A stretch of DNA of 64,000 nt from an uncultured Chloroflexia bacterium (GTDB lineage Bacteria; Chloroflexota; Anaerolineae; CG2-30-64-16): positions 192,001-256,000 of the forward strand of contig CAWEMM010000010.1 in assembly GCA_963810095.1 (NCBI GenBank), read 5' to 3'. Below, in pieces: positions 1-64,000 of the stretch. The notes beneath the pieces are model-generated. The model searched no databases. It saw only the letters and a list, made by a program, of their open reading frames with translations, and was not told the DNA's origin. Both the position numbers and the translations under genes were made by a program. Each line of letters opens with the position of its first letter. Positions within the stretch are counted from its first letter, which is position 1.

Positions 1-791
1 ATATCGACCCGGCCCACGCCGTGCTTGCCGCCGATCGCATTGAGCGCCGCGACCAGGTCGATCGGACCCATCGCCTGGCCGTTGACGCGCTTGGGCACGC
101 CCTGATCGAAGTAGACTTCCACGTACTCCGCCTCGTCAGGGGCGGACTCCGGGCTTTGGGTCAGCTGGAACATGTCTTCCTTGGGCTCGTTCCACGGGTC
201 CTCGAGCCCGCCGCCCTCGTGGCTCAGGTGCCACAGGTTGCGATCGCGGCTGTAGATCGACTTGATCGTCGCCGTGACCGGAACGTTGTGCTCGGCGGCG
301 TACTTCAGCGCGTCCTCGCGGCTGCGGATGTGCCACTCGCGCCAGGGAGCGATGATCTTCAGCTTGGGGTTGAGCGCCATGACGGTCAGCTCGAAGCGGA
401 CCTGGTCGTTGCCCTTGCCCGTGGCGCCGTGCGACACGGCGTCAGCGCCTTCCATGGCAGCGATCTCGACCATCTTCTTCGCGATCAGGGGGCGGGCGAA
501 GGAGGTGCCGAGAAGGTAATCGCGCTCGTAGATCGCGCCGGCCTTGAGGGTGGGGTAAATGTATTCGGTGATGAACTCCTCGCGCAGGTCATCGATGTAC
601 AGCTTGCTGGCGCCCGAGGCCAACGCCTTGGCCTCCAGTCCCGACAGCTCTTCTTCCTGGCCGAGGTTGGCGCAGAAGCAGATCACCTCGCAGTCGTAGT
701 TCTCGACGAGCCACGGGACGATGCACGAGGTGTCGAGCCCGCCCGAATAGGCGAGCACGACTTTCGATACCGACTTCTTAGCAGCGGACAT
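1..791 (-). CDS. argG: Argininosuccinate synthase (5' part; runs off left edge)
   Basis: Manual translation from ATG at 791: [28 protein letters not shown]..., later [13 protein letters not shown]; AAGGAG RBS upstream. Confidence 0.97.
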
Positions 792-817
792 GAGGTTACT
801 CCTTGCGTATGATGCCT

Positions 818-892
818 AACACAAAGGCACTAAGACACGAAGTTCCCAGATACTGTTTCCGACCTCTTTGTGTCCTGGTGTCTTTGTGGTGA
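818..892. repeat. Imperfect palindromic intergenic repeat, CACAAAG/CTTTGTG family
   Basis: aacacaaaggcactaagacacgaag...ctttgtgtcctggtgtctttgtggtg; similar copies at 1951, 8199, 11587, 21479, 28560, 40053. Confidence 0.75.
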
Positions 893-905
893 AACCCACT
901 CTTGC

Positions 906-1931
906 TTAACGGGAAAGATTGATGACATCGCGCAGCATTGCAGCGGCCGTGGGAACCGGGCCGCGCTCGTCCACCTTGAACTGCTGGAGCCCCATGATGT
1001 CGGTGTCGAATACGATGCCCATCTCCCAGCCCGATACGCTGGCGAGGAAATCGTCTTTCGGCAGCCACTTCGGCTCGACAGAGAAATGGAACCCGTCGCC
1101 GGCCTTCTCGGCCGTGGCGACGAGCTTCACGACCTTGCCCCGGGCCGCGCCCTCTACGATCTGCTCGGGCGTGATGTGGGTGATGCCCTCCAGCGGGCGC
1201 ACGTCGTTGAGCGTGGCCGGGACGCCCAGGATGCTGTTGGCGATGATGACCAGCTTGTTGGCCGTGTCCCACCCTTCCACGTCGAGCGAGGGGTCGGCCT
1301 CGGCAATGCCGTCGAGCTGCGCCTGCTTGAGCGCCTTCCCATAGGTGCCGCCCAGGCTCATGGCTTCGAGAATGGAGTTGCTGGTCGAGTTGAAGATGCC
1401 GCGCAGGCCCCGGATGTCGCAGCCGACGAGGTCGCGCCGCCCGATGTTGACCACCGGCAGCGCGCCGCAGACGGTGGCGCTGTAGGCAAAACCGACCCCC
1501 GCAGCCTGGGCGGCGCCCGTTAGCTCGGCGAACGCCAGCACAAGCGGCGCCTTATTCGCCAGCACCACGCCCATCCCCCGGCCGAGGGCCCGCCGCACGC
1601 AGCTCAGCCCCGGCTCGCCGTCTTTCAGGTTGACGGGCGACGCCTCGAGCAGCAGGTCCGCCGCGACCCGCTCGACCGCCTCCAGCGCCGTATCGAGGGC
1701 TTGTGCGCCGGGGAAGGAAGCGACGCCCTTGCCGCCCTGCTTGTGGGCCAGCAGCGCGTGCGGGTCGATGCCGCCGTTATTGACCACCGCGCCGGAGGAG
1801 TCGGCCGCAGCCGTGAGGACCAGCTCCAGCCCGTACCGATCGGCGAGCAAGCCGGCCTTCTCGTTCATCAGCTGGAGGAACGCCCGGCCGACATTCCCCA
1901 CCCCGATCAGCGCCACTCGGATCTGTTTCAT
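906..1931 (-). CDS. hom: Homoserine dehydrogenase family protein (standalone, no ACT domain)
   Basis: GVGNVG Rossmann motif, VLANKAPL, ATVCGALP, GIAEADPSLDVEGWDTANKL. Confidence 0.85.
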   Translation of the reverse strand: MKQIRVALIGVGNVGRAFLQLMNEKAGLLADRYGLELVLTAAADSSGAVVNNGGIDPHALLAHKQGGKGVASFPGAQALDTALEAVERVAADLLLEASPVNLKDGEPGLSCVRRALGRGMGVVLANKAPLVLAFAELTGAAQAAGVGFAYSATVCGALPVVNIGRRDLVGCDIRGLRGIFNSTSNSILEAMSLGGTYGKALKQAQLDGIAEADPSLDVEGWDTANKLVIIANSILGVPATLNDVRPLEGITHITPEQIVEGAARGKVVKLVATAEKAGDGFHFSVEPKWLPKDDFLASVSGWEMGIVFDTDIMGLQQFKVDERGPVPTAAAMLRDVINLSR

Positions 1932-1950
1932 CCTACCCCCTAACAGCAAA

Positions 1951-1997
1951 CGGCACAAAGCGCACGAAGATCGTTGTGGCCTTCGTGTCTTTGTGTC
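1951..1997. repeat. CACAAAG-family palindrome
   Basis: ggcacaaagcgcacgaag...cttcgtgtctttgtgtc. Confidence 0.65.
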
Positions 1998-2005
1998 TGA
2001 AACGC

Positions 2006-2539
2006 CTATGTCCGAACGGCGAAAGCCGGCCGCAGATTGATCATGCCGACCGTTTCTGCCTCGGGCTCGCGCAGATTCATCAGAACCGCGATCTCGTCGC
2101 ACTTGTCGAACTTCGAGCAGTACACGCATTCCTGCCAGATCTTCGGCGTGATCGTCCAGCGGTCGACGGTGGCAAAGCCGCACACGTTGAAGAAGCCTTC
2201 GTTCAGCGTCAGCGCACAGATCTTGTCGTACCCGGCATCGCGCGCCGCGATGACCAGCGCCTCCACCAGCCGCTTCCCCAGCCCCGTCCCGCGGGTCTCG
2301 GGCGCCACGGCCAGCGACCGCAGCTCGGTCAGGCGGGGGGTCAGCGGCACGTTCGACCCGCAGCCGACCACCCTTCCCCCGTGCGTGGCGACCAGGAACC
2401 CCGGCAGCGCCCGGCGAATCTGCTCGGCCGTGCGCGTCAGCATCAGGTCCTGTGCCGCGTAGCCGTTGACCAACCCCAGGATGCCGTCGATGTCGCTCTC
2501 TTTCGCAGCGCGAATGTGAATATCCATGACAAGTCCCAT
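2006..2539 (-). CDS. argA: Short GNAT-type N-acetylglutamate synthase
   Basis: GNAT motif ELRSLAVAPETRGTGLGKRLV, C-terminal KIWQECVYC..CDE; position inside the arg operon; start 2539 or 2527. Confidence 0.85.
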   Translation of the reverse strand: MGLVMDIHIRAAKESDIDGILGLVNGYAAQDLMLTRTAEQIRRALPGFLVATHGGRVVGCGSNVPLTPRLTELRSLAVAPETRGTGLGKRLVEALVIAARDAGYDKICALTLNEGFFNVCGFATVDRWTITPKIWQECVYCSKFDKCDEIAVLMNLREPEAETVGMINLRPAFAVRT

Positions 2540-2541
2540 AG

Positions 2542-3756
2542 CTAAAGTTCTGCGAAGACCGCAGTCAGTCGCTCGATCAGCGTGTCGATCTCCGGCAGGC
2601 TGATGATGAGCGGCGGCACCAGCCGCAGCGTGTTCGGCCCCGCATTGACCAGCAGCAGGCCGTGCCGGTAGCCCGCCTGGACCACGTCGTTGGCAGGAAT
2701 GGTCAGGTCGGCGCCGATCATCAGCCCCTTCCCGCGCACCTCGGTGATGCACGGCGAGTTGATCTCTTCCAGGCGTTCCATGAGATACGCGCCCTTCTGG
2801 GTCACGCCTGCCAGGAAGTCGGGTTGATTCACCGTGTCGAGTACGACATTGGCCACGGCTGCGACGAGCGGCGAAGCGGCGAACGTGCTGCCGTGATCGC
2901 CCGGGTGCATGACCTGGGCCACCCGCTCGGTCATTAGCACCGCGCCCATGGGCAGGCCGCCGGCGAGCGGCTTGGCGCTGGTCAGCAGGTCGGGCGTCAC
3001 CCCGTAGCCCTGGTGGGCCCACAGCGTCCCGGTCCGCCCCAGGCCGCACTGGACCTCGTCAAAGATCAAGAGGGCGTCGTGCCGGTCGCACAGGTCGCGC
3101 AGGCCCTGCAGGAACTCGGGCGAGGCCGGGTGTACCCCGCCCTCACCCTGCACCGGCTCCACGATCACTGCGCACACGTCGTCGCCGATGGCATCTGCCG
3201 CGCTCGGCAGGTCGTTGAACTCGGCAAAGCGCACGCCGGGCATCAGGGGCCGGAAGGCCGCCTGGTACTTCTCACGGGGGGTGGCGGCCAGCGCGCCGAA
3301 GGTGCGGCCGTGAAAGGCGTTACTGAACGCGACGATGGCGCTCTTGCCGGAGGACTGCTTGCCGGGACCGGAGGTGTCAGCTTGACCGGCACGGTCATAC
3401 GCCCACTTGCGCGCGAACTTGAACGCGCCCTCGTTGGCCTCGGCCCCCGAGTTGCAGAAAAAGACCCGGTCGGCGAAGCTGCTGCGGCACAGGGCGGCCG
3501 CTAATTGGGCCTGGGGTGCCGTGTGATACAGGTTGGAAACGTGCCAGAGCTTGCCGGCCTGCTCGGCGAGCGCGGCCACGACTGCAGGGTGTGCGTGCCC
3601 TAGCGCGTTTACGGCAATCCCCGCCACGCAGTCGAGGTAGCTGTTGCCTTCGGTGTCATACACCCAGCACCCCTCGCCCCGGTCCAGCACGAAAGGCGGC
3701 CGGGCGTAGGTCTGCAGGACGTGGGCCTGTTCGAGTTCTATCGTGTTATTTGTCAT
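2542..3756 (-). CDS. argD: Acetylornithine aminotransferase
   Basis: Class III PLP motifs FCNSGAEANE, FHGRT, DEVQCGLGRTG, SAKPLAGG; RBS before ATG at 3756. Confidence 0.95.
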   Translation of the reverse strand: MTNNTIELEQAHVLQTYARPPFVLDRGEGCWVYDTEGNSYLDCVAGIAVNALGHAHPAVVAALAEQAGKLWHVSNLYHTAPQAQLAAALCRSSFADRVFFCNSGAEANEGAFKFARKWAYDRAGQADTSGPGKQSSGKSAIVAFSNAFHGRTFGALAATPREKYQAAFRPLMPGVRFAEFNDLPSAADAIGDDVCAVIVEPVQGEGGVHPASPEFLQGLRDLCDRHDALLIFDEVQCGLGRTGTLWAHQGYGVTPDLLTSAKPLAGGLPMGAVLMTERVAQVMHPGDHGSTFAASPLVAAVANVVLDTVNQPDFLAGVTQKGAYLMERLEEINSPCITEVRGKGLMIGADLTIPANDVVQAGYRHGLLLVNAGPNTLRLVPPLIISLPEIDTLIERLTAVFAEL

Positions 3757-3815
3757 CGTATGTTCCTTCTTCCAGGGCGATGCATCGCTCCCCTGCACGC
3801 CCTGCCGCAGACGCA

Positions 3816-4583
3816 CTATCCCTTGATCACCGCCGTTCCGCCATCGTTAGCCAGGCCGGCCAGGTCGGTAATGACGGCCTGGTACACGCCGCTCTGCACT
3901 GCTTCGGTGGCCGAGCGGACCTTGGGAATCATGCCGCCGGTAATGTGGCCGTCTGCGATGAGGCCGTCGATCTGCTTAACGGTCAGCGCGCGCATGGTCC
4001 GGCCGGTGACCTGTACGCCGGGCACGTTGCTGACGAAGACGAGCTTCACTGCCTCGACCGCCTTCGCGACCCCCGCCGCCACGTGGTCCGCATTGACGTT
4101 GTATCCCAGCCCGTCCTCGCCCAGCGAGACGGGCGAGATGACGGGGGTCAGGCCCAGGTCGAGCAGCTGCAGCAGCGCTTCGCCGTTGACCGCCTGCACC
4201 GCGCCCACCCGGCCCAGGTCGCGGCCGTCGACCGTCAGCGGGGCCACGCGCACGAGGCCCATGTCGACGCCGGATAACCCCAGCGCATCCACGCCCCCGT
4301 TGACGAGGTGGCGCACCAGCCGGGTGTTGACGACGCCGTTCAGCACCATCTCGACGAGCCGCAGGCTTTCGACCGACGTGGCGCGCAGCCCTTCGACGGT
4401 CTCGAAGCTCACGCCGAGCTGGCCGTGCAGGTCGGCGATTTCCTTGCCGCCGCCGTGAACCACGATCACGGCATAGTCGGCCAGGAGGGACTTCACGGCT
4501 GCGACAAAGCCCGTCAGGAACGCTTCATCTTCAACCTGGTTGCCGCCGATCTTGAGGACCAGCACATGTTTTTCGTTCGGCAT
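3816..4583 (-). CDS. argB: Acetylglutamate kinase
   Basis: VLKIGG, VVHGGG, NVNAD, GGMIPKV. Confidence 0.95.
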   Translation of the reverse strand: MPNEKHVLVLKIGGNQVEDEAFLTGFVAAVKSLLADYAVIVVHGGGKEIADLHGQLGVSFETVEGLRATSVESLRLVEMVLNGVVNTRLVRHLVNGGVDALGLSGVDMGLVRVAPLTVDGRDLGRVGAVQAVNGEALLQLLDLGLTPVISPVSLGEDGLGYNVNADHVAAGVAKAVEAVKLVFVSNVPGVQVTGRTMRALTVKQIDGLIADGHITGGMIPKVRSATEAVQSGVYQAVITDLAGLANDGGTAVIKG

Positions 4584-4634
4584 GGTTCTTTCCTCGGGGA
4601 ACATCCACGCGCGCGCACTGCGCCGCCGTGCCCG

Positions 4635-5669
4635 CTACAGCAGCGCGAGCTTCTCGTCGCAGCCGAGCATGATGTTCATGTTCTGCACTGCCTGACCCGC
4701 CGCGCCCTTGATCAGGTTGTCGATGGCGGCCGTCACGATCAGCAGGTTCGTGCCCGGCACAAACGTCAGCCCGATGGCGCAGAAGTTGGTGTGCACCGCA
4801 TGGGCCAGCGTCGCCACCTGGCCCGGCTTCAGCAGGTGGACGAACGGCTCGAACTCGTACGCCTCGACGTATGCCTCGCGCACCTGCGCTTCCGTCACGC
4901 CGGCCGGCAGATTGACATAAATAGTAGAGAGGATGCCCCGGTTGACGGGCAGGAGGTGGGGCGAGAAGACGACCTGCAGAGGCGCGGCCCCGTTCGTGGG
5001 GCCCACCAGCAGGCCCAGCTCCTGCTCCATCTCGGCCAGGTGCCGGTGCGTGCGGCCGATGCTATACGGGCTCATGTTCTCGTTCGCTTCGACGAAATGC
5101 GTCTTGAGCGACGGCGACCGGCCCGCGCCCGAGATGCCCGACTTGCTGTCGGCGATGACGGTGCCGTGCAGCCAGCCCGCCTGAGCCAGCGGCGCGAGGC
5201 CGAGGATCACGCTCGTGGGATAGCAGCCGGGATTCGCCACCAGGTTTGCGGCGCCGATCTCGTCCCGGTGCAGCTCGGGGAGGCCGTAGACCGCCTCGGC
5301 CAGCGCTTCGGGCTCCATGTGCCCGTGGCCGTACCAGGCTTCGTAAGCCTGGGCGTCGTGGATCCGGTAGTCGGCGCTGAGGTCGACGACCCGTGCGCCC
5401 GCCCGCCGGGCCGCTGCGACAGGCCCCTGGGCGGCCACGTGGGGCAGGCAGCAGAAAACCACGTCGGCGCCCGCCAGGTCGGCATCTTCGGCACGCACCA
5501 GGATCTCTTCGCCAAGGAACGGCGGCACGGGGAACACGTCGCCGAAACGCTGGCCGGCCGAGTTCTCGGAGGTGAGCCAGGCGATCTCGGTCGCCGGATG
5601 GCGTGCGAGAATCTTCAGCAGTTCCAACCCGGTATAGCCCGTTGCACCGATGATGCCGATCTTGACCAT
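4635..5669 (-). CDS. argC: N-acetyl-gamma-glutamyl-phosphate reductase
   Basis: GATGYTG, DLSADYR, ANPGCYPT, DNLIKGAAGQAVQN. Confidence 0.97.
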   Translation of the reverse strand: MVKIGIIGATGYTGLELLKILARHPATEIAWLTSENSAGQRFGDVFPVPPFLGEEILVRAEDADLAGADVVFCCLPHVAAQGPVAAARRAGARVVDLSADYRIHDAQAYEAWYGHGHMEPEALAEAVYGLPELHRDEIGAANLVANPGCYPTSVILGLAPLAQAGWLHGTVIADSKSGISGAGRSPSLKTHFVEANENMSPYSIGRTHRHLAEMEQELGLLVGPTNGAAPLQVVFSPHLLPVNRGILSTIYVNLPAGVTEAQVREAYVEAYEFEPFVHLLKPGQVATLAHAVHTNFCAIGLTFVPGTNLLIVTAAIDNLIKGAAGQAVQNMNIMLGCDEKLALL

Positions 5670-5745
5670 ATCTAGCTCCACTGGTTCCAAATCCTGACTG
5701 GCCCGTTGCCTGGGCCCTGCCGGCGCGTGAACGGCCAGGCACAAC

Positions 5746-5795
5746 AAAAAACCAGCACGCGGGCCGGGTGCTCACCCGGGCCTGGGTGCTGGTTT
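5746..5795 (-). terminator. Intrinsic terminator (attenuator) in the arg leader
   Basis: Minus strand aaaccagcac-ccaggcccgggtgagcacccggcccgc-gtgctggtttttt: long GC stem plus U-tract, ~75 nt before argC. Confidence 0.85.
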
Positions 5796-5845
5796 GCCTA
5801 GTTCTGTCGTAGACGTTCGGCTCGCGCGCTCCTGCGGACCGGGTG

Positions 5846-5899
5846 CTAACCCGCTCTGATAAGGATACGACGACGAGGGAAGCGAAGGCTGATAGCCAA
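5846..5899 (-). CDS. Putative arg operon leader peptide MAISLRFPRRRILIRAG
   Basis: GGAG RBS 5 nt before TTG; 5 Arg codons including CGT-CGT-CGT; stop lies just upstream of the terminator. Confidence 0.75.
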   Translation of the reverse strand: MAISLRFPRRRILIRAG

Positions 5900-5994
5900 T
5901 GTAACTCCGAACGCTTCAATATGATGCGGGCGATGGGTGACTCGCAAAGTCACACGCCATCCGCAGGATGGCGCACCCTCTTTTGACGGACGGG

Positions 5995-6024
5995 AGTTTA
6001 GCATAGGTCGCGAGCGGTTGTCAA
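5995..6024 (-). promoter_or_regulatory. Sigma70-type promoter of the arg leader
   Basis: TTGACA-18 nt-TAAACT with TG extension. Confidence 0.6.
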
Positions 6025-6082
6025 ACTTGGAGGTTCTGCGTAACCATACCGGTCTGACCGCTATCCCTGGCACGGGCCAGGT

Positions 6083-6722
6083 GTTGCAGTGTTGCAGTGT
6101 TGACGGAGGGGGTAACCGGAGAATTAATTCCCAGGCTCGCAGGGTTCGGCAAGACGGTGCGCTCTACGGCCAGGGGTTGCAGGGTTGGCGTACAAACGGA
6201 GGGCGTCTCGCATTGTTAATTCTACTGGTTTAGCGATCATCAGGCTTTTCTGTTGGCTGGAATAAGAAGATCCAGGTCAGCTAGGGATTCAGGCGATCTT
6301 ACCCTTCTTCAGCCGGCAACCTCCCCAGGTGATCCGCCAGGTCGTGCACATTTAGTATATTCATCCCTGCGCCATCCAAGTCCTCGCACACCGCAGTCGC
6401 GATCCAGCCTGTTGCCGCCAACTCGTCCCAATCGAAGCCCATGACCCATTCCTGTAGTGTATCGGCGTTCCAGATGTCTACCACTGAGCCGTCCAGATCC
6501 TCTAGCATCTTCATGATCTTGACGCCGTTCATCCAAACCTCCTCCCAAAGCTGACAAGTCAACCCGCCTGGCTAGAAGGCGAATTCCGGCTGTTCCAGTA
6601 CCGTCGGCGGCGCTCAGCCCCTTCACGCCACGCACTCTCGCGTCTGGCCTGCGCTGCGAGCCCCGCGGACCCCGGAATTAATTCGTCGGTTACCCCCTCC
6701 GTCAACACTGCAACACTGCAAC
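6083..6722. mobile_element. Segment bounded by 49-bp inverted repeats (MITE-like, or remnant of an integrative element)
   Basis: 6083-6131 vs reverse complement of 6674-6722 match at 47/49; degenerate direct copy at 6171-6222; no transposase. Confidence 0.55.
6299..6532 (-). CDS. Small acidic hypothetical protein (77 aa)
   Basis: Strong GGAGGAGG RBS before ATG at 6532; MNGVKIMKMLEDLDGSVVDIWNAD... Confidence 0.6.
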   Translation of the reverse strand: MNGVKIMKMLEDLDGSVVDIWNADTLQEWVMGFDWDELAATGWIATAVCEDLDGAGMNILNVHDLADHLGRLPAEEG

Positions 6723-6741
6723 CCTGCTCGTCGCCCTCCAC

Positions 6742-7320
6742 CTAGCGCTGATGCTCGCGGCGTAACAGCCCGTAGTGCAGGGTCCCGGTAATGCTCCCAT
6801 CCGGCCAGAGGTGGTTCTCGCGGATGTGGCCCTCCAGCGTGAACCCGCAGCGCTCGGCGACGCGGGCACTCCGCTCGTTCGTGTCGTCGCATTCGAGCCG
6901 CACGCGATGCGCGCCGAGTTGGCCGAACAGGAACGGCAGGACCCCTCGCACCGCCTCGCTCACGTACCCCTGCCCCTCGTGATCGACGTCGGCGATGAAA
7001 CCGACCTCGAACTCGGGCAGGTCGGGGTTGGCGACGCCAACATAGATTTGGGCCACGAATTCACCTGAGGCATGCAGGAACGCGCCGAGGAAGAAGGCCT
7101 TGCCCGCAACCCAAGAGGCGGCGAATTCGCTCATCACATGTGCGGCATCTTCTTCGGTCGCGATGGTTGTGATCGGGTTGCCGGCTTCGAACTTGCCGAG
7201 GTGGGCCTTGTTGCGGAGGCTCATCGCGCAGTACCAGGGTGCGTCGCCCGGCTCGTACGCCCGGAGCAAAAGACGCTCGGTCGTGATGCGTGTTGCGGGA
7301 TCGGGGATGGGGAAGGGCAC
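6742..7320 (-). CDS. RimJ/RimL-family GNAT acetyltransferase
   Basis: TERLLLR, HEGQGYVSEAV, NERSARVAERCGFTLEG. Confidence 0.9.
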   Translation of the reverse strand: MPFPIPDPATRITTERLLLRAYEPGDAPWYCAMSLRNKAHLGKFEAGNPITTIATEEDAAHVMSEFAASWVAGKAFFLGAFLHASGEFVAQIYVGVANPDLPEFEVGFIADVDHEGQGYVSEAVRGVLPFLFGQLGAHRVRLECDDTNERSARVAERCGFTLEGHIRENHLWPDGSITGTLHYGLLRREHQR

Positions 7321-7323
7321 GGC

Positions 7324-7965
7324 TTACGCCTCGCCCAGGGCTTCACGGTCCAGGCGCTCGAAGAAGGCCGCCATGAAGCGGCGGCGCTCTGCGGCGATCT
7401 GGCGGGCCATCGCCGTGTACAGCCGGTCGGGAATCACGTCGAGCTTGTAGACGAACTCGTGCGAAGGGGTGTACCCCTCGCCCAACTCCTTGGGGCCCCG
7501 GTGCGCGTCGCTGCCTTGCGCCTCAATCTCGGCAATGGTCTGCCGCCAGAGGGCCGTGTCGACTGCGCCCGCATAGGCGAATGCGCGCCCGACGCCGATC
7601 GCGCCGATGGAGTCGAGCTTGTCGGCGTCGGACAGCACCTTCGCTTCGAGGGTTTGGGGCTGGGGATCGTGGCGGAAGCGGTGCGCTTCGATGGCATGGC
7701 CGACGGCGGCGACGAACTCGGGCGGCTCGCCGGCCAGCAGCTCGCGTGCCCGCTGCGCGCCCAGCAGGTGGTGGGTCTCCCGGTCGACGCTTTCCGCCAC
7801 GTCATGCAGCAGCGCGGCAGTGCGGACGATCGCGAGGTCTGCGCCCTCCGCCCGCGCAATCCGCTCGGCCAGCGCGGTCACGCGCAGCACGTGGTCGAAA
7901 TCGTGCCCCCCGCCTCCGGCCTCATACAGCCGCCGGGCGTCCTCAATCGTGATGATTTCGCTCAT
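7324..7965 (-). CDS. HD-domain phosphohydrolase (YedJ-like)
   Basis: HDFDHVLRV, ALLHDV, SDADKLDSIGAIG. Confidence 0.9.
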   Translation of the reverse strand: MSEIITIEDARRLYEAGGGGHDFDHVLRVTALAERIARAEGADLAIVRTAALLHDVAESVDRETHHLLGAQRARELLAGEPPEFVAAVGHAIEAHRFRHDPQPQTLEAKVLSDADKLDSIGAIGVGRAFAYAGAVDTALWRQTIAEIEAQGSDAHRGPKELGEGYTPSHEFVYKLDVIPDRLYTAMARQIAAERRRFMAAFFERLDREALGEA

Positions 7966-8050
7966 GGAATCAGGCTTTCACAGGAAGACACGAAGAGAAA
8001 CCAGGTTTCTTCTGAGTGCAACCAAGGAGAAAGTGCGCGATGTCCCGGCG

Positions 8051-8163
8051 TCCTTCGACTGCGGCCCCTGACGGGGCCTCCGCTCAGGATGCCTGCGTGC
8101 GCTTACAAGGCGCATCCTGAGCGGAGCGAGCGCCAGCGCAGCTGGCGGAGCGAAGTCGAAGGA
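8051..8163. repeat. REP-like nested palindrome (CATCCTGAGCGG type)
   Basis: tccttcgact...ccgctcaggatgc...gcatcctgagcgg...agtcgaagga nested inverted repeats. Confidence 0.75.
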
Positions 8164-8198
8164 GCGCCGGCATCCAGCAGTTTCACTTTGTTTGTACT

Positions 8199-8247
8199 TA
8201 ACACAAAGACACAAAGAAAGACGTCGTGTCTTCGTGTCTTTGTGTTA
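8199..8247. repeat. CACAAAG-family palindrome
   Basis: taacacaaagacacaaag...cttcgtgtctttgtgtta. Confidence 0.75.
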
Positions 8248-8250
8248 TCG

Positions 8251-9219
8251 TTATTGTCTTGCTTCAGCAGGCTGCTGGCGTTTGCCGACGAGCCACAGGA
8301 CCCCCCCGGGCAGGCTGCCCAGGAACATGATCGCCTGCATCAGGATCGAGACGGCGAGTGCATGGGCCACCGGAACGCCGGCGAGCCCATAGAAGAACGG
8401 GTAAGCGGTCTGATTCACGCCAATGCCGCCGATGGAGATCGGGACCATCCCGACGAGGGCGATCAGCGGGTTGAACAACGCGATCGCGGCCAGCGACATG
8501 CCGCCGCCCATGGACTGCGAGAGGATCCAGTTGACCAACGTCGTGCAGGCGATGCCGAGCAGGCCGATGCCGAACGCGAGGGCCAGAGCCCGGTACTGGA
8601 AGCGATACGCGCCAAAGGCATTCGACAGCCGGCCCCACAGTGGGGCCAGCGGACGGAGCAGGCGGAACTGAAAGATGCGGGTGATGATGTCGCGCAGCCG
8701 CCGGCTGATCAGGAGCGCAAAGCCGGCGATCAGCACGACGAGCGCCAGCGCCGCCACCCACTCCACCTGCTGCAGTTCTTCGTGCCCGGTCAGGTTCACG
8801 GCGATGAACGCAGCGAAGGCGGCCGTCGTCATGTAGGCCATCAGCCCGACGACCCGGTCGACGATGACGGAGACCGCGGCGTCCGCACCCCGGTCGGTGT
8901 AGCGCGCGAGGCTGAACCCCCGCACCACGTCGCCGCCCACGTTCGCCGGGAGGAAGTTGTTGAAGAAGAATCCGGCGAAGATGAAGCGGAGCACCGCGCC
9001 GAACGGCACGACGACGCCCTGCGCGCGCATCAACACCTGCCATTTCGCGCCGTTGATGACTATGGCGAGCATGTAGAAGGCGAGTGCAAGGACGAACGCC
9101 GCCGGGTTGGCGCGGGCGAGCTGCGCGGCGACCTTAGGGAAATCGACCCGGGAGAAGGCAAACGCGATCAGCCCGAGGCTGACGACGACCTTGAGGACTG
9201 TGGTGAGTTTATCGCGCAC
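8251..9219 (-). CDS. Lysylphosphatidylglycerol synthase TM / flippase-like membrane protein
   Basis: Multi-TM; FFNNFLPANVGGDVVR, PISIGGIGV motifs. Confidence 0.85.
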   Translation of the reverse strand: MRDKLTTVLKVVVSLGLIAFAFSRVDFPKVAAQLARANPAAFVLALAFYMLAIVINGAKWQVLMRAQGVVVPFGAVLRFIFAGFFFNNFLPANVGGDVVRGFSLARYTDRGADAAVSVIVDRVVGLMAYMTTAAFAAFIAVNLTGHEELQQVEWVAALALVVLIAGFALLISRRLRDIITRIFQFRLLRPLAPLWGRLSNAFGAYRFQYRALALAFGIGLLGIACTTLVNWILSQSMGGGMSLAAIALFNPLIALVGMVPISIGGIGVNQTAYPFFYGLAGVPVAHALAVSILMQAIMFLGSLPGGVLWLVGKRQQPAEARQ

Positions 9220-10180
9220 GAGGTCCTGCTACGGCGGTCGGACGGAGGTCGTCCTTGGCGGCCTGTTCCGCACGCTCGGCCTCCACGTCGGTCTTTTGCG
9301 ACCACGCCATGTCCCAGACCACGTGGCGATCTTTCTTGATCGCAAAGTCGTACCACCCGAGCAAACGCGACCACATCTCCAGCACGGCCAGCAGCACCAG
9401 CGTCCATACGAGCCGGATCGCGCCCCAGATTTCCTTAAAGGCCACTTTCGCGACGCGGGTGTTCTGGATGCTGGACACGGCATAGCCGTACTTGGACTTG
9501 AGGTACAGGTGGCCGGCGTGGTTGCGGCGGCGCTGGCGCACGAAGTCCTTGATGCTGTCGGGGCCGGTGTTGTACACGATCGCGTCGGGCGCATAGCGCA
9601 CCTGCATCCCGCGCTTGACCACCAGCGCCTCGACGAACGCCTCGTCCATGGCAACGTCGGGCGGGATGCGATCGAAGACCTTGCGGAACGCGATCATCTC
9701 GCCGAGCCGCGGGATTTCGAGGCATAGCTGGTGCTCGAGGCGCAGGCGCAGGTGGGTGAACAGGCCGACCAGGTGGTCGGGCGTGTTGACCGGGGTCTTG
9801 TGTGCGCCCGTCATGCCCACGCACGGGTCGGCAAACATGCGGACCATGCGCTCGACCGTGTCCTCGTGGGGCAGGGTGTCGCCGCTCTCCAGCACGCAGA
9901 TGTCTTCTTTGGCGTTGGCGAGAAAGATATTGATCGCGGCGGTTTTGCCCTCGCGCTTCGGCTGGATGAACAGCTTGATGCAAGGGTTGCGGGCCACGTA
10001 AGCTTCGACGATGGGGACGGTGTTGTCGGTGCAGCCGCTGGCGACGACGATGATCTCGCTGATAACAACATGACGTAAGTGTTGGTCCAGCAAGGCATCG
10101 AGGAGGCGGCTGATGTTGGCCTCTTCATTATAGGCGGTCACGCCGACACTGCAGCGCAACTGAGGGATGTTATGATCCAA
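9209..10180 (-). CDS. Glycosyltransferase family 2
   Basis: VTAYNEE, SGCTDNT, QRRR motif; TTG start at 10180 behind GGAGG. Confidence 0.88.
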   Translation of the reverse strand: MDHNIPQLRCSVGVTAYNEEANISRLLDALLDQHLRHVVISEIIVVASGCTDNTVPIVEAYVARNPCIKLFIQPKREGKTAAINIFLANAKEDICVLESGDTLPHEDTVERMVRMFADPCVGMTGAHKTPVNTPDHLVGLFTHLRLRLEHQLCLEIPRLGEMIAFRKVFDRIPPDVAMDEAFVEALVVKRGMQVRYAPDAIVYNTGPDSIKDFVRQRRRNHAGHLYLKSKYGYAVSSIQNTRVAKVAFKEIWGAIRLVWTLVLLAVLEMWSRLLGWYDFAIKKDRHVVWDMAWSQKTDVEAERAEQAAKDDLRPTAVAGPRAR

Positions 10181-10246
10181 CAGTTCCTCCGGGGATGCTG
10201 ATGCCGGCATTATAACAGGAACTGATAACGCGCGCCAAAGAGCGAA

Positions 10247-10436
10247 TGGGACGCAGATTGAACTGATGGAACTGATCTACATGATTGTTCTTGTACAGAT
10301 CAGGTGAATCAGTCCGATCAGCCAAATCAGCGTCCCGATCGGAAGTGGGACACAGATTGAACTGATTGAATTGATCTACATGATTGTTCTTGTTCAGACC
10401 AGGTGAATCAGTCCGATCAGCCTAATCAGCGTCCCA
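10247..10436. repeat. Two tandem ~90-bp palindromic repeats (GGGACGCAGAT...ATCAGCGTCCC family), period 99
   Basis: Copies at 10247-10336 and 10346-10436; relatives at 13908-13994 and 49351-49450. Confidence 0.85.
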
Positions 10437-11572
10437 TTTCCAGTCGCCTGGCCCACGACGTGCGTCGCGGTGCGATGCAAGGGCAGGCAGCCCTGGGCCG
10501 CGAGCGCGGGCGACGGTGCGGTGGCCTCGTCGGGCTTGTCGGAGAGGGCAACCATGAGGCAGCCCCGCGCCTTCAGCCACTCGCACGCCTCGAGGACCTC
10601 GCGCGTCATGCAGACCTCCTCGACCAGCCGCTGGGCCAGTTGCGCGTCGGCAGGCAGGTGCCCCATGCGCGAGACCGTCTCCTGGAACTCGCGCGTCCGG
10701 AATGCTTTGAAGGGGGTCAGGTCGCCGGCCAGCGTGCGCCGGTACACCTCGTCGTGAGTCGCCTGGACACCTTTGGGCATGGCGTCACGCTTTGCGTCCA
10801 TCATGGACATGAACTGGCGGAAATCTTTCAGCCTGCCGTCGCCGATCTGCGCCACCAACTCGTCCACCCCGATCATCCCTGCGCCCGTCATCAGGCAGGC
10901 GTAGGCGACGTTATCCTGGTTGTCGGCGGTGAACGGGTGATACTTGGACGTGTTGAGCACCGCGTAGGCCTGGCGGAACTCGCTCTCGCTGAAGCCGGGG
11001 CCGATCGCCTCGTTCAGCGTGGCCTGGATGGCGGCCACCCGCGCATGGTCGATCGACTTGTCGTTGCGCCCGCGTGCGCCCAGCGCAGTCTTGTCGATGT
11101 CGACGATGACGACCGTCCCGGCGTCCAGCGCAGCGCCGGCGGCCAGCGTCTGCCGGACAAAGTCGGCGACGGCGATCCAGCGGTTGGCTTCGTAGATGCC
11201 CTGCCCGGGCAACCCGTCTCGCTCTTTCATCTGGGGGTGCTCGTCTTTTTCGGCGGCGATCAGGCACCAGCCGGGCCAGCCGGTCAGCGTCCGCAGGTTG
11301 TGGAATGCGCCGCCGTCGCTGAGCAGGTTGTCGCCCAGGTAGAGGATCTCGCTCAGCGCGGGGCCCCGGGGCCGGGCGATGCCTTGCGCGTGGGTCAGCA
11401 GCCGCTCCAGCGCGCGCGCGTAGGCCATGTCCAGCTTGCGCGGGGGCACCGGTCCGTCCATGCCGATCTCATGCCAGATGTCGGCGTAGCGCGGGAGGCG
11501 GCTGTCGACCGCGTTCAGATCGCGATAAATCACCAGATCGCCGAACACATCGGCCAGGGAGCGTAATTCCAT
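10394..11572 (-). CDS. Hypothetical protein with circularly permuted HAD-like motifs
   Basis: Motif order PRKLD (III), YLGDNLLSD (IV), VIVDIDKT (I), WLKARGCLMVALSDK (II). Confidence 0.75.
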   Translation of the reverse strand: MELRSLADVFGDLVIYRDLNAVDSRLPRYADIWHEIGMDGPVPPRKLDMAYARALERLLTHAQGIARPRGPALSEILYLGDNLLSDGGAFHNLRTLTGWPGWCLIAAEKDEHPQMKERDGLPGQGIYEANRWIAVADFVRQTLAAGAALDAGTVVIVDIDKTALGARGRNDKSIDHARVAAIQATLNEAIGPGFSESEFRQAYAVLNTSKYHPFTADNQDNVAYACLMTGAGMIGVDELVAQIGDGRLKDFRQFMSMMDAKRDAMPKGVQATHDEVYRRTLAGDLTPFKAFRTREFQETVSRMGHLPADAQLAQRLVEEVCMTREVLEACEWLKARGCLMVALSDKPDEATAPSPALAAQGCLPLHRTATHVVGQATGNGTLIRLIGLIHLV

Positions 11573-11586
11573 GTGACCCTCATCTT

Positions 11587-11661
11587 CACCACGAAGACAC
11601 CAAGTCACAAAGCTTCACAAAGCCTTCGTGACTCTTTGAGTCTTCGTGTCTTTGTGGTTAA
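11587..11661. repeat. CACAAAG-family palindrome overlapping the asd stop codon
   Basis: caccacgaagacaccaag...cttcgtgtctttgtggttaa. Confidence 0.7.
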
Positions 11662-12806
11662 AGCCAACCCTGTGCGTACAGCAGTTCCGCGTTGAGCAGC
11701 GCGCCGCCGGCTGCGCCGCGGATCGTGTTGTGACCTAGCACGATGAATTTGTAATCGAAGAGCGGGTCGGGGCGCAGGCGTCCCACGCTCGTCGCCATCC
11801 CGTGGCCGGCCAACCGGTCCAGCCGGGGCTGCGGCCGGTCCTGCTCGGTGTGCAGGACGATGGCCGGGTTGGGCGCCGTTGGCAGGCCCATGCGTTGGGG
11901 CTCGCCGGCGTAGGACGTGAAGGCTGCGGCCACGTCCTCCAGGGAGGCCTTCGCTTTCAGCTTGACGCTGACGGCTTCGAGGTGTCCGTTACGCACGGCC
12001 ACCCGGTTTGCCTGTGCGCTCACCAGGAAGTCGGCGAATTCGATGGCATCGGCCCCCAGCCGCCCCAACAGCTTGCGGGGCTCGATCTCGATCTTCTCTT
12101 CCTCGCCGCCGATGTAGGGCACGACGTTGTCCAGGATGTCGAGCGACGCGACGCCGGGATAGCCCGCGCCGGATAGAGCCTGCATCGTGACGACGTTGAC
12201 CGCCACCAGCCCGAACGCGTCGTGCAGCGGCTTGAGCGCGCAGACCAGGTGGGTGCTCGAGCAATTGGGGTTGGTGACGATGAAACCAACGCGGCCGCCT
12301 GCCGAACGCTTGCCCAGCGCCAACCGCTTGCGCTGCTGCGCATGGATGAGGGCAGTGTGTTCGGGGTTCACGTCGGGGATGAGCAGCGGCACGTCGGCAT
12401 CCATGCGGTGGGCAGACGCATTCGAGCAGACGGCAAAACCTGCATCGGCCAGCTCGTTTTCGACCAGCCCGGCCGCGCCGCCCGGAATGGCGGAGAACAG
12501 CAGGCGCACGTCGCCTGCCGCGCTTTCGATGGCGCCCGGCTCCGTCGGGATGAGCAGCATGTCCTGCACGTTCGCCGGCATGCCCCCCCGAAGGAGCCAC
12601 TTCGCCGCATCGCCGTAGCGCTTGCCGACCGAGCGGTCCGAGGCGGTCAGGCAGCCGATTTCGAACCACGGATGCCCGGCCAGCAGCTGCACGAAGCGCT
12701 GCCCCACCGCGCCCGTGGCGCCCACCACGCCGACCTTGATCTTTGGCTCGGGTCCTTTTGCGCGTTCCGTGGCGGCCTGCACTGCCGGATTTCTTGCTTC
12801 AGTCAT
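11658..12806 (-). CDS. asd: Aspartate-semialdehyde dehydrogenase (archaeal/eukaryotic-like type)
   Basis: GATGAVGQRF, NPNCS, MQALSGAGYPG, HNTIRGAAGG. Confidence 0.96.
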   Translation of the reverse strand: MTEARNPAVQAATERAKGPEPKIKVGVVGATGAVGQRFVQLLAGHPWFEIGCLTASDRSVGKRYGDAAKWLLRGGMPANVQDMLLIPTEPGAIESAAGDVRLLFSAIPGGAAGLVENELADAGFAVCSNASAHRMDADVPLLIPDVNPEHTALIHAQQRKRLALGKRSAGGRVGFIVTNPNCSSTHLVCALKPLHDAFGLVAVNVVTMQALSGAGYPGVASLDILDNVVPYIGGEEEKIEIEPRKLLGRLGADAIEFADFLVSAQANRVAVRNGHLEAVSVKLKAKASLEDVAAAFTSYAGEPQRMGLPTAPNPAIVLHTEQDRPQPRLDRLAGHGMATSVGRLRPDPLFDYKFIVLGHNTIRGAAGGALLNAELLYAQGWL

Positions 12807-12807
12807 C

Positions 12808-13890
12808 TCAACCTCCCAACGTCTGCCCCAGGGCGACGATATCCGAATGCACGCCGGCCGCCGCCGCTTCCACCCCTGCGCCCCGCCCCTGCAGCACGAG
12901 CGGCGTGTCGGGGTAGTAGCGGGTGCGGAAGGCGACCAGGTTGTCGTTGCCGCGCAGCAAGCCGAGTGGGCTGTCCAGCGGCACAGCTTTCACGCCGACG
13001 CTCGCACGGCCGTCCTGCAGGCTGACCGCATAGCGCAGCGTGGCGCCGGTCGATGCCGCTTCGCGCGCTTGCTCGGCGCACTCGTCGTCCAAATCGGACA
13101 GCCGGTCGAGGAACTCTGCCATGGGCAGCCCGGCGAGGGCCGGCGGCACCAACGATTGGATGCCTACCTCGAGCAGTTCCATCTGCCAGCCGATGGTGCG
13201 CGCCAGGATCAGGGCCTTGCGTGCAACGTCCAGGCCCCCCAGGTCGATGCGGGGATCCGGCTCGGTGTAGCCGCGCGCCATCGCCTCGCGCACCTGGCCC
13301 GAGAACGGTTGGCCCTCCTGGATGCCCGTGTAGAGGAAGCCGAGCGTCCCGCTCAGCGCCCCTTCCACCGAGGCGATCACGTCGTCGGCCCGCATCAGCC
13401 CGAGGGTGGCCTCGATGATGGGCACCGCCGACCCGACCGTCGACTCGTAACGGAAGCGGCGGCTGCCCGCAAGCGAGTTGAACACTGCCTGGGGCCCGGT
13501 GAGTGGAATCTTGTTCGCCGTGACCGCGCCATAGCCGCGCTGGACGGCCAGCAGCAGCGCGGGCACCGTGGCCTCGCTGGCGGTCACGTCCACGACGATG
13601 GCGCGGTCCTGCCCGACCAGGTCCACGATCGCAGGGAGGTCCTGCTGGGGCGAACCGTACTCCGTGTTGGCGAACGAGTCACCCGCATGCTTGGCGGCCG
13701 ACACCGTGCGGAGCACCTCGGGCCACACGCCCTTTTCGTCGACGACGGCGCCGTCGCGGTCACACCAGGCGGCGATGCTCAGTGCGAGCGCATCACGCTC
13801 GGCGTGCAGCCCTGCCGAGCCGAGCAACTGGCGCACCAGCGCGCGGCCAACCTTGCCGGCGCCGAAGATGATCAACGGGACTCTTTTCAT
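12808..13890 (-). CDS. hom: Homoserine dehydrogenase (ThrA-like HSDH domain)
   Basis: GAGKVG, VTANK, YESTVGSAVP, SGTLG, GYTEPDPRIDLGGLDVARKALIL. Confidence 0.92.
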   Translation of the reverse strand: MKRVPLIIFGAGKVGRALVRQLLGSAGLHAERDALALSIAAWCDRDGAVVDEKGVWPEVLRTVSAAKHAGDSFANTEYGSPQQDLPAIVDLVGQDRAIVVDVTASEATVPALLLAVQRGYGAVTANKIPLTGPQAVFNSLAGSRRFRYESTVGSAVPIIEATLGLMRADDVIASVEGALSGTLGFLYTGIQEGQPFSGQVREAMARGYTEPDPRIDLGGLDVARKALILARTIGWQMELLEVGIQSLVPPALAGLPMAEFLDRLSDLDDECAEQAREAASTGATLRYAVSLQDGRASVGVKAVPLDSPLGLLRGNDNLVAFRTRYYPDTPLVLQGRGAGVEAAAAGVHSDIVALGQTLGG

Positions 13891-13907
13891 AGTTCCAGCT
13901 TTCGAAC

Positions 13908-13994
13908 GGGACGCAGATTGAACCGATTGGACTGATTGACCTGATCGAAGGGTAGGGATCATCTACATCAGTCTTATCAGTCCGATCAGCGTCC
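13908..13994. repeat. GGGACGCAGAT-family palindrome
   Basis: gggacgcagattgaaccgatt...atcagtccgatcagcgtcc, abutting the lysC stop. Confidence 0.75.
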
Positions 13995-15412
13995 TATTTT
14001 GTCTCGCCCAGCGCAAATGCGTCGTGAATATAGCGAATGCCGGCGTCGGCGTCGCCCGCGGCCAGGGCCAGCGAGATGTTCGTCTCGGAGGAACCCTGCG
14101 CGACGGCGATCACGTTCACGCGCTTCTCGCCCAGCGCAGAGAACAGGCGGGCGGCGATGCCCGGCGTGCCGCGCATCCCTTCGCCGACGATGGCTACGAT
14201 CACCACGTCCGGCTCGATCGTGACCCGGTCGATCAGGCGGCGCTTGATCTCTTCGCCGAAGGCCCGCTCCAGCGCGTCGCAGACCGGCTCGGCGTCGGCC
14301 TCGGGCACGACGAAGCAGATGCTCTGCTCGGAGGATGCCTGCGAGATCATCAGGACGTTGGCGCCCCGCTGTGCGACCGCCGCGAAGGTGCGCGCCGCAA
14401 TGCCCGGCACGCCCATCATGCCGCGGCCGGCGACCGTCACCAGCGCCAGCCCCCGGATGACCGTCAGCGCCTTGACCGTGCCCCCGTTCGACGACTTGGG
14501 GACGACGCGCGTGCCGGGAAAGCCGGGGTTGAAGGTGTTGCGGACGCTGATGACGATGCCCCGGTCGATCGCGGGGAGCATGGTCTTCGGGTGCAGCACC
14601 TTCGCCCCGAAATAGGCCAGTTCGGCGGCCTCACCGTACGTCAGCTCGGCCAACGGCTGCGCATCCTTGACGATGCGCGGGTCTGCCGTCAGCACCCCGT
14701 CCACGTCGGTCCAGATCTGGATTTCGTCCGCGTCGAGCGCGGCCCCCAGAATCGCGGCGGAGTAGTCCGAGCCGCCCCGGCCGAGGACGGTGGGCACGCC
14801 CTGCGGCGTCGCCGCGACGAAGCCGGTCACGACCGGAACGACGCCCTTTTCCAGCAGCGGCAGCAGGCGGCTGCGGGTGGCCGTCCGTGTCGCTTCCATG
14901 TCAGGAGCCGCCGAGGCGTGGTTGTCGTCCGTGACGATCAGTGCGCCGTCTGGCGACCCCGCATCCACGGCTTCGGCCTCGAGGCCCCGGGCGCGCATGG
15001 CCGCGGCCAGAATGGGCGCCATGAGCCGCTCGCCCAGGCCGGAAATGACCGCAAGCCCGCGGTCCGTCAGTTCGCCCAGGATTGCGACGGCCATGCACAA
15101 GCGCTCGAACTCGCGCACGCGCTCGTCGGTTTGCGCCTGGAGCACGGCAAGGTCGTCCAGATCGTGCACGAGCGCCTCGGCCGCATCGCGGTGCCGGCCG
15201 ATCAGCGTCTGGCGGGCGTCCCGGTAGGCCTGCCGGTCGCCCCGGGCAGCGGCGTTGGCCGAGTTGATCAACAGGTCAGTCACCCCCCGCATGGCGGAGG
15301 TGACGGCGACGATCTGCTGATCCTTGCGCCGCTGGTCTGCGAGAATGCTGACGACCTGGTTGATGGCCTTCGCGTCGTTGACCGACGTTCCGCCAAACTT
15401 GAGCACTTGCAT
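13994..15412 (-). CDS. lysC: Aspartate kinase with two ACT domains
   Basis: KFGGTSV, LGRGGSDYSA, WTDVDG, YFGAKVLHP, SQASSE. Confidence 0.96.
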   Translation of the reverse strand: MQVLKFGGTSVNDAKAINQVVSILADQRRKDQQIVAVTSAMRGVTDLLINSANAAARGDRQAYRDARQTLIGRHRDAAEALVHDLDDLAVLQAQTDERVREFERLCMAVAILGELTDRGLAVISGLGERLMAPILAAAMRARGLEAEAVDAGSPDGALIVTDDNHASAAPDMEATRTATRSRLLPLLEKGVVPVVTGFVAATPQGVPTVLGRGGSDYSAAILGAALDADEIQIWTDVDGVLTADPRIVKDAQPLAELTYGEAAELAYFGAKVLHPKTMLPAIDRGIVISVRNTFNPGFPGTRVVPKSSNGGTVKALTVIRGLALVTVAGRGMMGVPGIAARTFAAVAQRGANVLMISQASSEQSICFVVPEADAEPVCDALERAFGEEIKRRLIDRVTIEPDVVIVAIVGEGMRGTPGIAARLFSALGEKRVNVIAVAQGSSETNISLALAAGDADAGIRYIHDAFALGETK

Positions 15413-15434
15413 GAAACCCTCTCCTCCTCAGAAA

Positions 15435-15740
15435 ACGAAAAAGCTCCTCGCCGTTGGGGCGAGGAGCTTCGCGGTTCCACCCAATATTATCCTGCCGGCA
15501 CGTCTCGCGTAAGCAGGCATCTTACAGAGCCGTAACGTGGCTGGGCGGAGCGCCATACACTCCCCGGTCGGCCATCGTCGTGAAGGGCCGTCGGCCGGAT
15601 TTGTGGCGCTCGCTCTCGGGGGGTTTTCGGTGGTTGCCGGGCGAAGGCGGGTTTACACTCGTCGGCTTTCAGCCGATGACCCGCCGTCTCTGCCGCCGTT
15701 TCGCCGCCTACTCGTCCCGATCGACGCTTTCGGTATCAAA
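15435..15740 (-). ncRNA. T-box riboswitch leader (likely Thr, ACC specifier) with terminator
   Basis: Stem I AGTA, AGAGA and GCTGAAAG motifs; specifier loop gaaaaccc; T-box aatattGGGTGGAACCGCG at 15470-15488; terminator aagctcctcgcc/ggcgaggagctt plus U-tract. Confidence 0.9.
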
Positions 15741-15750
15741 AGTTGGACGG

Positions 15751-15778
15751 ATTATAACGGCTGCGGCCGGCTTGTCAA
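15751..15778 (-). promoter_or_regulatory. Consensus sigma70 promoter for the T-box leader
   Basis: TTGACA-16-TATAAT. Confidence 0.8.
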
Positions 15779-15843
15779 ATCGCAAATTGCGCATAAAGGG
15801 TGCCTCACTCCACCGGCTCGACGAGCCGGGTGTTCCGCAGCAT

Positions 15844-16848
15844 TCAGGTCTTGACCAAGTTGACCCAATAGTCGATCACCTCGAAGCCGCGGCGGCGGAA
15901 GAGCGAAAAGGCTTCGGCATTGTCCTTCGTGTGCACGTGCACTTCGACCGAGACGTAACCACGGTTAGCCATCTCGGCCAGCGCCCGGTCGAGCAGGAAC
16001 GAACCGAACCGTAAGCCCCGGTACTGCCGCGCCAGCCCAATCCACGCCAGCGCGGCGATGGTCGGGTCGGGCATAGGATACCAGGCGATGCTCCCGACAG
16101 CCCGGTTGCCATCCGCAACGACGAGGCCCTGGTAACGCCGGCCCGCATTGTTGCCCCACGCCCGCAGTTGGTAAACCGGCTCGTCGCCCTGCCACGGCGA
16201 GCGTTCGTCGATCGACACCAGGCGCAGGTCGCGCTGGCCCAGCCCCGGATCGTCGGGCCGCTCGCGGTCGTGGAGCGAGGCCGACATGGTCACGTCGCCC
16301 GGGCTGCTGACCTGGTAGCCCCGCTTGTTGAGCCATGCGACGAGGTCCCGGTCGTTCACCGCGCTGATCGCCATGCTCTCGGTCGAGCCGTACCAGGGCG
16401 CCCACAGCCGCTCCATGATCCCGTAGAAGGGTGCGTTCTGCGCTGCGAAGTACATGGGGCAGTAGTAGAGGTAGTTTTCCGCCGCATTAAGAAGTCGGGT
16501 GCCCAGGCGCTGCTTGCGATAGCGGGGGTCGACAGCCAGCCAGGCGACATGATGGCGGGGTTCGGCCGAACGGTTGGCCGGAATGGCGCTCGCCGGCTTG
16601 ATGGCATGGACCGCGCCGGCGAGCCGGTCGCCGTCCATGCCCAGGATCAGGCCGCCCGGGTCGAAGGCCGGTTGCACCAGCACGCGCTCCGCAAAGTCGG
16701 CGACGGTGATCGGCGCATAATGGCGATGGCCGGCGAACGCCTCATTCAGAAAGTCGATGAGCGCGGGCAGGTGCTCCGGGCTGAAGTGACGGAGCTTGAC
16801 CGTGGCCTGGGTCTGAACATCGTTGTTGTTTGTCGTAGCGCTGGTCAC
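15844..16848 (-). CDS. Tandem (two-domain) GNAT acetyltransferase
   Basis: Two acetyl-CoA motifs, AVDPRYRKQRLGTRLL and GLARQYRGLRFGSFLL; GTG start inferred. Confidence 0.8.
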   Translation of the reverse strand: MTSATTNNNDVQTQATVKLRHFSPEHLPALIDFLNEAFAGHRHYAPITVADFAERVLVQPAFDPGGLILGMDGDRLAGAVHAIKPASAIPANRSAEPRHHVAWLAVDPRYRKQRLGTRLLNAAENYLYYCPMYFAAQNAPFYGIMERLWAPWYGSTESMAISAVNDRDLVAWLNKRGYQVSSPGDVTMSASLHDRERPDDPGLGQRDLRLVSIDERSPWQGDEPVYQLRAWGNNAGRRYQGLVVADGNRAVGSIAWYPMPDPTIAALAWIGLARQYRGLRFGSFLLDRALAEMANRGYVSVEVHVHTKDNAEAFSLFRRRGFEVIDYWVNLVKT

Positions 16849-16850
16849 TC

Positions 16851-17902
16851 TTACGTCCCTACATAGCGTGCATAAAGGGTGGCCGCCTGGACTTCGTCCT
16901 GCGTGCCCTTGATGATCGCCCGGCCATCGGGGAACACGGTGAACTCGTGGCCGTCCACGTTGGCCCGCAGCAGGAAGGGGTTGCTTGCGCACGTCCGTCG
17001 CCCCGCCCAGCCGCAGCCGCTCGGCCAGGTCGTCCAGCGACATGCCCTCGCCGGTGCCGGCCCCGCGGCTGCCGGCCACCGACACCTGCACCGCATCCCG
17101 GCCGCACAAGGACGTCGTCCGCGTGCCCGCTTCCGCGTTCAAGAACTCGTATTCGTGGGTGCCGCACGTCGGACAATCGGGCCGCGGCGGGCCGAGCTCG
17201 AACTTGTCATACGAGCTATCCCACAGGTCGACGTGGACCATGCCGGTGTTGATTTCCCCCTTGCCGACGATCAGCTTGATCGCTTCGGCCGCGGCGATCG
17301 AGCCCATCAAGCGACACGATGGGGCCGGTAATGCCTGCCGTGTCGCAGGTGGCGACCGTGCCGGGCGCGGGCAGCTCGCCCATGATGCAGCGCAGGCAGG
17401 GGGTGACGCCGGGCCTGACCGTGTGGGTCATGCCGTAGGAGGCCAGTACGCCGGAGTAAACCCACGGCTTGCCCAGCTTGACGCACGCGTCGTTGAGCAG
17501 GTAGCGGGTGGAGAAGTTGTCCGTGCCGTCGAGGACGACGTCGGCATCCGAGATCAGGCCGACGACGTTGGTCGGGTTGACGTCCGTAACGATGTCCTCG
17601 ATCTCGATCGAGCTGTTGATCCGGCGCAGCTTGCGCGCCGCGGCAACCGCCTTCGGCAGCATCTGGGCCAGGTCGTCCTCGTCGTACAGGAGCTGGCGCT
17701 GCAGGTTATTCAGCTCGACAAAGTCGCGATCGACGATGCGCAGGTGGCCCACGCCGGCCCGCGCCAGGTGGTTCGCCAGCACCGAGCCCGTCGCGCCGAC
17801 GCCGATGATCGTGACGTGTGCATCCAGCAGCCGGCGCTGCCCGTCCTCGCCAATGCCGGGAAAGATTGTTTGTCGCGCATACCGCGCCAGATTAGGTTCC
17901 AT
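16851..17902 (-). CDS. ThiF/MoeB-family E1-like adenylyltransferase (two apparent frameshifts, ~17310 and ~16985)
   Basis: RYARQ, GVGATG, DRDFVELNNLQRQ, PCLRC, then DCPTCG and FPDGRAIIKGT in other frames. Confidence 0.85.
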
Positions 17903-17931
17903 AAGAGGGATTTTACCACAGAAGGACATGA

Positions 17932-17964
17932 AGAAACCAGGTTTCTGCCAGAAACCTGGTTTCT
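17932..17964. repeat. AGAAACCNGGTTTCT-family palindrome pair
   Basis: agaaaccaggtttctgccagaaacctggtttct; relatives at ~7997, 24284, 42931. Confidence 0.7.
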
Positions 17965-17969
17965 ATCGC

Positions 17970-19880
<1,911 letters not shown>

Positions 19881-20009
19881 GGCAGTCCTCCGTTCGTCCA
19901 GATCATGCGTCGCGCAAATTATAAACAAGGGCGGCGCAAGGTGCAATGTGGCGTCACCGGCCGAGCGCTTGCGAATTGACAGTGTCGTATATGATGGTAA
20001 TATACAAGC

Positions 20010-20309
20010 GTGATCAATACGGACCAGTTTGACGGGTTTGATTGGGATGCCGGGAACAGCGAGAAGAACTGGCTCAAGCACGGCGTAACGCCGGCGGAGT
20101 GCGAGGAAGTTTTCTTCAACCAGCCTTTGCTGGTGGCGTCCGACCCCTCACACTCGGAGCGAGAGCCCCGCTACTTCGCGTTGGGCCGGACTGACGGGGA
20201 GAGGCAGTTGTTCGTCGCCTTCACCGGGCGGGGAACGAAAATTCGGGTTATCTCGGCGCGCGATATGAGCCGTAGGGAAAGAGCGATCTATGCTAAAGCC
20301 AATTCCTGA
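20010..20309 (+). CDS. BrnT-family toxin (RNase)
   Basis: [17 protein letters not shown]...IRVISAR; probably leaderless behind TTGACA-16-TAATAT at 19976-20003. Confidence 0.9.
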
Positions 20310-20565
20310 CTTTGAAAATGAGGACGCGGAGCGCGAGTTTTGGGCCGAGCATGACTCGGCCGAATACGTGGATTGGAGCAGCGCGTGGCCGGTCGCCTAT
20401 CCGCAGCTCAAGCCGACCACGAGGACGATCTCGCTGCGCGTGCCGGAATCGATGTTGAACGAACTGAAGCTGCTGGCAAACAAGCGGGACGTGCCATACC
20501 AGTCGCTCATCAAAATCTTTCTGCGCGAGCGCATCGACCGGGAGCTCAAGCGCACCGGAAGTTAG
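20290..20565 (+). CDS. BrnA/CopG-like antitoxin
   Basis: [27 protein letters not shown]; overlaps the toxin 3' end. Confidence 0.9.
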   Translation: MLKPIPDFENEDAEREFWAEHDSAEYVDWSSAWPVAYPQLKPTTRTISLRVPESMLNELKLLANKRDVPYQSLIKIFLRERIDRELKRTGS

Positions 20566-20711
20566 CCTCGGCCTCCCCCCTGGCCTACGGCAGAGCGTAG
20601 GTGGGGGGACTGTCCTTACTAGCGTCCCTCCGCCTCTACCACGCCAATTTCCTCCTCCGTGGCCCGAAGTGTCTCCATTCGTTCTATCTTTCACAATATG
20701 ATAAGTGATAT

Positions 20712-20739
20712 TTGACACGAACAGGGCTTGCGTTATAAT
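20712..20739 (+). promoter_or_regulatory. Consensus promoter of rex
   Basis: TTGACA-16-TATAAT in an AT-rich stretch. Confidence 0.75.
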
Positions 20740-20820
20740 TCGTACTAATAGGAACGAACTGGTCGACCCCATCATTTGTCTAGCACTGCCGCTCTCGTCG
20801 ACGTCGAAAGGAGCGCACCT

Positions 20821-21477
20821 GTGACCGATACCACCTCCCGCCAGAGCGGGATTCCGGCGCCCAGCCTGCGGCGCCTGCCGGTGTACTACCGCCGGCTGGT
20901 GCAGGCGCTCGAGCAAGGGCGCAGCAATGTTTCTTCAAAAGAACTCGGCGATGCGGCCGGGGTGCCGGATGCGCAGGTGCGCAAGGACCTGGGCTATCTC
21001 TCATACGAAGGGCGGCCCGGGGTAGGTTACGACGTCCGCCTGCTGGCAGCGTGCCTCGAGGAGTTCCTGGGCCTGGCAAACGACAAGGATGCGGTGCTGG
21101 TCGGCCTCGGAAACCTGGGCCGGGCGCTGGTGTACTATCCGGGTTTTGAGCGCTACGGGCTGCACATTATTGCGGTGTTCGACAGCGATCCCGCCAAGCA
21201 GGGGCGCCTCCCTGATGGGAGGCAAGTGTTCCCCGCCGAGAAGCTGACCGACCTGGTGAGCCGGCTGCAGATTCGCATTGGGATCATTACGGTGCCAGAG
21301 GCAGCCGCACAAGCCGTCGCGGACGCGCTGATCGCGGGTGGGGTGCAGGTCATCTGGAATTTTGCGTCGTGCAAGCTGAACGTGCCGCGCGACATCTTGC
21401 TGAAGAATGAGGACCTGGCCGCCGAGTTGGCGACCTTGTCCCATCACATCACGCAGCGCAAGCTGGGAGCGGGCTGA
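20821..21477 (+). CDS. rex: Redox-sensing repressor Rex
   Basis: RRLPVYYR, SSKELG, QVRKDL, GLGNLG, IWNFA; GGAG RBS before GTG. Confidence 0.93.
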   Translation: MTDTTSRQSGIPAPSLRRLPVYYRRLVQALEQGRSNVSSKELGDAAGVPDAQVRKDLGYLSYEGRPGVGYDVRLLAACLEEFLGLANDKDAVLVGLGNLGRALVYYPGFERYGLHIIAVFDSDPAKQGRLPDGRQVFPAEKLTDLVSRLQIRIGIITVPEAAAQAVADALIAGGVQVIWNFASCKLNVPRDILLKNEDLAAELATLSHHITQRKLGAG

Positions 21478-21478
21478 G

Positions 21479-21611
21479 TAACCACAAAGTCACCGAAGAC
21501 ACGAAGGGTCACGAAGTTTTGGGGAGCCTTGAAGATATCGGGTTCTTCGAAGAAACCAAGGGCCTGGTTAGGGCCTCTGTGGACTTAGCGCCTTAGTGGC
21601 TTCGTGGTGAA
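21479..21611. repeat. CACAAAG-family palindrome
   Basis: aaccacaaagtcaccgaagacacgaag...cttcgtggtgaa. Confidence 0.6.
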
Positions 21612-21640
21612 GAAGCCCGTCGGCGGCAAATGGAGAAGGA

Positions 21641-21904
21641 ATGCTATCTATCGTCGTGTGCGTGGGCAGTTCGTGCTACGTTCGGGGGTCCGAGGGTCTC
21701 GCCGAGACGTTCGATGCGCTCATCCGGCAGCACGGGCTGGCTGCGACGGTGGAAGTGACGGGCGCGTTCTGCATGGACCAATGCTCGATGGGCGTGTCCG
21801 TTCGGGTGGGCGACAAGCTCTACCGCTGCGTCGACCCCCAGAACGCGCTGTCGTTCTTCGAGCACGAGGTGATGCCCTGCCTGAAGGAGCCGGCGCAAGC
21901 ATGA
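21641..21904 (+). CDS. Thioredoxin-like [2Fe-2S] ferredoxin (HfsA-like)
   Basis: CVGSSC...FCMDQC; upstream of the sensory hydrogenase. Confidence 0.85.
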   Translation: MLSIVVCVGSSCYVRGSEGLAETFDALIRQHGLAATVEVTGAFCMDQCSMGVSVRVGDKLYRCVDPQNALSFFEHEVMPCLKEPAQA

Positions 21905-23745
21905 ATGGCGAAGTGTGGTCTATGGGAAGCGCCAATGTGAAGGGGGCCGATTGGGTCCCCGTCGTCAGCACGAACCCCGCGCGCTGCCGCGACTGCTATC
22001 GCTGCGTGCGCATCTGCCCCGTCAAGGCGGTGCGGGTGGCCAGCGGGCAGGCGGAGGTGGTGCCCGAGCTGTGCATCGAGTGCGCGTCCTGCGTGCGCGC
22101 CTGCCCCCAGCAGGCCAAAGTCGTGCGCGACGATCTGACGGGGGTCAAGGCCGCGCTGGCCGCCGGGCGAACGGTGGTCGCCAGCGTCGCACCCTCGGTC
22201 GCCGCCTACTTTCCCGTTCAGGGCGACCCCGCCGCCGGCTTGACCTCGTTCGAACCCCTCGCGCACGCGCTCGCTGCGCTGGGCTTTGCCGGCAGCGGTG
22301 AGACGGCGCTAGGTGCTGCCATGGTCGGACCCGCGCATAAGGAGTGGACGGTCGGCCACCCCGAGCGGTGGCCGGTGATCGCCTCTTCCTGCCCCGTGGT
22401 CGTCAACCTCGTGGAACAGGTGTACCCCGACCTGGTCGATCACATCGCGCCGGTCGTTTCGCCCATGATCGCGCACGGGCGCTATCTCAAGCAGGTGTAC
22501 GGCCAGGATGCCTTTGTCGTCTTCATCGGCCCGTGCATCGCCAAGAAGGGCGAGGCGACGGATACCGTGGCGGCGGGCGCGGTCGATGCCGCGCTGACGT
22601 TCGACGAGCTCGAGCGCTGGCTGGCGGAACGGGACATAACGCTGGAACAAACCTCGGCGGTTTCGCCGGTCGGGACCTCATCGGGCGAAACCTCGGACGG
22701 CCCGTCGCCCGCCCGCCTCTTCCCGCTGGAAGGCGGGCTGCTGGCCACGGCAAAGCTCGAAACGGACCTTCTGTCCACCAACATCCTGACCGGGTCGGGC
22801 ATGGGGGTCTGCCAGAACGTGCTGGACGGCATACGGGCCGGCGCGCTCCAGGTGGCGGTGGTCGAGCTGATGGCCTGCTCGGGCGGGTGTATCAACGGCC
22901 CGGCGCTCGAGAACCGGCCGAGCGTGGCGATTTCCCGCCAGCGGGTCCAGCGTTATGCCGCCGCCCGGGGCAAGCAGGCCGTCCCAGATCGCAGCGAGTG
23001 GCCCGACCTGTTCCGCACCTACTCGGACCGCAGCGTGCCCGAGCCGGCCTTCACCGAAGAGCAAATCCAGGCTGCCCTGCGCCAGGTGGGCAAGTATTCG
23101 TCGGAAGACGAGCTCAACTGCGGGTCGTGCGGGTACGCGTCGTGTCGCGAGAAGGCCATCGCAACGCTCAAGGGCATGGCCGAGCCGACCATGTGCATCC
23201 CCTACATGCGGGCCCGCGCCGAGTCGCTGAACAGCGTGGTCATGGACCTGACCCCCAACGCCATCGTGATCGTGGACGGCGACTTGCGAATCCAGGACAT
23301 GTCGACTTCCGCGGAGCGCATGTTCGGGCAGAGCCGGACGTCGGCACACGGGAAGCCGCTGCAGCAGGTCATCCCGGTCATCACGGATTTCGTCCATGTC
23401 CGTGACACCGGCGTGCCGGTGCAGAACAAGATCGTGCGGATGCCCAAGCTGAACAACGGCGGCGGCGAGCTGATCGTCGAGAAGACCATCGTAAAGGTCG
23501 CCGGCCCTTCTGTCACCCAGGGCAGCCACGACCTCATGCTTGCGATCTTCCGCGACGTGACAGAACGCGAGCAGCAGCGGCAGGAGCTCGAAACCCTGCG
23601 CACCGAAACGCTGCAGCGGACCCAGGAAGTGATCGCCAAGCAGATGCGGGTGGCGCACGAGATCGCCGGCCTGCTGGGCGAGACCACCGCAGAGACGAAG
23701 GTCGTGCTGACGCAGTTGTCGAAGCTGCTGCGCGGGAATGAATAG
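21901..23745 (+). CDS. Sensory [FeFe]-hydrogenase with PAS domain (HydS/HfsB-like, group C)
   Basis: 2x[4Fe-4S] motifs, H-cluster motifs ASSCP, GPCIAKKGE, ELMACSGGCING; FeS motif NCGSCGYASC; C-terminal PAS. Confidence 0.9.
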   Translation: MNGEVWSMGSANVKGADWVPVVSTNPARCRDCYRCVRICPVKAVRVASGQAEVVPELCIECASCVRACPQQAKVVRDDLTGVKAALAAGRTVVASVAPSVAAYFPVQGDPAAGLTSFEPLAHALAALGFAGSGETALGAAMVGPAHKEWTVGHPERWPVIASSCPVVVNLVEQVYPDLVDHIAPVVSPMIAHGRYLKQVYGQDAFVVFIGPCIAKKGEATDTVAAGAVDAALTFDELERWLAERDITLEQTSAVSPVGTSSGETSDGPSPARLFPLEGGLLATAKLETDLLSTNILTGSGMGVCQNVLDGIRAGALQVAVVELMACSGGCINGPALENRPSVAISRQRVQRYAAARGKQAVPDRSEWPDLFRTYSDRSVPEPAFTEEQIQAALRQVGKYSSEDELNCGSCGYASCREKAIATLKGMAEPTMCIPYMRARAESLNSVVMDLTPNAIVIVDGDLRIQDMSTSAERMFGQSRTSAHGKPLQQVIPVITDFVHVRDTGVPVQNKIVRMPKLNNGGGELIVEKTIVKVAGPSVTQGSHDLMLAIFRDVTEREQQRQELETLRTETLQRTQEVIAKQMRVAHEIAGLLGETTAETKVVLTQLSKLLRGNE

Positions 23746-23757
23746 GACAAGAGATAG

Positions 23758-24331
23758 ATGAAGACGAACACTTACCCACTCGATGCTATCTGGCCCCGCC
23801 TTGCGGGGTTCGGCCTGCTGTTAACGCTGGCGCTGCTGATCCCCGCGCTGGGCTGGCCCCAGCCGGTCACCGGGCCGCTGGTGAACGCGCTGCTGCTGAT
23901 TACCGTCGAGACGCTGGGCCTCTGGCCTGCCGATCGGGCTCGGGCTGCTGACGCCGCTCGGCGGCGCGCTGCACGGCGTGCTGCCCCTGCCGCTGATGGT
24001 GATGATCCCGTTCATCATGCTGGGTAATGCGACGCTGGTGGCCGTGTACGACCGGCTGCGCCGGCACAACCGCTGGCTGGCGCTGGGCGTTGCCGCGCTC
24101 GCCAAGTTCGGGGTGCTCTACGGCGCTGCCACGTTCTTCGTGGCGCGACCGTTGGAGCTGGCGCTGGGCGGGCCGGCGCGCACCGTCGTGATGCCCGCGG
24201 CCATCGTCAACATGATGTCGTGGCCCCAACTGGTGACCGCCGTTGCCGGGGGGCTGCTCGCATTTGCGGTGCTGCGCATCCGGCAGAAACCCGGTGTCTC
24301 CGAGAAACCGGGCTTCTTAAGGCTCACATGA
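23758..24331 (+). CDS. Membrane protein resembling an ECF S-component (frameshift ~23930)
   Basis: QPVTGPLVNALL, PFIMLGNA, WPQLVTA; continuous hydrophobic protein if one C is removed. Confidence 0.7.
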
Positions 24332-25500
24332 CTCCGATCGTCGAAGTGGCGTGGGACAGCCTGTGCAAGCACGGCGAGGAGCTGTGCGGCGACTGGGTCA
24401 AGGTCGTATCGACCGACGAAGACCTGGTGGTCGTGCTCTCAGACGGGCTGGGCAGCGGCGTCAAGGCGAACATCCTCGCAACGCTGACGGCCGAGATCGC
24501 CGCCGATATGCTCGAGAAGGGCGCCAGCATCGACGAGGTCGTGGAGACGCTGGTCGAAACGCTGCCCGAGTGCCAGGTGCGGCACCTCGCCTACGCGACC
24601 TTTGCCGTCTTGCGCGTCCACAAGGCGCGTGAGGCGTACCTGGCCGAGTACGATTGCCCGCCCCTGATCCTGGTTCGCGGCGGCAAGGTGGTCGAGCCGC
24701 CCATGCGCGAGCGCTGTATCGCGGGCCGCACAATCCGGGAGGGTCACTTCACGCTCGAATTGGACGACTATCTCGTGATGGTGAGCGACGGGTACATCCA
24801 CGCCGGTGTCGGCGGGCTCTACCGCATGGGGTGGGGCTGGAACAATCTCGGCATTGCGGTGCAGCGTTGGGCTGCCACCAGGGGCGATACGCACCAACTG
24901 GTGAATGCGCTGAGCCGGACGTGCCTGAAGCTCTCGAAGGAGCGCCTGGGCGACGATTCGACCTCGGTCGCCATGTGGGTGCGGCCGCAGCGTAAGGCAA
25001 CCGTGCTGACAGGCCCGCCGGCCGACCCGGCACGCGATGCCGAGGCGGTGCAGAAGCTGATGCAGTCGGGCGGCGTGAAGGCGATCTGCGGCGGGACGAC
25101 CGCGCAGATGGCGTCACGCGTGCTCGGGAAGCCCCTGCGAGTTGCGTGGCAGCCTGCGGCGAAAGGCGCGGCCAACGGCCCCGGGCGCAGGCTGCCGCCC
25201 ATGGGATTATTGGAAGGTGTCGACCTGGTGACCGAAGGCATCCTGACGATCAGCTCGGCCGTCGACCGGCTGCGCGACGTGAAGACGGTCCATGACCTGC
25301 CGAACGACCAGGACGCTGCCACCCGGCTCGCGCGCGAGCTGATGATCGCGGACCAGGTGCATTTCATCGTCGGCGGCGCGATCAATCCGCAGCAGCTGGC
25401 CGACGTCGTGCGGGGCGTGCCCATGCGCGAGATGTACCTGGACGAACTGATCGCCCGCCTGCGCGAGCGAAACAAAGCAGTCACAGTGGAGCACCTGTAG
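24328..25500 (+). CDS. SpoIIE/PP2C-family Ser/Thr phosphatase (HfsC-like)
   Basis: EELCGD, LSDGLGSGVKANIL, SDG, GDDST, CGGTTA. Confidence 0.9.
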   Translation: MTPIVEVAWDSLCKHGEELCGDWVKVVSTDEDLVVVLSDGLGSGVKANILATLTAEIAADMLEKGASIDEVVETLVETLPECQVRHLAYATFAVLRVHKAREAYLAEYDCPPLILVRGGKVVEPPMRERCIAGRTIREGHFTLELDDYLVMVSDGYIHAGVGGLYRMGWGWNNLGIAVQRWAATRGDTHQLVNALSRTCLKLSKERLGDDSTSVAMWVRPQRKATVLTGPPADPARDAEAVQKLMQSGGVKAICGGTTAQMASRVLGKPLRVAWQPAAKGAANGPGRRLPPMGLLEGVDLVTEGILTISSAVDRLRDVKTVHDLPNDQDAATRLARELMIADQVHFIVGGAINPQQLADVVRGVPMREMYLDELIARLRERNKAVTVEHL

Positions 25501-25640
25501 ACCAGTCGCACCAGGCGCAACCTGCGGTTTCCAAGGTCCCGAAAGGTTGATGGCCCGCCGCGTTGCCCCCGATTAGCCGGAGAGGGTGTGGGATGCTATA
25601 ATCTTCCCTGATTTCACGCTCACAAAGGCCTTTCTGACGT

Positions 25641-26141
25641 TTGAGTAGTCGACCGCGCCCCTACCCGGCATTGTTTTCAGTCGCCGTACTGACGTTGATC
25701 CTCACGCTCCTCCTGTCGAGCGGCGCCTTGGCGCGCGGGATGTTTCAGACGTCGCCGGTTGGCACCCCAACCCCCTTCGTGCCCACCGTCGCACCGCCGG
25801 GCATCGAGCCGCTGCCGACGGAGCCACTCCCGGTGTTGGAGCCGCCGACGTCCGTGCCCTTGCCGCCGACGGTCGGACCGACGCCGACGATTCAGGGCTT
25901 CCTCCCGGCGCCCACCATCGTCAACCCCAACGACCTGCAGTCGCTGCCACTCGCACAGCCGCCCGTGTCAGGCGGGGACCTGGCCGAGCCCACCGTCGCT
26001 CCCCCTGCGTCCACAGCCAGTTCGGCCGCACGCGTCGTGGTTGCGCTCGTCAACTACCTCTGGTTGCTCTGTGGCAGCGCGCTCCTGATCGGCGGCGTGG
26101 TCGCCATCGTCCTGATTTGGCGCCGCGGCCGGCCCACCTAG
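25641..26141 (+). CDS. Pro/Thr-rich exported protein with C-terminal membrane anchor
   Basis: Signal peptide, P/T-rich middle, C-terminal TM followed by RRGR. Confidence 0.7.
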   Translation: MSSRPRPYPALFSVAVLTLILTLLLSSGALARGMFQTSPVGTPTPFVPTVAPPGIEPLPTEPLPVLEPPTSVPLPPTVGPTPTIQGFLPAPTIVNPNDLQSLPLAQPPVSGGDLAEPTVAPPASTASSAARVVVALVNYLWLLCGSALLIGGVVAIVLIWRRGRPT

Positions 26142-26145
26142 CGGC

Positions 26146-27675
26146 ATGGCGCCCGGTGCACGCGGCGGCCGCACATATCGCAGCCCGGTCCTGGCGGCGA
26201 CCCTCCTGGCCTTTGCGCTGCGCTCCGGGTCGCTGCTCGCTCAGAGCCTCTGGCGTGACGAAGTAGATGCCCTGCTGTTCGCCACCCGCCCCCTCTCCGA
26301 CTCGCTTGGCATGTTCCGCCAGCCCGGGCAGAACGGTCCCCTCTTCTTTCTTGCACTGCGTCCCTGGCTGGCCGCGGTAGGGCACGGCGAGTTTGCTCTT
26401 CGGTTCCCGTCGGTGCTCTTCGGCACGCTGGCCGTCCCCTTGATCTTCGTCCTGATTGCCCGCGTTGCCGGCCGGCGGGTGGGGTTGGTTGCCGCGCTGC
26501 TCATGGCCACCGCGCCCTACGGCGTCTGGTACGGGCAAGAAGCCAAGATGTATGCGCTGCTGACCGTGCTGTGTCCTGCCTCGCTGCTCGCAATCGTGTG
26601 GCTGCGCGAAAGACGAGGTTGGCAGCCCTGGCTGGCCCTGTATCTCCTGACGAGCCTGAGCGCCTATACCCACCTGCTCGCGGCCCTGATCGTGCCGGTC
26701 CAGTTGGTATGGCTGGTGCTCATTCCGTGGAACGAGCGGCCCCTGCGCCGGCTGTTGGCCGCGCTGCTCTACCTGCTGGCTCTCGCCCTGCCCTATTTGC
26801 CGTTTCTGCGGTGGGCGCCCGGATTGTGGGCATCCGGCTTCCAGACGGGGCACCCGTTTGTGCCGCTCGGCGAGATGATCCAGATCTTGGCCGGCGCGTT
26901 CTCCCGCGGCGTGCTGGGAATCCGGCCGCTGGCGCTCCTGCCCTACGTGCTGGCACTGGTCGCGGGGGTCGTGCTCTGGCCCACGCTTGCGGCCGGCCGG
27001 GCAGAAGGCCCGCTTCGCCACGGGCTGGAGAGACTTTGGCGCACGGCCGACCGAGGGGCGGCGCGCCGGCGCTCCGTCGGGCTGCTGGCCACCTGGCTTT
27101 TTTTGCCCATCGCGCTCATCTACCTGATCACGCTGGGTATGCCCGTTTTCACGGATCGTTATCTCATCTGGATCATGCCCGCGTTCCTGGCCTTGCTGGC
27201 GTGTGGCATCGTCGCGCTTTCCGTATGGTGGCGTCCGCTGGGGGTCGTCGTGGCCGCCCTCATACTTGCATTCAACGGCTGGAGCATTTATCTTCAGGCG
27301 AGCCAATCCATCAAGGCTGATTTCCGCGCTGCCGCCGCGTACGTTCTGGCGCATTACCAGCCCGGCGACAAGATCATGTACCAGATTCCCTATAACCGGC
27401 TCACTTTCACGTATTACGCCAGCGGTCGACAGGACCCTGAGGATCCGGCATGGGCCGGCGTCGACGGGCCCTACACCAACTACGGCATGAGCGAGGCCGA
27501 GGCCGACGCTTGGATCGCGACCCGGATGGGGGGCGCACACGGCGTCTGGTTGGTGGCCTCCGAGGCGCCCATGTGGGATCAGCGTGATCTGACGGGCCGG
27601 TGGTTTGCCGAGAATGCGAGAGTTGCGGATCGCGCCGACTTCACCCGAGTGAGCGTGACCCGATTCGAACGGTAA
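26146..27675 (+). CDS. GT-C membrane glycosyltransferase (PMT/ArnT-like)
   Basis: SLWRDE, ALRFPS, YGQEAKMY, many TM helices. Confidence 0.85.
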   Translation: MAPGARGGRTYRSPVLAATLLAFALRSGSLLAQSLWRDEVDALLFATRPLSDSLGMFRQPGQNGPLFFLALRPWLAAVGHGEFALRFPSVLFGTLAVPLIFVLIARVAGRRVGLVAALLMATAPYGVWYGQEAKMYALLTVLCPASLLAIVWLRERRGWQPWLALYLLTSLSAYTHLLAALIVPVQLVWLVLIPWNERPLRRLLAALLYLLALALPYLPFLRWAPGLWASGFQTGHPFVPLGEMIQILAGAFSRGVLGIRPLALLPYVLALVAGVVLWPTLAAGRAEGPLRHGLERLWRTADRGAARRRSVGLLATWLFLPIALIYLITLGMPVFTDRYLIWIMPAFLALLACGIVALSVWWRPLGVVVAALILAFNGWSIYLQASQSIKADFRAAAAYVLAHYQPGDKIMYQIPYNRLTFTYYASGRQDPEDPAWAGVDGPYTNYGMSEAEADAWIATRMGGAHGVWLVASEAPMWDQRDLTGRWFAENARVADRADFTRVSVTRFER

Positions 27676-27786
27676 CAGCAAGAATCGAAGAACCGAAGCT
27701 GCGCAACGCCGGGCATACCCCGCCATCTTTGCGTACCCTTGGTGCTCAGGTTCTTGCTGTGCGCCAGACACTCACGGAGACTCAAC

Positions 27787-28545
27787 GTGCTGACCGAGTT
27801 TCATGCGTCGCTAACCCCGCTGGATGACGGGCAAGGCTACGGCGAACCCGATTGGATGCCCTCGCCCGACGAGGTGGCCCGGGCGCGGACCGAGATGGCG
27901 CGTCGCGGCGCCCTCTCGGCCTATCAGCGCGAGCCGGCCTCGACAAGCATGGTCGAGCCGGGCGCGACGCCGTGGGCCTGGATCGCCGGCGCAGTGCTGT
28001 GGCTGGTCACGTGGCCCGCGGTCATTGCCTTGCGGCTGGGGCTCGGTTGGTGGGAGGGCTGGCTGCCCGGCTGGCTGCCGCCGCTGATCGCGACGCTTCA
28101 CATGCTCGTGCTGGTAGGTCCGGTGATCGTCGCGGAGCGCGACTCCGGGCGCTCGGCGCTGCGCCGCCGCTTCGGTCGGGTGCAGACGCTGGCGCAGATG
28201 CTGGCGCTCGACCCTGCGGAGTTCGAAATCTGGATCGGGATGATGTTCCAACTGAATGGTTTCCGCGTTCGCAACACGCAGTACAGCGGCGACCACGGGG
28301 TAGACATCGAGGTGTCCCGGCCGCCGGTCAATACGGGGCTCGTGCAATGCAAGCGCTACCGTGGGACCGTGGGCGAGCGGGTCGTGCGGGAGCTTTACGG
28401 GACGTTGATTCACGAGCGGGGGGATCGGGCCTGGCTGGCCACCACCGGCGCCATCTCGCGACAGGCGCGCGAATGGGCGGCCGGGAAACCTATCGAGCTG
28501 TGGGACGGCCAGAAACTCGTGGAACTCGCGCGCCGCGCAAGGTAG
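27787..28545 (+). CDS. Mrr-like restriction endonuclease domain with N-terminal TM helices
   Basis: PAEFE, GDHGVD, VQCKRY, VRELYG, IELWDG; two TM segments. Confidence 0.82.
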   Translation: MLTEFHASLTPLDDGQGYGEPDWMPSPDEVARARTEMARRGALSAYQREPASTSMVEPGATPWAWIAGAVLWLVTWPAVIALRLGLGWWEGWLPGWLPPLIATLHMLVLVGPVIVAERDSGRSALRRRFGRVQTLAQMLALDPAEFEIWIGMMFQLNGFRVRNTQYSGDHGVDIEVSRPPVNTGLVQCKRYRGTVGERVVRELYGTLIHERGDRAWLATTGAISRQAREWAAGKPIELWDGQKLVELARRAR

Positions 28546-28559
28546 TCGACTTGGATCGC

Positions 28560-28620
28560 TAACACAAAGGCACGGAGGCACAACGTCACCATTTCTTTGT
28601 GTCCTTGTGTCTTTGTGTTA
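28560..28620. repeat. CACAAAG-family palindrome
   Basis: taacacaaaggcacggaggcac...ctttgtgtccttgtgtctttgtgtta. Confidence 0.75.
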
Positions 28621-28660
28621 AGAGGTTGTATTCGAGAACGGAGTTGACGAAGAGGTCGCC

Positions 28661-29419
28661 ATGAAACGCACTGTTACAAATCGTCCCCTGGTCTTCGCAC
28701 ATCGCGGTGCAAAGCGTGTCGCACCGGAGAACACCCTGCCGGCCTTCGAGGCCGCGATCCGGCTCGGCGCCGACGGGGTGGAGCTCGACGTGCAGTACAG
28801 CTCCGACGGCAAGCTCGTCATTTTCCACGACTTGAACCTGGAGAAAACTTCGGACGGCACCGGACGCGTCACGTCGCACACCTTCGACGAACTGCGCGGG
28901 CTCGACGCAGGGTCGCACTTCGGCCCCGAGTTTGCCGGTACGCAAATCCCGACGCTGGACGAAGTGCTCGACCTGGCCAAGGGCAAGCTGCTGGTCAACA
29001 TCGAGCTGAAGTCGCTGGATATTTCCAACGCCCGGCTGGGCGTCGACGTCGTGGCAGCCGTCCGCAATCACGGTATGGTTGACGAGGTTGTCATTAGCTC
29101 CTTCAACCCGTTTGCGCTGCGCCGCTCCAAGCAGGCGGGCCGCGAGATCGAGCATGCGCTGCTGCTTGCGCCCGACACGACCAACTGGACGCGGTGGGGG
29201 GTCACGCTGGGCTACTCGCTCGCAGACGGAGTGCACCCCGAGATCAAGATGGTCGATGCCGCCTACGTGGCGGCAGCGAAGCGGCGGAAAATGCCGGTGC
29301 GCGTTTGGACGGTGAACGACGAAGCCGACATGCGCCGCATGGCCGGCCTGGGGGTGGACGCGATCATCAGCGACACGCCCGACATCGCCCGACGGGTCAT
29401 CGAGGGAGGGGCGGCATGA
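28661..29419 (+). CDS. Glycerophosphodiester phosphodiesterase
   Basis: AHRGA, PENT, ELDV, HD, NIELK, WTVN. Confidence 0.95.
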   Translation: MKRTVTNRPLVFAHRGAKRVAPENTLPAFEAAIRLGADGVELDVQYSSDGKLVIFHDLNLEKTSDGTGRVTSHTFDELRGLDAGSHFGPEFAGTQIPTLDEVLDLAKGKLLVNIELKSLDISNARLGVDVVAAVRNHGMVDEVVISSFNPFALRRSKQAGREIEHALLLAPDTTNWTRWGVTLGYSLADGVHPEIKMVDAAYVAAAKRRKMPVRVWTVNDEADMRRMAGLGVDAIISDTPDIARRVIEGGAA

Positions 29420-31584
29420 GCGAGAACCCCTCGACCGCCTCCCTGCAGCCCTTCTTCACGCCGAACGGCGTCGCCATCATCGGCGCCAGCCGCGACCCGT
29501 CGAAGCTCAGCTACGGCGTCATCCGCAACCTGGTCGACCCCGAGCACGGCTACCCCGGCCCGATCTACCCGGTGAACCCGAAGGCCGACGAAATCCTCGG
29601 GCGCCGGTGCTATCCCGACATCGCAGCCGTCCCCGACCCGGTCGAGTTGGCCGTCCTGATCATCCCCGCCGGGGCGGTGATCGCCGGGATCGAGGCGTGC
29701 GGCAAGCGGGGCATCAAGGCCGCGGTTGTGATCTCCGGCGGCTTCCGCGAGGTGGGAGCGGACGGCGCCGCCCGCGAGCGCGAGATGGTGGCCGTGGCAC
29801 GCCAGTACGGTATGCGCGTGATGGGCCCCAACGGGATCGGGGTGATCGACACGCACACCCCGCTCAATACGACCTTCGTCAAGGGGATGCCGCCACAGGG
29901 GAGTATCGCATTCCTCTCCCAGTCGGGCGCGCTCTGCGGCGGCATCATCGATTGGACCGTGGGGCAGGGCATCGGGTTCAGCCGCTTCCTGAGCGTCGGG
30001 AACGAGGCCGACGTGAACGAGACGGACGTGATCCCGTTCCTGGCCGCCGACCCGCTGACCAAGGTCATCACGCTCTATCTCGAAGATGTGAAGGGCGGGC
30101 CGGCATTCGTCGCCGCGCTTCGCGAGGCGGCTGCGCGGAAACCGGTCATCGCGCTGAAGACCGGCCGGACCGGCAGCGGCCAGGCGGCGACCGCTTCGCA
30201 CACGGGCGCGCTTGCCGGCGTCCACTCGGCGTTTCGGGCTGCCTGCAAACAGGCGGGCGCGCTCGAGGTGGAGAGCGTACAGGCCCTGTTCGACGCGGCG
30301 CTGGCTTTCGCATACCAACCCTTGCCCGACGGCAACCGGATCGCCATCGTGACCAACGCGGGCGGGCCGGCCGCGCTGGCAGCCGACACGCTCGAAGGGG
30401 CCGGGCTGCGGCTGGCGCGCACGACGCAGGCCACCCAGGACGCCTTGCGGCCCGTCGTTGCGCCCGATGCCCAATTGGGGGGCCCGGTCGATCTGCTCGG
30501 TGGGGCCGACGAACACGGGTACCGGGCGGCCATGGACGCGGTGCTGGCAGACCCCGACTGCGACGGCGTTCTCGCCGTGCTCGTGCCACAGGTGCTCGTC
30601 AATTCCGTGGCGGTCGTCGAGGCGTTTGGGGCCGCGGCAACAGCGCAAGGGGGCGCGCCAAAGCCAGTGGTGGTCTGCCTCATGGGCGATATCAGTCTGC
30701 ACGAGGCGAGGGCGGCCGCGCACCGCCTGCAGCTTCCCGCATACACCTTCCCCGAAGATGCCGTGGCCGCGTTTGGCGCGCTCTGGCAGCGGCGGCAGGT
30801 CGAAATCGGCCTGCTCCGGAGCGGCCGGGTTTCCGAGCCGGCAGACGCCGAGCGGGCGGCGCATGCCCGCGGCCGGCGGAAGGCGCAGGACGTCTTGATG
30901 CTGGCGCATGCAGCCGGCAGGCACGCGCTCGACGCAGCGGAATGCCGGCCCCTGCTCGAAGCCTACGGCATCCGCACGCCGCAGGAGTTTCTGGCGCTGG
31001 ACCCGGGCGACGCGGTCGAGTTCGCAAACAGCACCGGCTACCCCGTGGTCATGAAGATCATCAGCCCCGATATCCTGCACAAGTCGGACATTGGCGGGGT
31101 GATCGTGGGCATCGAAGACGAACAGGGCGTGCAGGCTGCCTTCGACACGATCCTGGAGCGGGCGCGGGCGGCCCACCCTGCGGCCCGCATTCGCGGCATC
31201 CAGGTGCAGGAGATGGTGCAGGGCGGCCAGCAGGTGATCGTCGGCATCAAGCGGGACCCGACGTTTGGGCCGCTGATCATGTTCGGATTGGGCGGCGTCT
31301 ACGTCGAAGCGCTGGCCGACGTGAGCTTCCGCCTCGCGCCGCTGACGGCCCAGGACGCGGAGGCCATGATCGACGAGGTGCGCTCGGCGAAGCTGTTGAG
31401 CGGCTTGCGCGGCGCGCCGCCGGCCGACCGGGCCGCATTGGTCGATGCCATTGTCCGGATTGGCCGGCTGGCTGCGGACCACGACGAGATTGCCGAGTTG
31501 GACGTGAACCCGCTGCTGGTGCTGCCGGACGGTGGCGGCGCAATAGCCGTCGACGCCCGGGTGATCTTGCAGGAAACAGGATGA
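29416..31584 (+). CDS. ADP-forming acetate-CoA ligase (fused alpha-beta)
   Basis: GPNGIG, SQSGA, SHTGALAG, TNAGG, C-terminal ATP-grasp HKSDIGGV, DVNP. Confidence 0.92.
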   Translation: MSENPSTASLQPFFTPNGVAIIGASRDPSKLSYGVIRNLVDPEHGYPGPIYPVNPKADEILGRRCYPDIAAVPDPVELAVLIIPAGAVIAGIEACGKRGIKAAVVISGGFREVGADGAAREREMVAVARQYGMRVMGPNGIGVIDTHTPLNTTFVKGMPPQGSIAFLSQSGALCGGIIDWTVGQGIGFSRFLSVGNEADVNETDVIPFLAADPLTKVITLYLEDVKGGPAFVAALREAAARKPVIALKTGRTGSGQAATASHTGALAGVHSAFRAACKQAGALEVESVQALFDAALAFAYQPLPDGNRIAIVTNAGGPAALAADTLEGAGLRLARTTQATQDALRPVVAPDAQLGGPVDLLGGADEHGYRAAMDAVLADPDCDGVLAVLVPQVLVNSVAVVEAFGAAATAQGGAPKPVVVCLMGDISLHEARAAAHRLQLPAYTFPEDAVAAFGALWQRRQVEIGLLRSGRVSEPADAERAAHARGRRKAQDVLMLAHAAGRHALDAAECRPLLEAYGIRTPQEFLALDPGDAVEFANSTGYPVVMKIISPDILHKSDIGGVIVGIEDEQGVQAAFDTILERARAAHPAARIRGIQVQEMVQGGQQVIVGIKRDPTFGPLIMFGLGGVYVEALADVSFRLAPLTAQDAEAMIDEVRSAKLLSGLRGAPPADRAALVDAIVRIGRLAADHDEIAELDVNPLLVLPDGGGAIAVDARVILQETG

Positions 31585-32276
31585 GCCAGCCCGCGCTTCC
31601 CGCCCCGGCGCTCCTGCGCCGGGTGCCCTACTTCTCGCAGCTGTCCGAAGCAGTGCTTGCAGCGCTGGCGGCGGCATGCGTCGAGCGGCATTACGACCGG
31701 GGGCAGGTCATCTTCCTGGAGGGTGAGCCGTGCGCCGGGCTGCACGTGGTGGCGGCGGGCGAGGTGAAGATCTTCAAGCTCTCGCCGCAGGGGCGCGAGC
31801 AGATCATCCACCGGATCGGTGCGGGCGACACCTTCAACGACGTTGCCGTGCTCGACGGTGGGCCCAACCCTGCCAGCGCGGCGGCCCTCACCGACGCCCG
31901 TCTCTGGGTCATCACGCGCGCCGAGATGCAGCGACTGGCGCAGGCGCAGCCCGCGCTAGCCTGGGCGTTGATCGAGAGCGTTGCCAGCCGGGCGCGGCAC
32001 CTTGTGGCGATGGTCGAAGACCTGTCGCTCCGGTCCGTCAAGTCGCGGCTGGCGCGGCTCCTGCTCGCCGAGGCGTCTCGTGCGGCCACTGCGGGCGAGC
32101 TCGATCGCAGCCAAATGGTGACGCAGGCCGAGATGGCCGCCCGCCTGGGCACGGTGCGCGAGATGATCGGCCGGGCGCTGCGCGAACTGGCAGACGAGCA
32201 GCTCATCGAGTTCGACAGGCACCGTATCGTGATTGTCGATCAGGCAGGGCTGACGGCGGTTGGCGAAGGGCTCTAG
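31581..32276 (+). CDS. Crp/Fnr-family transcriptional regulator (no Cys cluster; HcpR/DNR-like)
   Basis: cNMP-binding fold GEVKI..GREQI and HTH TQAEMAARLGTVREMIGR. Confidence 0.92.
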   Translation: MSQPALPAPALLRRVPYFSQLSEAVLAALAAACVERHYDRGQVIFLEGEPCAGLHVVAAGEVKIFKLSPQGREQIIHRIGAGDTFNDVAVLDGGPNPASAAALTDARLWVITRAEMQRLAQAQPALAWALIESVASRARHLVAMVEDLSLRSVKSRLARLLLAEASRAATAGELDRSQMVTQAEMAARLGTVREMIGRALRELADEQLIEFDRHRIVIVDQAGLTAVGEGL

Positions 32277-32293
32277 TCAAGGCCGGGGCTAAA

Positions 32294-32335
32294 GCGACAA
32301 AAGTAACTTACAAGTGGGAGCGCTGCGGCTATCTT
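32294..32335 (+). promoter_or_regulatory. Putative Crp/Fnr site GCGAC-AAAA-GTAAC abutting a weak promoter (CTTACA-17-TATCTT)
   Basis: Same 11-mer and same offset to the -10 box as the 35012 site. Confidence 0.6.
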
Positions 32336-32374
32336 TGAGGCGCCGCAGAACGCTGTGCGGCAGGAGTTAGAGGG

Positions 32375-32602
32375 ATGACGAGAGAATTTCTGCCCGAGAT
32401 CGATGCGGCGGCCTGCGACGGCTGCGGCGAATGCCTGCCGGCCTGCGGGGCCGGCGCGCTGGCGATGGCCGGCTCGCACGTGGTGCTCGCGCGCCCCGAT
32501 CTTTGCGAGTACGATGGGAACTGTGAGCCTGCCTGCCCGGTGGGCGCGATCTCTCTGCCGTATGTCATCCTGCTCGGTTTTCCAACGGAAGCGTCAGGGT
32601 GA
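32375..32602 (+). CDS. 2x[4Fe-4S] ferredoxin
   Basis: CDGCGECLPAC and CEYDGNCEPACP. Confidence 0.88.
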   Translation: MTREFLPEIDAAACDGCGECLPACGAGALAMAGSHVVLARPDLCEYDGNCEPACPVGAISLPYVILLGFPTEASG

Positions 32603-33699
32603 ACAGCGTTCCTGCGCCGGGCACGCTCGCCACAGTCAGTTCGCCGCCGTGTGCCCGCGTTAGCTGGCGCGCGATGGCCAGCCCCAGTCCGCTGTTCCCC
32701 GTGCTGCGATCCCGCGCCCGCTCACCCCGCCAGAACCGGTCGAACACATAGGGCAAATCGTCCTCGGCGATCCCTTCCCCCGTATCCCTGACGGTTATTT
32801 CCACTTTGCCGCCGGCTTCGCGCGAGAGAGTTGCACGCTGCCGCCCCGCGGTGTGTGCCGCAGCGCATTGGCAACCAGGTTGCTCAAGACCTGGTCGAGC
32901 CGGCCCGGGTCGCCCGTCACGCGCAGGGCGGCAGGCGGTGGCTCCACCGTCAGCTCGACACCGTCCGCCTCGGCCTGCCCGCTGAAGCTCGTCGCCACGT
33001 CCGCGAGCAGCTCGCCCAAATCGACGGCCTCACGGGTCATGGGCAGCTCGCCCGCTTCGGCCAGAGAAAGCACCCGCAAATCCTCGATCAGACGACCCAG
33101 TGCCTTGGTTTCCGCCAGCGTTGCGGCCAGGTGTTCGGTCGTTGGCTCGTACACGCCGTCGAGCACGCCTTCGAGGTTGCCCTGGATGATGTGCAAGGGG
33201 GTTCGCAACTCGTGGGCCACGTCTGCGGTCAGGTTGCGGCGGCGTTTGTCGGCCAGCTCCAGCTCGGCAGTCATGTGGTTGAACGCCCCGGCCAGGCGAC
33301 CCACGCCGCTCCGGCCCGTCTCGCCACCCGCACGCTCAAGTCGCCGGCCGCAACGGCATCCGCGGCGTGGACGAGATCGGACAACGGCACGATGAGGCGC
33401 GCGAACCCGTAGCGCAAGAGGACGATGATCCCCACAGGCAGCAGGATCGTGGCGCTGAGCGCGGCCAGCCACGACGCAACCGACCCCGCGTCGCCCAGGC
33501 CGCTCAGGTGACCCACGACGCGCGCAAGCGAGGCGGTCCACAACAGAAAGATGCCGAGACTCAACGCCAGGCCGCCGACGAACCGCCAGAAAAGCCGGCG
33601 GTGCCGGCGGCGGTCCCCGCGCCACTGATGGCGCCATGCTTGCCAATCCCCGTCGCCCCGGTCCCGCCACCGCCGGTCACTCACCGGCCGGCCCTTCAC
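32565..33699 (-). CDS. HAMP sensor histidine kinase (BaeS-like; frameshifts ~33320 and ~32820)
   Basis: HELRTPL, NLVANALRH, DTGEGI, GLGLAIA spread over three frames. Confidence 0.85.
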
Positions 33700-34404
33700 T
33701 CGACCACCTCGCCAGCAGCGGCAAGGACCGGCGAACCTGTAGCCGACGCCGTAAACGGTGAGCACGTACTGGGGTGCCAGGGGGTCCACCTCGATCTTGC
33801 GGCGCAGGTTCTTGATATGCGAGTCCACGCTGCGATCGACCCCGTCGTAAGCGACCCCGTGGATGCGTTCGATCAATTGCTCGCGGGTGAAGACCTGGCC
33901 TGGATTCTGCGCCAGGATCGCCAGCAGGTTGAACTCGCTGCGCGTGAGCGCCAGGTCTGCCCCGCCCCGGCGCACCGCGTGGCTCTCGATGTCAATTTCC
34001 AGCGCGCCGGCCCGGATTACTGCCGGCTCGCGCACCGCGCCGCGCGCCCGTCGCAGCACCGCCCGAACCCGTGCGACCAGCTCGCGAGGAGAAAAAGGCT
34101 TGACGATGTAGTCGTCCGCGCCCAGTTCCAGGCCAATCAAGCGGTCCGCTTCCTCGGCCCGGGCCGTGAGCATGATGACGGGCACGTCAGATGTGCGGCG
34201 CAGCGCCCGGCATACCTCCAGCCCGTCCATGCCGGGCAGGTTGAGGTCCAGCACGACCAGGTCGGGCGGATCGTGGCGCGCCTGGGCCAGCGCGGTGGCG
34301 CCGTCACCTGCGACCACCACGCGGAAACCGTCTCGCACCAGGTAATCCTGTGCGAGGCGGGCAATTTGTGGTTCGTCATCGACAACGAGGATGGTTCCGT
34401 TCAT
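33696..34404 (-). CDS. OmpR-family response regulator (1-nt indel near the 3' end)
   Basis: VVDDE, LDLNLP, GADDYIVKPF, VYGVGY; alternative frame ends LAAAGEVVE-TGA overlapping the kinase GTG. Confidence 0.92.
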
Positions 34405-34418
34405 AGTGCCATTCTGCC

Positions 34419-34451
34419 AGACCTTCGAGGTTTCGAAAACCTCGAAGGTCT
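34419..34451. repeat. REP-like palindrome (ACCTTCGAGGT type)
   Basis: agaccttcgaggtttcgaaaacctcgaaggtct; relatives at 52565 and 53498. Confidence 0.7.
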
Positions 34452-34460
34452 CCTGCGCAC

Positions 34461-34892
34461 CTAGACGCGCTGCTCGCCGCTCGCATCACCTTCGGGCTGC
34501 CGCTCCCACGGCGCCCGGCCCTCATCGTGCCAGCGCCGCGCTTCCTCGCCCATCCGTTGACGCATTTGCTCGTGCCATTCGCGCCGGTGCTGCTGCCATC
34601 GGCCGCCGTGGCCGCGCGTGAGGGCGAAGAAACCCAGCGCCAGGAACCCCAGCCCCAACAAGAGCCCCGGCGCGGCGCCGCCGAAGTGCGGTCCGAAGGC
34701 GCCCCCGGGCATCATGTAGGGCGCCAGCGCCGCGGCCCCGCCATCACTTCCGGCCGACAGGCGACCCGCCATGTAGCCCTGCATCCACGCGTTCTGCTGC
34801 GCCGACCCGTTCGCCGCAGAGATCACGACGATGACGAGCAGAGCCGCCACCGCCAACCCAATCCAACGTCTGCCAAACATCGCTTCCTCCAT
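34461..34892 (-). CDS. Hypothetical membrane protein, co-oriented with the two-component system
   Basis: Two hydrophobic segments, H/R/W-rich tail. Confidence 0.7.
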   Translation of the reverse strand: MEEAMFGRRWIGLAVAALLVIVVISAANGSAQQNAWMQGYMAGRLSAGSDGGAAALAPYMMPGGAFGPHFGGAAPGLLLGLGFLALGFFALTRGHGGRWQQHRREWHEQMRQRMGEEARRWHDEGRAPWERQPEGDASGEQRV

Positions 34893-35011
34893 TGTTTGGA
34901 TACCCTGGTCGCAGTGCAGTTTGCATCTGCGATCACGGCATCAGGATAGAGCGGGCTTGTGGAGAAACGATGGAGATTCGCGGGAGGTGTGGTGGAAGGT
35001 GTTTCCTCCAT

Positions 35012-35053
35012 GCGACAAAAGTCTCTGACACAGCCTGTTCCATTCGGTACAAT
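35012..35053 (+). promoter_or_regulatory. Putative Crp/Fnr site GCGAC-AAAA-GTCTC abutting promoter CTGACA-17-TACAAT
   Basis: Site centre ~41 nt upstream of the expected TSS; duplicate geometry at 32294. Confidence 0.6.
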
Positions 35054-35083
35054 GAGAGTGGCTACATGCCGAAGGAGGGCCAC

Positions 35084-35329
35084 ATGCTCGAGCATTTCTG
35101 TCCCGGCTCCAGCAGCCTGCGCAAGGACATTACCCTGACGATCAAGACCTGCCCGCAATGCGGCTCGGACGTCGAGTTGTTCTCCATCGACAAGCGCGCT
35201 GCGTGCGACACGTGCGGCTTCGTCGTCTACAACAGCCTGCAGTCCTGCATCCAGTGGTGCCGCTACGCCGAGCAATGCGTCGGCACGGAAGCCTACCAGC
35301 AGTTCATGGGTCAAGGAAAGCAAAGCTGA
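35084..35329 (+). CDS. Small Cys-rich (zinc-ribbon/Fe-binding) protein
   Basis: CPG, CPQCG, CDTCG, CIQWCRYAEQC; AAGGAGG RBS. Confidence 0.8.
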   Translation: MLEHFCPGSSSLRKDITLTIKTCPQCGSDVELFSIDKRAACDTCGFVVYNSLQSCIQWCRYAEQCVGTEAYQQFMGQGKQS

Positions 35330-35433
35330 ACCGAACACTAAGAACCTAAGGAGGTAAGCTTCGCAAGGACTTGGGTAAGCTTCCTGTCTTCGGTTCTTCC
35401 TGTTATCGTGATCCTCACAGGAGCGAACTTCCA

Positions 35434-36225
35434 GTGACTAGAGCCCTACGAAAGATCATTACCATCGACGAAGAGAAGTGCGATGGCTGCGGTAACTGCG
35501 TGCCGGGGTGCGTCGAGGGCGCGCTCCAGATCGTGGACGGCAAAGCCCGGTTGGTGAAAGAAAGCTACTGCGACGGACTGGGCGCGTGCCTGGGCGAGTG
35601 TCCGCAGGGCGCGCTGACGGTGACCGAGTTGGAGGTCGATGCCTACGACGAGGCCGGCGTGCTGGGCTATCTCGAGCAGAAGTCGCCTGAACTGGTGCAG
35701 CGCCACGTCGAGCACCTCGAAGCCCATGGCATGAAATCTTCTTACGCAGCTCAGCCGCCAGCGCCGGCCCGTGCGCCGGTCGCTATGTGTCCCTCGGTCC
35801 GCCTGGACGCGTGGGCTGCGCCGACATTGGGCGATCAGAGCGGCTCGAATGGCGCCGCGCAGCGCGCCAAGTCCGAGCTGCGGCAGTGGCCCGTGCAACT
35901 GACCCTGCTGCCGCCGAATGCACCCTTTCTGCAGCGGGCTCACCTCACTTTGATCGCGGACTGCGTCCCTTTCGCCGCGCCTAATATGCATGCGGACTTC
36001 ATGGCGGAGGGTGCGATTGCCGTCGGTTGTCCCAAGCTGGACGACGGGCAGGCGTACATCAAGAAGCTGGCGCAGATGATCCAGGCCGCCGACATCCAGA
36101 GCATTCGCGTCGCCTACATGGAAGTGCCATGCTGCCGCGGCCTCGTTTTCATCGCGCAGCAGGCCATTCAGCTCAGCGGCAAGGATGTGCCCCTCACCAC
36201 CGAGCTGGTTGCGATTCACGGCTAG
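35434..36225 (+). CDS. 4Fe-4S dicluster protein (type often found with hcp)
   Basis: CDGCGNCVPGC, CDGLGACLGECP, QWPVQL, GCPKLD, MEVPCC. Confidence 0.88.
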   Translation: MTRALRKIITIDEEKCDGCGNCVPGCVEGALQIVDGKARLVKESYCDGLGACLGECPQGALTVTELEVDAYDEAGVLGYLEQKSPELVQRHVEHLEAHGMKSSYAAQPPAPARAPVAMCPSVRLDAWAAPTLGDQSGSNGAAQRAKSELRQWPVQLTLLPPNAPFLQRAHLTLIADCVPFAAPNMHADFMAEGAIAVGCPKLDDGQAYIKKLAQMIQAADIQSIRVAYMEVPCCRGLVFIAQQAIQLSGKDVPLTTELVAIHG

Positions 36226-36283
36226 ATTGTGTATAATTGCGCATGGCTCGACACTATCATTTGATCTGACGAAGGAGTCCAGG

Positions 36284-36808
36284 ATGCAGAACGGCCCCCC
36301 TGTCCCGGGGGAACCCACCCCCGCCGCGCCGCAGTCGCGCAGCACCCGGCTGTTCAGTTTCTTCCCATTATGGATCTGGATTGCCTTGGCCGGCCTGTTT
36401 GGCGGCATTGTCGGCCTGGGCGGGTTTACCTTCAGTTACGCCTCGGGCCTCTCTTATCTGTCCAACGATCCGGCCGCCTGTGTCAATTGTCACATCATGC
36501 GGCCCCAGTGGGACGCGTGGAACAACGGTCCGCACCACACCGTCGCGGCCTGCAACGACTGCCATGTGCCCCACGACAGCATCGTGTCCAAGTACGCGGT
36601 CAAGGCGCTGAACGGCTTCCGCCACAGCTACGCCTTCACCACCGGCGACTTCGAAGAGCCCATTCGGATCCTGCCGATGGACCGGGAGATCACCCGCAAC
36701 GCGTGCATCTCCTGTCACGGCGCGCTGACCAATGACATGAGCCACGCCAACGCCGAAGACCCCACCGACTGTCTGCGATGCCACTCCGAGGTCGGCCACG
36801 CCGACTGA
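36284..36808 (+). CDS. nrfH: Cytochrome c nitrite reductase small subunit
   Basis: N-terminal TM, SYLSNDPAACVNCH, four CXXCH. Confidence 0.93.
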   Translation: MQNGPPVPGEPTPAAPQSRSTRLFSFFPLWIWIALAGLFGGIVGLGGFTFSYASGLSYLSNDPAACVNCHIMRPQWDAWNNGPHHTVAACNDCHVPHDSIVSKYAVKALNGFRHSYAFTTGDFEEPIRILPMDREITRNACISCHGALTNDMSHANAEDPTDCLRCHSEVGHAD

Positions 36809-36831
36809 GCGAGTTATAACGAGGAGGACCT

Positions 36832-38130
36832 GTGAAGACCAAGCGATCATGGTTATGGATCGGCCTGGCCTTTGTGGCCGGGATCATCATCATGGGCGGC
36901 ATCGCAGCCGTGCTCATGAATATCCAGACGCACAAGAACGAGGAAGCTGTCGCTTCCGTAAAGATCACGCCCATCAGCAACACCGAGCTGGACCCCGCGG
37001 TGTGGGGGCAGAACTTCCCGCGCGAGTATGACTCGTTCAAGAAGACGCAGATCGACGGGGTCGAAACCCCCTACGGCGGCTCGAAGAAGATCGACAAGCT
37101 CGAGAGATATCCCATCCTGAAGCGGGTCTGGGCGGGCTACGCGTTCAGCGTCGAGTTCAACGAGGAGCGCGGCCACTACTATGCGCTGACCGACCAAAAG
37201 GAGACCAAGCGCCAGGAAGTCGTCAAGCAGCCGGGCGCATGCGCCAACTGCCACGCCGCCGAAGCACCCCTCCTGATCGAGTCGATGGGCTGGGATACTT
37301 TCAATTCCACGCCCTACAAGGAACTCGAGAGCCAGCTTCACGGCGGCTCGACCTGTCGCGACTGCCACAACCCCGAGACGATGGAGCTGTGGATCAGCCG
37401 GCCCGCTTTCAAGAACGCGATGGAGAAGCGCGGCGTCGACCTGTCGAAGGCCACCCGGCAGGAGATGCGCACGTACGTGTGTGCGCAGTGCCACGTGGAG
37501 TACTATTTCAAGGGCGACAAGAAAGAGCTGACCTTCCCGTGGGAGAAGGGCCTCCAGATCGAGAACATCAACGAGTACTACGACGAGTACGGGTTCAAGG
37601 ACTGGACGCACAAGGAAACCGGCGCGCCCATGCTGAAGATGCAGCACCCCGAGTTCGAGATGTTCTCCACCAGCCTGCACTACCGGTCGGGTGTGGCCTG
37701 TGCCGACTGCCACATGCCCTACATGCGCGAGGGCGCGGCCAAGGTTTCGGACCATTGGGTGCGCAGCCCGCTGACCAACGTCAACGCCGCGTGCGGCACG
37801 TGCCACAAGGAAGACGAGCAGGCGCTGAAGGATCGCATCCTGATCATCCAGAACAACACGGCACAGCTGCTCCGCACGACCGAAGGCGCGATGGAAGCGG
37901 CGATCGACGCGCTGGCGAAGGCCAAGGCCGCCGGGTTCACCGACGAGCAGCTTAAAGAGGCGCAGAACTTCCACCGCCAGGCTTCCATGCGCTACGACTT
38001 CGTCATGTCCGAAAACTCCACCGGCTTCCACAGCCCCCAGGAAGCCGCCCGGGTGCTCGGCAATGCGATCGACCTGGCGCGGCAGGCGCAGATTGCGGCC
38101 GAGCGCCTGATGGCGACGGCCCAGAAGTAA
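36832..38130 (+). CDS. nrfA: Ammonia-forming cytochrome c nitrite reductase (CXXCH heme-1 variant)
   Basis: GYAFS..ERGH, five CXXCH, CAQCHVEY, KMQHPEFE, ENSTGFHSP. Confidence 0.93.
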   Translation: MKTKRSWLWIGLAFVAGIIIMGGIAAVLMNIQTHKNEEAVASVKITPISNTELDPAVWGQNFPREYDSFKKTQIDGVETPYGGSKKIDKLERYPILKRVWAGYAFSVEFNEERGHYYALTDQKETKRQEVVKQPGACANCHAAEAPLLIESMGWDTFNSTPYKELESQLHGGSTCRDCHNPETMELWISRPAFKNAMEKRGVDLSKATRQEMRTYVCAQCHVEYYFKGDKKELTFPWEKGLQIENINEYYDEYGFKDWTHKETGAPMLKMQHPEFEMFSTSLHYRSGVACADCHMPYMREGAAKVSDHWVRSPLTNVNAACGTCHKEDEQALKDRILIIQNNTAQLLRTTEGAMEAAIDALAKAKAAGFTDEQLKEAQNFHRQASMRYDFVMSENSTGFHSPQEAARVLGNAIDLARQAQIAAERLMATAQK

Positions 38131-38151
38131 CCGCTGCCGGGACAACCAATG

Positions 38152-38183
38152 CGGGCCCGGAGAGGGATTGCTCTCCGGGCCCG
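38152..38183 (+). terminator. GC-rich hairpin after nrfA
   Basis: cgggcccggagag...ctctccgggcccg; no clear U-tract. Confidence 0.45.
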
Positions 38184-38394
38184 CTCGCGTGCGCCGCAAC
38201 CCTGCAGCGCAGTCGCGCACAGAAGGGTCGCAGCCTGGTGCCGGCAAACACTTAAGCAAACCATAAGCTTCACAAGCGCAATGCCCCTGGTTGTACCTAT
38301 CTTCTCCTTTTTGCTCAACTCAAAGGCTCGACTATACTAGTGGTTGGTGTGCGAGCCGCCAGAGGCGCGCGCGATTCGACCTAACGAGCGTGAT

Positions 38395-40047
38395 ATGCCC
38401 CGAGAGAAGTGGGACGGAAGCAAAGCGCAGGTTGGCTCGCCGGTGATGTTGCCGGGCGCGCACAACGGATCCGCCCCGAGCCCAAACGGTTTTTCACCAC
38501 GGAGCATGCCGCCTGCGCCCGACCAGGCGCGGCATGCGAAGCTGGATGCGGTTACCGACCCCCACCATTGGACGTACAAGGTTCCCGGCGTTCTGACGCT
38601 GCTGGCCTGCCTGATCTTTGCAGCCGTGGGTATTTACGATCCGGACAACGTATTCTGGGTCGTGCAGGTGCTCGGGCTGTACCTGCTGTTCCGCTTTCTC
38701 CTCGTGGTCGTGTTTTACCCGGTCGGTCAGTGGCGTATTCACCGGCTCGAGCGGAAACCGGCACCCACGCGTGCAGAAGCGCTTGCCGTTCCTGCCGGCC
38801 TGACTGCGCCCGTGCACCATGTGATCATTCTGGCGAACTTCAAGGAGCCGGAGGTCGTGGTCGCGCGCACCCTCGAACGGCTCGCGCAGCAAGCCAATGC
38901 GCGCCAAACCCTCACGGTAGTCATGGCGATGGAGGACGCGGAGCCGGGTTCGCAGCAGAAGGGCGAGCGGCTCAAGCGGCGCTTCGGGCAGTATTTCGCG
39001 CACATGTTGGTGACGGTTCATCCGCGGGGGCTGCCGGGCGAGGCGCCCGGTAAGGGTTCCAACCAGGCATGGGCCGCACGGCGCGCCAAGGAATACCTGG
39101 TCGACGGTCTGGGCCTCCCGCTGGCGTCGCTGACCATTACGTCGTGCGACGCGGATTCGCTCATCCATCCCGCCTACTTTGCCGAGCTGGGGCGGCAGTT
39201 CGCGGCTGACGAGCGACGCCACGAGCGGCTGTGGCAGGCACCGTTCCGCTTCAACAACAACATCTGGCGCTCTCCCGCGCCCATTCGCCTGCTGGGCTTC
39301 CTGAACAACATGGTCCAGGTTTCCGAGCTTGCCAATCCGCTGGCCGTGAACATGCCGCTGAGCACCTACTCGCTCAGCTTCCAGCTCCTCGACGACGTCG
39401 GGTACTGGGACGAAATGGTTATCGCCGAGGATTGGCACATCCTCCTGCGCTGCCTCTACGCCACCTACGGCCGTGTCACCCTGCAGCCCGTCTTCCTGCC
39501 CACTTGCGGCGATTCGGTCACGGGCGACTCGATCTGGGAAGCCTTCCGCATCTTCTATAAGCAGCGGCTGCGGCATGCGTGGGGCGCCAGCGATATCGGC
39601 TACATGCTCCAGCAGTGGAACCGCTGGCCGGGGACGCCGTTTTGGCCCAAGGCCGTTACGCTCGCCAAGGTGCTCCACGACCACATCGTCTTTACGATCG
39701 CCGGCCTGCTGCTCGGGCTCGGCTCGATCGTGATGGTGCTGCAGCACGGCCTGCTCGCCGTCGCCGCGCCGTTTCCCGGCCTGTACACGTTCCTGCTCCA
39801 GTCGGGCAACGGCCTGACGGCGGTGGGCACCGCGGGCGCGTGGTTGTACGAGCACCTGACGAGCCGGCGCGAAAGCCCTGGTTGGCGCCCCGATCATCTG
39901 TTTTCTGAAGCGCTCACGTGGATCGTGCTGGCCCCCTGCACGCTGTTCCTGGTAATCGTGCCCACGTTCGAGGCCCAGTTCCGCCAGATGTTTGGCGGCG
40001 ATCTCGTGTTCTGGCGCACGCCGAAAAAGGCAGTCGATACGCGGTAG
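38395..40047 (+). CDS. Membrane glycosyltransferase family 2
   Basis: GKGSN, CDADS, IAEDWH, QRLRHAWG, flanking TM helices. Confidence 0.85.
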   Translation: MPREKWDGSKAQVGSPVMLPGAHNGSAPSPNGFSPRSMPPAPDQARHAKLDAVTDPHHWTYKVPGVLTLLACLIFAAVGIYDPDNVFWVVQVLGLYLLFRFLLVVVFYPVGQWRIHRLERKPAPTRAEALAVPAGLTAPVHHVIILANFKEPEVVVARTLERLAQQANARQTLTVVMAMEDAEPGSQQKGERLKRRFGQYFAHMLVTVHPRGLPGEAPGKGSNQAWAARRAKEYLVDGLGLPLASLTITSCDADSLIHPAYFAELGRQFAADERRHERLWQAPFRFNNNIWRSPAPIRLLGFLNNMVQVSELANPLAVNMPLSTYSLSFQLLDDVGYWDEMVIAEDWHILLRCLYATYGRVTLQPVFLPTCGDSVTGDSIWEAFRIFYKQRLRHAWGASDIGYMLQQWNRWPGTPFWPKAVTLAKVLHDHIVFTIAGLLLGLGSIVMVLQHGLLAVAAPFPGLYTFLLQSGNGLTAVGTAGAWLYEHLTSRRESPGWRPDHLFSEALTWIVLAPCTLFLVIVPTFEAQFRQMFGGDLVFWRTPKKAVDTR

Positions 40048-40052
40048 CGGCC

Positions 40053-40130
40053 AACACCACAAAGACACCAAGACATAAAGCGCGACCAAGACGCTTCGTG
40101 ATACTTTGTGTCTTCGCGTCCCGGTGGTGA
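40053..40130. repeat. CACAAAG-family palindrome
   Basis: caccacaaagacaccaagacataaag...ctttgtgtcttcgcgtcccggtggtg. Confidence 0.65.
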
Positions 40131-40153
40131 GAGTCTGAATGAGGAGCGTACAA

Positions 40154-41740
40154 ATGCCATTTGAGAGAGCAAGCGGCATCCTTTGCCACCCGACGTCATT
40201 CCCGTCGCGCTTCGGCATCGGCGACCTGGGTAAGGGCGCCTGGGATTTCGTCAATTGGTTGGCCGACGCCAAGCAGCAGCTATGGCAGGTGCTCCCACTC
40301 GGTCCGACCGGCTACGGCGACTCGCCCTATCAGTGCTTCTCTGCGTCGGCCGGCAACCCCATGCTCATTAGCCCCGAGGGGCTGGCCCACTCCGGGCTGT
40401 TGCCGCACACGGCGCTCCTCGACACCCCGTACTTCCCCCGCGAGCGGGTCGACTTCGGCCCGGTCATCGAGTTCAAGCAGCGGCTGCTGCGCGAGTCGTA
40501 CGCGTACTTCAAAAGCCATGCCACGGAAGCTCAGCGGGCCGGCCTGGAGTGGTTCAGGGAGCAGAACGCTGCCTGGCTCGAGGATTTCGCGCTCTTCATG
40601 GCCATCAAGGCGCATTTCGGCGGCGGCAGCTGGCACGATTGGCCCCGTGAGATCCGGTTGCGCGAGCCCGGCCCCCTCGGCGCGCTCGCGGCTGAACTCA
40701 CAGACGAGGCCGGCTACCACGTCTTTCTTCAGTGGGCTTTCTGGGACCAGTGGAAGGCGCTGAAGGATCAGTGCGCGGCGAAGGGCATCCGGATCATCGG
40801 CGACGTCCCCATTTTTGTTGCGGAAGATTCGGCAGACGTCTGGGCAAATCCCGAGCAGTTCCATTTGGACGCAGAAGGCAGCCCGACCGTGATCGCCGGT
40901 GTGCCCCCCGACCTTTTCTCGGCCGACGGGCAGCGCTGGGGCAACCCGCACTATAATTGGGACCAGATGCAGCGGGACGGCTTCAAGTGGTGGATCGGCC
41001 GGATTCAGCAGACGCTGCGCTTTGTCGACATCGTGCGGGTCGATCATTTCCGGGGCTTCGCGGCCGCGTGGGAGATTCCTGCCGGCGAGGCCACCGCCGT
41101 CAAAGGCAAGTGGGTGAAGGCGCCCGGCCACGACCTGTTCGTCGCGGTGCGGGACGCGCTGGGCGACCTGCCGTTCATTGCGGAGGACCTGGGCGTGATC
41201 ACGCCCGACGTGGACGCGTTGCGGCTCGAGTTCGGCCTGCCGGGAATGAAGGTGCTGCAGTTCGCGTTCGGGATGGAGCTGAACCCCCAGTACCTGCCGC
41301 ACAACTTCGAGCACAACTACGTCGTGTATCCGGGCACGCACGACAACAACACGACCCTGGGCTACTACTGGGAGCCCGAGCGCTCGGAGGTCGAGCGCGA
41401 TCACATCCGCCGCTACTTCCGCACAGACGCCCACGAGATTGCGTGGGACTTTATCACGGCGGCGTGGTCGAGCGTGGCCGACCTGGCCATCGCAACCTTG
41501 CAGGACGTGTTCAACCTTGGCGCCGAAGCCCGCATGAATTTCCCGTCGCACGCCAGCGGAAACTGGCACTGGCGCTACACCGAGGAAATGCTGGCGCCCG
41601 ACATCAGCCGGCGGCTGGCCGACCTGACGACGATCTACGGGCGTGCGCGGCCTGAGCCGAAGGCGGTCCCGCAAGCGGGCGAGGAAGAGGAAGTAAAGTC
41701 GCCTTGGCCCAAGGGGTACCCGATCCCGGAGAGCGCCTAA
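40154..41740 (+). CDS. malQ: 4-alpha-glucanotransferase
   Basis: GIGDLG, WQVLPLGPT, GQRWGNP, RVDHFRG, AEDLG, GTHDN. Confidence 0.96.
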   Translation: MPFERASGILCHPTSFPSRFGIGDLGKGAWDFVNWLADAKQQLWQVLPLGPTGYGDSPYQCFSASAGNPMLISPEGLAHSGLLPHTALLDTPYFPRERVDFGPVIEFKQRLLRESYAYFKSHATEAQRAGLEWFREQNAAWLEDFALFMAIKAHFGGGSWHDWPREIRLREPGPLGALAAELTDEAGYHVFLQWAFWDQWKALKDQCAAKGIRIIGDVPIFVAEDSADVWANPEQFHLDAEGSPTVIAGVPPDLFSADGQRWGNPHYNWDQMQRDGFKWWIGRIQQTLRFVDIVRVDHFRGFAAAWEIPAGEATAVKGKWVKAPGHDLFVAVRDALGDLPFIAEDLGVITPDVDALRLEFGLPGMKVLQFAFGMELNPQYLPHNFEHNYVVYPGTHDNNTTLGYYWEPERSEVERDHIRRYFRTDAHEIAWDFITAAWSSVADLAIATLQDVFNLGAEARMNFPSHASGNWHWRYTEEMLAPDISRRLADLTTIYGRARPEPKAVPQAGEEEEVKSPWPKGYPIPESA

Positions 41741-41770
41741 CAGCCTTTTGCAGAGTAACTTTGCCTTCTG

Positions 41771-41803
41771 AAAGCCGGGCCTCACGGGGCCTGGCTTTTG
41801 TTT
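41771..41803 (+). terminator. Intrinsic terminator after malQ
   Basis: aaagccgggcctc acg gggcctggctttt gttt. Confidence 0.7.
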
Positions 41804-41843
41804 GTCCACGTTGTGCCATGCACGGTAGCGCAGGCGCGCGTCC

Positions 41844-41878
41844 CGCTATGTTGACAGGGCATAGCGCCGGCGTATAAT
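41844..41878 (+). promoter_or_regulatory. tupA promoter (TTGACA-16-TATAAT) overlapped by a ModE-like palindrome CGCTATG-N9-CATAGCG
   Basis: Palindrome at 41844-41866 straddles the -35 box. Confidence 0.65.
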
Positions 41879-41911
41879 TGTGCCACCGCAAATATACACC
41901 GGAGGAAATCC

Positions 41912-42892
41912 ATGTCCCGACGCTTCACGCTTCTGCTCACGCTGGTGATTCTGCTGACGACCGTCCTGTCCGCTTGCGCGCCGGCCGCCTCCACGCCGGC
42001 AGCACCCGCCCCCACTTCCGCGGCTGCTGCACCAGCGACCGCACCCGAGCCAACCCAGGCGCCCAAGGCCACCACGGCGCCACAGCCGACGTCCCCCCGA
42101 CCGGCAAGCGCCGATCCGACCCGGCTGATCCTGGCGACGACGACGAGCACGGCCGACTCGGGCCTCCTTGATGACATTCTGCCCGATTTCGAGAAGCAGA
42201 ATAATGCGAAGGTGGACGTGATCGCCGTGGGCACGGGCCAGGCGCTGGAGATCGGCGGCCGGGGCGATGCCGACGTGCTGCTGGTGCACAGCCGCAAGGG
42301 CGAGGATCAGTTTGTCAAAGACGGCAACGCCAAGCAGCGTTTCGACGTGATGTACAACGACTTTATCGTGGTGGGCCCGAAGGATGATCCGGCGAAGATC
42401 AAGGGCATGGCTGCGGCCAAGGAGGCCTTCAAGGCCATTGCCGACGCACAGGCCACCTTTGTGAGCCGCGGCGATAAGTCGGGGACGAACACGAAGGAAC
42501 TGGGCATCTGGTCGAGCATCCCATTGACGCCCACCAAAGACATGCCGTGGTACAACTCGATCGGCCAAGGGATGGGCGATACTCTGCTCTTCGCAAACGA
42601 GAAGGGCGGCTACACCCTGGCCGACCGCGGCACTTACCTTTCCATGAAGGACAAGCTTCCGGGGCTCGACGTGCTGCTGGGGGGCGCGAGCCTGCCGGAA
42701 AACAAGGACAAGTCGCTGCTGAACCCCTACGGCGTGCTGCCCGTCAGCCCCGAGAAGTTCCCGGCGGTTAACGCGGCGCTGGCCCAGAAGTTCGTGGAAT
42801 GGATCCTCTCGCCCGCGGTCCAGAAGATGATCGGCGAGTACGGGGTGGACAAGTTCGGCCAGCCGTTGTTCTACGCGAACGCAAAGCAGTAA
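41912..42892 (+). CDS. tupA: Tungstate ABC transporter substrate-binding lipoprotein
   Basis: Lipobox LSAC, ATTTSTADSGLL, GTGQAL, SRGDKSGT, NPYG. Confidence 0.9.
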   Translation: MSRRFTLLLTLVILLTTVLSACAPAASTPAAPAPTSAAAAPATAPEPTQAPKATTAPQPTSPRPASADPTRLILATTTSTADSGLLDDILPDFEKQNNAKVDVIAVGTGQALEIGGRGDADVLLVHSRKGEDQFVKDGNAKQRFDVMYNDFIVVGPKDDPAKIKGMAAAKEAFKAIADAQATFVSRGDKSGTNTKELGIWSSIPLTPTKDMPWYNSIGQGMGDTLLFANEKGGYTLADRGTYLSMKDKLPGLDVLLGGASLPENKDKSLLNPYGVLPVSPEKFPAVNAALAQKFVEWILSPAVQKMIGEYGVDKFGQPLFYANAKQ

Positions 42893-42997
42893 GGGGGCAG
42901 CGGCAGCACTGACCCCTGCCGTGGACAAGACAAACCCGGTCTCGGAACGCCGCCGTAGCGAGCGCGAAACCGGGTTTGTTATTTGCGGCGAACTGCC

Positions 42998-43974
42998 TTA
43001 GCGGTTCATGCCGCTGCTGAGATTCTGCTTCTGAGCCTCGTCCTTGGCGGTTTCCTTTGCAGCGTTGGCGGCTTCAGTCGCCACATGCTGCACCTTCTGC
43101 GCCGTATCCGAAGCCACTTCCTGCGCGCGATCCATGATGCGGTCGCGGGTTTCGCCCATGATCTCGTTTTCCTTCTCGGTGCTCGGGAAGGCAAACCCGA
43201 TCAGCGCGCCCAGCGCGGCTGCCGCTGCCCCGATGACGAGGGGATTCTCCTGCATCATGTCGCCGACCCGGCTGCCCACCCGCTGGGCCCGGTATTGGGC
43301 CTGGTGCGCAACCTGCTCCGCAGTGTCCTTCGCGTTCGATGCGACATCCTGGACCGCACCGGCGGCCTGGCCCGCAACATCCTGAACCTTGCTGGTCGCC
43401 TGGTGCGCCACGTCCTGCACCTTGTCTCCGGCCTGGCCCACCACCTCGCCCGCGTGCGCGGACATCCTGCTGGCCCTGGCCTTCGCGCAGGTGCGGCTGG
43501 TCGTAGGGCCCCGACCGGCGGCCATACTCGTCGTAGCTGTAGCCGTAATCATAGCCGCCGCGGCCGTAGCGCTCATCGTTCAGATAGTAGCGGTCGCCCT
43601 GGCGGCTGTCCCGGCGCAGGCGCCGTTCGCCCCCATTGTTCCGGCTCTCCATGAATAACCAACCCAGGCCCACCGCGGCCAGCACTGCCGGCGCGGGATT
43701 GCGCTTAATAGTCTCGAACACGTCGTTACTTGCTCCTTTCACTTTCCACTTCGCATCATCTGCCGCCTCTTCAACCCGTCCAAGGGTCGCTTGGCGCACC
43801 GATCCCACCGCTTGGTCTCGGATGTTCTGCGGGCTAAGCTTTTCCTGAATCGCCGCCATCGTCGCGCTCATGTCTTCACGCGTCGCCGCGAATTTCCGCC
43901 CGAATGGCATCAGGATCATCTTGGGCCTTGGATTTCGCCTCGTCGGCGTTTATTTTGCTTGACTCTGCAGCCAT
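42998..43974 (-). CDS. DUF3618-type membrane-associated helical protein (frameshifts ~43890 and ~43490)
   Basis: DPDAIRAEI..TREDMSATMAAIQEKLSP, NPAPAVLAAVGLGWL, ENPLVIGAAA..FPSTEKEN. Confidence 0.7.
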
Positions 43975-44342
43975 TCTTTGTTCTCCTTCATCGTCGTCAT
44001 CGTCTTCTCAGGTTTCAGCTTGTCCGCTTTCAGGTCGTTCAGCCCCTTCTGGATTACCAGGTAGCCGATCAGCCCGACGATCACGCCGACGACGACCGCG
44101 GCCACCCAGATAGGCACCCATTGAGCCAGGACAAGGATGATCCCGGCGATGATCGCCAGGAGCCCCGCGTAGACGACAAAGCCGCCCACGGCGATGAAGC
44201 CGGCCGCCTTGCCCGCCTGCTTGCCCTTTTCCGTCACTTCAGCCTTGGCCAGCCGCACCTGCTGCGAAATCAGCTGGTTCGTCTGGTCCTTGAGTTCGTT
44301 GAACAGGTCCCCCAGCGCGCGGTCTTCGATTACCTCTTGCAT
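43950..44342 (-). CDS. Phage-holin-like (DUF1469/YhjD) membrane protein
   Basis: LISQQVRLAKAE, two TM, PEKTMTTMKE. Confidence 0.8.
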   Translation of the reverse strand: MQEVIEDRALGDLFNELKDQTNQLISQQVRLAKAEVTEKGKQAGKAAGFIAVGGFVVYAGLLAIIAGIILVLAQWVPIWVAAVVVGVIVGLIGYLVIQKGLNDLKADKLKPEKTMTTMKENKEWLQSQAK

Positions 44343-44362
44343 GCCATATCCTCCTCGGAAGC

Positions 44363-45169
44363 TCAGGCCTGGCTCGATCCCGCGCCGCCACCCGTGATCT
44401 CATCGTCGTCTCGCAGCCACGCGGCGTCGTCGATGTCGTTGCTCGTGGCGCCTGACTCGCGCTGCCGGCGGTTCGAAGCGCGTTCGCGACCCGCGGTGAT
44501 GTCATCGGCGCCCATGCCCGTGGCGCTTCCGAAGTCGCTCCCCGAGGTCGAGGTGCGATAGCCGCCCGTGCCGGTGCTGCGGTAGTCGATGCCTTCGCCG
44601 CTCCATGTGCCGCGGTCATACCCGCCGGGGCCCATGCCGGTGCGGCCGTAATCGCCCTGGCCGAAACCGGACTGGCCGTAGTTCGCGCGGTAGCCGTATT
44701 GGCCGTAGTCCTGGTCGCGCATCTGCGAGCGGCGGCTCGAGGCCTTCAGGAAGCGAGAGGCGAGCAGGCCCAGCAAGACTGCGCCACCCAGGAAGACCTC
44801 GGGTTCGCGGCGTGCGAATTGTTCGGCTTCAGACAGCAGCTGGTCGACGCTCTTGGTGCGCAGCTGTTCCGAAATCTGGTCGATCGTGTCGGCCGCCCGG
44901 TGGGCATACTGCCCCAACGCGCCCTGCTCGCCGCCCTGCAGGCTATCGCCGGTTTGGTGCAGCGCCTGTGCGACGCTGCCAAGACCGTCGGCCGCCTTGC
45001 CCTTCTGCTGATCCATCATCTGGAACGCGTTGCCGCGCACCTGCTCCACGACCTGCCCGGTCTGCTGCCGGGCCTGGTCGACGACCTCGCCGGACTTTTG
45101 CGCCAGGTCGTTCTTCATCTGGCCCATGCCTTCCTGGCCTTCGCTACCCATCGATCCGTAACCACTCAT
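44363..45169 (-). CDS. Hypothetical helical protein of the DUF3618/holin-like cluster
   Basis: FARREPEVFLGGAVLLGLLASRFLKAS; G/Y-rich tail. Confidence 0.75.
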   Translation of the reverse strand: MSGYGSMGSEGQEGMGQMKNDLAQKSGEVVDQARQQTGQVVEQVRGNAFQMMDQQKGKAADGLGSVAQALHQTGDSLQGGEQGALGQYAHRAADTIDQISEQLRTKSVDQLLSEAEQFARREPEVFLGGAVLLGLLASRFLKASSRRSQMRDQDYGQYGYRANYGQSGFGQGDYGRTGMGPGGYDRGTWSGEGIDYRSTGTGGYRTSTSGSDFGSATGMGADDITAGRERASNRRQRESGATSNDIDDAAWLRDDDEITGGGAGSSQA

Positions 45170-45438
45170 CTCCAATACCTCCATCGAATACACCCCGGCT
45201 GCGCCGGGCCTTAGTGCCCCCGCACTCAACAACCGGGCGGGAACATCGCAACCAATACACCCATCGTATGGTACGATCAACTAATCATGATCAACATAAC
45301 CACTGTTACATTCAAATGGTTCCAGCAAGAACAAAAAGTCCCCGGTTTGCTCGAGAACCCAGGGACTTTAGGCATTGACTCCCGCGCGAACATGGCATAC
45401 ACTACCGCCCAGGTCAACGACTTCACGGGAAAGCCGGG

Positions 45439-46371
45439 ATGATCCGCATGGCATACCTCATCGACGGCCACAACCTCATCGGCATCCTGCCCAACATCTC
45501 GCTGGCCCAGCCCGACGACGAGGCCCGGCTGATCGACTTGTTGCTCTCGTACCGCGCCCGGGGCGCGGGCGACATGGTCGTCTTTTTCGACAGCAATCCC
45601 CTCGGCCCCGCTACTTACGCTGCCACACTTGCCAAGCCCCTGGTGTCGCGGCCCGGCATCGAGGTACACTACGCACCGCACGGCAAGACCGCGGACGACG
45701 CCATCGTGGACTTCCTGCGCGCTGCCCGGCAGCCGGGCCAGTACGCCGTCGTCACCAACGATGCCGGCCTGATCGCCCGGGTGAAAGCGCTGGGCGCGAG
45801 CGTGTTGCGCGCCAACGAGTTCTCGGCGCAAATGGCCCGGCGGATGGGCTCGCACAAGACAAAAAAGGACCAGGCGGCCTCGATGGGCGACGCGCCCGCA
45901 CCCAATCCCCGCAGCCCAGCCTTTGCCGACCTCTACGACGAGTTCCTGGCCGCGGAACGGGCGGCAAAGCCCTCGGGCCGCCCGCACATCGAAATCGCCA
46001 CTCTCATCGAACGCCTCTACACGGGCGATCCACAGCTCCAGGAGCAGTCGGCGCGGGCGCTCGGGCAGTCCCGCGACCCCCGCGCGATCCCCCCCTTGCG
46101 CGATGCGCTGACGTCGAAAGATTCCGGGCTGCGGGCAGCGGCCGCGCTGGCGCTGGGTGCGCTCCGCAATCAAGCGCCCCTGAACGACCTGGTCGCGCTG
46201 CTGAGCGAGGACGGCAACAGCATGGTGCGCGAGGCCGCGGCGCAAGCGCTCGGCTCGATCGGCAGCACCAAGGCCCTCCCCGCCCTGGATCTGGCCGCCG
46301 AGCAGGACGCCAAGAGCAAGGTGCGCAAGGCCGCCCGGGCTTCTTCAGAAGCAATCCGCGCACGCCGGTAG
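45439..46371 (+). CDS. YacP-like NYN RNase domain fused to HEAT repeats
   Basis: YLIDGHNL, VFFD, TADDAI, VVTND; C-terminal RAAAALALG and REAAAQALG repeats. Confidence 0.82.
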   Translation: MIRMAYLIDGHNLIGILPNISLAQPDDEARLIDLLLSYRARGAGDMVVFFDSNPLGPATYAATLAKPLVSRPGIEVHYAPHGKTADDAIVDFLRAARQPGQYAVVTNDAGLIARVKALGASVLRANEFSAQMARRMGSHKTKKDQAASMGDAPAPNPRSPAFADLYDEFLAAERAAKPSGRPHIEIATLIERLYTGDPQLQEQSARALGQSRDPRAIPPLRDALTSKDSGLRAAAALALGALRNQAPLNDLVALLSEDGNSMVREAAAQALGSIGSTKALPALDLAAEQDAKSKVRKAARASSEAIRARR

Positions 46372-46470
46372 CTTCCGCTTATTTCGCATCCTCCCGACCC
46401 GGCGCCTCGCGCGACTGCATGACTCTTCTGACTTTGTAACTCCCCTGACTTCATTCAATTTATCCCAGGA

Positions 46471-46502
46471 TTAGAATGGGTCTAAACTTAGAACGATTCT
46501 AG
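46471..46502 (+). promoter_or_regulatory. Two tandem Per/Fur-type 7-1-7 boxes
   Basis: TTAGAATGGGTCTAA (46471-46485) and TTAGAACGATTCTAG (46488-46502) immediately before the Fur-family gene. Confidence 0.7.
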
Positions 46503-46518
46503 ATAGGGCAAATGACGT

Positions 46519-47001
46519 ATGGATCGCACGCTTCAGTTGATCGCCGCGCTGCGCGCGACGGGCTATCGCATTACCCCGCAGCGCGTCGAGATTTGCCGCG
46601 CCCTGGCGGAGAGCCGCACGCACCCGTCGCCCCAGACGATTTACCGGCAGATCAGCGAGAAGTTTCCGGGCATCAGCCAGGCGACCGTGTATAACACGCT
46701 GACGGTCCTGCGGGATTTGGGTGAGGTCGTCGAGGTTGGGCTGGGGCAGGACCGGACGCACTACGAGCCGCACCCGGAACCGCACGCGAACCTGATTTGT
46801 GTGCGCTGCGGCAAGATCGAGGACATCGACGACCCGCAGGTCGCCGCGCTGAGCGCGCAGCTGGCGTCGCGGCAGGGCCTCCGGATCAAGGCGGCCCACA
46901 TGGACATTTACGGATTCTGTAACGAGTGTGAGTCAGTGGTAGACAACGAGCACGGAGTAGCGAAAGAGCGTAGCGAGGGTGAAGATGGGGATCAACCGTG
47001 A
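46519..47001 (+). CDS. Fur-family regulator, PerR-like
   Basis: RITPQR, HPS, ATVYNTL, HANLICVRCG, CNEC. Confidence 0.9.
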   Translation: MDRTLQLIAALRATGYRITPQRVEICRALAESRTHPSPQTIYRQISEKFPGISQATVYNTLTVLRDLGEVVEVGLGQDRTHYEPHPEPHANLICVRCGKIEDIDDPQVAALSAQLASRQGLRIKAAHMDIYGFCNECESVVDNEHGVAKERSEGEDGDQP

Positions 47002-49342
47002 ATTTCTGGAACGCGGCGACCTGATTCCGCTAACCGGCGCAGCGCCCGGGGGTGGCGAGCCGGGCCAGTGCGCCGAATACCTGTTGGAACTCCTGGGCGC
47101 CGACGAAGGCATCCTGGGCGTCGACTACGATACGGGCGCCACCCGGCTGAGCGTGCAGTACGACGCGGCCGTCTTGCCCGCCCACCGTGCCGACGAAATT
47201 GCCGAGCAGATCGGCGACCGCCTGGCGACACACCAGGGGCTGTGTATTATCCGCGACAGCGCGGGCGGCTGCCAGACCTGTGCGGCCGCCCTGCAGCAAG
47301 GGCTGCGCCAGCGCGGGCAGACGTTGGTCAACGTTATGATCGGGCCGGGCCAGCTTGCGCTCGCCGGCGGCCCCGCGCTCCAACCTGCGGAGGTCACCCG
47401 CCCCGTCGGCCCGTCCGAGCAAGCCGAGGTCCGCATTCCGGTTTGGAAGCGCTGGAGCCTCGAGCGCTGGCAAATCCTGCTGACCGCCCTCACCGGCGCC
47501 TTCATTCTGGCCGGCTGGATCGGCGGGGCGTTGGGGCTGTCGCCCGAGGCTTCGACCGCGCTTTACATCGCCGCCTACCTCACCGGCGGGTGGTTCGGCG
47601 TCCAGGCGGGCATCGACGACCTGCGGAAGCGGGTGGTGAACGTCGATCTGTTGATGGTCCTTGCCGCACTCGGCGCAGGCGCAATCGGACAGTGGCGCGA
47701 GGGCGCCATCCTGCTGTTCCTCTTCTCGCTGAGCAACACGCTCCAAACTTACGCGATGGACCGCAGCCGCCAGGCGATCAAGGCGCTCATGCAGCTGCGG
47801 CCCGAGGAAGCGCTCGTCCGCCGCGGCCAATCCGAGGTCCGTATCCGGGTAGAGCGGCTGGTGGCCGGCGATCGCGTCATCGTGAAGCCGGGCGAGCGTA
47901 TCCCGGTCGACGGTGCGGTGGCGCTGGGCGAGTCGGCCGTCGACCAGTCGACCATCACCGGGGAGTCAATGCCCGTGGACGTGGCCGCCGGGTCGCCGGT
48001 CTATGCGGGGACGCTCAACACACGGGGCGCGCTGGAGATCGACGTCAGCAAGCGGGCCAGTGAGAGCACGCTGGCCCGCATCATCGAGTTGGTCGAGAAC
48101 GCGCAGGGCGAAAAGGCGCGGACGCAGCGGTTTCTGGACGAGTTCGAGCAGAAGTACGCGCTGGGCGTCATCGGCGCAACGGTCCTCGCGATCATCATCC
48201 CGCTGCTGCTCGGCCATTCCTTCGCGCCCACCTTCTACCGGGCGATGACGCTGCTGGTCGTGGCCAGCCCGTGTGCGCTGGTCATCTCGACGCCGGCTTC
48301 GATCCTGTCGGCCATTGCCAACGCCGCGCGCCAGGGCATTCTCTTCAAGGGCGGCGTGCACCTGGAGAACATGGCCGGCGTGCGGGCGGTTGCATTCGAT
48401 AAGACCGGCACGCTAACACGGGGCAAACCGGCAGTCACCGATATCGTCCCGACCGCGGGCCACAGCGCAGACGAGCTCCTGGCGCTGGCGGCCGGTCTGG
48501 AGGCCCGTTCGGAGCATCCGCTCGCCGCGGCCATCGTGGCCGAAGCCCGCAAGCGCGGGCTGAAGTTCACGGCGAGCAGCAGTTTCAGCGCCGTCACAGG
48601 CCGCGGGGGCCGCGCAACGCTTGGGGCCAAGACCTACCTGATCGGTAACCGCGAATTGTTCGCCGCGTGCCGCGAGTGTGGCGACGGCCTGCCGGAGGAC
48701 ATCGAGGAACGCATGACCGGGCTCGAAGCCGCGGGCAAGACCGCCATGATCATCGGCGACGAAACGGCGGGCGAAATCCTGGGTTTGCTGGCCGTGGCCG
48801 ACGAGGTGCGGGCGGAGAGCCGCCAGACAGTCGAGAAGCTGCGCAGCCTGGGCGTGGAGCGCATCGTCATGCTCACGGGCGACAACGAACGGGTGGCGGG
48901 GGCAATCGCGGCGCAGACCGGCGTCGACGGGTTCTACGCCGGTCTGCTGCCTGAAGACAAGGTGCGGGTGGTGCGCGAGCTGAGCGAACAATACGGCGCC
49001 GTGGCCATGGTGGGCGACGGTGTGAACGATGCACCGGCCCTGGCCGCAGCTAACGTGGGGATTGCCATGGGCGCGGCGGGCAGCGACGTGGCGCTCGAGA
49101 CGGCCGACGTGGTGTTGATGTCGGATGACCTGACCAAAATCCCGTACGTGAAGGCGCTCAGCCGCCGCGCGCAGCGGGTCGTGTGGCAGAACCTCGTCTT
49201 TGCCATGGCCGTCATTGCCACCCTGGTGATCTCGAACCTGATCGTGGGCGTGCCGCTGCCGCTCGGCGTGGTGGGGCATGAGGGATCGACGCTGGTGGTC
49301 GTCGCGAATGGGCTGCGGCTGCTGCGGCCGGCGCGCGTCTAG
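46985..49342 (+). CDS. P1B-4 heavy-metal P-type ATPase (Fe/Co/Zn export)
   Basis: TGES, ASPCAL, DKTGTLT, SEHP, GDGVNDAP, HEGST. Confidence 0.93.
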   Translation: MGINREFLERGDLIPLTGAAPGGGEPGQCAEYLLELLGADEGILGVDYDTGATRLSVQYDAAVLPAHRADEIAEQIGDRLATHQGLCIIRDSAGGCQTCAAALQQGLRQRGQTLVNVMIGPGQLALAGGPALQPAEVTRPVGPSEQAEVRIPVWKRWSLERWQILLTALTGAFILAGWIGGALGLSPEASTALYIAAYLTGGWFGVQAGIDDLRKRVVNVDLLMVLAALGAGAIGQWREGAILLFLFSLSNTLQTYAMDRSRQAIKALMQLRPEEALVRRGQSEVRIRVERLVAGDRVIVKPGERIPVDGAVALGESAVDQSTITGESMPVDVAAGSPVYAGTLNTRGALEIDVSKRASESTLARIIELVENAQGEKARTQRFLDEFEQKYALGVIGATVLAIIIPLLLGHSFAPTFYRAMTLLVVASPCALVISTPASILSAIANAARQGILFKGGVHLENMAGVRAVAFDKTGTLTRGKPAVTDIVPTAGHSADELLALAAGLEARSEHPLAAAIVAEARKRGLKFTASSSFSAVTGRGGRATLGAKTYLIGNRELFAACRECGDGLPEDIEERMTGLEAAGKTAMIIGDETAGEILGLLAVADEVRAESRQTVEKLRSLGVERIVMLTGDNERVAGAIAAQTGVDGFYAGLLPEDKVRVVRELSEQYGAVAMVGDGVNDAPALAAANVGIAMGAAGSDVALETADVVLMSDDLTKIPYVKALSRRAQRVVWQNLVFAMAVIATLVISNLIVGVPLPLGVVGHEGSTLVVVANGLRLLRPARV

Positions 49343-49350
49343 ACGGATCT

Positions 49351-49450
49351 GAAATAGGACACTGATGCAACTGATTGAACTGATCTGCTCTGTCCTTCAG
49401 GAAGAAGATCGTGATAATCAGGCAGATCTGTTCAATCAGTGTCCCATTTC
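49351..49450. repeat. GGGACGCAGAT-family palindrome between convergent genes
   Basis: gaaataggacactgat...atcagtgtcccatttc. Confidence 0.75.
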
Positions 49451-49457
49451 AGCCCAA

Positions 49458-50477
49458 CTAGTAGTTGGCGCCGCCGGCGATGGGGAGGCTGCGGCGCATG
49501 ACGGCGTAGTTTTCCAGCGCCCGGCCCGCACCCAGCGCCACGCACGCCAGCGGCTGCTCGGCCACGAACGCGGGCACGCCGGTTTCCTTGGTGACAAGGC
49601 GGTCGACGTTCCGCAGCTGCGCGCCGCCGCCGCTGAGCACCATGCCCCGGTCGATGATGTCTGCGGCCAGCTCGGGCGGGGTCTTTTCCAGTGTCTGGCG
49701 AATCACGCCGATGATGGCGGCCAACGGCTCGGCCATGGCCTCGGTGATCTCGCCTGAGGTGAGCATAATCGTCTTGGGCAGCCCGGCCACCTGGTCGCGG
49801 CCCCGCACTTCCATCTCCAGCTCCTCGGCCAGCGGAAGCGCGCTCCCGATCGTCAGCTTGATCTCCTCGGCCGTCTGCTCGCCGATGATGAGGTTATACT
49901 TCTTCCGGACGTAGCCCATGATCGACTCGTCGGTGCGAATGCCGCCGACGCGCACGCTCGACCAGACCACGATGTCGTTCATGGAGACCACAGCTGCCTC
50001 AGTCGTGCCGCCGCCCATATCGACCACCATGTTACCGCTTGGCGTGCCAATGGGCAGGCCCGCGCCGTAGGCCGCGGCGAGCGGTTCGGGGATCAGGTGA
50101 GCCTCTTTGGCGCCGGCCTGGACCGCAGCGTCGTGGACCGCCCGGCTCTCCACGCTCGTGACGCCCTTGGGAATGCTGATCATGACTCGCGGCTTGAACA
50201 TCTGGTTGCGACCGACAACCTTCCGGATGAAGTAACGCAGCATCGCCTCGGTCACCACGTAATCCGCGATCACGCCATCCCGCATGGGGCGCGCCACCTC
50301 GATGCTTTCGGGCGAGCGCCCGATCATGTCGCGCGCCTCTTGCCCCACTGCGACGATCTTGTTGTCCCGGATCGAGATGGCGACGACGGAGGGCTCGCGC
50401 AGGACGATGCCCCGGCCGCTGACGTATACCAAGACATTGACCGTACCGAGATCAATGCCGACGAGTCGTTCGAACAT
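49458..50477 (-). CDS. mreB: Rod shape-determining protein MreB/Mbl
   Basis: [36 protein letters not shown]. Confidence 0.96.
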
Positions 50478-50679
50478 GATGGCTCCTGGGTGCCTGGGGT
50501 CCCCATAGTGTTGGGCGAACGCCGCGCTGCGTGCAGACGCGTGGCGGCGCGGCCGCCGGGTGGGGGTCTGGTGAATTATACGTCAGGCGATAGAGGGAAG
50601 CAAAACCGAACTGTATGGTGGCAAATTAGAAAAGCGGCCGAGGAGTGAACCTCGACCGCTTACCTGCTCTTGCTCGACG

Positions 50680-51138
50680 CTATCCCAGCCGCGACTGGTC
50701 GTCCTGCCCCGGCCCGGTCGTCCCGCGCCAGCCCCCCTGCCGCCGGCCCACGCGCAGGCGGATGTTGCTGCGTCGCAGCTGCATCTCCAGCCCCGAGCGT
50801 TCCTCGCGCGTGACCCCCTGTGCCAGCAACTCTTCGGCGCGGGCTCGGGCGGCCTCCGCACGCTGTACGTCGATCTCGTCGGATCGCTCGGCGGTGCGCG
50901 CCAGGATCGTGACCTGGTTGGGCAGCACCTCCATCCAGCCCCCGGAGACCGCGAAGAACAGGTCTTCCTGCCCTTCCCGCTTCACCCACACCTCGCCGGG
51001 CGCGAGGACCGTGATCATGGGCGCATGCCGCGGCAAGATGCCTAGCTCGCCGTCGATGCCCGGGGCCAGGATTTCGTTCACCTCACCCGAGAAGACCATG
51101 TGGTCCTGCGACACAAAGTCCAGGCGCACGCTAGCCAT
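50680..51138 (-). CDS. atpC: ATP synthase epsilon
   Basis: GELGILPRHAP, GGWMEV, EIDVQRAE. Confidence 0.95.
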   Translation of the reverse strand: MASVRLDFVSQDHMVFSGEVNEILAPGIDGELGILPRHAPMITVLAPGEVWVKREGQEDLFFAVSGGWMEVLPNQVTILARTAERSDEIDVQRAEAARARAEELLAQGVTREERSGLEMQLRRSNIRLRVGRRQGGWRGTTGPGQDDQSRLG

Positions 51139-51142
51139 GGGC

Positions 51143-52609
<1,467 letters not shown>

Positions 52610-53479
52610 TCATGCCGCAGTGAGCGCCGAGGCGCCCCCGACGATATCCAGTAGTTCTTTGGTGATGCCTTCCTGCCGGGCCTTGTTATACGACAGGGTC
52701 AGCTCGCCGATAAGATCGTTCGCAGCCTCGGTCGCATTGCGCATCGCAACCATGCGGGCCGATTCCTCGCTCGCAATCGACTCGTATACGGCCTGGAGGA
52801 TCTGCAATTCGGTCAGCCCGCGCAGCACTTCGTTCAGAATCGTCTGCGGGTCCGGCTCGAAGATGTAGTCCGTCGCGACGGCAGGCAGCGATTCGTCGGG
52901 GACGATCGGCAAGAGCTGCTTGACGACCGGTTCCTGGCGCAGCGTGGTCACGAAGTTCGTGTAGGCCATATACACGGCGTCGAACTGCTCTTCGATAAAG
53001 TCCTCGAGCAGGATGCTGGCGACGGGCGCGATATCATTGCTGGAGGGACGGGCGCTGAGCCCGGTGAATTCGGCACGCAGCGGCGGTCCGTGGCGCAACA
53101 TAATGTCGCGTCCTTTGCGGCCCACGGTCACGACGTTGACGTCTACCCCCGCGCCTTCCCAGGCTTCGATCTGGTCGAAGGCCTTGCGCAAGATGTTGGC
53201 ATTGTATGCGCCTGCCAGGCCGCGGTCGCCCGTAATCAGCAGCAGCGCAACCTTCTTCACATCACGCTGCTTGAGCAAGGGCTGCTCGACGCCTTCCGAG
53301 CGCAGCCGCGCCAGGTGGGTCAGCACAACCCACGAGCGCTCGGCATAGGGCCGCGTGGCGAGAACCTGCTGCTGCGCCTTGCGCATCTTGGCGGCAGATA
53401 CCGTCTCCATCGCCTTCGTCACTTTGGCGATGTTCTTGACGCTCCGGATGCGGCGGCGGATTTCGCGAGTGCTGGGCAT
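52610..53479 (-). CDS. atpG: ATP synthase gamma
   Basis: KVTKAME, DRGLAGAYN, ARMVAM, RQEGITKE. Confidence 0.97.
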   Translation of the reverse strand: MPSTREIRRRIRSVKNIAKVTKAMETVSAAKMRKAQQQVLATRPYAERSWVVLTHLARLRSEGVEQPLLKQRDVKKVALLLITGDRGLAGAYNANILRKAFDQIEAWEGAGVDVNVVTVGRKGRDIMLRHGPPLRAEFTGLSARPSSNDIAPVASILLEDFIEEQFDAVYMAYTNFVTTLRQEPVVKQLLPIVPDESLPAVATDYIFEPDPQTILNEVLRGLTELQILQAVYESIASEESARMVAMRNATEAANDLIGELTLSYNKARQEGITKELLDIVGGASALTAA

Positions 53480-53497
53480 GTTTCTCCTTCGCGGGAG

Positions 53498-53546
53498 AAA
53501 CCTCCGAGGTTTTCAGTGCCCGACAAAGGCGCAACCTCGGAGGTTT
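53498..53546. repeat. REP-like palindrome between atpA and atpG
   Basis: aaacctccgaggttt...aacctcggaggttt. Confidence 0.7.
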
Positions 53547-53548
53547 GC

Positions 53549-55064
<1,516 letters not shown>

Positions 55065-55085
55065 TGCCGTCCCCTTCTTGTGCCC

Positions 55086-55108
55086 GGCGACCGCAGGTCG
55101 CCCCTACA
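55086..55108 (-). repeat. GTAG-type REP
   Basis: TGTAGGGGCGACC-TGC-GGTCGCC on the minus strand. Confidence 0.7.
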
Positions 55109-55127
55109 CGCGCCTACAGCCGGCGGC

Positions 55128-55660
55128 TCAACTCGCGCTGACGCCGAGCGTCTGCTTCAACGCGGCCAGCCGTGAGGCTACGCTGCCGTCAATTAGCTTG
55201 TCGCCGACGCGGATAATCATGCCGCCCAGAATCGCGCTGTCGACTTTATATTCGTATGCCAAGTTGCTGCCGTACTGGCTCACGAGCTTCGCCTCCACCG
55301 CCTGCCGCTGGTCGGCCGCGAGTGGCGTCGCCGTGGTGACCTCCACGGGCGTAGGCCCGCCTGCGGTCTGCTGCATGCGCGCCCGAAGCGACGTGATGAC
55401 CTCCCCGAGCATGGGCAGTTCGCCGTGCTGCAGCAGCGTATAGAGCAGGTTGCGGGCCATGGGGTCCACGCCATCGACCAGGAGCCCGTTAAGCGCAACC
55501 TGGCGTTCGGCGAAGTCGACCTCGGTCGACTGGAGCCGTTGCAGCAGTGCCGGCTGCTGGGCCAACGCTTGCGCGGCTGCGCTCAGCGACCCAAGCAGAC
55601 GCTCGAAGGTCGCCTCTACAAAGGCAGCGGCGTAGTTTTCGCGCGATCGCCGGTGTTCAT
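55128..55660 (-). CDS. atpH: ATP synthase delta (1-nt apparent deletion in A-run ~55638)
   Basis: NYAAAF after correction; VDSAILGGMIIRVGDKLIDGS. Confidence 0.92.
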
Positions 55661-55664
55661 GGCG

Positions 55665-56153
55665 TCACTTGCCCATTTCCGCCAGAACCTGGTCCACCAA
55701 CTGGCGCTGCGCAGCCGCATCGACGGCGCGGCCGAGGACCTTTTCTGTGGCAGCCATCGAGAGCGCGGCGATCTGACTCTGGACCTCGGACAGGAGACGT
55801 GCCTTCTCGGCCTGAGCCTCTTCGTGCGCCTTCTGGCGGATGGCGTCTGCCTCGCGGCGGGCGTCGGCTTCGATCTCCACGCGGACCTTCTCGCCCGATT
55901 GGGCTGCCTGGCCGATAATTTCCTGGGCCTTGCGCTGCGCCTCAGCGATGTGCCGGTCGTAGTCTGCCTGGGCCCTGGCCGCGGCCTCGCGCGCCGCGTC
56001 GACGTCGGCCATGCTCTTGGCAATGCGGTCGCGCCGCTCCGCCAGGACGCGCTGTATGGGTTTATACAGCAGAGCCGACAACAGGATCACGAGCAGCGTG
56101 AAGTTGACGATCTGCGAAACAAGCAGTGACAGGTTGATGCCAAGCGCTTCCAA
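55665..56153 (-). CDS. atpF: ATP synthase b subunit
   Basis: QIVNF..LYKPI..ERRDRI. Confidence 0.95.
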   Translation of the reverse strand: MEALGINLSLLVSQIVNFTLLVILLSALLYKPIQRVLAERRDRIAKSMADVDAAREAAARAQADYDRHIAEAQRKAQEIIGQAAQSGEKVRVEIEADARREADAIRQKAHEEAQAEKARLLSEVQSQIAALSMAATEKVLGRAVDAAAQRQLVDQVLAEMGK

Positions 56154-56220
56154 GTGGCCTCCTTTTAGCGGGCGTTCTTGTTTGAGGCCCAGGGGCCCTC
56201 AAACAGAGAGCGACACTAAA

Positions 56221-56448
56221 CTACACGAACTTGATAATCAGCGCGACCACCAGGGCGTAGATCGCGATGGCTTCGGCGAAGGCCATGCCCAGGATCATGT
56301 TGGTACGGACAATGTCGGCAGCTTCAGGGTTGCGGCCGATGGCTTCCATGGCTTTGGCGCCAACCAGGCCGACACCAATGCCGGGGCCAATCGCACCCAG
56401 GCCAATTGCCAGTGCGGTCCCAAGCTGCTTCATTGCTTCTGCGTCCAT
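56221..56448 (-). CDS. atpE: ATP synthase c subunit (H+-type)
   Basis: GLGAIGPGIGVG, RNPE, AEAIAIY; lacks the Na+-binding Q/ES-T signature. Confidence 0.96.
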   Translation of the reverse strand: MDAEAMKQLGTALAIGLGAIGPGIGVGLVGAKAMEAIGRNPEAADIVRTNMILGMAFAEAIAIYALVVALIIKFV

Positions 56449-56511
56449 GTGTGTCTCCTCTCGCTGTTACAAAGATGACGGGTGAATGGATGATACGATT
56501 TAGGAACGGCC

Positions 56512-57534
56512 CTATGCGCCCGGCGCTGTCGGAGCAGCTACCGGCTCGGGAAGCCCTGCCGCCTCGTGCGCCTGGTGGGTCTCGCCGCCACCGTGGCCCT
56601 CAGTTGCCATGCTCATGAACACGACCGCCAGCATCATGAACACTGCCGCCTGGATGAAGCCCACGAAGAGCTCCAGACCGTAGAACGGCAGCGACGCGAT
56701 GTACGGAATCAGGAACGCCATGACCAGCAGCAGAACTTCGCCGGCGAAGACGTTGCCAAATAGACGGAAGGAGAAAGAGAGCAGGCGGGCGAGCTCGCCG
56801 ACAAGCTCAAGTATGCCGACGAAGATGCCGATGAGGCCCATGAAGGCGCCCTGCTTGAAACCGCTGATATCGAAGAACTTCTTGAAATAGCGGCCTCGCT
56901 GCGCCTTGACGCCGAAGTACTGCGTAAGAACCACGGTGACGACGGCCAGGGCCAGGGTGAAGTTCAGATCGGCCGAAGGTGCGCGGAACCACGGCACGAC
57001 GATATATCCTTCCCCCGCCGGAGCGGGTTCTGCCGTCAGCACAGCGCCGTTCGCCACAAAACCGGTTGTCCCCTCGCCATGCGGGTGCTCGAGCCACCCG
57101 ATGGTGCCGACGCCGGGCAGCAGGCCCGCGTAGTTCGAGAACAGGACGAAAAGGAAGATCGTGCCGACAATGGGGAAGAGCTTCGGGGTCCAGACGCCTG
57201 CCACGCCCCGGGTCAGGTTATAGATCGCTTCGATGATCATCTCGAAGACGTTCTGCACCCCGCTGGGGACCAGGTCAGCGTTGCTGGCCCGGCTCATGTC
57301 CTTGGGGATGCGCCGCGTTGCCAGCAGCGCCAGGACGATCAGGAAGATCATGACGATCCAGGTCAGGAGCAGGCTGTTCGTGACGGTAAAGAACCCGATG
57401 TGGAAGACCGGCTCGGCGGCCAGCGACACGACGGGGGCCGGCACTTTCAGGCCCAGCGCGGCCGAGATGGCGAAGAGCGCAATAATCCCAACCAGGATGA
57501 TGATATTGCGGACGGTGAAGAGCCTCTTAAGCAC
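56512..57534 (-). CDS. atpB: ATP synthase a subunit
   Basis: APSADLN, SFSFRLFGNVFAGE, FIQAAVF. Confidence 0.96.
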   Translation of the reverse strand: MLKRLFTVRNIIILVGIIALFAISAALGLKVPAPVVSLAAEPVFHIGFFTVTNSLLLTWIVMIFLIVLALLATRRIPKDMSRASNADLVPSGVQNVFEMIIEAIYNLTRGVAGVWTPKLFPIVGTIFLFVLFSNYAGLLPGVGTIGWLEHPHGEGTTGFVANGAVLTAEPAPAGEGYIVVPWFRAPSADLNFTLALAVVTVVLTQYFGVKAQRGRYFKKFFDISGFKQGAFMGLIGIFVGILELVGELARLLSFSFRLFGNVFAGEVLLLVMAFLIPYIASLPFYGLELFVGFIQAAVFMMLAVVFMSMATEGHGGGETHQAHEAAGLPEPVAAPTAPGA

Positions 57535-57539
57535 GATGC

Positions 57540-57815
57540 CTAATCCTCCTTATCGTCTACGTGCCCCGGTTGCGGCGAGCCGCCAGGCTGCTGAGCCGAG
57601 GACTGCTTCCCAAGAGCGTCAAGGGTTCGTGTGGCGATGCGCACTGCGCCAATGGTGCTCGCCAAAATGCCGATTATTGCGCCGATAATAATGAACAAAG
57701 GGGCTGTACCGAGACGGCGGTCCAATAGTACACCAACACCCAAGGGGACTAATGTGGAAAGGGCCACAATCCATCCCATTTGCAGCAAGGGTGTGGAAGA
57801 AAGCAAATCTTTCAC
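57540..57815 (-). CDS. AtpZ/AtpI-family protein
   Basis: GVLLDRRLGTAPLF; first gene of the atp operon. Confidence 0.85.
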   Translation of the reverse strand: MKDLLSSTPLLQMGWIVALSTLVPLGVGVLLDRRLGTAPLFIIIGAIIGILASTIGAVRIATRTLDALGKQSSAQQPGGSPQPGHVDDKED

Positions 57816-57853
57816 CGGCCGCGCCCCAGGTCACCCGACTTTTGGCTGGGCGG

Positions 57854-57862
57854 ATTATAGCA
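57854..57862 (-). promoter_or_regulatory. Extended -10 promoter for the atp operon
   Basis: TGCTATAAT ~40 nt upstream of atpI. Confidence 0.55.
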
Positions 57863-57940
57863 GGTAGTGTTTGCGGGCGCAAATTGAACGTGACTCTTTT
57901 TACACAATGTTGTTGCTTAATGCAGGGACACGGCAGGCTC

Positions 57941-58501
57941 TCATGGGCCGTAATAGATCTTGCGGCCGCGGCCCCGGGTGCCGCGGCGCCGCCGCGGTTC
58001 GCCCGCGGCCTCGTCCACCTTTCGCAGCGACTCGAGCGGAACCTCGGCCCGGTTGGTCTCGCCGAGGAAGCGGACCAGGATCCGCACGCGCTCTGACGGG
58101 CCAAGCGGCCCCTGGAAGATGCCCCGCAGGCCGGCCAGCGGGCCGCTGTCGATGACGACCGTGTCTCCCGGCTTGAACGAATGCTTGAGCAGCCCGCCGG
58201 CCGCTTCGATCTCGTCCAGTTCCTGTGCCATCATCGCGATGGCGTCCTCGCTGACGACCGCCGGCTTGCCGGCGAACTCGACAATGCGGCGCAAGCCCGG
58301 CAGGAACTGCAGCTCGTCGACGTTGACCTCGGCAAGGTTGCACCGGACGAAGAGGTAGGACGGAAACAACGGCTGAGGTCGGGCGTCGGGCTTCGGGGGC
58401 GGCAGCAAGGGGAGGAAGAAACTAAAACCACGCGCTTCCAGGCCGCGTGCCACCTGGGCCTCGGCGTTTGGCTTCGTATACAGGGCATACCACGCATCCA
58501 T
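57941..58501 (-). CDS. NusG paralog (RfaH/UpxY/LoaP-like) with Arg-rich tail
   Basis: WYALYTKPNAE, PLFPSYLFV, KOW GDTVVIDSGPLAG, tail RRRRGTRGRGRK. Confidence 0.88.
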   Translation of the reverse strand: MDAWYALYTKPNAEAQVARGLEARGFSFFLPLLPPPKPDARPQPLFPSYLFVRCNLAEVNVDELQFLPGLRRIVEFAGKPAVVSEDAIAMMAQELDEIEAAGGLLKHSFKPGDTVVIDSGPLAGLRGIFQGPLGPSERVRILVRFLGETNRAEVPLESLRKVDEAAGEPRRRRGTRGRGRKIYYGP

Positions 58502-58569
58502 GACTCACCCACTTTCACGCGGCCCGAAGCCGTGTCAACGCTCGCGGGCGGCAGTGCTATAATCGCGCC

Positions 58570-59674
58570 ATGCCGCGTCCTGATCGTCTCCCCGTTTGGC
58601 ACTGCCGTTAACCCCTATATTGGGCTGTTCAGCGGCGGGCTGACGGCCGCGGGCGCCGAGGTGCGTGAAACGAGGAGGTTGGAGCCCGCCGACCTTTCGG
58701 CTGCGGCACGGCCCGCCGTCATTCACCTGCACTGGGTCGAACAATACGACCGGCCGGCGGTGCTCCAGCCGCGCGCCAAGGGCGGACCGGCGCGCACTTT
58801 GCAGCGTGTTGCGCTGCGTCCGCTTAACGCGGGTCTCGGGTATGAAGCCCGGCGCTGGCAGCGCTTCCGCGCCTTGTTCGCCCGGCTCGCGGCCTTCCGG
58901 CGGACCGGCGGCCGCGTCGCCTACACCGTCCACAACCTTGACCCCCACGAGGCCGGCTCGCCCCCTGAGCGCTGGGCGCTGGGGAAGATGATTGCAACGG
59001 CCGACATTCTGCACGTTCACGACGTGTCGACAGCTGAAGCCATCGGCGACCGTTACGGCCGCCGGACGGGCGTCGTCGTTATCCCGCACGGCCACTACCT
59101 GACCGCGTACCCCAACGAGGTGGGCAGAGCAGGGGCCCGCGCCCGCCTCGCGCTGCCCGAGGGTGCCTTCGTCTTCGTGTGCCTGGGCCAGATGCGGCCG
59201 TACAAGGGGCTCGAGGAATTGCTCCCCGCGTTTCGCCAGTTAGCCGGAGACTCGGCGCGGCTCCTGGTCGCGGGCCGGCCGCCCGACGAGTCGTATCTTC
59301 AGCGGCTGCGCGGGCTGGCCGCGGACGATGGCCGTGTGACGCTTGAGCCGCGCTTCATCCCGCCTGAAGAGGTGCAGATCTACCTGAACGCCGCCGATAT
59401 CGCGGTGCTGCCCTACCGCCAGATCACGACGTCGGGCGCGGCGCTGCTGGCGTTCTCGTTTGGGCTTCCGGTCATCGCACCGGCGATCGGCGCGTTCCCC
59501 AACCTGGTGCGGCCAGAGCGCGGCATCCTGTACGAGCCCGGCCGCCTGCTCGATGCAATGAGATCGGCGCCGCGCACCGACTGGACGCAAACGCGCCCTG
59601 CGACGCTGGCTTGGGTCGGCCAATTTGATTGGGGTGAAATAGGGCGCCGGTTGCTTGAGGCGTACATCCGGTAG
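58570..59674 (+). CDS. Glycosyltransferase family 4 (leaderless; 1-nt insertion just after ATG)
   Basis: NPY, HLHW, TVHN, RPYKGLE, LPYRQITTSG; TATAAT 6 nt before ATG. Confidence 0.88.
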
Positions 59675-59740
59675 TGCGGGCGCGGCGCAGCTACGACTGG
59701 TCTACCTGCACGTGCAGGATCGGCGGCTCGGCAGCGGGGA

Positions 59741-60633
59741 CTACAACCGGTAGACCATGACGGCCAGGGCGTGACCCGTCTGGCGGAAGCCAAGCGACTC
59801 GTATAAGCTGCGGGAGATCCGGTTGCTGGCCTGGGTGTTGAGCGCCAGCCCGGGGGCCTTGACGCCGCGGGCAAAATGGATGGCATCTGTCACCAACTGG
59901 CGGCCGATGCCTTGGCCCTGGTAGCTGGGGGCCGTGGCCACACGGATCAGGTGCGCATAGCTGCCCGACAAGCCGGTCGTCGTGATCGAGAAGGCGGCGG
60001 GGCGCCCGTCCACTTCTGCCAGCACCGAGCGGTCCGAGGTCAGCAGCCAGCCGAGGACCACCGAGTCGTCATACTGCCAGAAGGGCCCGAAGGCCAGCGC
60101 ATTGATTTCCAGGACGGCATCCGCATCGGTGGGCCGGGCAGGGCGGATGACCGCGGGCGCCTGCGTCGGGCAGCACCCGGCGACCGTCGGTATGCGCGTA
60201 GGTGATGACCTCGTCCTCTGCCTTGAACCCCGCACCTGCCAGGCCCTCCTGGAGCCAGCCCAGGCGGAGCAAGACAAACGATGCCTTTCGCCCCCGAGCC
60301 TCGAAGCGCGGGCGCAGCTGCCCTCGTCAGCGCGGCGAGAGTCCCGTCAAGCTTGCCCGCGCCCTCGATGGCCGCCAGGTTCAGGTCGGCCCAGATCTCA
60401 TCCTCCTGGCCGGCAGGGGCGCGCAGGTGGAGGCCAAAGAAGCCCTGTGCTTCGCCCTGCAAGAACGAGATCGTGCTAAACCCATTGTGCAGGAGCTCGA
60501 TCTGGTCGTCGAGCGAGGCACTGCCATGCCGCCGCCAGCTGCGCGCGAGCAGTTGATTCAGGGCACCCCGGTCGCCCGGTTCTGCCGCCCGAACCATTGC
60601 CTGTTCCTCACGTGTGAAGGGCCACAGTGACAT
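59741..60633 (-). CDS. Tandem GNAT acetyltransferase (frameshift ~60265)
   Basis: VATAPSYQGQGIGRQL, NTQASN..LYESLGF. Confidence 0.8.
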
Positions 60634-60756
60634 GGGCGAAGTATGCCACAACGATCCATCCGTGCAAGTGAGCCCTTATACGGGTGGGTGTCCGGCGCCC
60701 GTTGCCATAACCTCGAGGTCTTTGAACACCAACAAAAACCCTCCGGAAGGCTCCTC

Positions 60757-62443
60757 TTACACTGTTCGGATCGTCTGCCCCTCCATGACCCACACCCGGG
60801 TCGCCAGGCGTTCGATGAAGTAGCGGTCGTGAACCACCGCCAGGACGGTCCCCTCAAACCGGGCGATGCGCCTGCTCAAAACGCTCGCGGGAGGGGATAT
60901 CGAGGTGGTTGATCGGCTCGTCAAGCAGCAGGAAGTTGCACCCTTGCACGGCCAGCAGGGCCAGGCCCAACCGGCTGCGTTCCCCGAAGCTCAACCGGCC
61001 GACCGGCGTGAATACCTCGTCGCCGCCGAACAGGAAGTAGTGCAGGAAGGAGCGGGCGTCCGTCTCGTCCAGCGGCGCGGCATTTCGAATGAGGCTCAGC
61101 GGCGTGGCCTTCGGGTCCATGTTTTCCTGCTCCTGGGCCATATAGCCAACCCTGACGCCGCGGCCGAGGCGGATTTCGCCGCTCCACGGCCCAAGCTGGC
61201 CGAGGATCAGCTTAAGCAGCGTGGTCTTGCCCGTGCCGTTGGGGCCGATCAGCATCGCCCGCTCGCCGTAGCCAAGGTGCAGGTTCACTTCGTCGAGCAA
61301 GGCCGCGTCGCGCGATGGCGCGCCGTACCCGAACCGGAGGTCGTGGACCTGCAGCACATCCTGGCCGCTGCGCGGTGTGTCCGCGAACTCGAGCTTCATC
61401 TTCCAGGTTTGTGCGGGCTTGTCCAGCGCATCCTCGCTGTCCATCATGCGTTCGAGCCGTTCCTTCTGCACGACGGCACGCCGGGCCAGGTCCTTGGCGA
61501 TGCGCCGCCAGTAGAAGTGAATGGTCTCGCCTTCGATGTTCTTGGCCTGGCTGCTCAGCCGCCGGATCGAGCTTTCCAGCTTGCGAAAGCGCTCCTGCTG
61601 CTCCCGGTAGGCCGCCCATTGCTTGTCCAGTTCGCGGTCGATCGTGAACGCATAGTCGCTGTAACCACCCGCATACTCCTTGAGCGTGCGCGTGATGTCG
61701 TCGAGCGCCAGGACGCGCGTGACCGTCCGGTCGAGAAACGCGCGGTCGTGCGAGACGATCAGCACCGCGCCGGGGTAGCCGGCCAGGTACTGCTCCAGCC
61801 ATTCCAGCGCGACGATGTCCAGGTGATTGGTCGGTTCGTCGAGCAGCAGCAGGTCCGGCTCGGAGAGCAAGAGCCGCGCAAGCCCGAGCCGGGTCTTCTG
61901 CCCGCCCGACAGGCTGCTGACCAGGCGCGCCGGCCCGACGTCGGCCATGCCCAGGCCGGCCAGCACCGCCGCTGCGTCCGCGTACCGCTTCGAGCCGCCG
62001 AGCGCCTGGAATTCCGTCAGCGCGGTGTCGTACGCCGCCATCGCGGCTTCAAGTTGGCCGTTCGTCGCCGCCGCCACCGCTTCGGCCAGCCGGGCCAGCC
62101 GCGTCTCGGCTGCCTCTCGGCCGGGCAGGCCCGCCTCATCTGCCTCGCCCCCGGCGCATTCCGGCGCGGCACACTCCGCCGCGGCCAGCACGTCGCCCAC
62201 GACTGCGTCGGGCGCAAACTCGAGCGCCTGGGCCAGGTAGCCGGTCCGGACCGACTTCGGCGATAGCAGGACGTGTCCCCGGTCGGGCGCGAGCTGCCCG
62301 GTCACGATCCGGAGCAGCGTGGTTTTTCCCGATCCGTTCGGCCCGATCAGGCCTGCCCGCTCGCCGCGATTCAATGTGAAGTTGACTCGGTCCAGCACCT
62401 TGACGTCGCCGAACCACTTGGTAATATCTCGGACTGTAAGCAT
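60757..62443 (-). CDS. ABC-F ribosome-associated ATPase (candidate antibiotic ribosome protection; frameshift ~60865)
   Basis: Two NBDs (GPNGSGKT/LSGGQ/DEPTNHLD; GPNGTGKT/LSFGE/DEPINHLD), no TM, extended inter-ABC linker. Confidence 0.9.
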
Positions 62444-62497
62444 ACGCAACCCTCATGCACGAAAGGGGCGCGCCTGTTGCTGCGCAGGTCGGGCTTT

Positions 62498-62531
62498 AAA
62501 GCAAAACGCCACAAGCGTACTGCCTGTGGCG
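62498..62531 (-). terminator. Attenuator terminator in the ABC-F leader
   Basis: cgccacaggc-agtac-gcttgtggcg-ttttgcttt. Confidence 0.75.
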
Positions 62532-62661
62532 CTGAATAGCCCTTTGAAGATTGGCATGTTCGATCACAGCAGGCGCGCCCCGCCACGTTCCCCAGCGCCG
62601 CAAACGCGCGCCGGGTGGTCTCCGCAAGGTGGTTTTCCACCCGGAAGCGGGGTGAGACTCT

Positions 62662-62685
62662 TTAGGCTGTGATCCTGTCTGTCAT
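62662..62685 (-). CDS. Putative uORF MTDRITA in the ABC-F leader
   Basis: GGAGG RBS at 62694-62698, just downstream of promoter TTGCCA-17-CATACT (62712-62740). Confidence 0.6.
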   Translation of the reverse strand: MTDRITA

Positions 62686-62768
62686 CTGTGCAACCTCCAC
62701 TGGATAGTGGTAGTATGCCATGAAGTGACCAGCCTGGCAAATTGCCTTCTTGACACTCAAGAAAGGAC

Positions 62769-63248
62769 ATGAAGATGGAACCTCGGATCGTGACGAAAGA
62801 AGCGTTCGCCGTCGTCGGCATCCCGTTCAAGGGCCAAATCAGCAGCGGTCCGTACGAGGACGGCGAGAACAACAACGAGATCGGTAAGGCTTGGGACGCG
62901 TTTAACGCCCGGGCCGGCGAGATTACGGGCTGGAGTTCACCTGCCATTGGGCTGTGCTTCGGCATGCCAAACGACGATGAGCCGTGGTACATTGCGGGCG
63001 CCGAAGTGGCCCACGCCGGCGCTGTGCCCGAGGGCATGGTGGCGCGCGACGTGCCTGCGCAAAAGTACGCCGTCTTCGAGTGCACCCTGCCCACCCTCGG
63101 CGAGACCTACAAGTACATCATGGAAGAGTGGCAGCCTGCTTCGGGCTACGAACGCGCCGATGCGCCCGATTTCGAGGTATATGACGATAACTGGGCGATG
63201 AACGACCCCGCCGGCTCGCCCATGTACGTGTATTGGCCCATCCGGTAG
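62769..63248 (+). CDS. GyrI-like small-molecule-binding protein
   Basis: EIGKAW, VPEGM, VPAQKYAVF, EWQPASGYE, DFEVY. Confidence 0.88.
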   Translation: MKMEPRIVTKEAFAVVGIPFKGQISSGPYEDGENNNEIGKAWDAFNARAGEITGWSSPAIGLCFGMPNDDEPWYIAGAEVAHAGAVPEGMVARDVPAQKYAVFECTLPTLGETYKYIMEEWQPASGYERADAPDFEVYDDNWAMNDPAGSPMYVYWPIR

Positions 63249-63515
63249 CCCGCTAAATCGAGCGCCAGCCGATATTGCTCTGGCCGGTCTGCTACGCCAG
63301 CCTGGCTGGCGCCCGAGCCAGGGGGGCACGGTCAGAGACCCGCCCCAGCGGACATTTTCACGCTGCGACTCGTTAGTCCCCCCGGTCGAGGCTCGGCCCG
63401 CTCAAACCGCCCGAGCCTCGACGCCAGTTTTTCTTGATCCCCTTGGCTTGTCGTTTGACAGCCGCTTGGGTGTATAATCGGTTCACCGTTGCCCTTATAC
63501 CGCGGAGCCACCCAC

Positions 63516-64000
63516 ATGATCTCGCATCGCACCGTACTCGCGCGGACATCTGGTCCCGGCGTATGCCCCTTTGTTTCTCCTCGCTTTGGTGCTCGTCTTC
63601 GCCCTCGCCCAGCCGGCCAGCGCCGGCCGCGCGGCTGGCGCGTACCCCCTGCCACCCGCTCAGCCGACACCCCGGCCCGTCCGGAGCTTCCGCCTACGAG
63701 CCGGGAGACCTGCCGCGCCTGCCCGCACTCTTCCCGGCCCGGCAGGCAGCTCCCGTGCGGGAAATGGCACCGCCTTCCATCCACACAACCGAGAACATCC
63801 TGGTCCTCGGCATGGATGCGCGTCCGGGCGGGAAGATGTGGCGCACGGACACGGTCATGATTGCTGCTATCGACGCGCCCAACCGGCAGGTCGGCATCCT
63901 CTCCATTCCGCGTGATCTTTGGGTCGACATTCCAGGCTACGGCGCAGGGCGGATCAATATCGTCGACTTTGTCGGCGAGAGGCGCAGCGGCCCTGGCGGC
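63516..64000 (+). CDS. LCP (LytR-CpsA-Psr) family protein, 5' part (frameshifted; runs off right edge)
   Basis: NILVLGMD, RTDTVMI, LSIPRDLWVDIPGYG..RIN; start uncertain. Confidence 0.85.

Follow-up and report, generated by a model that had tools for sequence, protein, structure and literature searches.

A candidate ribosome-mediated arginine attenuator ahead of the argC operon in Anaerolineae

Arginine biosynthesis is a textbook case of repressor control, exercised by ArgR or AhrC, with leader-peptide attenuation being the textbook device for other amino acids. The arginine operon in the window (the whole stretch of DNA analyzed here, 64,000 nucleotides in length) raises the question of how such an operon might be governed in a genome in which that repressor is not detected. 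The operon has the order argC-argB-argD-GNAT-hom-argG, with the leader considered here directly upstream of argC, and comprises the following genes, each given with its best-scoring model:

4635-5669, minus strand: argC (TIGR01850, 389 bits; cut-off 233.6)
3816-4583, minus strand: argB (TIGR00761, 192.7 bits; cut-off 151.3)
2542-3756, minus strand: argD (TIGR00707, 494.6 bits; cut-off 410)
2006-2530, minus strand: short GNAT, argA-like (NF005840, 145 bits, slightly below the cut-off of 154)
906-1931, minus strand: homoserine dehydrogenase-like gene (NF004912, 304.8 bits, below the cut-off of 373)
1-791, minus strand: argG, running off the window (NF001770, 407 bits; cut-off 334)

The short GNAT protein is probably an N-acetylglutamate synthase. 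Beyond argG, outside the window, there follows an argJ-like frame (named from its translation), and argH and argF are located elsewhere in the genome. Besides the homoserine dehydrogenase-like gene of the operon, the window holds a second such gene at 12808-13962.

Two common modes of control were considered and set aside. A search of this genome (88.5% complete) detected neither of the ArgR domains, which led us to reject ArgR as the regulator of the operon. Likewise, the absence of a T-box at the leader, noted in an earlier reading of the sequence by itself (hereafter the sequence-only reading), was borne out by an Rfam scan at E<=10, which returned four unrelated weak hits and no RF00230 there; with no match at the leader, a T-box or another Rfam family was discarded as its identity. 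The same kind of scan picked up a T-box elsewhere in the window (15452-15733, minus strand; RF00230, E 9e-10, 48.7 bits), which precedes aspartate kinase-hom-asd genes; it falls below the gathering score of 93 and is missed at that threshold.

Layout of the leader and its conservation in the family

The leader comprises the following elements, several of which are predictions from folding or comparison:

6024-5995, minus strand: sigma70-type promoter (TTGACA-18-TAAACT, extended -10 with TG present, 10/12 match)
5978-5929 (5984-5929 in its wider delimitation), minus strand: 5' hairpin region ahead of the leader Shine-Dalgarno sequence (SD), with a variable stem and conserved flanks in relatives; degenerate here
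5908-5905, minus strand: leader SD, GGAG, inside the 5' strand (5914-5905) of a putative SD-sequestering helix
5899-5846, minus strand: leader uORF, TTG start, 17 codons, peptide MAISLRFPRRRILIRAG
5875-5867, minus strand: putative control codons, three consecutive CGT Arg, with the conserved Arg-Phe-Pro just before
5853-5840, minus strand: small hairpin across the stop codon, the inner part of the predicted protector
5845-5837, minus strand: putative antiterminator strand (segment 2), which lies under the ribosome when the latter is at the stop codon
5829-5821, minus strand: 3' strand of the predicted protector stem, partner of the Pro-Arg codons
5820-5813, minus strand: 3' strand of the SD-sequestering helix, partner of the leader SD region
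5795-5746, minus strand: predicted intrinsic terminator with U run (from folding and conservation)
5779-5773, minus strand: terminator segment taken by the antiterminator strand in folding models
5772-5756, minus strand: 17-nt near-duplication within the terminator, only in this genome

Read along the minus strand, the promoter is followed by a 95-nt untranslated stretch, the GGAG, the TTG-started uORF, the terminator and, 76 nt beyond it, the ATG of argC (5669). The five Arg codons of the uORF are CGC, CGT three times and AGA. The promoter, the GGAG, the uORF with its CGT triplet run and the terminator had all been proposed by the sequence-only reading, and each was found where it had placed them on the minus strand. 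Scans for single sites perform near chance (promoter, 1 against 0.3 expected; terminator, 1 against 0.7 expected), and the fold of the whole leader beats 200 of 200 shuffles (z -3.27). As far as comparative evidence goes, what settles that the element is real is its conservation at all 35 loci of the host's family. This sample derives from 37 genomes searched, 34 of which gave argC with upstream DNA; G004, G028 and G032 were left out, as a full argC match was not obtained from them. The core R-F-P-R-[R/P/A]-R, the GGAG, the promoter, the hairpins and the terminator are kept in 35/35 loci (the pattern applied fixes the residues of the core, with no locus dropped), and the promoter counterpart, TTGACA-17/18-(-10), occupies the same position in every one of them. 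Blastn detected no further copy of the leader elsewhere in the genome, and none was seen by eye upstream of argH or argF.

Many nucleotides of the leader are invariant, and the hairpin with fixed flanks ahead of the SD recurs in 27-31 of the 35 loci. These features would suit a riboswitch or protein-bound leader in which the RNA structure itself regulates and the uORF merely results from conservation of the pairing. We regard this as highly improbable, given that the variable columns fall at the third codon position in five cases and at the other two positions in one case each, that insertions keep the frame, that the unrelated RNA of other families still encodes in-frame Arg clusters (see below), and that the leader matches no Rfam family. 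The changes in the uORF respect its coding: the first Arg is encoded by four codons, Phe by both of its codons and Pro by three; the start codon is GTG at 21 loci, TTG at seven and ATG at seven; and the core is preceded by additional codons (1, 5, 10 or 15) in seven loci, with no frameshift among them. The length of the uORF ranges from 15 to 31 codons, and the C-terminus is free.

The 5' hairpin deserves separate mention. Its single-stranded flanks are fixed, the 5' flank in 31/35 and the 3' flank in 27/35 family loci, and it might serve for pausing, for protein binding or as an alternative pairing partner of the start region. A conserved ATG in the 5' region was rejected as a second start, as it falls in frames 0, 1 and 2 at 10, 11 and 7 loci, respectively, and is missing from seven.

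Within the run, the choice of codon is strongly biased. CGT accounts for 96 of the 101 Arg codons in the family's run, compared with a share of 8.5% among the Arg codons in long reading frames of the genome. ARAGORN recovered tRNA-Arg genes with the anticodons GCG, CCG, TCG, CCT and TCT in this genome and none with ACG; because the GCG species was found and ACG was not, decoding of CGU probably relies on G:U wobble. The missing ACG species suggests that the lineage does not use inosine wobble for Arg. The preference for CGT is not explained by the protector stem, since two of the third-position U's are unpaired in it, as drawn.

The same conservation brings in a second way in which the leader might sense its ligand. 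In a leader that does nothing but count codons, an invariant Phe-Pro would not be expected, and R-F-P is invariant in 35/35 family loci despite the synonymous changes. One possibility is that the RNA switch is the same and that the nascent peptide co-senses, the aromatic-Pro-Arg motif slowing or arresting the ribosome in a ligand-dependent manner, as in an arrest peptide; the signal could then be an amplified arginine shortage or a pathway intermediate (ornithine or citrulline, for example). Recurrence of [FY]-P-[RK] in rule-picked leaders of five further families, and the existence of leaders with just one or two Arg within a Pro-rich core, point in this direction. Against it, the length (15-31 aa) and C-terminus of the peptide are free, Arg-only cores devoid of Phe-Pro occur in many families, and the same codons are also constrained by the protector pairing; further, a stall at high arginine of the fungal type would have the wrong sign, as it would switch the operon on. 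We consider this version unlikely, and return to it below with the folding models.

Competing pairings and the position of the ribosome

Taking these features together, we propose that the leader is, quite probably, a transcription attenuator of the classical, ribosome-mediated kind, which monitors charged tRNA-Arg and takes the role of ArgR in governing the argC operon. The elements recognizable in sequence are all present, namely, a promoter, an SD, a conserved uORF, an Arg run, competing pairings and a terminator. With ample arginine, the ribosome would reach the stop codon and cover the antiterminator strand (5845-5837), allowing the terminator to fold. If the ribosome is released, or if there is no translation, the protector stem would lock the antiterminator strand and bury the leader SD, so that termination would be the default and re-initiation would be limited. 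When arginine is short, the ribosome would pause on the CGU codons and melt the protector, and the freed strand could then capture the loop of the terminator and its flanks when these emerge from the polymerase, giving read-through into argC. The switch is expected to work kinetically.

The pairings behind this scheme were examined in a structure alignment of 28 of the 35 family loci. In the joint structure, which combines the SD helix, the Pro-Arg stem, the stop hairpin and the terminator, 91% of cells are paired across the 28 loci. Seven pairs covary, with 17 cells changed on both sides, levels reached by 0/500 shuffles for cells and 8/500 for pairs, kinship being ignored in this comparison. 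The terminator pairs are 96-100% kept in the aligned loci, and the SD-sequestering helix has both-side changes in four of its eight pairs. The third position of the Pro codon and its partner form UA in 16 loci, CG in four and UG in three and are unpaired in five; this covariation implies that both the peptide and the pairing are kept. Based on these patterns, the main protector is predicted to be a long stem, more than the small stop hairpin, formed by the Pro-Arg codons with 5829-5821 and by the SD region with 5820-5813. The antiterminator helix is 88% paired within the family and lacks covariation (298/500 shuffles score as high), which may arise because each of its strands has two partners. 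The covarying stems that the sequence-only reading had suggested looking for are seen in the protector and SD helix, with no covariation in the antiterminator. In other families, where an alignment-free comparison with duplexes from leaders of different families was made, the signal was modest, the cognate antiterminator duplex being the best in 6/41 loci and in the top tenth in 17/41.

The trp-like arrangement put forward in that reading needs some refinement. The segment CACCCGG (5845-5839) can, as proposed, pair locally at the stop codon (within 5853-5840) or with CCGGGTG (5779-5773); the parts that require revision are the protector, which is the longer stem, and the target of the antiterminator strand, which in the models invades the terminator loop and flanks and not just the 5' arm. 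That CCGGGTG falls 5' in the terminator is due solely to the 17-nt near-duplication in this genome; its equivalent in the 27 other aligned loci is the loop and the start of the 3' arm. The near-duplication itself is missing from the 27 aligned relatives and from related contigs of three sequencing runs; seven runs were matched, all as contigs at a 0.05-0.10 share, and the four that were looked at came from relatives. It could represent real tuning or an assembly error; argH is split into two frames in the same assembly.

We modeled the effect of ribosome position by letting only the RNA 3' of the ribosome fold, with the transcript cut at the decision point (for this genome's leader, ahead of its duplication) and the antiterminator taken as formed at P>0.5. 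With the last Arg in the A site, the antiterminator formed in 24/35 family loci for a footprint of A+12 and in 29/35 for A+15; with the first Arg in the A site, it formed in 16/35. It formed in 1/35 loci when no ribosome was placed and in 0/35 with the ribosome at the stop, the last value being partly by construction, as the footprint covers the strand. The best modeled stall site lies 2-3 codons beyond the Arg run, which counts against a reading by hungry Arg codons and for participation of the nascent peptide. Of the 11 loci failing at the last Arg, nine carry another Arg 2-4 codons on (six of these nine belong to one genus), as do six of the 24 passing loci, and some Arg codon supports the antiterminator in 34/35. 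In the full leader of this genome, the antiterminator probability is 0.98-0.99 with the ribosome on Arg9 or Arg11, drops to 0.33 when it stands two codons further on, and is 0 both at the stop and without a ribosome, a profile that reflects the duplication, which supplies partners for both halves of the stop hairpin.

When pairing across the ribosome is allowed, at equilibrium and with whole leaders, a switch is seen in only 17-18 of the 35 loci. In this genome's leader, the full-length terminator always wins at equilibrium, so that the switch, if it operates, must be kinetic. In other families, freeing the terminator was more difficult when the ribosome occupied the last Arg than when it was at the stop in 30/41 loci, and easier in 5/41.

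Arginine leaders and ArgR across the class

Among named records, the nearest argC matches come from Anaerolineae, Anaerolineaceae and Caldilineaceae (52-57% identity), and a leader of this kind is present in three of them, which probably places the host in the class Anaerolineae (Chloroflexota). To survey its spread, 77 argC loci outside the family were examined (four further matches were left out): 25 have no promoter-like site, seven have a promoter with no called terminator, and 45 have both. In these 45 leaders, a uORF was picked by a rule that is blind to arginine, albeit written after the sequences had been seen, and 35 of the picked uORFs, from 16 families, contain at least three Arg in six codons; 41 contain at least two. 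By comparison, the other two frames reach three Arg in 11/90 cases, and in 1,000 shuffles the count averages 7.6 and never exceeds 16 of 45. The Arg codons in these uORFs are CGC (62), CGT (45), AGG (41), CGA (33), CGG (16) and AGA (8); with all six in use, it is the amino acid that appears to be kept. Seven more families have the same design as judged by eye. The sequence-only reading had staked itself on conservation of the uORF and its Arg run, and these persist, as given above, in every family locus and in most of the leaders outside it.

For 13 loci with no argC leader of their own, the regions were re-fetched. In four, argC ends a lysine-type operon; in G089, a leader was found further upstream; and in the remaining re-fetched regions, a leader was not detected. 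At L200-L203 (families f11 and f17), argC is attached as the last gene to a lysY-lysZ-lysJ-lysK-type operon and lacks its own leader. In a further locus, L149 (G163, family f49), an in-frame TAG lies just ahead of the Phe-Pro-Arg core, at a position held by a sense codon in the relative G126; the leader might have decayed, the sequence might contain an error, or translation might begin at another start.

The ArgR N-terminal domain was found in one of 61 relatives, with 0/36 within the family, and in five of 151 genomes of the class, four of them above the cut-off. Apparently, then, the attenuator stands in for ArgR across the class Anaerolineae. The exclusion between ArgR and leader is not strict, because weak ArgR-domain hits occur in the leader-bearing genomes G089 and G131. 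Taken as a whole, the conservation of the uORF and structure, seen among kin that do not count as independent cases, and the near-absence of ArgR in the sampled class lend support to the arginine attenuator suggested by the sequence-only reading.

Leaders of this general type also precede other biosynthetic genes of the same genome, with His-, Phe/Tyr- and Lys-rich peptides ahead of hisZ-, aroH- and lysW-like genes (named from translations). This has a bearing on yet another explanation, that the arg leader is a general sensor of translation stress or antibiotic stalling of the R-x-R type and not an arginine sensor. R-x-R is present in the core, and such motifs mark drug-stalled leaders, for instance, the hflX uORF in the available part of PMC8632094. 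That the downstream genes are those of arginine biosynthesis, and that each of the other leaders in the genome fits its own amino acid, makes this explanation extremely doubtful.

Some of these other leaders merit individual description. The His-rich leader before the hisZ-like gene (G000:C12:632475, minus strand) and the Phe/Tyr-rich leader before a chorismate-mutase-like gene (C9:608723, minus strand) are each followed by a terminator. At G000:C12:212579-212990 (plus strand, outside the window), tandem leader-terminator units lie ahead of a lysW-lysX-lysY-lysZ-lysJ-type operon (translation-based names); both uORFs are Lys-rich with some Arg, and the second shares the hairpin layout after the uORF with the class-wide arg leaders. 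Promoter-uORF-terminator leaders with two Cys codons are found at G000:C9:704759 and C14:294328 (both minus strand), one of them before a cysteine-synthase-like gene; these are possible Cys attenuators.

The recurrence of Pro beside Arg raises the possibility of a dual attenuator in the manner of thr and ilv, which would sense both Arg and Pro in lineages that lack proB and make proline from ornithine. Among leaders outside the family, Pro adjoins Arg in 17 of 23 where the genome gave no proB versus 3 of 18 where proB was found, a post hoc comparison among non-independent kin; within family f49, a Pro-rich core is present in G126, which gave no proB, and absent from G084, which did. However, the prediction made in advance failed, in that the genomes with the FPRPR core (G008, G012 and G025), like the genome studied here, all have proB. 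Moreover, ornithine aminotransferase does not follow the pattern and is uninformative, and f46, G148, G108 and G038 are without both. Dual sensing was accordingly rejected for the host's family and is retained solely as a class-level alternative, itself quite improbable.

Beyond the codon-sensing attenuator that we favor, we offer a broader and rather speculative suggestion, namely, that in Anaerolineae a class-wide arginine attenuator replaced ArgR and that it incorporates the nascent aromatic-Pro-Arg in its sensor, which would tune or create the stall, making the device a hybrid of codon counting and arrest peptide. In proB-less lineages, such a hybrid may also respond to proline. If the attenuator reading is true, it fills the gap in arginine attenuation for a whole class in which only 5/151 sampled genomes have ArgR, and implies that attenuation is workable for a frequent amino acid. 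Natural variants are available by the dozen, differing in their Arg codons and in whether the core contains Pro, and including an SD-hiding helix; in a leader of less than 300 nt, they could be used to test the effects of codon choice and peptide context on sensitivity.

Comparison with known attenuators and arginine-responsive leaders

ArgR/AhrC repression and the T-box serve the same purpose for arg operons; the former was not found in this genome, nor the latter at this leader. Thermus thermophilus has a lysine leader-peptide attenuator, and in fungi the arginine attenuator peptide stalls the ribosome on high arginine via the peptide, a logic opposite to stalling at hungry codons. The literature searched yielded no leader-peptide attenuator of a bacterial arginine biosynthesis operon, and a prior mention in the supplements of surveys is possible: “arginine” does not occur in the main texts of PMC2965389, PMC4833913 and PMC9413887, the supplements of which could list such leaders. 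On present evidence, the arg leader would represent a known mechanism with an amino acid specificity, arginine, that we have not found described.

The classical leader-peptide attenuators named in the available part of PMC1183508 are those of trp, his, leu, thr, ilvGMEDA and ilvBN, as well as that of pheA. With these, the arg leader shares a uORF enriched in codons for the end product, a biased synonymous codon, competition among protector, antiterminator and terminator, and its position ahead of a biosynthetic operon. It departs from them, as they are described in that part of the source, in its predicted amino acid, arginine, which is absent from that list; in the antiterminator, which here would invade the terminator loop; in the covarying helix that buries the leader's own SD; and in the invariant Phe-Pro before the control codons in the host's family. 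Attenuators are also described for His in Firmicutes lacking HisR (available part of PMC9413887). Like these and the Thermus Lys attenuator, the arg leader is found outside Proteobacteria where the usual repressor or T-box is missing; those concern other amino acids and other phyla, and the likeness is one of description.

For Pseudomonas aeruginosa, a leader peptide ahead of carA has been mentioned in connection with pyrimidine-linked attenuation (PMC4997734, available part). The closest cases related to arginine are the fungal peptide and orf34/speFL, both of them different in target and logic. The fungal arginine attenuator peptide is likewise encoded by a uORF at arginine biosynthesis but is eukaryotic and translational (PMC8429421, available part). 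The leader orf34/speFL of Salmonella, located before speF, also has a uORF with consecutive Arg codons, whose decoding responds to arginine; it controls ornithine decarboxylase, and with it polyamines, via Rho, RBS unmasking and RNase G, and its nascent chain senses ornithine (available parts of PMC6386406 and 10.1101/604074). Unlike orf34/speFL as described in those sources, the leader reported here has a predicted intrinsic terminator and lies ahead of arginine biosynthesis genes.

Follow-up and report, generated by a model that had tools for sequence, protein, structure and literature searches.

Which enzyme phosphorylates homoserine in a genome that carries lysC, hom, asd and thrC but in which no thrB can be found? 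This question is raised by a locus of an uncultured Chloroflexia bacterium (Anaerolineae) in which the first three of these genes are followed by a fourth, here called X. The window, by which we mean the whole stretch of 64,000 nucleotides analysed, contains no thrB, as the original prediction had stated, and none was found in the whole 6.13-Mb assembly (88.5% complete). thrC scored over cut-off in this genome. The GapMind 2026 preprint lists homoserine kinase as one of the four steps behind most of the remaining amino-acid-biosynthesis gaps in prototrophic prokaryotes; 16 of 208 prototrophs lack it. Because of such gaps, auxotrophy and cross-feeding are wrongly predicted. The original prediction had proposed that X is a circularly permuted HAD-like enzyme that replaces ThrB or, alternatively, that it works with the glycosyltransferase and flippase genes downstream. 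The features of the locus, all on the minus strand, are as follows.

15751..15778, minus: sigma-70-type promoter, TTGACA-16 nt-TATAAT (12 of 12 positions), before the leader
15452..15733, minus: T-box leader (Rfam RF00230) with specifier loop GAAA-ACC-C and T-box sequence TGGGTGGAACCGCG
15440..15470, minus: intrinsic terminator of the T-box, a 13-pair stem followed by a T-run, located 28 nt upstream of the start of lysC
13994..15412, minus: lysC, aspartokinase, AA_kinase plus two ACT domains (PF00696 4.9e-50, PF22468 1.8e-44)
12808..13962, minus: hom, homoserine dehydrogenase (PF00742 2e-38)
11658..12806, minus: asd, aspartate-semialdehyde dehydrogenase (PF02774 7.6e-36, PF01118 5.4e-30)
10394..11572, minus: X, candidate homoserine kinase substitute, circularly permuted HAD-like, 392 aa
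9209..10210, minus: GT2 glycosyltransferase, downstream of X
8251..9219, minus: PF03706 'LPG synthase TM / flippase-like' gene, downstream of X

The gene order is lysC-hom-asd-X, and X lies in the same orientation 85 bp after asd, as originally described. An HD-domain gene also lies downstream of X on the same strand in the window. The T-box leader was matched over its full length by RF00230 in an E-value scan (model positions 1-219 of 219, 48.7 bits, E 1.2e-9), and was not found at the Rfam gathering score of 93. The call below the Rfam cut-off is backed by the conserved T-box sequence, the terminator and the conservation seen in related leaders. As in RF00230, the stem I specifier loop and the T-box sequence are present and the terminator stands directly before the first gene; the leader differs from the Rfam family in its low score and in a 50-nt insertion in the stem II region. 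The earlier claim of a T-box-led operon thus stood with respect to the full-length match, the T-box sequence and the terminator, but the score fell short of the gathering threshold. The GAAAACC specifier loop was kept in all 18 aligned related leaders, ACC being followed by A in four of them, and the specifier can be read as ACC (Thr). TTGACA and TATAAT boxes were found at the same place in related leaders. No T-box was detected before the thrC of this genome at E <= 0.01. A promoter-like site (10 of 12 positions, with an extended -10 TG) is located just before the start of the GT2 gene, suggesting that the GT2 genes form a separate unit.

X is an uninterrupted open reading frame whose translation is 392 aa long. 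A longer GTG start is available at 11608, and 27 homologues start at the MELRSL position instead. Searches of the window protein returned no Pfam or NCBIfam family match: the best match to a HAD profile was TIGR01488 (E 0.15), there was no match to GHMP families or to TIGR00191, and TIGR02137, TIGR02535 and TIGR00938 were absent from the NCBIfam matches at E <= 1. PDB sequence searches with the protein and with a profile gave chance-level hits only (ZapA; a retroviral capsid, E at least 0.1). In the ESM Atlas, X was found only in its own unnamed clusters; HAD clusters scored 0.77-0.78, values that serve as leads only. Clustering of the family gives more than 2,400 groups at 90% identity and 390 at 50%, and neither Pfam nor NCBIfam has a model for it. 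A search of the openly searchable literature returned no description of this family or of a HAD-type ThrB substitute in Chloroflexota, and no report of a natural circularly permuted HAD. To our knowledge, X would be the first naturally circularly permuted HAD scaffold.

The proposed permutation is based on the order of the HAD motifs along X, which is III (P44-R45-K46), IV (G80-D81...D86), I (D158-x-D160-x-T162), cap and then II (S344). The canonical order I-II-III-IV is not present in X. All four strings quoted in the original prediction occur in this order, namely PRKLD (residues 44-48), ILYLGDNLLSD (76-86), VIVDIDKT (155-162) and, for motif II, EWLKARGCLMVALSDK (331-346). The regions of X are as follows.

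X residues about 40-130: motif III/IV half of the core
X residues 153-162: motif I, with D158-I-D160-K-T162
X residues about 163-335: helical cap, ~170 residues
X residues 339-373: motif II and the last core strand

Conservation was determined over 70 relatives with identity down to about 25%. K46, D81, D86, D158, D160, T162 and S344 were each conserved in at least 90% of these, much more than chance would give, as was P44-R45-K46, and G80, D345 and P347 were invariant. Many invariant Arg, Asp, His and Asn residues lie in the cap. A template-free AF2 model of X (pLDDT 88.2, pTM 0.87) predicted that D158 and D160 are at the end of strand 153-158, that S344 comes directly after strand 339-343, that G80-D81 terminate strand 75-80 and that K46 is just before or at the start of helix 49-66. 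The structural check proposed for X came out in two ways: the model places the motifs at strand ends, or for the lysine at a helix start, where HADs have them, but Foldseek against the PDB returned no hit at E <= 0.001. Among the Pfam hits of the 70 relatives, HAD-clan families recurred most, with 13 member-by-family hits to six such families at E <= 1 (PF00702, PF03767 and PF11019 in three relatives each, PF12710 in two, PF13419 and PF25109 in one each). The PF00702 cut-off was passed by one of the 70 relatives, P0213, whose residues 145-353 matched positions 3-142 of 191 (26.6 bits, cut-off 26.4). In relative P0230, residues 54-86 matched positions 139-171 of 178 of PF13419, the motif IV end. 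In distant relatives, the C-terminal region matches the first part of HAD Pfam profiles and vice versa, as expected of a circular permutation. Together with the motif order, these swapped matches suggest that X is a circularly permuted relative rather than a canonical member of the HADs. When family alignments of X, native and computationally permuted, were compared by hhalign with a small profile built from seven HAD-IB sequences of related genomes, the probability was about 2% or less; the motifs were paired as expected in this comparison, which at such a probability is not evidence. Overall, the sequence and the model support a circularly permuted HAD-like fold, and the best explanation is that X represents a circularly permuted branch, not named before, within the HAD (haloacid dehalogenase-like) phosphotransferase superfamily.

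The neighbourhood of X was compared across 80 related loci. X is directly after asd in 69 of them and directly after lysC in three, and 15 have a co-oriented thrC downstream. One genome has lysC-X-thrC with no gap. The asd-X pair was kept in all four loci of other classes, at 32-44% identity. In some lineages the aspartokinase of the same operon is fused to X, and two LysC-X fusion proteins are P0125 (841 aa) and P0271 (879 aa). Behind X, a GT2 gene was found in 21 loci, the LPG-TM gene in 20 and the HD gene in 18, all in the closest relatives only. This linkage is lost beyond about 50% identity, whereas asd-X persists to 32%, and in other clades thrC follows X instead of the GT2 genes.

We then compared the occurrence of X with that of thrB. 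Among 301 genomes of the class, X alone was present in 135, thrB alone in 111, both genes in two and neither in 53. The Fisher p for this exclusion is 3e-38, a value that overstates independence since the genomes are related. Five taxonomic families hold both X-type and thrB-type genomes, and except in the two genomes with both genes each genome has one or the other; independent switches between X and thrB have perhaps occurred about five to ten times. Outside this class, at least two Chloroflexota families also carry X, and thrB was over cut-off in none of the five X-bearing genomes from other classes. thrC was over cut-off in all five single-contig X-bearing genomes and in 12 of 13 genomes of the same family. 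In the two genomes with both genes, X and thrB are intact; a pseudogene suspected in one of them was rejected, as the 'TGA inside' was the gene's own stop codon. Among the 53 genomes with neither gene, thrC was present in four of the five tested, so at least one further way to fill the step exists, and in principle genomes with X might use it too.

Known substitutes for ThrB were also sought. HomK (TIGR02535), ThrB-alt (TIGR00938) and ThrH (TIGR02137) were not found over cut-off in this genome (88.5% complete). Its best TIGR00191 hit, at 25 bits, is its mevalonate kinase. A GHMP paralogue acting as ThrB was rejected, as the five GHMP kinases of the genome were assigned to other types (two galactokinases, the mevalonate kinase, an HddA-like kinase and a fucokinase-like kinase). 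HomK was likewise rejected as an explanation, with TIGR02535 over cut-off in one of the 301 class genomes; TIGR02535 hits of about 180-200 bits were common, and alike in thrB-bearing and X-bearing genomes.

As X belongs to an aspartate-pathway operon under threonine control and occurs nearly only where thrB is absent, it probably fills the missing step. We estimate at roughly 65% the probability that X stands in for homoserine kinase as a non-orthologous enzyme and acts via an aspartyl-phosphate intermediate. The motifs, conservation, gene order, regulatory signal and phyletic complementarity are observations, whereas the substrate, the reaction and any donor named here are inferred. X would convert L-homoserine, supplied by the co-transcribed LysC, Asd and Hom, to O-phospho-L-homoserine, the substrate of ThrC, and uncharged tRNA-Thr would turn on expression through the T-box leader. 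The chemistry would be the ordinary HAD two-step reaction. D158 would take the phosphoryl group from the donor to form the aspartyl-phosphate enzyme, D160 would be the general acid/base, and S344, K46, D81 and D86 would hold the phosphate and Mg2+. The helical cap may close over the site, shutting out water and positioning the homoserine hydroxyl as the acceptor. Candidate donors are phosphoserine (as in ThrH), ATP and the LysC product aspartyl-4-phosphate. The last of these would make X an ATP-independent 'kinase' that passes phosphate from the beta-aspartyl phosphate of the operon's aspartokinase to D158 and on to homoserine, an idea that we regard as quite improbable. If it were true, one aspartokinase turnover would pay for both ends of the pathway, threonine flux would be coupled to LysC activity, and aspartyl-phosphate:homoserine phosphotransferase would be a new reaction class.

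The placement of X behind asd or lysC in 72 of 80 loci, the putative Thr T-box and the near-exclusion with thrB support the proposed ThrB replacement at the level of comparative genomics. The expected link to threonine-pathway genes and the anti-correlation with thrB were both found, and neither a fold other than HAD, nor homologues unlinked to thr genes, nor a canonical thrB in this genome came to light. X might still be a HAD-type phosphatase that serves the aspartate/serine network in another way, with the ThrB gap filled by another enzyme. Most HADs, and likewise most with the DxDxT motif, are phosphatases and not phosphotransferases. Canonical SerB (TIGR00338) was over cut-off in none of 21 relatives, which would fit X as a missing phosphoserine phosphatase; X might also act on aspartyl phosphate or phosphohomoserine, as a phosphatase for proofreading or regulation. 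The class genomes that keep thrC with neither X nor thrB also favour this explanation, in that an analogue exists in the class. However, SerB is equally missing in the thrB-bearing relatives G001 and G003, so that a pure SerB role leaves the exclusion between X and thrB unexplained, and HAD-IB-like proteins with 84-103 bits in several of these genomes are plausible phosphoserine phosphatases. An enzyme that destroys an intermediate would also be odd under a T-box that responds to Thr starvation and as a fusion to aspartokinase. We therefore consider a phosphatase role unlikely.

The same exclusion is left unexplained by two further readings. The suggestion that X is a sugar- or lipid-phosphate phosphatase working with the downstream GT2, LPG-synthase-TM and HD genes draws on their position on the same strand after X in the window and in the closest relatives. 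It is now disfavoured and appears very improbable: the GT2 gene follows in just 21 of the 80 loci, asd-X outlasts this linkage and extends to other classes, thrC takes the place of these genes in other clades, and the promoter-like site before GT2 points to a separate unit. The LysC-X fusions and the constant neighbourhood with lysC and asd would also suit a catalytically minor or regulatory partner of aspartokinase, such as a sensor or scaffold, whose HAD-like residues bind a ligand without turnover. We give this hardly any credence, as the Asp nucleophile, Asp+2, Ser, Lys and two acidic residues, each kept in at least 90% of the 70 relatives, are typical of active enzymes.

A homoserine kinase substitute of the kind proposed for X has partial parallels in known enzymes. 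ThrB (TIGR00191), a GHMP family member that takes phosphate directly from ATP, occupies the same pathway slot and often adjoins thrC (in six of the 18 thrB loci examined); its fold and chemistry are unrelated to those of X, with no similarity between the two. SerB and the C1-capped HAD-IB proteins (TIGR00338, TIGR01488) share with X the DxDxT / S / K / GDxxxD set and a helical cap straight after motif I, and the SerB ligand is a small amino-acid phosphate ester, like the ligand proposed for X. Unlike in X, the motifs of SerB run in the canonical order, and the SerB cap is about 80 residues long. ThrH is a phosphoserine:homoserine phosphotransferase of the HAD family and an accessory gene beside a normal thrB, whereas X occurs where thrB is missing. 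X would likewise phosphorylate homoserine with a HAD-type active site, but it falls outside TIGR02137, its motifs run III-IV-I-II, its length is about twice that of ThrH, and its cap comprises about 170 residues. In P. aeruginosa, the HAD-type ThrH phosphorylates homoserine without a GHMP kinase and can replace ThrB, according to the GapMind 2026 preprint, which cites Singh et al. 2004. HomK/ThrB2 (TIGR02535) is a phosphoglycerate-mutase-like homoserine phosphotransferase of Bacteroidota for which no donor is known. According to PMC9026213 and the GapMind 2026 preprint, its operon position and complementary occurrence led to its discovery, and complementation confirmed it afterwards. HomK and X would both be non-orthologous ThrB substitutes, found by the same logic, from different superfamilies.

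If the proposed function is right, X replaces homoserine kinase in many Anaerolineae as well as in two or more Chloroflexota families outside that class. One uncharacterised family would then close the gap for all of these, and X would be the second, independent HAD enzyme recruited to phosphorylate homoserine. X would also show a textbook fold in a naturally circularly permuted form. When metabolism is reconstructed from metagenomes, asd-X without thrB could serve as a clean annotation rule. The Anaerolineae are a large and environmentally abundant lineage of sludge, sediments and soils.

X, the 392-aa candidate substitute for homoserine kinase, is encoded in the window with the following features.

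10394-11572, minus strand, X, an open frame of 392 codons
11658-12806, minus strand, asd, 85 bp upstream of X
12808-13962, minus strand, hom, upstream of asd
13994-15412, minus strand, lysC, upstream of hom
15470-15440, minus strand, T-box terminator, before lysC
15452-15733, minus strand, T-box, full-length Rfam match (48.7 bits, E 1.2e-9)
15778-15751, minus strand, sigma-70 promoter, perfect (12/12), before lysC

An alternative GTG start at 11608 would add 12 residues to X. The start originally predicted is right, because 27 aligned homologues begin at the MELRSL position. No family was assigned to X by Pfam (one chance match at E <= 0.1) or NCBIfam (best relevant match HAD-IB TIGR01488, E 0.15), and no sequence relatives were found in the PDB. 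The X family is large and well conserved: scoring 8,000 candidates gave 2,441 clusters at E <= 0.001, a library clustered at 50% identity contains 390 representatives, and the typical length is ~378 aa. Every source name among the matches listed is 'hypothetical protein', and the record titles of 80 X loci are those of Anaerolineae, Caldilineae and Thermoflexus MAGs. Some distant relatives are longer: P0214, P0220, P0221, P0228 and P0252 (576-620 aa) have an extra ~200-240 N-terminal residues and P0207 (816 aa) an extra ~430, in each case without a Pfam match, and P0142 (528 aa) has a C-terminal prokaryotic JAB domain.

The four motif strings of the original prediction were located in X at residues 44-48, 76-86, 155-162 and 331-346, confirming the order III-IV-I-II. 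K46, D81, D86, D158, D160, T162 and S344 are conserved in at least 90% of 70 relatives (down to ~25% identity), and G80, D345 and P347 are invariant in the same set. In a template-free AlphaFold2 model built from 28 sequences (pLDDT 88.2, pTM 0.87), strand 153-158 ends with D158/D160, strand 339-343 is followed by S344, strand 75-80 ends with G80-D81, and K46 directly precedes helix 49-66. As modelled, each catalytic residue is at its HAD motif place. The model also has an all-helical insert of ~170 residues (172-335) between motifs I and II, a predicted position that is that of a C1-type cap. Invariant cap residues in the 28-sequence alignment are R167, R169, N170, D171, D175, R178, H212, D217, N218, Q219, D220, H273, D284, K289, R292, E295, E298 and R302.

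HAD membership could not be demonstrated from the window protein by itself and required its relatives. The Pfam families with the most members matched (E <= 1, 70 relatives) were of the HAD clan, namely PF00702 (3 relatives, best E 9.4e-6), PF03767 and PF11019 (3 each), PF12710 (2), and PF13419 and PF25109 (1 each); the other 31 families listed were scattered, mostly single matches. Match positions were obtained by scanning 29 of the 70 relatives one by one. Residues 145-353 of P0213 matched PF00702 positions 3-142 of 191 (26.6 bits against a cut-off of 26.4), P0230 matched PF13419 positions 139-171 of 178 with residues 54-86 and PF00702 positions 44-127 with residues 247-327, and residues 55-106 of P0247 matched PF11019 positions 166-217 of 244. 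The N-terminal part of X therefore resembles the C-terminal end of HAD proteins, and vice versa. Collectively, the conserved motif residues, their modelled placement and the swapped matches argue indirectly for the proposed permuted HAD fold: X has the residues of the HAD superfamily but not its canonical motif order. A search of the openly accessible literature, supplements aside, found no publication on a natural circularly permuted HAD protein or on the X family.

X had been described as co-oriented, 85 bp after asd, in a T-box-led operon. Order and spacing stand; the T-box is full-length but scores below the Rfam gathering score of 93, so that it is missed at the default threshold. Of 52 lysC leaders from related loci, 19 contain the T-box sequence according to a simple motif search. 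In 18 alignable related leaders the specifier loop reads GAAA-ACC-N (at N, C in 14 leaders and A in the other 4), then the closing stem. T-box specifier loops have the architecture GAA, codon, purine, and on this basis we read the putative specifier as ACC, threonine, with AAC as the alternative frame reading. No terminator-like site was found on the minus strand between asd and X or between X and the next gene. Transcription of X with lysC, hom and asd is predicted to be threonine-responsive. No T-box was found for thrC of the source genome, which speaks against the proposed role.

Of the 80 related loci, 69 have asd immediately before X in the same orientation and 3 have lysC before it; 4 have no room upstream of X and 4 have another arrangement. 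The cluster includes hom in 37 of the 80. The asd-X adjacency is kept in four loci of other Chloroflexota classes at 32-44% identity. A distant clade has the order lysC-asd-X-(one or two YdjM-family membrane protein genes)-thrC. Downstream thrC occurs in 15/80 loci (59-64% identity to the source genome's ThrC), immediately adjoining X in loci L068 and L078, and one sampled genome has lysC-X-thrC with thrC immediately adjacent. LysC and X are fused in two protein clusters, P0125 (841 aa) and P0271 (879 aa). The fused LysC half has AA_kinase plus ACT domains, and the source label of P0271, 'bifunctional aspartokinase / homoserine dehydrogenase 1', misnames its C-terminal half. Of the 18 ORFs tested in the interval from X to thrC, 16 matched the small inner-membrane YdjM family (PF04307; L061:9113-9595, L062:9133-10082, L053:9116-10101, L073:8759-9824 and others).

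The source genome (6.13 Mb, 16 contigs) encodes threonine synthase (225 bits). ThrB, HomK/TIGR02535, ThrB-alt and ThrH were not found in this 88.5% complete assembly, extending the reported absence of thrB from the window to the genome. Of the five GHMP kinases encoded in it, two are galactokinases, one is a mevalonate kinase, one is HddA-like and one is fucokinase-like. An even sample of 301 class genomes comprised the source genome and others at least 90% complete. X was present in 137 and thrB in 113 (112 over cut-off), and the expected anti-correlation was evident: 135 had X alone, 111 had thrB alone, 2 carried both genes and 53 carried neither. X is intact in one of the two genomes with both. 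Fisher's p for this exclusion, 3e-38, is not a true probability because the sampled genomes are related. X occurs in 35 taxonomic families and thrB in 22; five families contain both kinds of genome, in which the genes are exclusive genome by genome except in those two, and switches of this kind inside families carry more weight as an argument. thrC was over cut-off in 5/5 single-contig X-bearing genomes and 12/13 genomes of the source genome's family, and HomK in 1/301 class genomes. In a phylum-wide sample X was present in 18 of 201 genomes, including 2/2 and 14/14 in two families outside the class, and thrB was over cut-off in none of five X-bearing genomes tested. Two genomes of a single genus have their thrB match inside a 634-aa open frame, about twice normal length (G012:C1:1848945-1849823, G091:C75:31207-32085), possibly because thrB is fused to an adjacent gene.

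Gene position, LysC fusion, regulation and complementary occurrence are largely independent comparative lines, and because of them we give a probability of about 0.65 that X is a functional substitute for homoserine kinase, in support of the proposed ThrB replacement. It is less likely that X serves this network in another way, as a phosphatase such as phosphoserine phosphatase. SerB (TIGR00338) was over cut-off in 0/21 genomes (the source and its relatives), which would suit that role, but these include thrB-bearing relatives, and the serB gap seems general in the lineage. HAD-IB-like proteins scoring 84-103 bits are present in 8 of the 21. The 53 genomes with neither gene also speak for a phosphatase role and against the main reading: thrC was over cut-off in four of five tested (G010, G014, G021, G022, G023; loci L132-L136), so the class may hold at least one more solution for homoserine phosphorylation, which could also operate in genomes that carry X. 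However, a phosphoserine phosphatase role leaves the X/thrB exclusion unexplained, unless X resembles ThrH in having both activities.

We regard it as very improbable that X works with the downstream genes, as had been offered as an alternative. GT2, LPG-synthase-TM and HD genes follow X in 21, 20 and 18 of the 80 loci, all closer relatives, and a promoter-like site at 10209-10238 (minus strand; 10/12, extended -10 TG) immediately before the GT2 start suggests that GT2, LPG-synthase-TM, HD and GNAT form a transcription unit apart from lysC-hom-asd-X. Equally improbable is a role of X as a regulatory or minor partner of aspartokinase, to which it is fused in two clusters.

As a homoserine kinase substitute, X would work like ThrH. 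It falls outside the ThrH, ThrB, HomK and SerB families. Its predicted HAD catalytic set is complete and conserved. A donor would phosphorylate D158, from which the group would move on to homoserine, at its gamma-hydroxyl, beneath the closed cap to yield the substrate of ThrC. Candidate donors are phosphoserine (by analogy with ThrH), ATP and, speculatively, aspartyl-4-phosphate, prompted by the LysC fusions. Asp at +2 (D160) presumably suits a transferase or phosphatase rather than a P-type ATPase-like long-lived phosphoenzyme. If this is true, ThrB has been displaced non-orthologously by a HAD-type enzyme from a new, permuted, unnamed family. In the passages found, Ashniev et al. 2022 (PMC9026213) describe ThrB2 and report 50 gut genomes in which homoserine kinase is still missing altogether. 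The GapMind 2026 preprint (10.1101/2024.10.14.618325), in the passages found, confirms HomK by complementation, reports thrB missing in 16/208 prototrophs and among four steps making up 65% of remaining gaps, and does not mention Chloroflexota.

Further upstream (15844-17929, minus strand), a ThiF/MoeB-like ORF (17216-17929) overlaps a 488-aa ORF (15844-17310) in a different frame. The latter, with translations judged by eye, seems a continuation of the ThiF-like sequence with a GNAT-like end, suggesting a frameshift or an unusual fusion.
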